Assembly (NCBI GenBank): GCA_964016885.1
Contig: OZ024740.1
Span: 225,804,001-225,868,000 of the forward strand
Source of the DNA: Eledone cirrhosa
Taxonomy: Eukaryota
Length of the DNA: 64,000 nucleotides
Direction: 5' to 3'
Numbering within the stretch: the first letter of the stretch is position 1; each line of letters starts with the position of its first letter. Positions 1-64,000 of this stretch are shown here, one piece after another. The translations under genes were made by a program, and so were the position numbers. Below the pieces are notes generated by a model. That model made no database searches and was not told the origin of the DNA. It worked only from the letters and a program-made list of their open reading frames with translations.

Positions 1-305
1 CATGTCTTGAACATCAGCAATAAATATATATATTATAAAAAACTTATGAAAATAATATAGAAACTTACTCAATAACTAACTAGAAGAATGTGAAACCGCT
101 AATGTACAATACTTCATGTTAATTTCTTTCCCAGCATCTTTTCAGCATTTCTGCAAAATTTGTCTAACATTTATTGCTATTTCCCAGCATTCATGTAACG
201 TTTCTTCAGCATTTTCATTCACGTTATTTAACAACATTGATATATATAGATATAATATTATTCAAAATGTTAATAAATGAAAAATATTCTCATAATCAAA
301 ATATA

Positions 306-368
306 TATTTTATTATACATATTTCAAAGGTACAATGGTGTTTAAGTACGTTTTCATCAGACAAAATA
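306..368 (-). ncRNA. Minimal type I hammerhead ribozyme in a PLE pLTR remnant
   Basis: Minus strand reads TATTTTGT-CTGATGA-aaacgtac[12 nt]gtaccttt-GAAA-TATGTA-TA^ATAAAATA: canonical core with helices I, II and III pairing. Confidence 0.8.
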
Positions 369-1178
369 TAAGATTTGATATGTGACTTACCGCTACGGTT
401 TGGATTATTCACTTCCAGTATTGGCAGTGATTTATTACACCAAATCTCAACGTTTTTATACCACAAATAATATGATAAACTTAAAGAAGAAAGGACGTAG
501 AGCAAGGTAGAAATATAGAAGAAGAAACGGCAAGAAATAAAAAAAAACAAATAAATAAATAAATAAATGAATAAATAAATAAATAAATAGATAAATGAAT
601 GAATAAAAGAAGAAAAAAAGATATAACAAAAAAGAGGAAGAAAAACAAAAGAAAGGGAAGATGTGGGGATAATAAAGAGAAAACGAAGGAGAATAAAAAA
701 AACAAAGAAAGGAAAAGGAAAATATGAAATAGGGGGAGAATAAAAAAACCGTTGTATTCAAATGCTAGATAAAATAAGAAATCAAAAATCTATTCACATA
801 TATCAATCAATATCGCTTGTATTGGATTACGCTTTAGCTAATTATACTTTTATATTATATCCAGATTATTAGGTATAGATTACTTTCTATAGCAATCAAA
901 TATTTAAGTTAATTGAACATTTATATAATTTAATTTAGCTCATTCTAGATTATTATAATTTTTAATTTTAAGGTAAGATATTCTATTAATATTTTACTAC
1001 TTTAAAATAATTAATCTTTAAAGCCTAATTAAATAATTATTAAATATGTATTAACATTTGGAATAATATTAAATACTCCGGGAAAACTGTCGAGTGCTTC
1101 TAATCTATTGTAAAATTGTATTCGTTGATTAATCAACGAAACCATATTAATCTTTGGTTATATATATATATATATATA

Positions 1179-1420
1179 TGAGGGGATCTGTCCAAATGAC
1201 AACAAGGCATTCAATTACCTCTGAGTCAAAAACAGAGAAAACACATTTCTTAATTCTCGGAGTTATCCCTCCCCGTTTCTTCCTAATTATTATGCAATTA
1301 TACACATGGTGATGTCACTAGGTTCACGCGTAACATAGCCACTGAAATGTGCATAGTGTTTGCAGTAATAAAAGTTTAAAGAAATACAACTTGTCCGACC
1401 TGCTGTCATTGCACCCTATA
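1179..1420 (+). mobile_element. Candidate solo LTR inserted in (TA)n
   Basis: Starts TGAGGGG, ends CCCTATA (imperfect inverted termini), AATAAA at 1367-1372, (TA)n on both sides. Shares GATCTGTCCA near its start with the 60222 element. Confidence 0.4.
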
Positions 1421-1437
1421 ATATATATATATATATA

Positions 1438-1724
1438 TACAATATTAAATAAATGGAAAACTATATTTATAAAACCATATTTATTTCATTATATATATTT
1501 CGGGGATATCATATTAACATGTTTATATTGTATTTTGTCTGATGAAGGCATAGCATATTGTCAATATGATATCCCCGAAATATATATAATGAAATAAATA
1601 TGGTTTTATAAATATAGTTTTCCATTTATTTAATATTGTAAATATACTCCAAATATTTGTCGAGTGCTTTTATATCAGTTATAAATATTTACTAGTTGTA
1701 ACCCAACAATTTTAAATATAACTT

Positions 1725-1727
<3 letters not shown>
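1438..1727 (+). mobile_element. ORF-less PLE pLTR with inverted duplication (arms 1438-1515 and 1563-1640)
   Basis: 78-bp inverted repeat, internal HHR, (TA)n on both flanks. Confidence 0.7.
1531..1596 (+). ncRNA. Minimal type I hammerhead ribozyme
   Basis: TATTTTGT-CTGATGA-aggcatagcatattgtcaatatgatatcccc-GAAA-TATATA-TA^ATGAAATA; long helix II hairpin and palindromic helix III. Confidence 0.8.
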
Positions 1728-1778
<51 letters not shown>

Positions 1779-1884
1779 GATGTACATATACACAAACTAG
1801 ACAAGGTCACAGATATATATGTTTTGGCAACCATTCACGATGTGGCTCAATGATGAATTAATAAATTAAATAATCAGAGCAATA

Positions 1885-2361
1885 TACTATAAAGTATGTC
1901 CATAGAATCATTTGATAATATATATACACAATTTCCTCCCCGAATTAGCATAATTAACCACACAAAAAAAAAACAATTAGACCAAGCTATAAGATTAAAA
2001 GGCACCTATGAAGAAATAGTAGCAACTATACACAATTAGGTATAAAATTAAAGTTAGAAGAAAAAATGCAAATCCTGGTATGTGTATATGCATTTTTTCT
2101 TCTAACTTTAATTTTATACCTAATTGTGTATGGTTGACGGTATATTTAATCGATTTCCACGTGCTATTGAAATGTTAGGTAAATATTCTATAACTGTTGG
2201 TCGCGAATAGATTGGTGTCGTTTATTTATCTGCTATTTCTTCATAGGTGCCTTTTAATCTTATAGCCTAGTCTAATTGTTTTTTTGTGTGGTTAATTATG
2301 CTAATTGGGAGAGGAAATGGTGTATATATATTATCAAATGTTTCTATAGATATACTTTATA

Positions 2362-2364
<3 letters not shown>
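1885..2364. repeat. Long inverted repeat (1885-2070 and 2089-2364) with ~95 bp extra in the right arm
   Basis: Arms are reverse complements with a few substitutions; (TA)n follows the right arm. Confidence 0.85.
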
Positions 2365-2439
<75 letters not shown>

Positions 2440-2517
2440 TCACTCTGGATCTTCTTAAACATTGATTACTCCAAATATTACTCCCCGGTATCAGCACCCA
2501 AGACTCTCTCTCTCTCT

Positions 2518-2558
<41 letters not shown>

Positions 2559-3021
2559 TCTCTCTTCCTCTCTCTCTCTCTCTCTCTCAGACCGGTAGTT
2601 TTCCTTTGGAACAGATAATGCCATAAAGTTCTGGATAGTCTCCACTAGAACATAGATGTGTTTCTATACGACCTATTCTACATAAAATGTTGTTCAAACG
2701 TATATGTCCTATTCCACACTAGCAAATAACTTGTCTACCAGTTATACCGCGGTTTCCGGCGTTTCGAGTTTCGTCATTTTCGATGTTACGGTTGTTTATC
2801 TTATGGCAGAAATATACCATGTTATGTCGATTGACTCAACTTTACTTTATATTAAACCATAGAAACACTAAAAAAAGTAATAAGAAGTATATAAAATCAC
2901 ATTTAACTAAATGCTAAATTATACAGCATAAAGTACTGTAGGTAATGCCTATTAGTTGTTTATATAGGGTTAATTCGACATTCGTCATTTTCGACTTAAG
3001 TATTGACTTCTGGAAAAATAT

Positions 3022-3091
3022 TAATTGTTTCTACATTTGGCACAAGGCCAGCAATTATCCCAGTGTATAACTGGTGCTTTATTTTATCGAC
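3022..3091 (-). mobile_element. 3' fragment of Meta-domain tRNA SINE (family A)
   Basis: Matches the 3' part of the full copies at 20302, 24781 and 45737. Confidence 0.75.
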
Positions 3092-3289
3092 GTAGGATTA
3101 GTTATGCCGGTATATACGACGCACTGTTAGAGTATCAGTAAATTCCATTCACAAATTCTTAGTCAACACTAGATTAGAAGTCAGGTGGCCAAAGTGCTGC
3201 GCAGCTACATGGTTGCAAAGCAAACCCCTTGACCATACAGCCATGACTGCAACAAATCTTTATGCATGCATGCCTCCACGGTCTCGTAA

Positions 3290-3575
3290 GTCCTGAGAGC
3301 ACCGTAATAACAAGCGGCGTTTCTAGAGCATTTTTAAAACTTGGCGGAGCCAAATCCTCTCCAGGTCTGAATGCAGCAGATTTCTTCCCAGGAAGGAGAG
3401 AGAGAATGGAAGTGATTAAGAATATCGACCCTTGTACTAGACTGGTACTTTTTATCGACCTTGAATGGATAAAAGACAAATTTGACCTTGGTGGGATTTG
3501 AACTCAGCAGAGAGCCGAAGTGAATACTGCAAATTAGTCTATCCGATATTCTAACGGCTTTGTTAATTTGCTGCC
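3290..3575 (-). mobile_element. Older Meta-domain SINE with alternative 3' tail (family B)
   Basis: B-box GAGTTCAAATCC, Meta-like core TTTTATCCATTCAAGGTCGATAAA, tail TCTGCTGCATTCAGACCTGGAGAGGATT shared with 5200, 6165 and 29200. Confidence 0.7.
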
Positions 3576-4799
3576 TACATATCTTTTTATGTATTTATAA
3601 ATTACATTGTAGAAGAAAAAAGGAGAATACTCATAGGCTCTTTAGTCATTCCCAGACCGGCGACGTTGATGCAAATTATAATTACTTTGAACTTCTGTAT
3701 GTTGATGCCTTTAGAGATGGTTTTCCAGTTCGTTGTTGATAGAGGTGGATTGTAGATAATTGTGTGCAAAATTTAATTTGATGGTTTGTTGGGTGTGTCA
3801 TATTAACCTTTAAAATCTTGGCCCTCTTTTTATGTGTTACCCCAACGCTGTGCTTTTGTATGTAAATCACTGAACAAATGATATTCTTCAAATAACCCCA
3901 AAACCAAAAGATAATATATGTGAGAAATTGAGAATAATCAATATTTTACTGAAGAAATCCTGCTAAAATAATGTAAAACAACCACGTTTGTGTGCTCAAA
4001 GATGTGGAAATTACAGTAGTAAACAGGTGTGTGCAATAAAATGAAATATAGACTGATAGTATAATGGATCATCGCCAGCAAGCGCATATCAGTTTGGAGG
4101 ATTAAGTATATCGAGAGGAGAACAAGATGCAATTGGTGAGCCTTTAGTATGTTTTTCTTTAGTGGTTAGCTGAAGGTACAGGAAAAAGTGAGAAAGCTCC
4201 AGTCGGCTAAATAAGGCAAAGTGTTGTGTGGTTATTCGGATCTCTGTAGCATTAGTACGTAGGAATATTTTGTCACCTAAAATGCATCATCATTATCATC
4301 ACCATCATCGTCATCATTATCATTATCATTATCATCACCATCATTTTTACGTCTGTATTTTTTTTTACTTGTTGCCTAGCTTTTTTTAGGTTCCTTTTCC
4401 CAAGTAAGTTACTGACCTTCACACCATGCAAATTTGAGCTGCAGGGCATCTGTATATGCATGACATAAACAAACGCCATCGGTTACAGTCTCAAATTGAA
4501 AGTGAAAAGACGATGACAAGCACACACACACACACACATACACACAAACACACACACTAACATATGTGTATGTGTGTGTTTGTGTGTGTGGCAATTATTA
4601 TACAATTTCCGTCTTTCAAATTCCATCATAAAGCATTAATCCGCCCAAGGCTATGTTAGGACACAGTTACGTAATCAGATATGTCCCCCAAGTGAATATT
4701 ACAGGTAGCTTTGTCAGATTTTTTTCATTCTTTCTCTGCCAAATCTGAAAGCCAGTGAATTTGCTGAAACTTTAAGGTCATACAGAATAACTTGAAATA

Positions 4800-4980
4800 T
4801 TCTTTTTTTTTTCTTGTTTTTGCTCTCTATATTCTGAGTTCAAATTCTGCTGAGGTCAACTCTGCTTTTTATCAATATGTGATTGATAAAATAAAATACG
4901 AGTTGGCTACTCGATTCAATTTAATTAACAAAACTCTCCCCGCCAAATTGTTACGTCTGTGTCTGTCTTAGAAACAATTA
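4800..4980 (+). mobile_element. Degenerate Meta-domain SINE
   Basis: CTGAGTTCAAATTCTGCTGAGGTCAACTCTGCTTTT...GATAAAATAAAATAC...TTAGAAACAATT. Confidence 0.6.
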
Positions 4981-5199
4981 TTTCTGTCAAATATTAGGCG
5001 AATAACATTAGAAAACTCAACCAAAAGACAAAACAAATGATGAAAGTAAGTTTCATCCACATTTTCACTTTCATATTTTGGTGGTGTCAATCTATAGGGT
5101 TCACGATTTGGATGACATGTCTCTGTTTTTTTTTGTTGATTTTTTTTAGCAGAATGAAATAAACCTCATATGTATGTATATTATTTGTTTATGGACCCA

Positions 5200-5440
5200 T
5201 AACTTATGGTAGTCGTAGGGGCACCGTGGAGATTTATACGGCATTTCTTTTTTAGACTTTAAACCTGACAAAAATCCACCACCTCTGCAGATCTGAATAT
5301 AGCCAGTTTCTACAGGAGAAGTTGAGTAAGTGATAGAGAAGAAATAATAAAGATATATAGATGAAGTATCGATCATTGGATTTATACATTTTCTTAACGA
5401 ATTCTGAAGGATGAAAGGCAAAGTTGACCTCGCTAATGCA
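5200..5440 (-). mobile_element. Degenerate family B SINE
   Basis: GAAGGATGAAAGGCAAAGTTGACCTCG core plus a decayed family B tail. Confidence 0.55.
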
Positions 5441-5897
5441 TATTAATTTTGCAAATGATAAAACATTTGGCAAGATTTAGTAAAATGAGTAACTATTTTA
5501 TTATTTAATTGTTCTTTTAGAAATAGGTTTTTTACATAAAATTGCGGTGGAAAATTTTAATTTAAATATGAAGGTTTTTCTATTTTAGAACCAAAGGTGG
5601 TCTCAGGTGAGTGGGTATCAATGTTTAATTCTCCTCGATGCAGGTAGTTTTAATTAAAATGTTCTTGCTTGCCATTTTAATGCCATGTTAATGCTTAGTT
5701 TAGACATTGTCATTATATTTCCACAACATTGGTTGTCAAGTTTAATTTAATTAGTAGTTAATATTTCATTTTAACTTTAGGCATATTCAACAGTATATTT
5801 TATTATTTTCATTAGTTTCACATCAAATTTGTATGCTACGAATTGTAAAATAGATGACCATTATTAATGTGTTTACTAATAGTCATCTATTTTACAA

Positions 5898-6090
5898 GGG
5901 CGGTGGAGTGGCAGTATCGGTAGAGGAGCGGACGCCATGCTTTGACGCATAGAGTTACGCCCCCTTGCCATTCAGTGTTCGAATCTGCCGAGGTTAACTT
6001 TGCCTTTCATCCTTACGGGGTCGATAAAATAAAGTAATAGTAATTTACTGGGTAATTGCTGGCCTTGTGCCAAAAAGTAGAAACAATTGT
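5898..6090 (+). mobile_element. Meta-domain tRNA SINE (family A), full length
   Basis: A-box TGGCAGTATCGG, B-box GTTCGAATC, core TTTGCCTTTCATCCTTACGGGGTCGATAAAATAAAGTA, tail GTAGAAACAAT. Confidence 0.85.
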
Positions 6091-6164
6091 TAATGTGTTT
6101 ACCTCTTTGTCGAAGTAGACAATGAAGATGCAAGTAGACAAGTATATGCATGCATGATCCCATA

Positions 6165-6396
6165 ACTAGGGGAGGCAAAGGTGCATCGTACTGACATACG
6201 ACTTTTCATGCGCATTTTTAACCCTGGCGGACCCCAATCCTCTCCAGGTCTGGATGCAGCAGATTTCTTCCAGAGAAGGTAGAGAGAGGGAGGGAATGGA
6301 TGGGAGAAAGAGATATAGAGAAAGAATCGAGCTCAGTACTAGACTGGTACTTGTTTTATCGACCTTGAATGGATGAAAGGCAAAGTTGACCTCGGC
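6165..6396 (-). mobile_element. Family B SINE fragment
   Basis: Meta core plus the family B tail seen at 3290. Confidence 0.7.
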
Positions 6397-7275
6397 ACAA
6401 AGGTATATGAAAAGATGTAATTCATAGGACCAGACTTGTCACACACTGTGTGTGTCATGCTGAATCTTCCAGAGAATTAGGAGTAGATGTTTCAATGGAA
6501 TACTTAGCCACTTTCATGATAATTATATGTATGCAATTTCTTTGAGCAAACAACTAGAATCCATATCACATAATTAGATAATAGCGCGTCATTATCATTA
6601 TCTTCTATCCACACACACATACACACATATATATGTGAGCTTGAATTAGAGTATGTGAGCATGAAATGTGGATAGAAGATAATGATAATGACCTGCTATT
6701 GTCTAATTCTGTCAGCAATTAAATGTATTAAGCTAAAATTTGATTGTTTTATATTTTGTATATATATTAGCAGTCACTCTCTCTGTTAGCCTCTTCCTCA
6801 CCCTTCACTCACTCATTCTCTGTTACTACCTCTCCTCCTCCACCTTCTTCCCGTTTGACCTGTGCGTAATTCTTTTCTTTCGCACCCTTGGTCTAGCAGG
6901 TCGTTTTTTTTCTCTCTCTCGTCTACGATTTCACAGAACTTACGTTCACCGAAATCACAGACTAGACCTCTTCTTCCTCCCGTTAGGCCTGTACGGAATT
7001 CCTTCCTTGCTTACATTCCAACCAGGTTTGATGGTCTTTATTCTCTCTCGTTCACGATTTCACCGAATTTAAATTCATAGAAATTTGGGACTTGACTCCT
7101 TCTTCCTCACTTTTCGTTGCTTCACCATTTTTGTTTGTTTACACTCGTGTCCCCTTTATTTACGTGTCCCAACGACTTTTTTAAGCCGTTGCTCGCACCA
7201 ACCGGAGGTATATGGTCTTTAAAGCGATGAAATACCAATGATGATTGGATGATCACCAATTAAGGACTAACTTTA

Positions 7276-7423
<148 letters not shown>

Positions 7424-8054
7424 TTGAAGAACTGTGCTATTGAAGAGGTTGGCGCGGGTGGTGTTGTCCAACCTCCCCTTGAGCACATCCCTTATGCCGT
7501 TGAACGGCTTCCATCCGGCCCTTACTCTCCGCGAGATCTCCCTTTCAATGTCTCGGCATATGTTCACTTCTTGTCCTAGGTAGACGTATTCCTCCACCTC
7601 CTCTATTTCATCACCGCCAACCCCCATTCGACCTACAATGTTATATGGCAGTGAAACCTGGGCTACAACGAAGAGAGAAGAGCAGAGGCTGGTAACGGCT
7701 CAAAGAACCATTGAGAGATCAATGCTAGGAATCTCGTTGAGAGAGCACATCAGGAGCGAAGTCATCGGACAGAGGTCCGGCGGGAGGGACGTCTTCACAG
7801 AATATATGCGCAGCAAGTTCAGATGGGCTGGACACGTGGCCCGGTTCACCCATTATCCGTGGACCCGCGCAGTTGCCGAGTGGTACCCGCGCGAGCGTAA
7901 ACCACCATTCGGAAGGCCTCCACCAAGGTGGAGTTACGATTTTAGGAATATTATTGGGACTACATGAATGAGGAAAGCACTACATGAGAGAGGAATAGAC
8001 GGCGTGCTGTGACCAGTGGCGTTGAATGGACGCCCGACAGACTGGTCGTTCAAG

Positions 8055-8058
<4 letters not shown>
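7424..8058 (+). mobile_element. 5'-truncated RTE-clade LINE with inverted 5' segment (7424-7635 minus, 7636-8058 plus)
   Basis: Minus piece encodes EEYVYLGQ...ANLFNSTVL; plus piece continues MLYGSETW...KFRWAGHVAR...GRPPPRW, typical RTE C-terminal motifs. (TA)n on both sides. Confidence 0.9.
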
Positions 8059-8115
<57 letters not shown>

Positions 8116-8143
8116 ATGTGTATGTGTGTGTGTGTGTGTATAG

Positions 8144-10477
<2,334 letters not shown>

Positions 10478-10480
<3 letters not shown>

Positions 10481-10750
10481 GGAGGTGAGTTTTATTGTAG
10501 TACAATAAAGCAATGCAGATATCGGATAAGTAGCACTCTACAATTTGTAGGACTGGAGTATAGATAATAATATATATAATATATATAATAATATATATGT
10601 TGATTTAAAACTGCACTATTCACAAGTGTGTTTTAACCTTCATATCATGTCTCCCTATTTTATCTGATGAAAACGCAAATGTTATTGCATGATGATATTT
10701 GTTTTTGAAATGCGCATAATAAAATACATGGAACTCTTTTAACTATCTTT

Positions 10751-10753
<3 letters not shown>
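10478..10753. mobile_element. Deletion derivative of the head-to-head HHR element at 40755-41720
   Basis: 10478-10570 matches 40755-40845 and 10598-10753 matches ~41555-41713, in the same relative orientation. Confidence 0.8.
10656..10726 (+). ncRNA. Minimal type I hammerhead ribozyme
   Basis: TATTTTAT-CTGATGA-long helix II-GAAA-TGCGCA-TA^ATAAAATA. Confidence 0.85.
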
Positions 10754-10791
<38 letters not shown>

Positions 10792-10977
10792 TCAAATTTC
10801 AGCCTAATACATTTAATTGCTGACGATTGTTTCTTCCAGACAATTGTCTGGAAATCATATATATATATATATATCGTATTCTAAACCCTTAAATGAGCGT
10901 AAAACAATCAACTAATTAACTACCTACCTCTCACTGCTGTCTTTTTCCATTGTTCTATGCACATACAGACACCCACC

Positions 10978-11032
<55 letters not shown>

Positions 11033-11087
11033 CGGCGATGAATTAGTTTTGCGAGGTTTTTTATATGAAATCGTGTGTCGAAACAGA

Positions 11088-11677
11088 TATTGTTATATTT
11101 GGGGAGGGTCATATTTGCGTAATATTGCCAGAATTAATAACAGAACACACTCACTGTTTGGTTGGTTTTCGCTTCTCGCTGTCTTTTATATATATATATC
11201 TGCGATCTAACTTACTCGGTCCTCAATGTTGCCATTGACTGACCGGCGGTCAAAAATAATACAGATACAATATAGACACAAACACATATATATAGTTTAC
11301 ATAATTTACATAAATCTTTCGTTGCACATCTGCAACATCGTCAGTGGTGTTATATTCATTGTTCCTCCTGTTGTGTTGTATGTCTACGCCATTTTTTTTG
11401 TTCAGTCTGTCTATATATTTATTTATTTATTTGCTTGTTTGTTTATAAATCGAAAGATTTATGTAAATTATGTAAACTATATATATGTGTTTGTGTCTAT
11501 ATTGTATCTGTATTATTTTTGACCGCCGGTCAGTCAATGGCAACATTGAGGACCGAGTAAGTTAGATCGCAGATATATATATATAAAAGACAGCGAGAAG
11601 CGAAAACCAACCAAACAGTGAGTGTGTTCTGTTATTAATTCTGGCAATATTACGCAAATATGACCCTCCCCAAATAT

Positions 11678-11683
<6 letters not shown>
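11088..11683. mobile_element. Second copy of the 8429 pLTR (11088-11445) plus an inverted partial copy (11451-11683)
   Basis: Near-identical sequence; the inverted copy begins at CGAAAG of the HHR core. Confidence 0.88.
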
Positions 11684-11763
<80 letters not shown>

Positions 11764-12619
11764 TCTTGTGTGTGAGCATGAATCATGTGTGTTTTCGAAA
11801 TATGTGTGTCTGGTGAATGAATCATTTAGGTAAGGACTATCAACTCAAACGTTAGCACTGAGTATACAGATAGACTTTAACAATTTCCATTACGCCAAAC
11901 AAAATTGATTTAATTCAAATACCCCTTTCAAAGAGTATATTCTATCAGCATAATTTGATCAAAAATTATACATTGAATTTTTTTAATTTAATATTTTATT
12001 CTATTTTATTTAAACGTTTATTTTTATTAACAAAAGTGGTGAGCACTACTAATTTATATTCGTTGCAATTATTACTCTACTACACCATTGTCCTTCATTG
12101 CCCTACATAAGTTTCGCAGCACCATAAAGGGGCCAGCAACCCCCACTTTGGTAACCACTGTTCTATACATTTTTACTGAATCAAACCACATTGAGTTACG
12201 TTATCGGTTTGTATCACAAAAGAAAAAGCGAAATGTACAAATAAATGCAGGTATGGCTGATCTCCTCCATAATATCGGAAAGACAGCGCACTCCCCACCC
12301 CGTCTGAGGAAGAAGCCCTATGAGAGGGGTGTATGATGCATCAGGTGTCGCTGGTCATTGTCCCCAGAAATACCATTGTATCCGCGGAAACACATCTCTG
12401 GCCGAAACACATCTCTGGCCTCTGTGTAGTGCCTGTCACCTTCTACACTTCACCCCTCCCTTCTTCCGTTGCACTCCTTGCTCTTTCACTCTTTTTTCCT
12501 CTCTGCTTTCTTTTTCTGTATGTTTGACTAAATAGTAAATTCTTTATTATATGTATGTAATTTGCAAACAAAATAATTGTCACAATATATATGAATATAT
12601 ATATATATATATATATATA

Positions 12620-13055
12620 TAGGAGGAAGTTATAGTTCACTTGAAGCACTGTGTAATGAGGTATAAACGTTTGTATATGTATAATAAAGCCAAAACAACG
12701 CAGGTATGGACATAGAATAAAGAATGCAGATGCAAAAGATATTGTTGACAATTAGTCTTTTATCTTAGATTTATTTAAATGTCCTTAATTTTCGAGATAA
12801 TATCTCTTCTTCGGAGGGAAGTAAAGCGGTTAAACCAGTGTTCTAAATAGCTTGCCAAGTCATGCTTGGCCAGCTATTTAGAACACTGGTTTAACCGCTT
12901 TACTTCCCTCCGAAGAAGAGATATTATCTCGAAAATTAAGGACATTTAAATAAATCTCAGGTAAAAGACTAATTGTCAACAATATCTGTTGCATTTGCAT
13001 TCTTTATTCTATGCCCATACCTGCGTTGTTTTGGCTTTATTATACATATACAAAC
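12620..13055. mobile_element. ORF-less palindromic pLTR (arms 12669-12859 and 12865-13055) with HHR-like motifs at 12906-12942 (+) and 12782-12818 (-)
   Basis: ~190-bp arms; CCCT-CCGAAGA-a-gagat[att]atctc-GAAA-AT-TA^AGGA; (TA)n flanks. Confidence 0.7.
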
Positions 13056-13454
13056 ATATATATATATAGCTTCATGCATATTCATAGTTGTATACAGATA
13101 TGTATTGCAATTTCGTATTTCTAAAGAAATACGGTATGTTTACGGAGAAACATAGAAATTCTATTTTATTATAGGTTGAGCCAACTTATGCAGCTTCATA
13201 TGTAAATGAGAATAATCACCTCTTTTACACAGACGAGAAAACCAGATATTCTCGCCTGCTTTCAAGTCCAGCGGTCGCAAGAGTTGAGGGGGGGGGGGGT
13301 CGTCCTGATGCGTACCAGTTAAGGTCAAAATGCATCGAGATTGTCCCCCTTGCTTCTCTGGATGCCACCAGAGGACGATAGCCCCGGTGTTTTGCATAGC
13401 AACGGCTTTCTAAATCTTTATTCGTAAACATACGTATTATATATATATATATCA

Positions 13455-13812
13455 ATTTTGAGATAATGTTGGTTCTTTACCGACACCTCAGTAAGCAGAT
13501 TGGAGCATTCGACGAAGTACGCAGGTTGGTTTGTTTACTCCGGAGTAATGTAAAATAGTTAAGTCAAATATGTAAAATTTAGCTTCGTTTATTACAAATT
13601 ATAGATATACAGCTATATATTTTCGGTGACAGTCATCATTGGCTGTGACATCTTCAGGCAGTCCGAATTGGTGTGGGAAGGACAGGTACACCAATTCGGA
13701 CTGCCTGAAGAGGTCACAGCCAATGATGGCTGTCACCGAAATATATATAGCAGTATATTTTTATTTTGTAATAAACGAAGCCAAATTTTACATATTTGAC
13801 TTAACTATATTG
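13455..13812. mobile_element. ORF-less head-to-head pLTR element (arms ~13551-13674 and 13688-13810); same family as 60908-61552
   Basis: Inverted arms each carry an HHR motif; (TA)n flanks. Confidence 0.8.
13700..13754 (+). ncRNA. Minimal type I hammerhead ribozyme
   Basis: ACTGC-CTGAAGA-ggtcacagcca[atga]tggctgtcacc-GAAA-TATATA-TA^GCAGT. The mirror copy (~13609-13662) has a 1-nt deletion in helix III. Confidence 0.85.
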
Positions 13813-15165
13813 TATATATATATATATATACAATTGTGTATAAACAAAATCATAATTTCGTATTCCGCTCTGATGTATATAAAAATTACGACTGACGTGT
13901 ATGTACAAAATGGCCGTACTTTAAATAATTTAAATGAAGGAGATTGCTTTGCAATTGCATGATTTTGCATTCACGTCCAACTTCTTCAGTGTGGCACATG
14001 GGTAAATGTCTGCAGCTATAGTTGAAGAGTGTTGAATGCTTTATGAATAAAATTTGTTAAAAGGATATTTTGTAAAGCCAAAGTTACATGTGTGTATATG
14101 TGTACGTGTGAGTGTGCGTGCATGTATATATGTATATGAGTGTCTGTATTTGGGTTTATGTTTATCGTATGTTTATGACACGTAATTTAGTGGTTCTACA
14201 AAAAGATATCGATAAAATAAAAAAAAACGGTTTCAAAACATAAGTAGTGGTGTTAGATATGCCCCAGTATGATTACAGTCTAATAGCCAATAAAATGTTA
14301 AAAGAATATGTTGATGTATAAAACCGCTTTATATAAGGTTATTTTTTAAGTAGAATAAAATTATACTCTTTCATAAGACTGTGGTAAGGAGACGGCCTTT
14401 CTAGAAATATTATAATAATTAGGATTTGCTGATTATTACATATAATAGAACATAGACATGCAAGCTGGGAAATATATGTAATAGCACATAGACATGCAAT
14501 TCTATATAAATTAACTAGGCAGTCTATAGGGAAGTAGCATAGCTAATCAAAAAAGCAACATATAATATATGCGTGCTTGTAAGTATTAATGTATTATATG
14601 TGTGTAAGTATCTAAGTATGAATACATATATATTTATACAAGTTTATACGTACGTATGCACGTACGCACGCGCGCACGTGTGTGTGTGTTTATATATGTA
14701 TGTATATTAAATGAATTAAATGAATAAAAAATGTTCTCTAGGATCGAGACGGAGTGGGAGTGTATTTGAATACAAATAAAACTTTGAAAACTCATCGCTC
14801 GAACAGCCATTAAAACAGCTAAATGCTGTCGAAGACAGCAATGGTCAGAAATACCTCAGAGGATAGAGACTAGCGGCCAGTGGTCAAGAGAGAGACAACC
14901 CACGAGGTGGGTGACAGGCAGATGAGATATAGAAAAGAGTGAAATAGAATGAGGACAAGTATGTTGGCACACAGAATTGACCGGAAGAACGAAATACAGC
15001 AAGGCGGTGTACGAGACGAGTTAACACATATCTTCACCCTGATCAGCTCTCACACCAGTAAAATTGGTTTCGCAAGATTCATTGAGAGTAAAATAAATAA
15101 TTATGTGATAAAATAAATAGCACATTTGCCTCTCTCTCTCTCTCTCCCGCTCTCTCTCTCTCTCC

Positions 15166-15205
<40 letters not shown>

Positions 15206-15224
15206 CTCTCTCTCTCTCTCTCTC

Positions 15225-15301
<77 letters not shown>

Positions 15302-15311
15302 CAAACATCAT

Positions 15312-15485
15312 GGACGCTCTATCTCAAAATTATTTTTGAAAAGCATTAGAAATGCGCAACCGGTAAAACTTAAAACCGAAACTGAATACTAACCAATACA
15401 ATTACTAATTCTCACTTATTCCTAATTAAACTATTTTTTACTGTGAACAATTTGTCAGCATTTTCTATTCCGTTTACCAATATAT
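15312..15485 (+). repeat. Dispersed repeat, also at 51253-51435 (with an inverted terminal copy at 51178-51244)
   Basis: Shared GGAC.CTCTATCTCAAAATTATTTTTGAAAAGCATT...TTCCGTTTACCAATATA, ending in (TA)n. Confidence 0.8.
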
Positions 15486-15489
15486 ATAT

Positions 15490-16700
<1,211 letters not shown>

Positions 16701-16733
16701 TTATATATAAGTACATATATATGAATATATGTA

Positions 16734-16845
<112 letters not shown>

Positions 16846-16856
16846 AATATATATAA

Positions 16857-17997
16857 TCCTACGACCTACACTGCTTCGGGCTCACCACCACTGACATCCA
16901 CTAACTTCTATCCATTCGTCGTCGACAACACCTACTTCGGATTCCTTGACCAAACATACCAACAAACCTCGGGATTGCCCATGGGATCAAGCCTATCAGG
17001 TGTGCTAGCGATCTCTTACATGGACAACCTCGAACGCAAGGCACTCAACGCCTGCCACCCCAACGCCGTACCCTTTTTCTCAAGGTACGTGGACGATATC
17101 CTCATCCTCACATCTTCCCAAGACACGGCGAACAGAATCTATGAGACGTTCAACAACACGGACGAGAACATTGATTTCAGTGTTGAACACCCCAACGAAA
17201 ACGGGTCACTTGCCCTCCTCGACTTCCGAATCAACATCACGGAACAGGGAAGGATCCACTGCAACCTCTACCGAAAGGCAGCCTGCAGGGACCTGTTCGT
17301 TCACTACAAGTCCGCCCTCCCTAACAGTGCCAAAAGAGGATACATCACGAACGAGATCGCGCGAATCAAAAACAGATGCAGCGATCCCGCGAGTGGTGTC
17401 ACTCATACCAAGCGTTTCCTCGAGGTGCTGGAGACGAACGGGTACCCTACCTCGATCACAGACAGAATAGGAGACACCAGACGCAAGAGACAGAGAGGCA
17501 CCCAAGGCAAGTGCTTCCTTAAAATGCCACACCTGGGCGAGAATACCACCAACGCTATCCGCAAGGCTATACGGAGGGAGGGCATCGACATCCACCTGGC
17601 CCACTCGGGCCCCTCCCTGCGAAGATGCCTCTCCAGGAAACCCGTGAAATCTACTGACGCATGCTCCCTCAGAGACTGCCCGATACGCCATGCGAACTGT
17701 TGCCTACGCACATACGTCGTGTATAAGATAGAATGTGACAGGTGCAACCAATACTACATAGGTAACACAATCCGACCTTTGCACATCCGGATCAAGGAAC
17801 ACACTAAAACCAGGGCCTCGTCTTTCCGGAAACACATAGACAAATGCGGAAACAAAGACGGAAGGCCCATTGTCACAATTCTAGCGACTGAAAGAAACGT
17901 CGGCACGTTACGTATCAAGGAAGCGCTTTTTATAAAACGCCTGCAACCGCAAATAAACAACCGATCAGAGAGAAGCGAAATGAGATGGCTGGTTTAA
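16857..17997 (+). CDS. PLE reverse transcriptase (C-half) plus GIY-YIG endonuclease, 5' partial
   Basis: [61 protein letters not shown]. The listed ORF start at 16729 is microsatellite read-through. Confidence 0.9.
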
Positions 17998-18692
17998 GCT
18001 AACAAACGATGCAGTAACACACGCGCACACACACACATAAACGAGACAACTACACACACACACGCACACACACGCACACACACACAGTAGCATTCCACCA
18101 TACGAACATACTACACTGCCAATACAGATGAACAAGGCAACAACACACACACACACACACACTCAAGCGAGACAACTACACACGCACACACACACACAGT
18201 AACATTTAACAAACAGGCAGAGAATGGACTGCTGACAGCTAGCGCCACCCCACTCCCTCATTCTGCCGCTGACCTCTGCCCGACCGACCCCATTTCAGGC
18301 GCAGGCGCGCTCTGCCGAATACCTCAGATGTTCAAAACAACAAACAGCGGAGGACGCGTTTTGCATTTGTCCGACAGACAACCTTTCCCCCACCCCGGAA
18401 AAAACCCCAGTTGATGGATGTGAATCCGAAATATATAGGGACTATTAAATCTCTCCCAAGGTAACTCTCTCTCGTGTTGTTATTTTATTTTATCCTTTAT
18501 ACTCTTTCCTTCATTCTTCTACACATCTCATACACACCACGCATCTCAACATACACCCACTTACATCTCTCTCTCCACCACCGGATCTTGTTACCCGGAG
18601 ATTTACCCATTTGCATTGTCGAGGCTTCCAAACGACTTAAAGATATTTACTTATTATTCCACAATGCTTCAAGTAAACTTCAATACTCTCTT
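16857..18692 (+). mobile_element. 5'-truncated Penelope-like element with 3' UTR / pLTR, inserted in (TA)n
   Basis: Uninterrupted ORF to 17997 followed by ~700 bp of UTR with an HHR-like motif at 18405-18441. Confidence 0.93.
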
Positions 18693-18968
18693 AAATATAT
18701 ATATATATATATAAGTACATATATATGAATATATTTATATATATATATGTATATATATATTTGTATATATGTATATATATATATATTTGTATATATGTAT
18801 ATATATATATGTGTATATATATATATGTATATATATATTTGTATATATACGTCTATGTGTATATATGTGTATATATATGTGTGTGTGTATATATGTGTGT
18901 ATGTAAATATGTGTATATATGTGAGTATATATGTAGATTTATATACGTGTATATATGTGTATATTTGA

Positions 18969-19028
<60 letters not shown>

Positions 19029-19042
19029 CGGATATATATATG

Positions 19043-19080
<38 letters not shown>

Positions 19081-19084
19081 CTCA

Positions 19085-20260
19085 AAGAAATTGATGAAAG
19101 GGAAGCAAGCCATTAAAATATATTTATAAGAAGCTCTTACACATGTTACGTCCAAGTTGGGCTCTTCAGAGGCTTACAAGAAAATAAAGGATTTAATGAA
19201 GAACCCTGAATGGGTATGAGTACGATTTTAACATCGAAATTCATATCTTGATGTTAAAAAGTTAAATGTTTATGTTTGTGAACAATGGGAAGTAATTCCG
19301 GTGCTATTTGGATTTATCTGCTAAATTACAGTCCATTATTACAAAATATTTATTTATTCCCCTACTTCTAGTTACTACGTGCTAATTTAATAATGCTTTG
19401 TCAAGCCAATTTAATGAGACACATTTAAGGTATCAATGTGAGTGTTCAATAAGATTAAGGTCAATGAAGCTTATGCACCGGTTTAAATTAGTATACAGCT
19501 GCAATTTCAACATAGGTTTAAAATCCCAGAAATGTAGAGGCATAAATGTTAGGCCCTGCACGGTTATATGATTATACGTCCACGGTGTTTAAATGGTACA
19601 ATCATCGATTCTGCAGAGATACTCAAGATTTATTCCGTTAGTGTGGAGGAATACGACGAAGTAATCAGGCCTGAACATATGTAGTGTAACACCCTTGAGG
19701 GATGATGGGGGCTGGATAATAGTATTGTTCACAGATGTTTAATTTTCAGCCCACCGTTTTAAGACATGCCAAGGCGCGGTGTAAAAGGCCCTGGTGTTAT
19801 GGTGTTTGAGTATTATCCGGGGTCCATCTATAGAACGACTGTTGTAGTCTATGGCCGCAATTGATGACGGTTTCGGCTCTACTGTTGATGAGATCCGGGG
19901 GTGCTTTCACTATATAGTAGAGCTCCATAAGACAGAGCTGATAGTTTTTCTTGAAGTTGTAGGGTGTTGCCTGTTTGACAATTTCCCAATAAGTGGAGAA
20001 GCTAATGCTAGCGTTGTTTAATTGGGTGATGTAATTGGTGAGGGATGTAGAGTACCTTAGCTTCCTATTCCTAAAAGAGTGGAGATGCGCTCGAAATCTA
20101 GTCTTGAACGACCCAGAAGTGGCCCTTAAGTAATATTTGACACTATTATGTCTAGTAACAGTGCATCAATATATAACATTTTAGTTAGGCATTGGCCCGG
20201 GAGCGGACAGTTAGCAGGCTGACAACAGTTGCAGTGCTTACTACGATACCCTCAAAGTGG
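19085..20260 (-). mobile_element. PLE 3' fragment: decayed GIY-YIG (~19810-20250) plus 3' UTR
   Basis: Minus-strand translation HCNCCQPANCPLPGQCL..Y*CTV..YYLRATSGSFKTRFRAHLHSFRN..YWEIV..CLMELYYI..LINSRAE. Confidence 0.8.
19131..19175 (-). ncRNA. Degenerate hammerhead (GAAA changed to GTAA) at the PLE 3' end
   Basis: AAGCCT-CTGAAGA-gcccaacttggac-GTAA-CATGTG-TA^AGAGCTT. Confidence 0.65.
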
Positions 20261-20301
20261 CGGTTGTTAGTACCCAACGCAATAATATTATTATTATTAT
20301 T

Positions 20302-20486
20302 ATGGATTGGCAGTATCGGTAGAGGGTCGGACGCCATGCTTTGATGCATAGAGTTACGGCCCTTGCTATTCTGAGTTCAAATCCCGCCGAGGTTAACTTT
20401 GCCTTTCATCCTTACGGAGTCGATAAAATAAAGTACCAGTAATGTACTGGGTAATTTCTGGCCTTGTGCCAATAGTAGAAACAATT
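20302..20486 (+). mobile_element. Family A SINE inserted in a (TAT)n tract
   Basis: A-box, B-box, Meta core and tail all present. Confidence 0.88.
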
Positions 20487-21912
20487 ATTATTATTGTTCT
20501 TTGAGTCACAGTCATTGATGTTATTTAACTGGAATGTTTGTTGAAACGATATCAAGCCGCTACCTGCAGCCTCAGATATTCAGGACGTATCGGAGGGTTC
20601 TTGCTATTCCCAGCAAGTATGCCTTTGAAGTGTTCCAAAATGCGGGGCTGGACTAACTTTCTTTAACCATCCTTGGAAACTCTTTAAGATAGTACCTAGT
20701 GCGCCGATGACAATCGGGACCACTCTGACTTCATGGGAGTTCCAAATCCTTTTTACCTCCCATTTTAAGTCCTGGTATCGGTTAATTTTCTTCCTCTCCT
20801 TTTCTTGCACTCTCGTGTCAAATGGGCAGGCTACATCTACAATCAGGCACAATCTTTTTTCCTTGTCCAAAACGACCAGGTCAGGTCTATTGTGTTCCAG
20901 GTCCGTCTGTATCCTAAAATCCCATAGCACCATCACCTGATCGTTTTCTATCACCGACTCTGGCTTATGCTCATACCACTTCTCAGAATGTGGTAAATTG
21001 TTTACTTTGCATAGGTGCCAGTGTATCACCCTGCCCATCACATCATGTCTCAAGCCTTTATAGTCAGTCTGGGCTAGGTGTTTACACTCGGATACAATGT
21101 GAGCCACAGTCTCCTCTCTCTCTCCACAGATCCTACACAGTGGGCTAGCCTCCACCTTGTAAATATGGTGTTTCACCCACTTCGTTTTGAGTGCTTGCTC
21201 TTGCGCAGCCATTAGCATTCCTTCTGTACCCTTTTTAAGGTCTCCTCTTTTTAACCAGTTCCATGTCTGTGGATCTCTAAATTCAGTTTTCTCAAAGAAG
21301 GTACTATGAAGGGATTTTTCATGAAGGTTGGTCTTCCTCCTTGTTGTTATTTCCTTCCTGGACATGCCCTGGTCTATTGTTCTCTCCTTCAGTTCAATTC
21401 TGAACATTGGCTCCCTACTGTCGGTCACGTATTTGTGCAGGTTGTTTTTCTCCATCTGAACAGAGTCCTCTATGCTGATAAGACGTCTTCCACCTTCAGA
21501 TCTCTTTAAGTAGAGTCTATCGACATCACTCCTCTTGTGGAACATGTTGTAGATAGTCAATAGCTTCCTAGTCTTCCTATCCATTTCTTTTTGTTCAGCA
21601 ACATTCCATTTCAGAATTCCAGCACTGTACCTAATAATAGACACAGCTCGGGAATCCACTGCACTTATGACATTCCTACTATTTAGATGTGATTTTAATA
21701 CGCTCCTTACTCCCCTAATGTACGAGATCTTATCAATTCCATCATTTTTTTGTTCTTGATGTTATCTGCCTCCAGAACACCTAAATATCTGTATACTTCT
21801 TCAATGTCAATTTCCTTTATCGTCTCACCTGTAGGTACCTGGATTCCGTTACTTCTGCTCAATTTACCCCTCTTCATCACTAGAACTCCACACTTATTAA
21901 TACCAAATTGCA
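20487..21912 (-). mobile_element. 5'-truncated R4/Dong-like LINE (RT C-terminus, CCHC knuckle, restriction-like endonuclease)
   Basis: YRYLG, RLYLKRSEGGR, CRICGEREETVAHIVSEC, RHD, RPDLVV...IVDVACP, KINRY. 3' end runs into (AAT)n. Confidence 0.9.
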
Positions 21913-21923
21913 TAAATATATAT

Positions 21924-22024
<101 letters not shown>

Positions 22025-24060
22025 TTACTGGTATTTTACACACGCACACATCTCCACCAAAATCAAAAATATATTGCCAGCTTTTTGTAGACAGTATCAG
22101 AAATATATGTGCAAAACACACCCCACAAAGAGCTTTGAAAAAACTAAGTGCAGAATCCCCCAAAACATGGTCGGCTGGTCGTTTGACAGCTAATAACAGT
22201 GGAGTGGTGTGAAGCTAGTACATTAAGACGCGGGTGGTTTTTACTGAATTCTGAGATTGTTGGATCGAATCATGCCGGTTGTGGTTTGAAATTAGAGAAC
22301 TTCGAGGCTGATGTGTGCCTACAGTAAATTGTTCGCTCTATTTTGTTGTTAAGCAGCATTTTGTCATACTTTAAAATATGGAGCAGCTCCATATTGCATA
22401 GTCCGCAGTGGGACAATCTACTTTTGTAGGCCCTTGCACTCGATAACTTCGACCAGCTAATCTCATATTCCTGGTTGATGTTCCTAAGCTGCCACATCTT
22501 ATTTGCCAGCGTCGTTGTATTTTCCAGTCTACGGTTTTCTATAGAATGCCTATGCACATACCGTCTTTTTTTTAAAGCACCAGCTGTAGAACCTATGTAG
22601 TGCCATGATAGGTTGCCACAGGTACACTATAATTGATTCTAGGCATCTATTTTGTAGTGAGCATTTATCCGGCAGGTGGCAGTTACATTTGGAGGCCCTC
22701 TTGTGTGCAGGTTCTCCGTTGCGGTTTTGTATGTTGTTAGGGATGTGCTGAGATTTAGGTTTATTGATGTTTTGTTGCGATGTGCGCTGACGTGTGGGTG
22801 GTTGTGATGTTGTTATGTGTTTGCGTTTTGTATTTGGTGCTATGGTGTATGTTGGTAGATCACTTTCCTTGGAGATTCTTTTATAGTTGATTTTATGTAT
22901 ATGTGATTCTATGCTGGCTGCAGTATTGTAAGGGAGTTTGATAGTTCTTCTATTAAAGATTCTATGGTATTTTTGTAGTTTAGAGAAGTGTTTGTCGATT
23001 AGCTTAAAGAATATAGAAGGTAGTTTTCTTTTTATAGAAGAGTTGAAGATTGGATTGAACCATAAATATTTCCTATGTCTGGATTTTCTGGAGTTTCTAT
23101 GGGTCCATATACTATACTAGTGTTCGGTTCGGCTATCTCTCGTGCTCTTTGCCTATTTCCATGTTTAGTTCTATATTTGCTATCCCTATAGGTGCGGGTA
23201 GTGTAGTTGTCGTTAGGTTTGTAGTTGATGTCAGCTATGTATGTGAGCCCCTTCTTGTGGCCTATCTTATGTAAAGCTATTATACTAGTTTGCGTGTTCA
23301 TTCAAAATCGCTAAATTATAAGATAAGGGGATATTCTGAGGGATATACTATGTGCTATCCAGCTAATTATGGAGCGAGGGTGGTTTGAGTTATAACTAAT
23401 GTAGGATAGATTCTCGTTATTTTAATGGAAAGGCTCTACTAGTCCTGTGTTTAGGTTGAGTGTTACATCTAAGAAGTTTGCTTTTTTAGAATTAAGTTCG
23501 AAAGTGATACCTAGGCCTAGCCTATTGAAGAAACTATAATGTTTTTCTGTAATCTTTCCATGTTTTGATTATTTAAGTTTTTAGCTAAAAGGAGCGTGTC
23601 GTCTCTATAAATTCCTCCTTGGAGGTTACTAAATTCCTTATGTAAGTTATGCGCTATATATATATTCCAACTATATCTGTTACTTGTGCTAAGTCGCTAG
23701 ATCCCATTGTAATATCGAAGATATTCTGTCTGTTTTTTCGTTCCCAGTAACTAGTTTCGAATCTAATGATAGTTCTCCTAGCAGCTAGTATTATTCTAAT
23801 TTTATCAGAGGTTAGGTCTGAATTTTTCCGGGCAAAGTCGAGCGCTTTATTTAGGGTGACTGGAGAGATGGATGAGTAGTAGTCATTGATATCGAACTGT
23901 ATGAAGTTGGATTCTTCCCTACCGTCTATTTTGTTAAATCAATCTATTGCTTCATTAGTGTTACCCCAAAGCTTAATTTCTAGTTTGTACTTGATCTGTG
24001 CTATTACTCTATCTAGTATATACTTGCTAATTCTACCTATATCTCACTTCGATGGGCATC
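22025..24060 (-). mobile_element. Decayed 5'-truncated Penelope-like element (YRDD-type RT plus GIY-YIG)
   Basis: Minus-strand fragments FIQFDINDYYSSI, FDITMGSSD, GGIYRDD, CNCHLPDKC, HYIGST, CGLCNMEL..LLNNKIE. Confidence 0.88.
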
Positions 24061-24069
24061 TTATATATA

Positions 24070-24480
24070 TATAAATGGAAAAGAATGAAACGAAATTTCA
24101 TTTCTCACTCTTAGTACGGCTGGTACTTAAATGTAAGTATGTATGTATACGTACATATATGTATACAGACGTACAGTAGTATGTATATATATATACATAC
24201 ATGCACACATATATATATATGTACGTGTGGGTTTACCGAACATTTATTATAATGCTCGGTTGGTTTGTAAACAAACAGCCCGAATTATACCGTACAGTGT
24301 TCAGGCAACCATTGTCACCATTTTGTTCAACACTGACACAGGAACGATGTACTAGTTTCAAGCAATTAACTATCGTCAGCATCGTATATATATATAAGAC
24401 CTTCTTCCTGCTATATCAAGCGTTAACCTAATATATCTCTTCCATATACTGTACAGATTGTGTTGTTATTTCTGTTTACC
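24070..24480 (-). mobile_element. pLTR-like repeat; its terminal ~100 bp recurs inverted at 25985-26045 and 41940-42105
   Basis: Shared GCCGTACTAAGAGTG.GAAA...ATTTTTTCC.TTTATATA; contains an HHR. Confidence 0.65.
24344..24385 (-). ncRNA. Minimal type I hammerhead ribozyme
   Basis: ACGATG-CTGACGA-tagttaattgctt-GAAA-CTAG-TA^CATCGT; perfect 6-bp helix I and ACTAGT palindrome. Confidence 0.8.
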
Positions 24481-24486
24481 TTTTAC

Positions 24487-24574
<88 letters not shown>

Positions 24575-24780
24575 TGTGTGTGTGTGTATGTATGTATGTA
24601 TGTATGTATGTATGTGCATGTATATATGTATATATAGGATGAGAAATTTTACAAAGTCAGTCATTGTCCCATGAAATAGCATGCCTTGTGGTAATTGTTC
24701 CAGCGTTCCACTGTTGGATGTCAAATTCAATTGAGGTTTGCTTTCAGTGTTAGTAGAGTTCAATAAAGTACCAATCAAAT

Positions 24781-24966
24781 AATTGTTTCTACTTTAGGCA
24801 CAAGGCCAGCAATTACCCAGTGCATTACTGGTACTATATGTTATCGACCCCGTAAGGATGAAAGGCAAAGTCAACCTCGGCGGGATTTGAACTCAGATCG
24901 TAAAGGGACGTAACTATGCTGGAAAGCATGGCGTCCGACCCTCTACCGATACTGCCAATCCACCGC
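24781..24966 (-). mobile_element. Family A SINE
   Basis: Near-identical to the 40094 copy. Confidence 0.9.
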
Positions 24967-24967
24967 T

Positions 24968-25052
24968 TATGTAGACGGGTAGTTAGCGACTCGGCTTACT
25001 AACATTAGCATCACGACGTTACATGGGTTCGAACCCTGCCGGCGCCTCAATT
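24968..25052 (+). mobile_element. Degenerate tRNA-derived SINE head
   Basis: TAGTTAGCGACTCGG...GGGTTCGAACCC (B-box); no convincing cloverleaf. Confidence 0.45.
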
Positions 25053-25919
25053 TTTCAAATAGAGTTATCCCCCATGGTTCTTTAGAGTTTCATTGCTTAC
25101 TGGAAAGATGGCGCGGCGATCATCTTTTTACGATGAGTAGTAAGAGACAATAATACATGGAAGGAGGAGAAATAGAGAGAGAAATTATACATATTCATTC
25201 TCTTTACAAAACATGAGCTTGTGTGAGTATAATTAAAAACAACATTTATAAAAAAAAATACAAAAGGGTCTTTATAAAAAAAAAAATTCATTGTGCAATT
25301 GAAAGCCATCAAATAATGAGGTTGATTTTTCTGTCTCATCTCTCACTCAAAATTTTCTGTGGCACTCTCAGAAGATTTGTTGGTGACCACTCATAACATT
25401 ATTTAATGCAAACTTGGAGAAGGCTAAACCATTTTGATATCAGTTTAGCTGTACTATTTCATAAAACTACCATTTGTATCGTTTTGATAATTGTATTAAA
25501 ATCTTTCATCATTTTAAATACGTCATTTCATAAAGTAATGCTCCAAACATCAGCTTAATAACGCATAATCCAGTTAGTTTTTAAATTCCTCCAAATGCTT
25601 CATTATTTTCAAAAGATAACAGGCAGCGTATTTCATTAGAAACATGGTATCATAAGGGTTAAGTGAGGGTCTAGCAACTTCTTCTAATAGACTAATTGAT
25701 ATACTATTGAAACTACAATATCGACCAAGAAAGTATCATAATATTAATAATAAATATTATAATTTTAACAGAAATAGTATTATACTGTAAATGACGTTAA
25801 CCACATAAATTACCTTGTATTTTGGTTATCGTTTCATGCTCTATTTATACTTGATCTTAGAATTAAAGTTAGTTTTCAGCATTTTATATAACATTATGTA
25901 TATGTCTACACACACATTC

Positions 25920-25989
<70 letters not shown>

Positions 25990-26049
25990 GTAAGTATGTA
26001 TCAGCCGTACTAAGAGTGAGAAAATAAATTTCATTTTTTCCATTTATAT

Positions 26050-26172
26050 ATATAATGTTCGTCTCCGAACATATGTGTATTTACATGTAGGTATGTGTGT
26101 GCGCTTGTTATATACCTATTTATTTATTCATATACGTTTATTTAATTATATGTATACACGCACACACACACT

Positions 26173-26207
<35 letters not shown>

Positions 26208-29180
26208 TTTTTTATATATATTTTTATGTGTATTTCGTGTATACATTCGTATGCGTGCGGGTACAGGCGTTGCGTGGGTTGTGTATGTGCGTGCGGGTTT
26301 TTGTATACCTATGGCGAATGTTTTCGCGTATGCTTGTGTATGTACGTATATGGATGCCTGTATGTATTTATTTAATTTCAATTACCTCTGTAATTTATTT
26401 ACTTTATTCTTAACTCTGGAGCCGAGAATCATTCGGTTTCCTAGTTAGAATTTTAGTCTACGACTTCAGTTACACCATTTAGGTGGTTTTGTCTGTGCGT
26501 GCAATTGTTCTCTACGCCCAACATATGACGTATTATCTTCGTTTTTTCCGTTCATTGCCAGAGAACGTCTCTATGAACCACCTGATAGAATATTAATCTA
26601 CGACTTCTTTTATACTATAAACGTGGTTTTGTCTTTGCGTGTAATTGTTTTTCACTGCTCCAAATAATGACGTATTATATTCGTTTTTCCCGTTCTTTGT
26701 CAGGGAACGTTTCCACGAACCAAAGTATCGTCTTCCTGTCTCCCTCCGGTTGCAATGTTTTTTGAAATATTTACTTCTGCGTTCACAGATTGACTTTGTT
26801 AGTTTCAGAAGACCACGTTAAGGGTGAAAGCAGCGATTCTTTGCTTAAACTTTAATCTGTTATTTTAATAAATATTTGCTCTACGGTTCTTATATTTTTG
26901 ATATATATTTATCCTTATCGAGCCCTCTTTGGATTTTAGTCTCCAAAATTATCATTACTACTAGTTGGCTCCCTCGGTTGAGCACTCTATTGACTTATAT
27001 TCATCATGCAGAAACAACATCTGAATATTTCTACAAAGAACATACCCGTACCAAGCAGGAAAACATACCTAAAACTCCTGATACAGAAAACAGACGCGTT
27101 CATTAAAAGGTTGCGTTGGCGTGCCTTTTATTTCGATAATCAGGCAACAAACGAGATAAATTTGGGTTTAAAACCTATAATAACCCTGCGAGTAACCCAG
27201 CATTGATCCCCTTCGAAAATGATGTCTTGGAACTCATACGGAGTATCAAATTTCGGAATAGGAGCAATTCCTTCCAGCAGGACCTGAAGAATAGAATTCG
27301 TTCTATTAAGGATTCTAATGCCGTGCACGTCCATTCCGACAAAACTGGCAATATATACCAAGTGGAGCGCAGTACTTACCATCAACTGCTACATAATGCT
27401 GTAACTAAGGATTACCGTAAAACTAATCGGAGCATCATTAGTGAAATCAACGATGCTGGGTTTAAAATGACCTCTGATCTCAACATCCTGAACCGAACCG
27501 AACCTCTGGACCCTATTTCTCCCCACTTTACCCTGAATGATCACAAATCCAATTTTCCGAACAACCCCTCTATTCGGCTTATTAACCTTACGAAGTCCGA
27601 TTTAGGTAGACTTAGTAAAAGGATTCTTGATAGAATTATACCTGAAATTAGAAGTTTGGCCCCTCTTGCACTGTGAAACAATCCTTTCGCGGTGATTGAT
27701 TGGTTCAACGGCATATGCAACAAGGAACATTATCGTTTTATCCAATTCGACATCAATAATTACTCCTCCTCCATCACTTTACCACTTCTCCTTAGAGCTA
27801 TCAATTTCGCTAAAACCCTCACAGTGGTTAAGGATTTCGAAGTTGATGTCGGTGATTAATTTCGACGACTCTATTTGGATAAAAAATCTAATATTACCCA
27901 ATTCGACGTGAGTATGGGCGCCAGCGATTCTGCGGAGGTTACTGATCTTATCGACCTTTTCCTTCTTTTCTCTATCAAGGAAGAATTACCCAAAGTGGGC
28001 GGTGGTTTGTACCGTGATGATGGTCTTTTGACCATGACTAAGTGCGGCCCACGTGCTTGCGACAGGTTCAGAAAAGAACTCACAGCCTTCTTTAAAGGCT
28101 TCAACCTCTCCATACAGGTTGAGGCCAACCTCTCGGTCATTAATTACCTCGACGTTACCCTCAATTTATCGGATGGATTGCATTACCCGTATAGAAAGCC
28201 GAATGATACGCTTAATTACATAAGTAAGCATTCTAACCATCCTGCCTGCATAACCAAGAACCTGGTAAGAAACGTTTCTTTGAGGCTTTCCCGTCTATCT
28301 ACTAACGAGCATATCTTCAACGACCATTCCAGATATTACAATGAAGCTTTTGTTCGGAGTGGATTTGTCGATAAGGTAGCCTATACAGAGTACGAGAATA
28401 GACCTAGAAGAAATAGATCCCGGCGCATTATATGGTTAAACCCACCATATAATGTGGAGGTGGCCACACCATTAGCTAAGATCTTTCTCTCATTTATTAT
28501 GAAGCATTTTCTCCCTACACATAAATATAGTAAAATCTTTAATAGAAATACTATTAAAATGTCTTACTCTACGACTCCTAACCTTGCACATAACATCACA
28601 GCTTCAAATTTAGCTAAACTACCTAGCCGTAGGAACACGGGCAACCCTGTAGTTAGTACTAGCTGTAATTGTAGGAATCGGGTTGACTGCCCCCTATCCG
28701 GGAAATGCCTCTCTAGTACATTGTCTACAAATGTAAGGTTGAAGCACCCACATCTCGTAGGGCCTACATAGGGTTAACCACCAATAGATTCAAGCTGCGT
28801 CTTTACATGTGTACCCATTCTTTTCGTAACCCTTTAAGAAGGAATATGACATCACTTTCAGCTTATATCTGGGGTCTAAAAGACAACCACACTCAATATA
28901 AGTTACACTGGGAGATCCTAGCTAGGGCTAGATCGTATAACGGAAATAAAAGACCATGCGATCTCTGCGCCGCTAAGGCCCTGAAAATACTCTACGCCAA
29001 AGACCACATCTTAAACAAAAAATCTGAGGCAATTTCGGCTTGTAAACATAAATTGCACAAAACTTTCCTGTATTACTGGCTTCTCAAAAGAGTTTAGCAT
29101 GATGGACTTTTATTATATATGTATTACCCTAGTACATTAAATATTGATATAAAATACATACATACATTAAATCTATCTTA
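26050..29180 (+). mobile_element. Near-full-length Penelope-like element, frameshifted (ORF region 27006-29097)
   Basis: STKNIPVPSR, DKTGNIY, RLINLTKSDLG, QFDI, SMGASDSAEV, GGLYRDDG, NYLDVTL, CNCRNRVDCPLSGKCL, YIG, CDLCAAK..ILNKKSE. Confidence 0.92.
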
Positions 29181-29199
29181 TATTCAGCAATATATGATG

Positions 29200-29540
29200 T
29201 GTATGCATGGTCGCGTAAGGCCTGTAGGAATCAAAGGGGCACCGTATTGACATACGATGTTTCTAGAGAATTTTTCTTCATCTGGCGGAGCTCAATCCTC
29301 GCCCTGTCTGAATTCAGCAGATTTCTAGCGGGGATGGATAAAGAGTGAGAGAATAAAAGTACAAAAGAGATAAAGAGGAAGAATGGACCTCACTCAAAGA
29401 CTGGTTTTTTTTTGTCGATCTCGAATGGATGAAAGGCAAAATTGACCTCGGTGGGATTTGAAATAGAAGAGTATAGAGCCGAAACGAATATGGCAAAGCA
29501 TGTTTACCGACGTTCTAACGTCTCTGTCAATTCGCTGCCT
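29200..29540 (-). mobile_element. Family B SINE
   Basis: Head, Meta core and family B tail. Confidence 0.7.
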
Positions 29541-29856
29541 ATATTTGGTGTGTATGACTAAAATTATTTATTATCTAATTAAATACAATGTCAACACATT
29601 CACATTATGCAAAGTAAACTGGCTATTTAAGTCAAGATCTGATTTGTGTTTAGTATATAGTGCAATTGAATATGAGTTTTGTGTTCTTTTCATCTTATGT
29701 CTTACACACAAATGTTGGTGGAAAATGTAATGGTATAACCTTCAGATTTTCTGTGCATGAAGTGTACAGCGCAATATTTTCATGTTTATTTTAATTGATA
29801 CAGTGACAATAATTTTAAATCTCTTGTTATACTAACATCGTATGTATGTATGTATG

Positions 29857-30500
29857 TTTTCTCTTTCTCTTAATTTTGAGTATATTTTTTTGACCGGCCA
29901 CCTTCCTGGTGGCAAGGTTGTAAAAGAAAAGAAATTGTCATCCCTTGAATCGCAAGAATGTTTTGCAAATTTTGAAGGTGCCAGCTATCGCAGCCATTTG
30001 TAGACTATGAATTAGGGAGCTGCGCTTTTTGTCCGCAAATCCAAGTTCAGTCATACTTTGGTCCAAGCGGGTTGGTATATAACCCGTAGCACCAATAATG
30101 ATGGGTATGAAGCTAAAGGTGTATCTTGGATACTGGATTTGTAAACTCCTCATCAATGGTCCGTAGATGTCCTCCTTCTCCTGTATTTTTCTGACAACGT
30201 TTACATCAAGTGGGCAGCTGATCTCCACAACAGAACACGTTTTCAATGTGTGGTCCCAAACTACAATATCAGGCCGGTTGTGCTTTAATCTGGTGGCAGT
30301 TTTTATTTTCAGGTTCCACCAGTATTCTTTAGTGCCATCTGTCTCAATATATTCTTCCTCGTTTGTTGTTAATTTTGTTTTCCGAAGTGCGTTCCAGATG
30401 GTTCTAGCTATCCCATCGTGTCTCATGGGGAGGTAGTAGCGAGATGACATTCTTTCGCAGCTGGCAACAATGTGGCTTACATCCTCGATCTTTGTTTTAC

Positions 30501-30502
<2 letters not shown>
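29857..30502 (-). mobile_element. 3' fragment of an R4/Dong-like LINE inserted in (CATA)n
   Basis: EDVSHIVASC, RHDG, RPDIVVWD...VEISCP, KEDIY, PIIIGATG; (TATG)n on both sides. Confidence 0.88.
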
Positions 30503-30531
<29 letters not shown>

Positions 30532-30581
30532 TGTATGTATGTATGTATGTATGTATGTATGTATGTATGTATGTATGTATG

Positions 30582-31159
30582 TCAGGTCACTAGTTGGTGC
30601 TACTGGTAACATGTATCCCAGTACAACCTGTCTCAAGGTCGGGTCGTTGGCGATTAAACTAGCAACCCCACCAAGGTTTCTTGGTGAGGAGGGTGATTTT
30701 GGACATCCTGCAGGAATAAAAACTAAACCCGTCAAAGTGCAAAGGAGCTCTTAAGAGTCAATGGCCATCCAAAATCACCGGGAGAGATGACACATTAGCC
30801 TTTGTCAAGGCAGAATTCTAGGAGAAGGAAAACTCTGATATAACACCTGCAACCCTGATGGTATCCAATGATGTTGACTTGTTCTTCTTTTTTGTAAATA
30901 TCATCTTGGTTAAGAGAGTGGGACTGGCTTTGTGCAGTGCCTTTGCTCACTATAAAAGCTTCACGGCACAGGCATTGCTTTATATCTGGAGATCTCTCTG
31001 CACTTGTCGTCACATGGTACCATGGGCCAGCAGTATGTACCAGAGTTTTCAAGTCGCTGGCTGGACTAAAAAGTCACACTTGTTCAGCGCATCGGAACGG
31101 GCTCTCCTACATGGATATAAAGTAGTGGCCGTACTCGAAAACGAGTTGGCAGCCACCAT
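30582..31159. mobile_element. Unclassified ~575-bp GC-richer insertion within (TATG)n
   Basis: Sharp boundaries to (TATG)n on both sides; no recognisable ORF. Confidence 0.5.
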
Positions 31160-31174
31160 GTATGTATGTATGTA

Positions 31175-32168
31175 CTTCTGGTTTTATAATTTCACAAATG
31201 TTTACCAATAGAGAGAGATTCGGTTTCTAACATAGACACAAGACTCTCTCTCATTGGAATTTACACAACATCAACTAGGTAGATTATGTATGCATGCATG
31301 CCTGAATGCATTCATGTGTAGATATGGATGTTATTGTATGTGTGGATGTGTATGTTTTGAGTTGTATGTGTGCATGTGTATATGCTTTGTATCCGTACAT
31401 GTGTATATGGAGTTATTAGATGCAAAGTTCTTGGAATGTTTTACATATTGCTACTGTTCCATTAATGGATTGTACTTGTAATGTCCTAACTAGTTGTGTT
31501 CTTTCTGTTCCTGTGAAGAATATCTTCTCAAGGTTTGTATTGGGGCAGTTACTAACATACCCCTGTGCCCCAATAATGACAGGTATAAATCAGAAGGTGT
31601 AATCAGGGTGGAGTATTTGCAGATTTCTCATCAGTTCTGCATAAATATTCTCCTTTTCGCTGATCTTTGATATTATATTGGCATCTCCTGGGCATCTAAT
31701 TTCCACTACTGTGCATGTTTTCTTCTCCCTGTCCCATATCATAATATCTGGTCTGTTATGCCTGCATTTTATTGGGGTTTTTACTGGAACATTCCACCAG
31801 TGCACTTTCATATTATCTACATAGATGTCTTCCACATTACTGTAGCTTTTAATGTGTTTATTATATTTTCTACGGATTGCATTGTACAGTGTTTTGGCCA
31901 CAACATCATGCCTCATAGGTAGATAGTACCGCGATGATATCTTTGGACAGCTGCTGATGAAATGGGTGACATCTTCGATGTTAATTCTGCAGAGTCTGCA
32001 CTTGTTATCACATCTAGATGTTTTGCCTGCATCCCTATCTCTTTTGTAAATCAGGTATTTCGTGTTAATTTCCTGTTCTTGGATTGCAAAAGCGTATCCT
32101 TCAAAGTGGGAGCCAATATAGCGGTTGTTGGTCCAAGATAGACTACTTTCCTTATCTATATTACTCTA
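31175..32168 (-). mobile_element. R4/Dong-like LINE 3' copy 1 (~1 kb)
   Basis: CRLC..EDVTHFISSC, RHDVVAK, RPDIMIWD..VEIRCP; 3' UTR ends in (CATA)n. Confidence 0.9.
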
Positions 32169-32199
32169 TATTATGTATGTATGTGTGTATGTATGTATG

Positions 32200-33188
32200 T
32201 TCTTTTGGTTTTATATTTTCACAAATATTTACCAATAGAGAGAGAGAGTCGGTTTCTAACATCGACACAAGACTCTCTCATTGGAATTTACACATCAACT
32301 AGGTAGATTATGTATGCATGTATGCCTGAATGCATGCATGTGTAGATATGGATGTTATTGTATGTGTATATGTGTATGTTTTGATTTGTGTGTCTGCATG
32401 TGTATATGCTTTGTATCTGTACATGTGTATATGCAGTTATTAGAAGCAAAGTTTTTGGAATGTTTTACATATTTTTACTGTTCCATTAATGGATTGTACT
32501 TGTAATTTCCTAACTATTTGTGTTCTTTCTCTTCGTGTGAAGCCTAGCTATTGAGGCAGTTACTAACATACCCCAGTGCCCCAATTATGACAGGCATAAA
32601 TCTGAAGGTGTAATCAGGGTGGAGTATCTGCAGATTTCTCTTCAGTTCTGCATAAATATCCTTCTTTTCGCTAATCTTTGATATTATATTGGCATCTGCT
32701 GGGCAGTTAACCTCCAGTACTGTGCATGCTTTCTTTTCACTCTCCCATATTATAATATCTGGTCTGTTATGCCTGCATTTTATTGGGGTTTTTACTGGAA
32801 CATTCCACCAGTACTCTTTCATATTATGTATATGGATGTCTTCCACATTGCTGTAGCTTTTAATGTGTTTATTATCGGGGCTATCTTTTCTACGGATTGC
32901 ATTGTACAATGTTTTGGCCACTACATCATGCCTCAGAGGTAAATAGTAACGCGATGACATCTTTGGACAGCTGCTGATGACATGTGTGACATCTTCGATG
33001 TTAATTCTGCAGAGTCTGCACTTGTTATCACATCTTGATGTTTTGCCTGCATCCCTATCTCTTTTGTAAATCAGGTATTTCGTGTTAATTTCCTGTTCTT
33101 GGATTGCAAAAGCGTATCCTTCAAAGTGGGAGCCAACATAGCGGTTGTTGGTCCAAGATAAACTACTTTCCTTATCTATATTACTCTA
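32200..33188 (-). mobile_element. R4/Dong-like LINE 3' copy 2 (recombinant of copies 1 and 3)
   Basis: Same family and same 5' junction as copy 1. Confidence 0.9.
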
Positions 33189-34194
33189 TATTATGTATGT
33201 ATGTGTGTATGTATGTATGTTCTTTTGGTTTTATATTTTCACAAATATTTACCAATAGAGAGAGTCGGTTTCTAACATAGACACAAGACTCTCTCATTGG
33301 AATTTACACATCAACTAGGTAGATTATGTATGCATGTATGCCTGAATGCATGCATGTGTAGATATGGATGTTATTGTATGTGTATATGTGTATGTTTTGA
33401 TTTGTGTGTCTGCATGTGTATATGCTTTGTATCTGTACATGTGTATATGCAGTTATTAGAAGCAAAGTTTTTGGAATGTTTTACATATTTTTACTGTTCC
33501 ATTAATGGATTGTACTTGTAATTTCCTAACTAGTTGTGTTCTTTCTCTTCTTGTGAAGCCTAGCTATTGAGGCAGTTACTAACATACCCCAGTGCCCCAA
33601 TTATGACAGGCATAAATCTGAAGGTGTAATCAGGGTGGAGTATCTGCAGATTTCTCATCAGTTCTGCATAAATATCCTTCTTTTCGCTAATCTTTGATAT
33701 TATATTGGCATCTGCTGGGCAGATAACCTCCAGTACTGTGCATGCTTTCTTTTCACTCTCCCATATTATAATATCTGGTCTGTTATGCCTTCATTTTATT
33801 GGGGTTTTTACTGGAACATTCCACCAGTACTCTTTCATATTATGTATATGGGTGTCTTCCACATTGCTGTAGCTTTTAATGTGTTTATTATCGGGGCTAT
33901 CTTTTCTACGGATTGCATTGTACAATGTTTTGGCCACTACATCATGCCTCAGAGGTAAATAGTACCGCGATGACATCTTTGGACAGCTGCTGATGACATG
34001 TGTGACATCTTCGATGTTAATTCTGCAGAGTCTGCACTTGTTATCACATCTCGGTGTTTTGCCTGCATCCCTATCTCTTTTGTGAATCAGGTATTTGGTG
34101 CTAATTTCCTGTTCTTGGATTGCAAAAGCGTATCCTTCAAGGTGGGAGCCAATATAGCGGTTGTTCGTCCAAGATAGACTACTTTCTTTATCTA

Positions 34195-35104
34195 TTAGGT
34201 TGGGGAATAAGTTGTGACCGTTTTTATTAAAATTAAAAAATGTATGGAGAAAGGGAAGACATCTGCAAATCTTTTATGTTTGTTCAATGAGATTTTATTG
34301 CTCTAAAAGATAGCGTCTTTGTCTTTTTAATTTCATTGCTTTTCATTCAGTTTCAGAGCATTAAAATGGAATGTCAAGTGAACAGAATTGAACATTTTCG
34401 ACGCTTTTTGCTTTTTGCATTTAATCGAGGTTTTAACGCCGCCAAAGCCTCTCGTGAGACTTGTGACCTGTATGGAGAAGGAGCAATGCCTCAATGTACC
34501 GCCCGCCGTTGGTTTTTATCTTTAAAAATAGAAATTTTGAGCTTAAGGACGGATCACGCTCCGGTCGACCAATTGAATTTGATAAGGAGCGATTAAACCA
34601 ACTTCTTCACGAAAATCCACGTCAGACGACCAGAGAATTGGCCGAACAGATGAATTGTGACCATAAAACTGTGGTAAATCACCTTCACCCAATGGGCAAG
34701 GTTCAGAAACTTGGCGCATGGGTGCCACACGCTTTGAGCGAAAACAACAGAAAACAACGCTCCACGATTTCCGCCAGTTTTCTCGCTCGACATGGCTTAA
34801 CACATCCCCCATACTCTCCAGACTTGGCACCATTAGATTTCCACCTCTTTCGATCACTTTCGAATGTAGTGCGCGGTGTATCGTTCAATAATAATGTGGA
34901 ATTGAGCGCTTGGTTGAACCAATTCTTCAGTTCAAAACCGCCAAGCTTTTATCGCCAAGGCATAGATAAACTTATTGAACGGTGGGAGGGGGTCACCAAC
35001 AACAACGCAGATTATCTTGTTGACTAGTTTTATGCAATTTAACATTGTAAAACTATGACAATAAAATATTTTGAAAAACGGTCACGACTTATTCCCCAAC
35101 TCAA
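34195..35104 (+). mobile_element. Internally deleted mariner DNA transposon (910 bp) with TA target-site duplication
   Basis: TIRs TTAGGTTGGGGAATAAGTTGTGACCGTTTT and AAAACGGTCACGACTTATTCCCCAACTCAA; transposase motifs RSGRP, WVPHAL, HPPYSPDLAPLD. Confidence 0.95.
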
Positions 35105-37519
35105 TATATTACTCTCACCCTGGAGCTTCCTGGCAACATATCCATGTATGATTTTTTTGCTGATAATGATGCAGTTTTTCATCCATGGATTCACTGTGGT
35201 ACTGCTGCGCCACTTCTCTGGGTGTGAGTTTTGATTATCACACAGGGAATATCTTTCAAGGAGTTCCTTCCCAACTCTCATGATCTTATCTGTTTCATGC
35301 AGATAGACTTGCTCGAGAGACTGGCTTCTCGCTTCGAGGTTTGTAGATGTTGTCGGAGGGTATGATGCGACTTTCAAATGCTGACACTGGACTGATTTTA
35401 GGCCTCTGCCTCCCTGCTTACGTTTCAAGTAAAGGCAGTCTATGTCACCGTTGATGTGGAAGTTTCCGGTGTTGTTTAGTATTTTTCTAGTTTCAACATT
35501 AACTGCTCGGATTTCGTCTATCGTCCAATTGAGTATTCTAAACGTTGGTGTTAGGACAAGCACAGCAAACACATTGTGAGCCACTGTTTTGTTTTGCGCA
35601 GAGAGTTCCGATAACCAAATCTTGCTTAATCAGGTGTAGTATTCCCAGGTTACGCGTTCCTTATTACAGATACCATTATAGGATATGTTCTCCTCTATCC
35701 CCAGGTATCTGTAGCAGTCCTCATCAGATATCGGTGAAACAGTTAGGCCATTGATGACAATGTTGCTAGATTGGGTTGTTTTTTCTCCGCTTTACAGTCA
35801 TGTATGAGCATTTATCATGGCCAAACTCCATTCCTATATCCTTTAAGAACGTTATAACCAGGTCAAGATTTTTCTTCATCCCATCCATGTTCTTGGCATA
35901 GAGTTTCAGATCATCCACAAAGAAATTATGGGTTAGGTTCGTATGTCTGTCCTCCTGTGAGCCAATGATGTATCCTTCACATTTCTTGAGCAGAAAGGAG
36001 AAGGGGTTTAATGACAAGATGAATAATATCACAGAGAGACTGTCTCCCTGAAATATACCTCTGCAATATTTTATTTTATCAGTGAAAATAGAGTCCTCCT
36101 TCTCTGCCTTTAACCTTAGGATAGTAGCCCAAGAAGAAGACAGCTTCTCTATGGCTCTGATAATAATGCCTGGGACTTTAGCAAGTTGGAGGGCCTCTAT
36201 CATCCAAGAGTGGGGAACAGAATCGAAGGCTTTCCTGTGGTCCAGCCGGACTGTAGCCATATTCCTCCTAAGTTGTCGCACCTCTGACATCGCAGTTTTG
36301 TTGATTAGTTGTTCAGCACATCTCCAAACCCCTTTCTTTCCCGCTGCTTGTTCATCTGTGATGATGTTATTATTTTCACAGTGATCTTGGAGGAATAGGT
36401 TCAGGCAGGCTGTATACATCTTATACATCAGGTTCTGGCATGCAATGGGTCGGTAGTTTTTTGCCAAGTCGGTGTCTTTGTTCTTGGAGACCAGTAACGT
36501 TTGTGCTAATGTCAACCATTCTGGTATAAGTGTATCTCTCTTAAGAACTTGTTGGTAGAGGTCAGTAAGATACCTCCGATAGAATATAATTTTTTGTGCC
36601 AGTAGCCGACAATCATGTCTCTTCCTGGTGTTTTCTTATCTTGGAGTTTTCCTATCACAGTCTCAAGGGTACCCTCACTTATTTCGTATGTTTTTGTTGT
36701 AGTGTAGGAGCAATAGCTCTGTCGGATTTCTTTTAGCCACACTGCATCTTGGTTGAAATTCTTCTTTTCACCCCATAATTTTCTCCAAAAGGAATCTATG
36801 TCTTTCTGAGATGGCGCCTCACTGACACTTATTATTTTGCTCTTCATATCTCTATAGACTGATGTTTGGTTTCGTCTGAATATTTTATTAAGCATTTTTC
36901 TTTCATCTAACTTCTTCAGGTATCGGCGTTTTTCGCTAACAGCTCTCAATTCTTGTTTGTGGGTGATCAGCTTAGATTGAAGTGTTCTGGTTCTACTGTT
37001 ACCAAACATCGTCTCTATTTCATTTTTCACTCTTTGTAGATAAGGAGTGAGGTTTTTTGTGTTTGTTTGCATGTAAGGAGCATTGTCACATGTCCTATGG
37101 TTTTTCGTAGGTCATCAATCTTTTTTTCTATTTTAGTTATATATGATGGTATTTTTGGTGGTGTTTTGTTCTTGTTAATATCTCTGCTATCACCAAGATA
37201 ACGCTTCACTGTCGTTGCTAAGGCATATAAACAGGCGTTGATTTGCCAAAATGTTAGGGTTTCCATCCGTCGTAAATATTCATCCCCTATTTCTTCAATA
37301 ACACGAAATATATCATTATTTGTTTTTTTTTATAAAATATTGTTGTTTTAATACATCCAGCAAGAGAGATATTTATACATGAATTAATTTCTCTCTTGAA
37401 GATTTCGTTGGGGGAAATTTTCAATTGTTTATACTTTAGATTATTATCATTATCGATAGTATTTTCCACAATAGTCGAGGTAGACTCGGATGGTATACGT
37501 TTTGTCAAATTTCTTCGAT

Positions 37520-37700
37520 TATTGGCAGTATCGGTAGAGAGTCGGACGTCATGATTTCCAGCATAGTTACGTCCCTTTACGGTCTGAGTTCAAATCCCGC
37601 CGAGGTTAACTTTGCCTTTCATCATTACGTGGTCGATAAAATAAAGTACCAGTAATGTACAGGGTATTTGATGGCCTTGTGCCAAAAGTAGAAACAATTA
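37520..37700 (+). mobile_element. Family A SINE nested in the LINE
   Basis: A-box, B-box, Meta core and tail. Confidence 0.88.
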
Positions 37701-38464
37701 TTAATATCGATAGTGTTTTCTCCAGCATTCGAGGTAGAGTTTGATGTTATACGTGGTGTCAAATTTCTTACAGGCATAGTTGTTTCAAGGCACTGTTCGA
37801 CCTGGCTGCTAGGAAGTCTAGTAGCATGGTTACCTGTAGTACGTGTTGTTGCATCCATGTTTGTTGTGGGGCACTTACAATTAATAATATTTATCTTATA
37901 TTTACGTTCAACAAACGTCGCTTGTTGGCGTAATTGTTTCGCTGTGAAATAATTTAGCTCTGGGTGTATTTCGTCCCAGTGTAGCTTCATTCTGTTCATA
38001 TAGCCAATGGAGGGATTGTTTTGTGCCATTTTATAACAATTAAATAAATCATCATTAAGTTCGCAACTCCAAGATAAATGCGATTTATAATTTCGATTTC
38101 TTCTGTAGCTACAACTGAATAAATTATGTTTACCCTTTTCGTTGTTTTTCTTCGGTACTTCTTTAATGTTGTTGATGCTGTTGTGTTCAGCCATTCTGTT
38201 TGTAGCAAATCCTTGTAAAAGGAATTATGTATTTAGTTGGATATCTCTACGAATTCAAATAAAATGTGTCTTCATTGGATATAGTTTGAAGAATAACCAG
38301 TTATTCAACATGACTGGTAGTTGTGGCATTACTGGTGGAGATAGTATTCATCTTGAATTTAATGAATAGTGTCCCACATCAAAATATGCGACTGACCGAC
38401 TGACTGTATGTATGCATGTATGCATATATGTATGTATGTTTGTATGTATGTATGTATGAATAAA

Positions 38465-39000
38465 AATATAATTTCACAAAGTTTTACCAATAGAGAGAGA
38501 GTCGGTTTCTAACATAGCAACAAGACTCTCTCATTGGAATTTACACAACATCAACAAGGTAGATATGTATGTATGCATGCATTTGTAGATATGGATGTTA
38601 TTGTATGTGTGGATGTGTATGTTTTGACATGTATGTGTGCATGTGTATATGCTTTGTATCTGTACATGTGTATATGCAATTATTAGATGCAAAATGTTTG
38701 GAATGTATGTATGTATGTTCCTCTGGTTTTATAATTTCACAACTTTTTGCCAATAGAGAGAGAGTCGGTTTCTAACACAGACACAAGACTCTCTCATTGG
38801 GAATTTACACAACATCAACTAGGTAGATATGTATGCATGCATGTGTAGATATGGATATTATTGTATGTGTGGATGTGTATGCTTTGAGTTGTATGTGTGC
38901 ATGTGTATATGCTTTGTATCTGTGCAGGTGTATATGCAGTTATTTGATGCAGAATGTTTGGAATGTTTTACATATTTTTACTTGTAATTTCCTACCTAGT
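38465..39000 (-). mobile_element. Two further short 3' UTR copies of the (CATA)n-associated LINE (38465-38705 and 38718-39000)
   Basis: Match the 31175 and 32200 3' UTRs; separated by (TATG)n. Confidence 0.85.
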
Positions 39001-39078
39001 CGTGTATGTATGCATGTACGTATGTACGTATGTACGTATGTATGTGTGTGTGTATGTATGTATGTATGTAAGTATGCA

Positions 39079-39115
<37 letters not shown>

Positions 39116-39559
39116 GTGTGTATGTATGTGTGTATGTGTGTGTGTATGTATGTATGTATGTATACATGCATGTATGTATGTGTGTGTATGTATGTGTGTG
39201 TATGTATGTATGTATGTAAATGTATGTATGATCATCTCGATAATTTTGTGTTCTTTAAAGCTTGTAGTTATTCATTTCAAATATGCCTACGTTTATGAAG
39301 AATGTTATAATGTATATAGTTATTGTCATGAGAGCCATTATTTCTTAATTGGACATTTAGAAAGACATTTCTACTGATTACGACTTCACAAATAATGAAC
39401 AATTTCAATACATATTTACAATTATTAATGTGCGCAGATATGTATAGGAAGCTTAGAAGATTGCTTAGCAAACTCGCAGTTCTGCATTCGATCCCATTCC
39501 TGGAATAAACAGAGTGAGGGAGAAAAATTATTTACGTTTAGTTACCTCCATCTAGAATC

Positions 39560-40060
39560 ATCTTGGCTTTTCATCGAAAAATAAAATACCCAAATAGTAA
39601 TATAGTTGATACCATCGACTATAATTTTCAGAATATTTGACCACCCATAGAACTTTTTAAGCTTCAATATCTAATTTCTCCAAATTGGGTTATGTTTCTA
39701 TGTGTGTCTAGCACTTAGACTAGGGATTGATGCCATCAGTATATGTTCAGAAGGACATTATTCACCAGAAAAATACTTAGTATTCACAAGCATCATACGA
39801 TTTAGCGTGTGTTTACATATGATTGTTAGATCATCTGGTGATTGGTCGGTTTCCTAGAGCAAACATTGAAATGCATCACAGAACTCCAAAAGCCTTGACC
39901 CGGCCCCCGGCATTAATCCCTCTATATCATTAGCATCCATGATAAAATCATCATGGTGCACAACATGCCTATTACTATCTCCAACATTACTAACGCAGTA
40001 AATCTCATTTGTCATTAAAGTAGGTGACAGGAGGACTTCTTATAATCGGTCCCTGTGAAT
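39560..40060 (-). pseudogene. Highly decayed LINE APE-endonuclease fragment (RTE-like)
   Basis: Minus-strand VGDSNRHVV...GSRLLEFCDA resembles the GDFNxHVG...GxRLLEFC motif. Confidence 0.5.
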
Positions 40061-40093
40061 GCAAATGCATATATGTGTGTATAGATATATATC

Positions 40094-40272
40094 TGTTTCT
40101 ACTTTAGGCACAAGGCCAGCAATTACCCAGTTCATTACTGGTACTTTATTTTATCGACCCCGTAAGGATGAAAGGCAAAGTCAACCTCGGCGGGATTTGA
40201 ATTCAGATCGTAAAGGGACGTAACTATGCTGGAAAGCATGGCGTCCGACCCTCTACCGATACTGCCAATCCA
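40094..40272 (-). mobile_element. Family A SINE with TSD AGATATATATC
   Basis: Full motifs and a flanking direct repeat. Confidence 0.9.
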
Positions 40273-40488
40273 AGATATATATCATGATCTAAAAAGGGAT
40301 GTACAAGTTGTTACAGATGGTTCATTGTTAAAGTGAGATTTCCTGTCTATGATAGAGCTGAAGAGCCCTTCCGACCCTTTGTTTGACAGATTTCTGAGGC
40401 TGGATGCCCCTTTAAATGGTGTATTGGAGGATCGTTTAAATAAACAATTAAATATAGGGAGTTTGGCATTTGTCTCTACCTCTCTTCC

Positions 40489-40522
<34 letters not shown>

Positions 40523-40881
40523 AAAAGAGGTTTTTTTAATATATATATACATATATATATATACAAAAGTTTATACACCATCAACGAAGTCATGGTTGCA
40601 GTCAAGCTAAATACAGTTTCGGTGTGTAGCTAAGCACTCTGATAAGGTATATAACCCTAGAGTTATAACATTACGTTTAGACAGCTTTGCAAAATGAAGA
40701 CAGCGACCGATAGAAGGGCCGCAGTGATATATATATATATATATATATTTATAATGTAGGAGGTGAGTTTTATTGTAGTACAATAAAACAATGCAGATAT
40801 CGGATAAGAAATACTCTACAGTTTGTAGGACTGGAGTATACATAATATATAAGATCAAAAGATGGTTAAATGAGTTCCATG

Positions 40882-40952
40882 TATTTTATTATGCGCATTT
40901 CAAAAACAAATATCATCATGCAATAACATTCGTGTTTTCATCAGATAAAATA
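40882..40952 (-). ncRNA. Minimal type I hammerhead ribozyme
   Basis: Same motif as 10656-10726, intact core. Confidence 0.85.
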
Positions 40953-41613
40953 GGAGGACATAATACGAAGGTTAAAAACACTTGTGGATAGTGCAGTTTT
41001 AAATCAGCATATTTGAAGTAGTTTTAGATTGATGTGTGATATTGGGGAAAAAAAAATTATTTTTTTTGGGGGGGGGAGGTTAGAACAGATGAAAAAGAGG
41101 AGGAGATGAGAGTAAAAAGTGTAGGGGGAGGAGTATAATGAGGAAGGATGAGATAGGAGGAGAGATATTATTAAACCCTTAAATATTATTCTTAATACAT
41201 ATTAACAATTTCTTTTCATCGCACATATTATTAAACGCTTCAATATACAAACCTTAACTTTACATTATTTTTCTTTTCGTTAATTTTCAAATTCTTTTAA
41301 TTTATACATTATCTTCCAACGGTTTTTCAACCTCTCTATGTAAAACAATATATCTTTCTCAGTTATAAAAGCTATCTCTCTCTCTCTCTCTCTCTCTCTA
41401 TCACCCATCTCTCCTCCTATCTGATCCTTCCTCATTATACTCCTCCCCCTCCACTTTTTACTCTCATCTCCTCCTCTTTTTCATCCTTTGCAACCTCCCT
41501 CCCCTCAAAAAAATGTTTCCCCAATATCACACATCAATCTAAAACTACTTTTCATATGTTGATTTAAAACTGCACTATCCACAAGTGTTTTTAACCTTCA
41601 TATCATGTCCTCC

Positions 41614-41684
41614 TATTTTATCTGATGAAAACACAAATGTTATTGCATGATGATATTTGTTTTTGAAATGCGCATAATAAAATA
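41614..41684 (+). ncRNA. Minimal type I hammerhead ribozyme
   Basis: TATTTTAT-CTGATGA-...-GAAA-TGCGCA-TA^ATAAAATA. Confidence 0.85.
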
Positions 41685-41754
41685 CATGGAACTCATTTAA
41701 CCATCTTTTGATCTTATATATATATATTTATATATATATATATATATATTTATA

Positions 41755-41831
<77 letters not shown>

Positions 41832-42101
41832 ATATATTAAAATAACAGATTAAAGTTTAAGCAAAGAATCGCTGCTTTCACCCTTATCGATCCTCTTCAG
41901 ATTTTAGTCTTCACATTTATTATTATTACTATATATATATATATACATACATATACATATATATATATGTGTGTGCATGTATGTATATATATATACATAC
42001 TACTGTACGTCTGTATACATATATGTATGTACGTGTACATACTTATATTTAAGTAACAGCCGTACTAAGAGTGGGAAATGAAATTTGGTTTCATTTTTTC
42101 C

Positions 42102-42175
<74 letters not shown>

Positions 42176-42263
42176 CGTTTCTGAAAGCACACAACACACA
42201 CAAAAACAAGATGGCGTAGGACAGAACAAAGGAGAGGCACAAAAATAAAGAAAAGAATACCCA

Positions 42264-42306
42264 GTCACTGAATAGGTCACAGAATGTGTGACGAAAGAAC
42301 TTTGAC
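42264..42306 (+). ncRNA. Hammerhead variant (G8 to U) in a solo pLTR (42173-42463) distantly related to the 8429 pLTR
   Basis: GTCA-CTGAATA-g-gtcaca[gaatg]tgtgac-GAAA-GAAC-TT^TGAC. Helix II differs from the 8647 copy (gttgca/tgcaac) while keeping pairing. Confidence 0.65.
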
Positions 42307-42458
42307 AATATATGAACAATCGTCTGGTTGTGGAACCAACCAACCAACCAACCGGAAATTTATAAATTCCTAAATTTATAAATTTAATTTATAATAAATT
42401 GAAGTAAAAGCAACTGCTGCGTGTGTTTCTTATTGGCAACATGACCCTCCCAAAGCAT

Positions 42459-42556
<98 letters not shown>

Positions 42557-42601
42557 TTATACGATGAAAAATATATTATTCTTACGCTTTACATAGTAGG
42601 A

Positions 42602-42644
42602 AATTGTCTTAACGTTTCGGACGCTAGTCATTCATCAGATAATT
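42602..42644 (-). ncRNA. Minimal hammerhead-like motif
   Basis: AATTAT-CTGATGA-atgac[tagc]gtcc-GAAA-CGT-TA^AGACAATT; helix I imperfect. Confidence 0.6.
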
Positions 42645-42736
42645 GAATGAGAAATAGAAATATTAGACGGGCAGTGGCAGAAACGAAAAAAAAATACTTT
42701 TTAAAGAAAAAACAGATCTTTTCAGGTCGCCATGTC

Positions 42737-43462
42737 TGGCTACCCTAGAGACCTGTTTCTAATATTCCCCGGAAGAGGAAACACCATTGAGAGAGAGGGA
42801 TTGAGCTCATAAAGCGTAAGTTTAAAAAATCTCGGAGAGCGTGGAGATGGTCATCATGAGGGATGACGGTGTAGAGATTTAATGTCCATGATAAAGAGGA
42901 GTCGAGGTGGGCCAGAAGGAGGAGTTAGCCCGTTGAAGGGCATGGTTAGTGTTATGGAGGTGGGAGGGGAAGTGGGTTATTTGGGGGCTAGATCTCTCTC
43001 ATTGGGAATTGCACCTAGAAAGTTTCCCTCCGAGGAACAAGTTCGGGCAAGGTTGTTTTGTGGAAGACAAGCAGTCACTATGAATACCAATTTCCCCTTT
43101 ACACGCCACCCATGTTGTCTAAGGAAAGGCGAAGACCAATACAGGTTGGCACTAGTGACGTCGCAACTCATTTCTACAGCTGATTGAACTAGAGCATCGT
43201 GAAATAAAGTGTCTTGCTCAAGAACACAACGCAAATCCCGGTACGAGATTCGAACTCACAACCTCACGGTGTAAGTCCGACGCTCTAACCACTAAGCCAT
43301 GCGCCTTCATAAGGTATTGGGGGATTACTTCAGTAAGGCAGTTAGAGGCTGAAACGATAGCGCGGCCGAGATTATCAGGATTATATATCTTGGTAAAGAG
43401 GGGTTGCGTACTTATAAGACTAGTAGCAGTAGGGAGTAGTAGAGAAGAAGAGATGAGTTTGC
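42737..43462 (-). pseudogene. Decayed PLE RT fragment related to the 51462 element, split by a SINE
   Basis: KIYNPDNLGRAIVSASNC, MDIKSLYTVIPH, GEY*KQVSRVA. Confidence 0.75.
43075..43310 (-). mobile_element. tRNA-derived SINE with a CORE/V-like central domain (family C)
   Basis: TGGCTTAGTGG A-box, GAGTTCGAATC B-box, TTGTGTTCTTGAGCAAGACACTT. Confidence 0.8.
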
Positions 43463-43507
43463 AAATATATATGTGCACATAGACATATATAGAGAGAGAT
43501 ATACTAA

Positions 43508-43686
43508 ATAATTGTTTCTACTTTTGGCACCAGGCCAGCAAATACCCAGTGCATTACTGGTACTTTATTTTATCGACCCCGTAAGGATGAAAGGCAAAGT
43601 TAACCTCGGCGGGATTCGAACTCAGAATGGCAAGGGCCGTAACTCTATGCGTCAAAGCATGTCCGACACTCTACCGATACTGCCAA
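43508..43686 (-). mobile_element. Family A SINE
   Basis: Full motifs. Confidence 0.9.
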
Positions 43687-43760
43687 AATGATGTTTATGA
43701 TAGAAATATACACACACACATACTCACACACACATAATATATATATATATATATATATAA

Positions 43761-43802
<42 letters not shown>

Positions 43803-45736
43803 TGAGAGAGAGAAGCAACAGAAGCAAAAAACATTCAAATAGTTGGGAAACAAATGTGTAATAAAATATAATTAAAGAAAACTCTATGAGAAACAGAGTA
43901 TTGGATTGACCAGGTCGAAGATACAACGATAATGTCCTGTTGTATTTTTGGTTTACATAAATTTTAATTTGTTATGTCATTTTCTTGTTTTTAAACAGCG
44001 CCATTGTGATGGAAGATAAATCTGTAAATACAAGATATACAAGAGTTTTTTTCCCCAATTTTATACAACATGTAGAACGGGAAAAATTACCAAAACATAT
44101 TGAAAGATATTTTTAAAATGAAAGAAATAAGAAGAGAATTTTCTCTAAAATCGCTGTTAAATTATTTACACATGATCACACACATAAACAGATATCTACA
44201 TACAGTTATCCAATCATTCATACACAATCTTGCCTATGTTTGTACGCACACACGCGATAAAATATACTTCCTCCCTCAGAAAAAAAAACTTACCTGTCAG
44301 CTCAAACCACATCTAATACAAGTACACCGCCCGATTAATGTATGTTATAGATGTCGTTAGCTTTCTTTGCCCATTCAGACAAAATGTTATTTGGGAAAAC
44401 ATATATAAGTGAATGAGACATTTCTCGAGTTTTCTAAAGATTGTCTGGTTTTAGCTTCAACAAACAAAGGTTTGATTGTTCTTTGATCAATTTTGTGACC
44501 AATATCAAAGAGAGCTAGTTTATTTCATGTAAAATACTTCTGTTTAACCATAGAGTGTGCAGTAAATTAGATTTTTCATGTATCTAGATATATGAGGGTC
44601 ACAATTTCTTAAGAATTAACTTTAGTTTATAAAATTAACTTCGACTAAAATTGGCGAAATCCCATGAATCTGGAACAAGTCCTGGCAGATTGAAATCATG
44701 AAGTAGACTAATATATTTATATATTTTGTCTGAACTTTATCGTTTTAGCTATCTCATTATCATTGTTTAACTGCAGCAGCATGTGACAACATCTTCTACC
44801 TATTTCAACTAGTATCTATTATAATTGAGTGATTAGCGCTGGCCACCGAGAGAGGGTTTGAGGCTCCAATCAAGATTTGTACTCACAATGCAAATAGCTG
44901 TAAGAGATATCCTACCAATTTCACCCACGACAATTAATTTTTGTTTGTGAACCCAGAGAAAAAATACGAGTATGTTGACATCAGCAGCATTTGAACTCCA
45001 AATACAAAGAACGGGAACAAACACTCAAAATAATTTTACCAGTTCACCGTATACTGTTTGTCAAATTGTTACTGGCCTTATATACCGTATTTGCTGGCGT
45101 ACAAGGCGACTGGATGTATAAAATGACCCCAAAATTTCAAGTTAAAAAGTAGGTTTTTAGATATATTCGCCGTATATGATGATCCCCTACCCTAGCCCCA
45201 CCCAATCGTATTTAAAATGTATTGTATTGAATTTATTAAATACATTCAATAAGCATATACTTACGTTTCACTCAAATTCTAATGAAAAAGCGGTGGTGAG
45301 ATATTGTCAGTTAACTCCCACAATCTATACCTACCGTTCCCCTACCATAATCTACCCGGTACACTTACCGTTACCCGGTAATGATAACACGGTCATCTGG
45401 TGTAAGCGTAAATACTGGTGACGTCACTTTAAAAAAATACCGGTGTATAAAGGTTAATATTTTATTGACAATTGCTTACAGGAATAACTGCGCATCTCTA
45501 TTTATTCTTGCCAAACGTTTCTTTATATTGGTAGTTAAATGAGAATTGAGCATATCCCACACTAACAGGCTATGTTGATTACTATGTCCCTGTGATCACC
45601 TACTCCATATATTATCAAGCCATATCCTAATCCCTTCTTCATCCATCCAGCCTTTTTTCATTTACATGTACAAGAAGTGGTTAGCATGCTAAACTATGAA
45701 TACCAGTTTATTCCTTGAATTCTTACTGTAAACTGA

Positions 45737-45926
45737 GGCGGTGGATTGACAGTATCGGTAGAGGATCGGACGCCATGCTTTGATGCATAGAGTTACGGCC
45801 CTTGCTATTCTGAGTTCAAATCCCGCCGAGGTTAACTTTGCCTTTCATCCTTACGGGGTCGATAAAATAAAGTACCAGTAATGCATTGGGTAATTACTGG
45901 CCTTGTGCCAAAAGTAGAAACAATTA
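45737..45926 (+). mobile_element. Family A SINE with TSD TACTGTAAAC
   Basis: Full motifs and a flanking direct repeat. Confidence 0.9.
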
Positions 45927-46089
45927 CTACTGTAAACATCTTATATCCTGAACGTTCGAGCAGAGCGCTCTGTCTGGCGAAGCACTTTGAACGACCCAAG
46001 GCTAGCAGTTATTTTGTTTACAGTTTGTGACGATAATTTTGGATTTCTCTCTTGACGAATATACGTTTTATTATCGTTGTACAAACATG

Positions 46090-46474
46090 ATGGTGGAGTG
46101 GCATTATCGATAGAGCGGCTTTTTACGTTCTGAGTTCAAATCCCGCCGAGGTTTGCTTTGCCTTTCATCATTACGGGTTCGATAAAATAAAGTATCAGTA
46201 ACGTTCTGCGGTCGAATCCTTCGATCCCCCCCCCCGCCCTCCATAAATTTCTGGCCTTGTGCCTATATCAGGAACCATTATTGCTGTGCAATCATACCAC
46301 ATATTATATAAGATGAGAGTACTTTTATTACACTACACTTTATTATTTTGTTATAATAATTGTTTCTACGTTTGGCACAAGGCCAGCAATTAACCAGTGC
46401 ATTACTGGTACTTTATTTTATCGACCCTGTAAGGATGAAAGGCAAAGTTAACCTCGGTGGGATTTGAACTCAGA
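46090..46474. mobile_element. Two Meta SINE copies (46090-46280 plus, older; 46358-46474 minus, partial)
   Basis: Meta core and tail. Confidence 0.8.
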
Positions 46475-46574
46475 CAAATAAGGTGAATTAAGTTGTTTCA
46501 GTAGAAAATATTTGTGTCGCTAGTTACCAGACAGTTACCGTCAAAAATCCCCTATGCTAACAACTTAACATAAA

Positions 46575-49500
46575 CTATTCTAGGACGGGTAAAATTCCCG
46601 AGATCCATGGACGAGTTCTCTCCAGCAGTCTCTGTCCCTCATTACCGCTGCCATGTCCTGCGTCTCCAACAGACCAGTGTCTGTCCTTAGGGCATCAACA
46701 TATATTAACCTTGGTCTTCCTCTTCCAGTGTGTCCATATAGGGGCTCCCACAGGAGCACTGAGTGCAGTGTCAACTCCTGATGTCAGTGAGCATGTCCAG
46801 CTAACGTCAGTCTCCTCTGCGTCACTTTGAACTGATTTTTGGGAGGCTCCCATACAGCTCTGAGCTTTTCATCCTCAGTGTATACTTATTAATGTTCAGA
46901 GCCATCCTGAGCTTTCTCGTGTAGCACCCATCCCCCATCTGAGTGAGTTTCTTGGTCAGTGTCCAAGTCTCAGACCCGTACAGCAGCACAGACTCCACTA
47001 CAGCAATGTAGAGGCGGATTTTCAGGTCTTTACGAAGTTCCGCCTTCCACACCGATCTCAAACTGTGGCACGCCGGCCTGGCTTTGCTCTTCCTTTCAAC
47101 CACATCATCTTCCGTATTCCCAATCTTTGCTCCCAAATACAGGAAGTTCTCAACCAATTCTAGCGGCTTCCCGCCTACATTAGTGATCCCCTCTGGCTTC
47201 TCAACATTCTCTACCAGATATTTTGTCTTAGTCTCATTCATTCTCAACCCCACACTCATCGACACAGTCTCAAACTCCTGCATCAAATACTCTGCCTCCT
47301 TCACTGTATTTGCCACCAAAACTATGTCGTCGGAAAATTCAGCATCCGATATCTTTTTCGCCTTAACTCTCCTGCTCTGAGCCGGTACTACAGTAAAGCC
47401 AGAGTCCTGGTGTTTCTCCAGTGCAAGGCGCATACAATAGTCCACTACGATGATACAAAGGTAGGGAGCCAATGTATCTCCCTTGAGCACTCCAGCCAGT
47501 ATCTCAAAGAACTCTGTCATCCCATTAGGTGTAATGACTTGGGCTTTGGTGTTGGTGTAGAGCAGTGATATCAGGTCCACTAGCTTCTTGGGGATTCCAT
47601 AAGCCTGTAAGATCTTCATCAGGCAGTGACGGTCCACGGAATCAAAGGCCTTCCTAAAGTCAATGAAAACCATGACCGCAGGAAGGCACTTTGCTCTAGC
47701 TCCCTCTAATATCCTCCTCAGCATCAGGATGTGACTGGTGGTTGATCTTCCCTCTCTGAGGCCGTTCTGGTTGTCCCTGAGCTTCTTCTCCATCTCAGGC
47801 TGGATCCTGTTAAGAATCATCCTGCTGAGGGTCTTTTCCACAAGTGACGTCAGTGAGATCCTCCTGTAGTTGTTGGTGTTAGAGAGATCTCCCTTCTTTG
47901 GCACTGGGACGATGTTACTGATCCTCCACTGATTCGGGGCAACTCCTTTCTCCAGTGCCTGGTTACAGAACCCCAGGATGATATCATCAACATCATAACT
48001 CTTCCTCACCTATGATGCCACTCCATCTTCTCCATGAGCCTTGCCCTCCTTGGTCTTCTTCATGGCTCTCTAAAGCTCCTCTTTGGTGAAGGGCTCTGTC
48101 TCAAAATCCAGTTCTTCAACCAGCCGCCTGGTCTCACCAGTGCTCTGGGCTGTGGAGGGCGGCTCTCCTAGTAGGGTCCTAAAATGGTCTAGCCATTTCC
48201 TCTTCCTATCCTCAGGCCCTGTTTGCTGGATCTGACTCGAACACCTCTTCCTCCCTGTGATCTCGTTGATGATCATCCAGCGCTCCTTACACCCAGACCT
48301 GTCAACCGCTCTCTCCACACTTCTGATCGTCTCTAACAGTGCCTCCTCTCTGGCCTCAGTGTAAGCGGTACAGAGTTCTTCCCTCATCACTTCCACAGTC
48401 TCCATCCTCTCCTCCGTAGGATCAGCATAGAATTGGTCCTTGGCAATTTCCAGGTGTTCTCTGGTTGCACACACTTTTGGGTCTTCAGAGCTGACGTGCT
48501 TCCTTTTGTTCTTTCTCCTCGGCACCAGGGTCTCACTTGCTTCCGCCACTGCATTGGTGAAGTGCCCGTACCTCCTCGTCACACTCTCCTCAGTCCATCC
48601 AATCTCTCTCTCTCTCATTTGTCTCTCCACGCAGAGCACTGAACCTGTTCCTCACTTCAACTGTAAACCTCCCTGTAGCTTATCATCTTCCTTGAAAGCT
48701 CCTCAGTCATAGATTGCTCTCCGGGGCTGAGCCTTGCTCTTTCTTAAGCTCACCCGGACCTCACTCATAACAAGCCGGTGGTCACTACCCAATGTACTGA
48801 AATAGTTGTATGGATCTGTGTTCAGAACACTATTCCGCCACTTTTTCCTCACCAGAATGAAATCAATCTGGGACTGGACAGGTGCATATCTGAGATGTAG
48901 GTCCACATCTTCCCCGGATTCTTCCTAAACCTTAGGTTGGTCGCTATCAAGTTCACCTCCAGCAGGGTGTCTCTCAGTAGTCTTCCATTTCGGTTGGTGT
49001 TGTTATGGAAGTACCAGCAAAGATCTTCACTGCCCTCCTTACGCAGATGTGCATTGAAGTCCCCCAAAACAAGCAGGATGTTGTGTGCTTGTGTGGCGTT
49101 GACAGCTCTGCACATCTCCTCATGGAACTCTTCCGCACTCACAATACTGTCTCCCTCGGTTGGACTATAGGCTGAGATGACTGTCTGTCTTGGGTTTCCA
49201 TTGAAGGTCACCCGCAACACTCGCGGGGAGACAGGTATTATTTCCCTCAAGAATAGACTGGTTTTTGTGCTTAAAACATAACCCACTCCTCCCACTACAG
49301 CATTGGTCATGTTCCTCACTGCCGATATGGTGACGAGCTCATCTTCCCAATCATCACACTCCTCACGGGCTCATCGTGTAGGATCCTGTGTTCTTGGATC
49401 GCAAGTATCTGTATACCACTCTCCTCGAACAGATGTCCCAACTCCTCTCTCTTCTCTAGTGTCCGAATATTCCTCACATTCAAAGTGCCCATTTTGATGG

Positions 49501-49710
49501 CTCTTCTGCAGGACAAAACTGCATTCTTTATATTTATCTCAGAGACAGCTGATACATCATCCACTGGCCCTTCATGTGGCTCTAAGCCAGCAGAGTCATA
49601 ACGACCAGACTGCTCCTTGACAGTGTAATTAGGGGGTCTAACCCTAGTGCTGTTTGATAGAGTCTCGATATTTCTTTTCAATGGCTGACAATACCTTACC
49701 GGCGCCACTT
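46575..49710 (-). mobile_element. Near-full-length RTE/RTEX-like LINE (APE plus RT), frameshifted
   Basis: GTLNVR, IQEHR, LGDFNAH, QIDFIL, SDHR; NYRRISL, FIDFRKAFDS, GVLKGDTLAP, FSDDI, FLYLG, LLYGSETW, GRGRP. Confidence 0.93.
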
Positions 49711-49965
49711 GAATAATGTAGTTATTTAACCCATAAATGGGGCCCTAACAGGTACTACTACTCCGGGCCAGAGCAGACCTGGGTGTTATGACAACTAAGG
49801 GGTAACTCCACATTCCACACAGCTCCTGAACTCCCGAAATGGAGCCTTGCCACTGGAGTATTTTTATGGGGATATTTTAAGTTTAAAAGGTCACCTTCTA
49901 CGCCGATATATACGGTAGAGATTTTTGTATATCATGCTGAACATTAACTATTTGTAAATGTAAGG

Positions 49966-50405
49966 GTCAGTGGATTGGCAGTATCGGTAGAGCGTCGGGC
50001 AGCATGCTTTGAGGCATAGTTATGGCCATTTACGTTCTCAGTTCAAATCCCGCTGAGATTAGCTTTTCCTAGCCTTACGGAGTCGATAAATAAAGTACCA
50101 GTAATGTAATGGAGTCGATCTAATCGACTTTCCCTTCCCAAAGAATTGTTGACTTTGTGCCTAAATCAGAAATAAATATTTGTGAATATAAGGGCGGTGG
50201 ATTGGCAGTATCGGTAAAGCGTCGGACACCATGCTTCGCAACATAGTTACGTCCCTTGACCGATCTGAGTCCAAATCCCTCTGAGGCTAGCTTTATTTTT
50301 TATCCTTACTGGATCGCTAAAATAAAGTTATTTTAACGTACTAGTATTGATTTGATCGACTTTCTTCTCCCCACAAAAATTGTTGACCTTGTGTCCAAAT
50401 CATAA
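49966..50405 (+). mobile_element. Tandem pair of older Meta SINEs (49966-50175 and 50192-50405) with a longer post-core segment
   Basis: A-box, B-box, core, plus GTCGATCTAATCGACTTTCCC segment. Confidence 0.8.
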
Positions 50406-51035
50406 AGCGTTATACAAACGTCAGATAACATTATTTGTAAATGTATTTAAAATGAATATTAATTGTAAAAATCAAAATGATTCCAGTATTCATATGTAAC
50501 CATATCTTGAATTTTAAAGTCAAGAAATGTTCAACTTTTGACCATAATTAAGAGCAGAATCAATGTTGTGTGGTTTATTATTTGAAATTGGGGTATAATT
50601 AGAACGTCGTTTATATTCCTATACCTATATTATTGTATCTAATTAGATGGTTTTATTTTTCAATATCGAAATGTATGTTCTTAGTAACATCAACGATATA
50701 TTTAAAAAGCTAAATCTCCAAGACATCCCATGACACTTTTACATACATTTCAGGTAAATTATGTTTTTAATATATTCATATCAAACAAGGACGTAAGTGA
50801 ACTGGCCAGTCTTCGACGTAATCATCATCATCATCATGGTTTTTAAGTTCAATTTCCCACAATGGAATTGGTCGGGCGTTAAGTTTTGAGACAATGCTGC
50901 GCAAGTGGATGCTCTTTCTGGTCCCAAACGTTTAATTGCCTATTTCGATATGCAAAGATGTGGTGCATATAATCTAGAAAATGGATGCACATGACATATG
51001 GTTCATTGACTCACCATTTCTCTCTCTCTCTCTCT

Positions 51036-51146
<111 letters not shown>

Positions 51147-51428
51147 AAAGAATAGAGGTGTAACACACAAGTTATTATATATTGGTAAACGGAATAGAAA
51201 ATGCTGACAAATTGTTCACAGTTGAAAAATGGTTTAATTAGGAAAACAGCACGGACACTCTATCTCAAAATTATTTTTGAAAAGCATTTACAAATGCGCA
51301 ACCGGTAAAAACTTAAAAACTTAAAACCACAACTGAATACTAACCCATACAATCACTAATACTCTTTTATTCCTAATTAAACCATTTTTCAACTGTGAAC
51401 AATTTGTCAGCATTTTCTATTCCGTTTA

Positions 51429-51461
<33 letters not shown>

Positions 51462-51464
<3 letters not shown>

Positions 51465-54400
51465 GGAAAAATTTGAACAGGAACAAAACAGAGAGGCAGT
51501 ACAACGAATGTTTATTAATTTCACGCTCTGGAGAGTGGGGTGTTGGTGGGGAACGACGTTTCGGGCATAAGCCCTTCCTCAGGTGAGAAGTGAGTGGGAA
51601 CAGAGTTCAAAAGGTGTGTAGGGGAGTGGTGGAGAGACATATAGCGAAAGGAAACGGTGCGAATGAAATTAAAAATAAAAATAAAAATAAAAATAAAGCA
51701 TGATCAAAATACAAGGAATGAAATAAATTTAAATATAAAAGCATGATCAAAATAAACTGAAATTAAAAGGGGGGTGAAACAGGTGGTGGAAGGGTGGGGG
51801 TGTAGGGGTGGTGGCGGGTGGAGTGGGGAGAGGGAGACGGGGTGTCCGAGCGGGGAGGGCTGAAGGTGGTGTGTGTGTAGGTGTACGTGTGTGTGTGTGT
51901 GTGTGCATGTGAAAGTAAGGGTTGGGGGAAGAACGGGGTTGCATGTTCAGGAAGAGGTGTGTGTGTGTGGGGGGGGGGGGGTCGGAGTGTCTGTGCGTGT
52001 GTGGATAGAGGGGTGGGGGGAGAGGAATCAGGAGGCTGAGGGTGTAAATATGTGGTGGAAAGCACGTGTGAGTGGGGTTTAAGCGTGTTGTGGGTGTAGG
52101 TGGCGTGTGGAGAAAAAAAAAATGGGTGGGGGCTGAGTTATATAGGTGATTACGTGAGAGGATGGTTGAAAAGTTGGTAAAATCTGATGATGTTTAGTGG
52201 ATTCTGTGGTGGTCAAGTTCTACGTGCGAGTATTCCATGAAGCGATGGTCGGAAGAGGAGAGATGTGGGGTGCGCGCGCAACAGGAAGTGGTCAAGCAGT
52301 GGGAGTGCTGTGTGTCTGTTTGTGCTGGGAGGTGGTCAGAGGGCATAGCAGCAGTCGGTGGAATGGTAAAGGGGCGAGGATGGGTAGGTGTGAAAGTTGG
52401 AGTGAGGAGGGTGTGTGTGTGTATTAGTAGAGGTGTTAGTGGGATGAGTGAGTGTGGAGAGAGGGTGTGGGTGGAGCGGGGAGAGAAGGGTGTGTCTAGT
52501 TCTATGGAGGGAGTGTGGTGTACTGGTGTGTGTGTAGTTTGATGAAGGGGTGTTAGTGGGTGTTAGTATACGGGAGGTGGGGAGGGGTTGAATGCAGGTG
52601 TGAGTGGGGGTTAGTGGTGGTAGGGTGTGTAGAGTTGGTGGTGTACGAGGGTGTGTGGGTACGTGTGCGTGGGGTTGGGGGTGTTAGTGATGTTAGTTGC
52701 GTGTGGAGTGGGTGGTGTAAGTGGGTGCGTGTGTTCGTGTGCTTGGGGTCAGGGGGTGTTAGTGAGGTTAGTTGCGGGGTGGTGGGATGGAGATGTGGGA
52801 GTGAGAGATGTGGGGGTGAGGGTTGGTGGTAGTAGTAGGGTGTGTGTTTAGTGTGAGCGCGTGTATATATGTGCCGGTGGGTTTGTGCGTGTGATAAGGA
52901 GGGGGGAGGAGAAGAAGGGAGGGATGTTAGTATGTTAGTTGGGGAAGGGTGGTCAGATGAGGGGTGGAGTGGAGGTGTTAGTATTGTTAGTTGTGGGGTG
53001 GGCGGTGAAAAGGAGGGGTGTGTTAGTGGTGTTAGTCGGGGATAAGTGTGGGGGGAGGGGGGAGGTCGAAGGCTAAAGGAATAAGGGTGGGGAGTTCAGG
53101 CCGGGGGGAGTGTGGGTCTGTAAGATGAAGATAGTTCTTTGTTCGACTCTAAGGCGATTGGTGGGTGTTCCGTGGCACTGGAGTAGGCCACAGACTGTGA
53201 GATGGCGTGCGGAATGTCCAGGGCCACCAAAGTGGCGGGCGATGGGGGAACTACCCCCGAGACGAATATCCCGGAGGTGCTCAGTGAATCGGTCCGCCAG
53301 GCGACGTCCCGTCTGTCCGACATAAGTCCGACATAAGTCCGTAGATTAAGTTGGAGGAGGTGCAGCGGAAGGCATGCCGGACAGAGAGAGAGTGGCCGTT
53401 GGGACCCTGGAAGGTGGTGGTGTTGGTGATGTGGGGACAGGTGTTGCAGCGGGGCCTAGAACAGGGAAAGGAACCGGGGGGGAACAGAGCGTGGGTTGGG
53501 GGGTAGGGAGCTGTGGACGAGGAGGGTGCGGAGATTGCATGCGCGTTTGAAGGAGGGGAGTGGTGGAGTTGGGAAGATGTGGGAGGTGGAGGGGTCGGAC
53601 TGGAGGCGTCGGAAGAGGCGGCGGATGGTGCGGTGGAGGGGTAACGTGGATGGGTGGTAGGTGATGGGGAAGGGGAGACGGTGGGAGGGTGTGCGGTGGC
53701 GTGGGGTGAGGGTGGTGGAGCGGGGGACAGCACGGGCGCGGGTGAGAGCAGTGTAGACGAGAGAGGGGGGTAACGTCTGCGGATGAAATGGCCGACTAGG
53801 GAAAGGGCCTGGGACTCAAAGTCAGCATCTCGGCTACAGAGGCGGCGGATCCTGAGAAGTTGGGAGTAGGGAATGGAGTGTTTAGTGTGGGTGGGGTGGG
53901 AAGAGGTGAAGTCGAGGTAAGAGTGGGTGTCGGTGGGTTTGAAGAAGGCGAAGGTGACGAGGGCGTGGTGGGAGGAGTCGAAGGCGACGGAGATGTCTAA
54001 GAAGTGGACGTGGGTGGTGGAGATAGAGGTGGGGAAGTGGAGGGAGGGGTGGAAGGAGCAGAAGAAGGAGAGGAAGGAGTCGAGCTGTTCTCGGGTGAGG
54101 GTCGTGGCTCCGATACAGTCGTCAATGTAACGACCGTACAGTTCGGGCGTGGGGCCGGTGTACTGGGCAAAGATTTGGGCCTCAACATGGCCAACAAAAA
54201 GGTTGGCATAGTTCGGGCCCATTCTTGTACCCATGGCTACCCCCGTGACCTGTTGGTAAAACTCACCCGAGAAGGAGAAACAATTCAGGGTGAGGACCAG
54301 CTCGGCGAGGCGAAGGAGGGTGGGGGTGGAGGGAATGGGGGAGGGGCGAAGGTCTAGGTAGTGTTTGACGGCGCGTAGGCCGTCGGCGTGAGGGATGACG

Positions 54401-54553
54401 GTATAGAGGGACTTGATGTCTAGGGTGAAGAGGAAGTGCTGTCGGCCGGGTGGGTAGGTGAAGGAGTCGAAAAGGCGCAGGGCGGGGTTGGTGTCGGAGA
54501 TGTGGGAGGGGAGGGTGGTGAAAAGGGGGGCGAGGATGGAGTCGAGAAAGGCG
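51462..54553 (-). mobile_element. 5'-truncated Penelope-like element (Neptune-like by inference) with a ~1.6-kb low-complexity 3' UTR, in (TA)n
   Basis: LDIKSLYTVIPH, GVAMGTRMGPNYANLF, YGRYIDD, FLDI, KPTDTHSYL, CSRPRCNTC, CTSSNLIY; frameshifted. Confidence 0.93.
51553..51584 (-). ncRNA. Ultra-minimal hammerhead motif at the PLE 3' end
   Basis: AC-CTGAGGA-a-gggc[ttat]gccc-GAAA-CG-TC^GT, followed ~40 nt later by AATAAA. Confidence 0.75.
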
Positions 54554-54808
54554 ATATATATATATATATATAGAAACGATCGTAAAGCAGTGAAGTATAT
54601 TTCTAATGACTTGATTTTTTTATTTCCTTGTTTTAACTTATATCATGACTCTGTTTTCCTTTTAATGTTTTATTGTTTTCCGGGATTTATTTTAACCTAC
54701 AACATTTTCAACATATGGATTACATTGAGTTCTCCATGCAGACTGGACCCCACCACTTACCGTGGATATCGCTGTCTCTCTATATATATATATGTATATA
54801 TATGTATA

Positions 54809-55018
<210 letters not shown>

Positions 55019-55022
55019 GTAT

Positions 55023-55108
<86 letters not shown>

Positions 55109-55194
55109 TATATTAGATGAGAAAAAACTCTAATTCTGAGAGTACAAACAAGATAAACAAAAAAAGTATTCTGTCTAACTTCGCTTATATATAC

Positions 55195-55279
55195 ACTTCG
55201 CTACAATGGTTTCGTATCAGAAAGAATTATTTTTGGAACCACCAATAATTGAAGAATCCGCCACACTCCTCAGAGAAGT
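55195..55279 (-). ncRNA. Hammerhead ribozyme with a ~53-nt extended helix II in a solo pLTR (55112-55512)
   Basis: ACTTCT-CTGAGGA-gtgt...atac-GAAA-CCATTG-TA^GCGAAGT. Confidence 0.7.
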
Positions 55280-55509
55280 TTAATTCTTCAAGAGCTAAGA
55301 GAAATTGAATAAGTTATAATAGATACTGTTTCCCTTACCGAGGCAGCATGGTGATATAAAATAAACATGTAGTGTTTCGTTATCAAAATCTCCTGGGATA
55401 TCAAGATTACGCAAAACTGGAACTTTCATTCATATGAATCATCATTCCCAATGATTTCATACGAGTGATAAAGTTCTACTCATAACCCATGGTAGTCCCA
55501 TCAACTTGT

Positions 55510-55630
<121 letters not shown>

Positions 55631-55672
55631 TATAAATTACAGAATAATCAAAACTATGTTCAAAACATGTTA

Positions 55673-55727
55673 TTGCTGACAATCGTTTCTTCCACACTTT
55701 CGTTTGGATTCATCGGAAAACTAGCAA
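55673..55727 (-). ncRNA. Hammerhead variant (CCGAUGA) in the 3' pLTR; paralogue at 59908-59962 in the 5' pLTR
   Basis: TTGCT[bulge]-CCGATGA-atcca...tggaa-GAAA-CGATTG-TC^AGCAA, with the same core in both pLTRs. Confidence 0.65.
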
Positions 55728-56034
55728 AGTTTAGACATATAATTAACTTCCTATTCCACAGAACAATCATAAAAATACATAGATATTAATGTTCTCATCA
55801 ATATTTACAGAGTGGAGATGTTGAGCTCAGTATCATTGGATACGACAAAGATTACAAAAGAATAATATAACAATTAAAGAGGCATTAAGGCAGAAAATTA
55901 CTCGTAAAACGAGGACATTAACAGTACATATGCAAGCGTATAGAGAGTGTAAATGTGTTAGGCATGTACAGAATAGCTATGTAGGAAATAAGCAATGGTA
56001 CTAGGCATATATATGGTAAAGGTATCACATAATA

Positions 56035-56453
56035 TAATTGTTTCTACGTTAGGCACAAGGCCAGCAATTACCCAGTGTATTACTGGTACTTTATTTTATC
56101 GACCCCGTAAGGATGAAAGGCAAAGTTAACCTCGGCGGGATTTGAACTCAGAATGGCAAGGGCCGTAACTCTATGCGTCAAAGCATGCCGTCCGACCCTC
56201 TACCAATACTGCCAATCCACCGCCACATAATATAATATCACATAATATAATGCAGGTTTACAAGCACATTAAGCAGACGAAGATGTTTGTGTATTAAAAG
56301 TAGTTTCTATGAAGTTTATGGTGGATGTAGTGTGATAATTGTTCCTGTAATGTACAAATGTGCATGTGTTGTGAGTATTAATATTAATATTAAAATAAAG
56401 TACCAGTAATACACTGGGTAATTGCTGGCCTTGTGCCAAAAGTAGAAACAATT
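56035..56453. mobile_element. Family A SINE (56035-56225 minus, TSD CACATAATATAAT) and a 3' fragment (56390-56453 plus)
   Basis: Full motifs in the first copy, tail only in the second. Confidence 0.88.
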
Positions 56454-57671
56454 AATATTAATGTTTTCTTTTCCATTACATTGATTATATTTTAGTGAAT
56501 GTTTATAAGTAGTTACAACTATGGATTGTATATTGATCCTATTACGCTCTTATCCAGGGTTCGAGTTCTTCTAGAGTGATCTGTCTAACGGTTTAATTTC
56601 AGGAAGTGCATTAGAGTTCTATATTAAGGGGAGCTAATCTGAAAGTGGGGGGGGGGGGTATTAGCGATTAATTTGTATATAATAGAAAAAATGTATAGTT
56701 GTTTACAGCTCTAATTAGTTAAATTCCTTGAGCTAATATACAAAATATTATGTTATAAGTGAATCCCTTTTATATAATGCTATTTATTTATATATTTAAT
56801 TTTAAATACAATCTATTTTCCTATAATACATTAAAGGTCTCATTATATTACTATCTACCCATTACTGAATAAAATATAAGCTATAGTTGTTATATTAAAT
56901 GGTGGTAAATTTATGTTTATTCTTAATAGTTATTATAGAGTATAAGATTTGAGATAAATAGAAGGTAAGTAGAAGAATGAGCTGATCATAGAGTGTGATG
57001 CTGTGGGGGTAATTATATGCTGATAGAACCTAGAGGTGAAGTGTTAATGGTGGTGAGGAATCCAGATTTGACATTGTTATATACTAGTATCTAGGTTTAA
57101 AGTTGTGGAAAGTGTATGGGTGGTAGTGTTGGTACATGGAAAAATTTCTGATTTTCTATTTAAGAGGTTTAGTTTAGAATAGATTATAGTGCGGGTCTTT
57201 AGAAGACAGAGGTTACATAATTTATTCGGTGGTTTATACGATGCGGCCTTATCTATTACTTCCCATTGAAGTGTGTATGGTCTATTTCTAGTTTTCAGAT
57301 AGTGTATGAAGTTAGATAAAGAAGTGTAGTTGGCTAGATTGCGATTTTTGAAAGTGTGGAGATGCGAGTTATATCTCGTCTTGAAGCAGTTCGAAGTAGA
57401 ACCGATATATGTTTTTGAAGAGTTGTTTGTATTGACTGTGCATGAGTAAATGATGTCTTTGATTAAGCGATTTTGACCTAAGGGGCAAGTTCTATTTGTT
57501 CTACAGTTACAGTTATTCTGGTTGTTTGCTTGCCGGTTAATATGGTGTGTAGATGCATGGTTGTTAGGGATAGCATTAGGGTAATGATGATTATCATTCT
57601 CATTGTTATTAATTTCATTAGTGCTATTACTATTATTGCTACTAGAATTCTCTGGTATTATGTTGCTATGC

Positions 57672-57862
57672 AAGGGTGGTGGATTGGCAGTATCGGTAGA
57701 GGGTCGGCCGCCATGCTTTCTAGCATAGTTACGTCCCTTTACAGTCTGAGTTCAAATCCCACCGAGGTTAACTTTACCTTTCATCCTTACGGGGTCGATA
57801 AATTAAAGTACCAGTAATATACTGGGTAATTTCTGGCCTTGTGCCTAAAGTAGAAACAATTA
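57672..57862 (+). mobile_element. Family A SINE with TSD TATGTTGCTATG, inside the PLE ORF
   Basis: Full motifs and a 12-bp flanking direct repeat. Confidence 0.9.
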
Positions 57863-60066
57863 TGTTGCTATGTAGGTTTACCCCCTGTTGTGATTTAATT
57901 AGTTGGAAATCATTATTAATCTTCCTTTTATTACTACTAGCTATATGGTACGCGATGTTATGTGTCGTAGAGTGAGAGATTTTTATGGTATTTTTATTGA
58001 TAAGATTATGGTATTTGTGGCCGACTGGGAATTATTTTTTCTGAGGCAAGTTGGTGGAAACGTTTAGATTGAAAGGGGAATTGAAAAATGTATTAGTTCT
58101 TCTATTTTTGTTTTTTGTAATATTATTATTGGGGTGTTTATTCTGGTGCGAGTTAAGTTTGATATTACCCTTCGTACTAGAGTTATAGTGGCTAGTACTT
58201 TTATTATTTTTTCTCGTGGCCATATTTTGAGAAATAATGTTGTAACTAGGTGATTTTATAGGTAAAAATTTAATTTCGTTTTTATGGCCTGATTTAGCTA
58301 AGGCCTCATTATAGTATTGTGAATTACAGTTAAATACGGTTTCATTATATGATAGAGTAGAAATTCTATTTGATATTCCTTTAGTAATCGAGTTTAATAT
58401 AGATTTAAGGTGGTTAGAGTTGGTATCTACATAGAGTAGTTTTTCGTTTGGTTTATGAAAGTGTACGTATATTTTAGAGTCTCGGCAAAGGTTAGCACCG
58501 AGGAAGTTAACGTTTTTAGTGTTTGAATCTAAGGTAATACCCAAGTTGAAGTTTTTGAAAATTTTATGTAATTGTTTCCTAGTTCTTTCTATATTAAATT
58601 TGTTATAGCTAATAAGAAGTAGTGCATCATCGCGGTATAAACCACCATTGAGGTAGGGTCGATTCCTATGAATTTAATGTAATATCTATAGACCCACCAA
58701 GTCAGTGACCTGCGCAGAGTCACTAGATCCCATAGTTAATTCAACGTTGTTAGCTGTATCCTTGCGGGACTATAATTTATCTTCAAATATAATTATGGTT
58801 TTACGGGCCGCAAGTATGACATTAATTTGGGATCTACTAAGGTCACTATTGTTCATAGCCATAATTAATGCCTTATTTAATAGGATAGGAGAAATAGAGG
58901 TGTAATATGAATTAATATCAAATTGTATACATTTTTTTTTTAATTCTCTTTAATATCATTGAACCATTCAATAACTCCACCAGTATTTATCCACAGGTTA
59001 ATATATATTTTATGCTTAAATTGAGGGATGATTCTATGTAATATTTTTTTGCTGATAATTCCAATGTCAGATTTGGAAGGGCAAATTAGTCTTATAGAAG
59101 GGTTACTATTAAAGTCTTCCTTATGGTCCTTCAGAGAGAATATTGGTGGGTTAGGGGTGTATGACTGTGTATGTCTCTGAAGTCCTAATTTACATACTAT
59201 ACCATGGCCTTCTATATTTATATCTTCTAAGTTTTTAATAGTGGTTTTCTTATAGCTCCTATGTAGTTCATTATATATAAATTGTCTATATGTATCGTAA
59301 TCTAGGCTATATATATTATTAGTTTTATCTGCATGTACTAGAATTTTTTTTTTTTTTATTAAATCTTTTAATAGTGGAGTTAAGGTTGTTTAAGAAGGTA
59401 TTGTTTCTATTATGATGTTTTCTGTACTTTATGTTCTTAATTAGTTTTATTAAATCAGTTTCGAAAGAGTTTAATAAGGTGTTGTGAGGTGGGCTTTTTA
59501 AAGTGTTAAAGCCGTAAGAGTCGAAATTGTTTACATCTCTGTTTTTGTTTGTTCGGTTTCTATCGTAATGGAATGTCCTTCATCTCACTCTATTGATAAA
59601 AGAGTTGACACTATTAATCAATAATTTTTCGTACGTATCCCTAGATGGTATTGGTATGTTCTTAGCAGACATAGGAAGATAATCTTTGATTAGCATACTG
59701 GTAATTTTATGTATGTTAGCTCAACAGTATCGAGCAGGTAACAATAATAATATTATTTATACTTATATATACACTATATATAATTATAAACAGGAAAGGT
59801 CAGTAATTCATCAGTACCGTATTACCAGTAAGAAAAATAGCTCAATGTAAATACATCAGATGTTTTACAGAGCAGGAATATAAATTACAGAATAATCAAA
59901 ACATTTTATTGCTGACAATCGTTTCTTCCAAACTTCGTATGGGATCATCGGAACATTAGCAAAGTTTAAAACATCTGATGTATTCACATTGAGCTATTTT
60001 TCTTACTAGTAATGAATTACGGACCTTTCTTGTTTATAATTATATATAGTGTATATATAAGTATAA

Positions 60067-60199
<133 letters not shown>

Positions 60200-60221
60200 C
60201 AATATATATATATGTGTGTTT

Positions 60222-60476
60222 TGTGGTGAGATCTGTCCACGCCTTGAACCCTGGGTAGCACCAAAAAGTCAAATTCTAGGTCTATCCTTTTCGGCGTGAA
60301 CAAGTTCATGCGTGGGCGATCCCTCGAGGCGGGAGACATAAAGCGACAGGTATTAAAAGCCTGTATCATCCCACGTCTAACACACAGAGAGATCGGAGCA
60401 GTACGCTATAGACAAGCTATGTGAAAGATTCACCGCTGCCTATAGACAACCACAGACCGTTACTCTCTCTCTCTCA

Positions 60477-60573
<97 letters not shown>

Positions 60574-60751
60574 CCTGGTCTCGGACTACACCAGCCTCAT
60601 GAACAAACAACAAAATAACATTGTCAACCTTTGCGACTCGTGGTAACTTGTTTGGTGTTATTTTTGACTGAAGTGAAGTAAACCTTTTCATATATAAAGT
60701 AAATCAGCTATTCTTGTTATTTCATCTAACAACCACTACTAATACACTTCG

Positions 60752-60756
<5 letters not shown>
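60222..60756 (+). mobile_element. Candidate solo LTR
   Basis: TGTGGTGAG...CTTCGTTACA (TG..CA, imperfect inverted ends), AATAAA-like ATATAAAG ~60 nt before the end, between microsatellites. Confidence 0.5.
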
Positions 60757-60826
<70 letters not shown>

Positions 60827-60827
60827 A

Positions 60828-60905
<78 letters not shown>

Positions 60906-60907
60906 TT

Positions 60908-61552
60908 TTAGTATATGTTGGTTGTATACCAACATCTCAGTATGCAGCCTGGAGCACTCGACGAAGTGCGCAGGTTGGTTTAGTTACTCCGGAGTAATGT
61001 AAAATAAAGTTAAATAAAAAGTCAAATGTTTAAAATGTAGCTTCGTTTATTACTGCTATATATATTTCAGTGACAGCCATATTTGGCTGTGACTTCTTCA
61101 GGCAGTCTGAATTAGTGTGGTATAGACAAGTACATATGTTGTTGAGATGCATAATTTTGTCAATACTCTGATATGCCCAGTTCCTGGTTGGGTTGTTATT
61201 TCACTGAGGAACTGGAATCATATAGTGTGGTATAGACAAGTACATATGTTGTTGGGGTGTATAATTTTGTCAATACTCTGATATGCCCAGTTCCTGGTTG
61301 GGTTATTATTTCACTGAGGAACTGGAATCATATGATTCCAGTTCCTCAGTGAAATAACAACCCAACCAGGAACTGGGCATATCAGGGGTATTGACAAAAT
61401 TATACACCTCAACAACATATGTACTTGTCTATACCACACTAATTCAGACTGCCTGAAGGTCACAGCCAAAGATGGCTGTCACCGAAATATATATAGCAGT
61501 AATAAACGAAGCTAAATTTTAAACATTTGACTTTTTATTTAACTTTATTTTA
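60908..61552. mobile_element. ORF-less head-to-head pLTR element (13455 family) with a ~110-bp tandem duplication in the left arm
   Basis: Perfect centre GGAACTGGAATCATATGATTCCAGTTCC; arms ~61000-61331 and 61332-61551. Confidence 0.85.
61052..61106 (-). ncRNA. Minimal type I hammerhead ribozyme (the mirror copy 61448-61500 lacks G8A9)
   Basis: ACTGC-CTGAAGA-agtcacagcca[aata]tggctgtcact-GAAA-TATATA-TA^GCAGT. Confidence 0.85.
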
Positions 61553-61756
61553 TATATATATATATATATATATAAAATAGGTATGTATACGAAGTCCGAC
61601 TAGCAAATGGAATCAAGTATTTATATGCAATCCACAATGCATTTACGGCAAATGCTCGTATATTGATTAATTTGAGTTTTCCAAATAGGCGAAACCGTTA
61701 GGCGTCGTAATCGGATTTTTGTCCTCTCTCTATAAATACACCTCCCCACATACGTT

Positions 61757-61814
<58 letters not shown>

Positions 61815-61949
61815 GTATATATATGTGTGTGTGTGTGTGTAGATATGTTTATCTATTTATATGTATACATATTCATATAATTATATATATGCATACATAT
61901 ATATATATATATGCATATATGTGTATATATACATACACACAGACACACA

Positions 61950-62026
<77 letters not shown>

Positions 62027-62304
62027 CACGAGAACTCGCTGTTTTCCATGCATATATACATGTTTTACGATGCAATCGAAATCTATTTAAAGAGTCTGAT
62101 GCTTGCTTCCATCCCTTTTCGTTCCTTTATTCTAATTTTTTTTTTGTTTTTGATTTTTTTTTTTATTAAAACAAATATATGCTGAGTTTATTCATATGTG
62201 AATATTTGACAATTTAACTTGCAATCTGTCTCCATGGTTCCAACTATTCATCATTCTGATGAACTTCATATGGGGAAATATTGAGTACAGTTAAGAAATC
62301 AAAT

Positions 62305-63173
62305 TGACACACATGCATACATTCACACACACATACATACATATACAACACAGACACAATACTCATGCACACATTCACACATACATACAGACACAACACA
62401 CATCTACACACTTACACAGACACACACAGACATACACACCCATACCCCAAACATACAACACACTCACACTCAAAGAAACACACATACAACACACATACAA
62501 CACACATACTCACACCGACACACACTCACACCGACACACACTCACACAGCATACACACACGTACATGCCTACACCCAATGAGACACAACAATACAACCAC
62601 ACAAATAATCACACCGAAACACACGCATACAACACACATACTCACACCGACACAACATACACACCCATACACAACACACAACACACACAACACACAACAC
62701 ACACACACCACACGTATAAAACATAAACAGATCCCTGTTCTCATTAATTTTTTATTCAGTTCTCAGTCTTTCAATATTTCCCATTTTAAACTGGAGATCA
62801 AAGATATATGATTTGTCTCTAAACATTTACAACTCATTAGATATTAAAATAATTGCATTTTCACTAAAATTCAATGTTTGCGTTTTGATTCATACATCAG
62901 CCATTCACCATTTTGCCATTTTTATTAAAGCTGATTCAAGCTTTTTCACTATAATATTTGCTGTATTGTTTTTTTATAATCATCATCATCATCATCAACA
63001 TTATTTATCATGGTTGTTATTAGTAGTAGTAGTAGTAATAGTATTAGTAGTAATAGTAGTGTCATCGACATTATTATGATTATTATGATCATTATCTTCA
63101 TTATCATCATCGCCATCATCAACATTACTACCACCATGATCATCAGAATCATCATCATAATTACCACTACCAT

Positions 63174-63206
<33 letters not shown>

Positions 63207-63240
63207 TAATTTCATTAACGTTATTTATTATTATTGATAA
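62305..63240. repeat. Degenerate (CA)n tract (62305-62725) and (CAT/TAG)n trinucleotide low complexity (62975-63240)
   Basis: Direct reading of the sequence. Confidence 0.9.
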
Positions 63241-64000
63241 TTTTTTTTTTTATATAGTGATGATGGTTGGTAGCTGTTGCTTTATTTCTTCTTGTTATTT
63301 TTCTCGTCAGTGCTGTCTGTTGTTGCTTTTTTATATTCTATAAAAAAAATTTTTTTAACTTTTTATTGTATTTGAAATGTTTTTGATCTTTACTAGTGAA
63401 AAGTTAAATGAATTGAAGTCAATCTCTGCTGATAGAAATTAGATTAAAATCTCCAATCATGTAACTCTCTAGCTGATATCCAGGTGGCAGTTAGATTTGA
63501 TCTGTCCCTAATCGATATCAATGAAGTGAAACAAGTGAAAAACGAAGGGCAATAAAACCCTCTTTAAGAAGTTGTTTTAATTAAGATATGATGAACAGCT
63601 GTCTCTATTTTCAATGATATCTCTTTCTTTCTTTCATTCATTCACGCTCATGCATACACACGTATATAAAGATGGCAAATTCCCATGCAAACCTATATAC
63701 ACATACATATACACATGTACATATACACACACATACACATACACATGTCCATACACACTTATGTACACAAACATATACACACGTACATATACTAACATCC
63801 ATAAACATACATATTCAAATAACCATTTCCATGCAAAAATATGGACATACATATACACACATACGCAAAAAATATACACATACATATACACACATACGCA
63901 TACAAACATATACACACGTGCATATACAAACATATACACACATACATATACTCACATACATAAACATACATACATATAATGCAAGTAGACATTTCCATAC

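Follow-up and report, generated by a model that had tools for sequence, protein, structure and literature searches.

The stretch of Eledone cirrhosa DNA analysed here, referred to as the window (64,000 nt), lies within a genome of 3.0 Gb and is rich in retroelement remnants that adjoin (TA)n. A family A insertion near its start comprises an inverted short arm (1440-1519, minus strand) that meets (TA)n just before the position of a hairpin, H1, and, on the plus strand, a minimal type I hammerhead (1532-1595; identified by eye and missed by the descriptor, with cleavage predicted after 1588), H1 itself (1646-1665; ACTC-CAA-loop-TTG-TC-GAGT) and a tail running from the short end to the long end of the family (1639-1729). 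Copy L011 of this family continues into a second hairpin, H2, which lies 3-9 nt beyond the tail, and then into the ORF. Further H1 hairpins are found on the plus strand in families E (1075-1095, with the tail end near 1160) and J (8261-8284, with the short arm end near 8142; H2 is present in one read-through copy, L013), and on the minus strand in family C (10535-10559, a descriptor match, and 40813-40837, with the short arm end near 41721, the tail end near 40753 and H2 in copies L087 and L088), in family B (13507-13546, with one outer pair broken in the window copy, and 60956-60995, with the short arm end near 61555 and the tail end near 60904) and in another family, where H1 (1845-1880) belongs to the long arm of the palindrome 1882/2367.

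Families G and H display both hairpins in the window. In family G, a long-looped H1 (26878-26923, plus strand) lies 128 nt upstream of the ATG at 27006, and H2 (26968-26983, plus strand), 3 nt before which tail ends map, precedes a broken Hydra-clade RT-EN ORF without its 3' end (27006-29076, plus strand). In family H, on the minus strand, H1 (59840-59873) is followed by H2 (59719-59735), whose first inner pair is broken in the window copy and which stands ahead of the ATG at 59696; within the window, the tail of this family ends some 19 nt short of H2. The H1 hairpins at 1845-1880, 26878-26923 and 59840-59873 were absent from the original prediction, which had also taken the 27-kb element for full-length: beyond 29076 it no longer matches an intact copy, so that its 3' end is incomplete.

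On the diagnostic motifs of their predicted proteins, the hairpin-bearing elements are Hydra-clade PLEs. The marks of this clade, as described by Craig et al. (2021, PMC8557442), are RWK in place of GxKF/Y, a change of DKG to DKT, a CxCX5C linker followed by a C-terminal GIY-YIG EN without CCHH, CxxC and CxH near the end, insertion into (TA)n, a canonical type I hammerhead in the pLTR, and a length mostly below 3 kb with one ORF. Where copies of families A, B, C, G, H and N read through, they enter ORFs with RW[RK] and DKT, and CxCX5C, CxxC and CxH were seen in family G, the ORF that was read to its end. DKT instead of DKG is invariant in 23 aligned proteins; for the RWK-type motif, copy L422 has RLRWR, and W38 is unchanged across families G, A, C, B and N. 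The linker CNCRNRVDC at 564, CDLC at 662 and CKH were located in L422, thus for family G only. Pfam gave no match to L422, and one homologue gave only a sub-threshold GIY-YIG match. Comparison of copy ends establishes (TA)n as the target of the families. Family G has a single ORF of 709 aa in a unit of about 3.2-3.3 kb, and the predicted structure of its intact protein (pLDDT 89.8) has TERT as the top fold match, as expected for a PLE protein.

A type I hammerhead is matched by the descriptor in families B and C and recognised by eye in A and N, its cleavage being predicted only. The interval between this predicted cleavage and the hairpin, put originally at about 50-66 nt, is 53-67 nt (B and C by descriptor, the hammerhead beside 1645 by eye). 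In family G (window 26806-26840, plus strand) CAGAAGA replaces the hammerhead core CUGANGA in the copies read; the family is nonetheless abundant, with long ORFs, and its ribozyme may be variant or inactive. A family G insertion of about 100 nt at 41830-41930 has one short and one long end, and its junction creates a chance CTGAAGA beside a hammerhead remnant. The window also holds tandem repeats of about 1 kb that include the C-terminal portion of an ORF from a non-LTR retrotransposon (31159-34195), a shorter, related array (38441-39217), and at least nine copies of an interspersed repeat that is abundant and, at about 190 nt, SINE-like in size (5899-6097, 20303-20494, 24778-24966, 37521-37712, 40081-40272, 43480-43686, 45734-45929, 56002-56227 and 57675-57871).

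The hairpin motif

The consensus of the motif is RCTC-stem-loop-stem-TN-GAGY: an outer stem of 4 bp encloses an inner stem of 2-6 bp, and the 2-nt bulge TN separates the two on the 3' side. Loop length varies from 3 to more than 60 nt, and RCT often comes after the hairpin. Every confirmed site in the window is of the bulged form and none is a plain hairpin. Descriptor matches numbered 42 in 264 kb, against 11.3 +/- 2.6 in 20 shuffles. A larger sample of 1.26 Mb, consisting of the window and 120 stretches picked by position and not by sequence, contained 168 matches with a 2-nt 3' bulge (60-73 in 5 shuffles) and 149 of its mirror image, the shape that one hairpin takes when read on the opposite strand (54-75 in shuffles). 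In the same sample 1-nt bulges were at chance level, 3-nt 3' bulges slightly above it (71 versus 45-61), and stems without a bulge numbered 128 (60-90 in shuffles). The Rfam gathering score was reached by none among the 150 matches listed of 214. In one family (L149:5885 and L224:2241), what follows the short end is this outer stem combined with a bulge of 1 nt and 4 bp of inner stem.

As had been anticipated, the inner stem covaries across families, by permutation counts rather than R-scape. Forty hairpins, 15 of them hand-picked, were anchored on the outer stem alone, so that outer pairs served as anchors and inner pairs did not; inner positions 1-3 were paired in 33, 35 and 27 of them, compared with 22.2, 19.2 and 15.5 under permutation, with p-values that overstate independence because the families are related. 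Three or four Watson-Crick types occur at each inner position. Among 25 automatically chosen clusters the corresponding counts were 20, 22 and 19. In the short-loop hairpins (23 of the 40), 97% of cells were paired and 31 cells were changed on both sides, a level of pairing reached by none of 500 shuffles, and slid controls gave at most 50%. RNAalifold on a gapped alignment returned the outer 4 pairs only.

The reverse complement of the motif is almost the motif itself, and the strand on which it acts is only weakly resolved. G-U exceeds A-C by 12 to 6 in the hairpins, and the pair probability of isolated hairpins is 0.98 in the sense and 0.96 in the antisense direction, sense being higher in 29 of 36. 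When the whole region from the short end to H2 was folded, both local hairpins appeared in one of seven references, and pairing of H1 with H2 was frequent instead. Together with its flank, the 3' arm of the hairpin makes up an almost palindromic sequence, GAGYRCTY (for example at 1662-1669 of the window, plus strand), and H1 and H2 are therefore able to pair with each other; such pairing, favoured in many of the predicted folds, could act as a switch.

Two hairpins at two insertion ends

Each fixed end of Hydra-clade PLE copies adjoins its own hairpin, lying a few bases 5' of it. Copies of families A, B and C stop at two places, a short end just before H1 and a long end before H2, with H2 directly beyond the long end in the copies that read through it. 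Across the 1.26 Mb not chosen by sequence, 146 ends from seven families comprised 65 short ends, 72 long ends, one read-through past H2 and eight others, placing 137 of the 146 at the two hairpin sites. Here an end counts as short when it falls between -16 and +2 relative to H1. It counts as long when the alignment stops between -16 and +12 relative to H2; for diverged tails, an onset of (TA)n between -22 and +6 also qualifies. At all 12 sites, in six families, the mode of the last shared base is 2-7 nt ahead of the hairpin, and at these 12 modal sites the nucleotides assignable to either element or target number 2-6 (mean 3.0, against a background of 0.84). The tail is mostly 60-110 nt long, and H2 lies 20-75 nt upstream of the ATG. 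A tail ending at the ATG of the ORF, as CATG at family A ends might have indicated, was considered and rejected: the ATG lies beyond H2.

For family B, H2 was predicted; it was then found in 24 of 24 pattern matches, each time 7 nt past the tail end, with swaps from CA/TG to CC/GG within the family; a control with the reversed pattern gave no matches. This search establishes presence rather than frequency because it required the motif. H2 was also found in families A, C, G, H, N and D and in one copy of J. A pattern search for read-through in family J gave no matches, the window tail being a mutated form, and for family E 21 pattern matches had no shared read-through, so that no H2 was found there. 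At L183:1490-1880 a family B insertion runs through H1 and H2 almost to the ATG, resumes upstream of H1 and then terminates at the short end; its other arm stops just past H2. This layout points to template jumping or to a circular template of small size.

A motif-free search that started from asymmetric palindromes yielded 127 arms in 46 clusters. In 71 of the 127 arms a hairpin starts between -6 and +17 nt relative to the short end, compared with nine and one in the control windows, and 18 of the 46 clusters have one there. The 56 arms and 28 clusters that fail this strict test include mutated copies, long loops, 1-nt bulges and other variants, other clades, and families with tails of 33-60 nt that lack the motif.

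These results recast the original prediction, which held that a single hairpin marks the element end across unrelated families. Short ends do cluster just 5' of a hairpin, as proposed, and the overlap of junctions with the target amounts to 2-6 nt of UA/AU, in keeping with the suggested match between UA-rich RNA and (TA)n; there are, however, two hairpins and two ends. The form GCTC..TTGAGC noted ahead of the ATG is a real hairpin and represents H2, not a variant of H1. Six of the eight sites listed are true (1075, 1645, 10531, 13506, 40812 and 60955), and hairpins were confirmed at the looser or compensated sites 8261, 26968 and 59719. The remaining two fail: the family at 18591 has its ends at 18654 and 18693 and lacks the motif, and the site at 55126/55144 has no inner pair, the window copy stopping before the real H1 and H2 of its family, which are present downstream of that point in other copies. 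Short arms were said to meet (TA)n just before the motif; they do so at 1439, 8142, 13811, 41721 and 61555, whereas 13455, 40755 and 60908 correspond to the tail ends of their palindromes and not to short-arm ends. The palindrome at 12620, offered as a variant, has a different tail of 42 nt.

Nor is the hairpin common to unrelated PLE families: Hydra-clade families share it, and the families at 18591, 12620 and 11087 are without it. The family at 18654/18693 has DKG and LGPKF motifs, lacks the hairpin at both ends and has a 39-nt tail that includes the start of the ORF; in the 12620 and 11087 families the motif is absent at the short ends. Non-Hydra families (18654-18693, plus strand; 12620-12662, minus strand; L082; L438-L445) have 39-42 nt tails with ACARTGCTTCAAGY; for the 18654 family this sequence is where the ORF starts (MLQANF), and a tiny UGCU-UCA-AGYR hairpin is possible directly after the short end in the families with ACARTGCTTCAAGY. 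Another fold-back family targeting (TA)n (8344-8784 and 10993-11774) has a tail of 55-60 nt and no RCTC hairpin.

Fold-back pairs and the proposed choice of start sites

Adjacent head-to-head pairs obey a simple rule. Fourteen of 146 such pairs have an unclassable end, and among the 132 classified, 126 combine a short end with read-through of H1, six combine two read-through ends and none combines two short ends. The same classes number 71, 3 and 0 among 74 pairs at loci that were not selected by the tail query. In four of the six exceptions the end is that of an internal pLTR and not an outer end; the other two, L417 and L423, may be true exceptions. Either end can lie on the long copy, as shown by 20 family G copies with long ORFs (12 short, 7 long and 1 interrupted).

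The 5' junctions were examined in 49 family G copies that have the ATG, of which 13 extend past the reference and 36 are mappable. Fourteen of these 36 junctions fall within 12 nt of H2, where a uniform distribution would place 2.4. This pile-up fits a protein-bound block to RT arriving from the ORF; it may alternatively reflect transcription start, local AT-rich microhomology or selection for an intact ATG. The idea that the H2 junctions mark exactly one round of copying on a circular RNA found no support: of seven copies with such a junction, three end at the long site and three at the short site, and one is interrupted. No pile-up of family G 5' junctions was found at the hammerhead cleavage site.

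Because the ends adjoin hairpins and the fold-backs nearly always combine one end of each kind, the hairpins are likely to be start signals in RNA: H1 and H2 are probably binding sites that place the RT at two internal start points. The EN would cut both strands of the (TA)n tract while two protein subunits occupy H1 and H2 of one RNA, and each DNA end would serve as a primer, loosely paired to a UA patch 2-7 nt 5' of the hairpin. The hairpin would stay uncopied and the two cDNAs would be joined head to head, the tail being the interval from H1 to H2, about 55-100 nt; protein bound at H2 would also stall RT coming from the ORF. Because each last copied base has its hairpin on the 3' side, short arms lack H1 and tails lack H2. 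Such a two-site RNA ruler would therefore produce the tail, the rule of one tail per insertion and the head-to-head inverted pLTR. The Poseidon element PAc (PMC11167929), with two internal starts at the bounds of its tail, cleavage of both strands, a requirement for RNA 3' of the starts and a predicted dimer, speaks for this reading. Pairing with the UA patch has a point against it, as the priming site of PAc was reported not to be homologous to the cut DNA (PMC11167929). Also counting against the overall reading are the weak strand preference, the rarity of both local hairpins in folds of the whole region, the arms and clusters that fail the strict test, and the published Hydra consensi that lack a clear hairpin. 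In its fuller form, with a PLE dimer on two identical hairpins of one RNA performing twin TPRT from the two ends of a single DSB, and with a portable 16-nt motif that could send any upstream RNA into (TA)n, the proposal is put forward tentatively.

The ends might instead be set in DNA, with cDNA made past the hairpins and the GIY-YIG EN trimming or resolving it just 5' of each. Craig et al. (2021, PMC8557442) put the tail down to EN-mediated resolution, and PMC11167929 cites a case in which EN recognises, in plasmid DNA, the tail region from D. virilis; the motif, moreover, folds on both strands, and GAGY-RCT is near-palindromic. This explanation is nevertheless considered unlikely, since the in vitro start sites of PAc coincide with tail ends (PMC11167929), G-U outnumbers A-C and the sense fold is favoured in the proportions given above, one of 146 sampled ends reads past H2, and the loops vary from 3 to over 60 nt. 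A slightly smaller chance is given to the hairpins being RNA processing or termination signals that generate two RNA species, each copied from its 3' end by ordinary TPRT. The ends are indeed sharp and just 5' of a structured element, with short and long ends about equally frequent, but two free RNAs would yield short-short as well as long-long pairs, and short-short pairs number none of 132; PAc, furthermore, starts internally on a longer RNA (PMC11167929).

Least probable of all, and regarded as very doubtful, is that AT-rich microhomology by itself sets the ends and that the hairpins are nearby for reasons of promoter function, translation, RNA stability or hammerhead folding. Every junction does lie in an AT-rich patch with 2-6 nt shared, H2 is 20-75 nt before the ATG, and the 5' pile-up could mark transcription start. 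Against it stand the many other TA patches of the pLTR that are unused, the hairpin spacing of 2-7 nt kept at both sites in six families, and the scarcity of hairpins in control windows (9 and 1 versus 71); the pair rule, too, would be left unexplained. Placement of the RT by H1 and H2 on one RNA is accordingly the reading preferred here.

Relation to known systems

Bound RNA structures fix the start or stop of reverse transcription at the R2 3' UTR, at the telomerase template boundary and at HBV epsilon, and twin priming of L1 gives rise to inversions. The present case differs from all of these in that two copies of one motif would act on one RNA, with two primers and at fixed sites.

The hairpins extend beyond Eledone. 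Five metagenome loci were matched; in L252 and L255 the match begins close to the contig start, and in all three loci with upstream DNA (L251, L253 and L254) H1 and H2 precede the ATG, as judged by eye, with GTTC/GAAC and GCAC/GTGC among the outer stems of the metagenome loci. Craig et al. give six new Hydra consensi in their supplement, of which three have at least one clear hairpin by eye. One sea cucumber consensus there begins at H1 and carries H2, and sea cucumber and coral consensi have H1 after the hammerhead; a copepod consensus has deviant forms only, and two further consensi are without a clear hairpin. Alignment of the Hydra protein against viral and prokaryotic contigs found nothing, and the motif matches listed in viral contigs are taken for chance.

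The Hydra-clade elements of Craig et al. (PMC8557442) resemble those described here in their RWK-type and DKT motifs, CxCX5C, (TA)n target and hammerhead near the 3' end, and in having an inverted 5'-truncated copy with the tail on one end. Their tail is given as 30-40 bp and ascribed to EN resolution, whereas here it is mostly 60-110 nt and both of its ends adjoin a hairpin. The main text of that paper, figure images apart, contains neither "hairpin" nor "stem-loop". In Poseidon PAc (Frangieh et al. 2024, PMC11167929), likewise, two internal RT starts bound the tail, an AT-rich target is cut on both strands, a dimer is predicted and RNA 3' of the starts is needed. PAc differs in that it belongs to another clade and starts inside the ORF, in a stem loop that is rich in AC, and the portions of the report covered here mention neither a conserved or duplicated motif nor a rule of one short and one long end; its supplements gave no match on searching, with figure S2C, which may bear on the motif, outside that search. 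Penelope of Adineta vaga (Arkhipova et al. 2013, PMC3846280) also forms head-to-head insertions with the tail on one arm, but self-priming on an antisense template was proposed for it, the tail is in the ORF, and the parts of that paper covered describe no cis-signal at the end.

In the literature searched, with subscription papers, Repbase Reports and figure images outside its scope, neither the motif nor its duplication is described. This includes the portions covered of bioRxiv 10.64898/2026.07.22.740005 and PMC4209133, which do not describe the motif, and of PMC12503042, in which a term search gave no match. The element class, the tail, internal initiation and the frequent restriction of the tail to a single end are already known; what is new is that both ends adjoin the same motif.

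How PLEs choose their internal starts, and why the tail is found at one end, has been a question since these elements were first described, and the sole in vitro study found two starts with no defined signal. A short, duplicated and covarying motif at a fixed spacing of 2-7 nt provides exact mutants for testing, and the hairpins can be used to annotate the boundaries of Hydra elements. They also present a minimal candidate module for recognition of RNA by RT in the sister group of telomerase.
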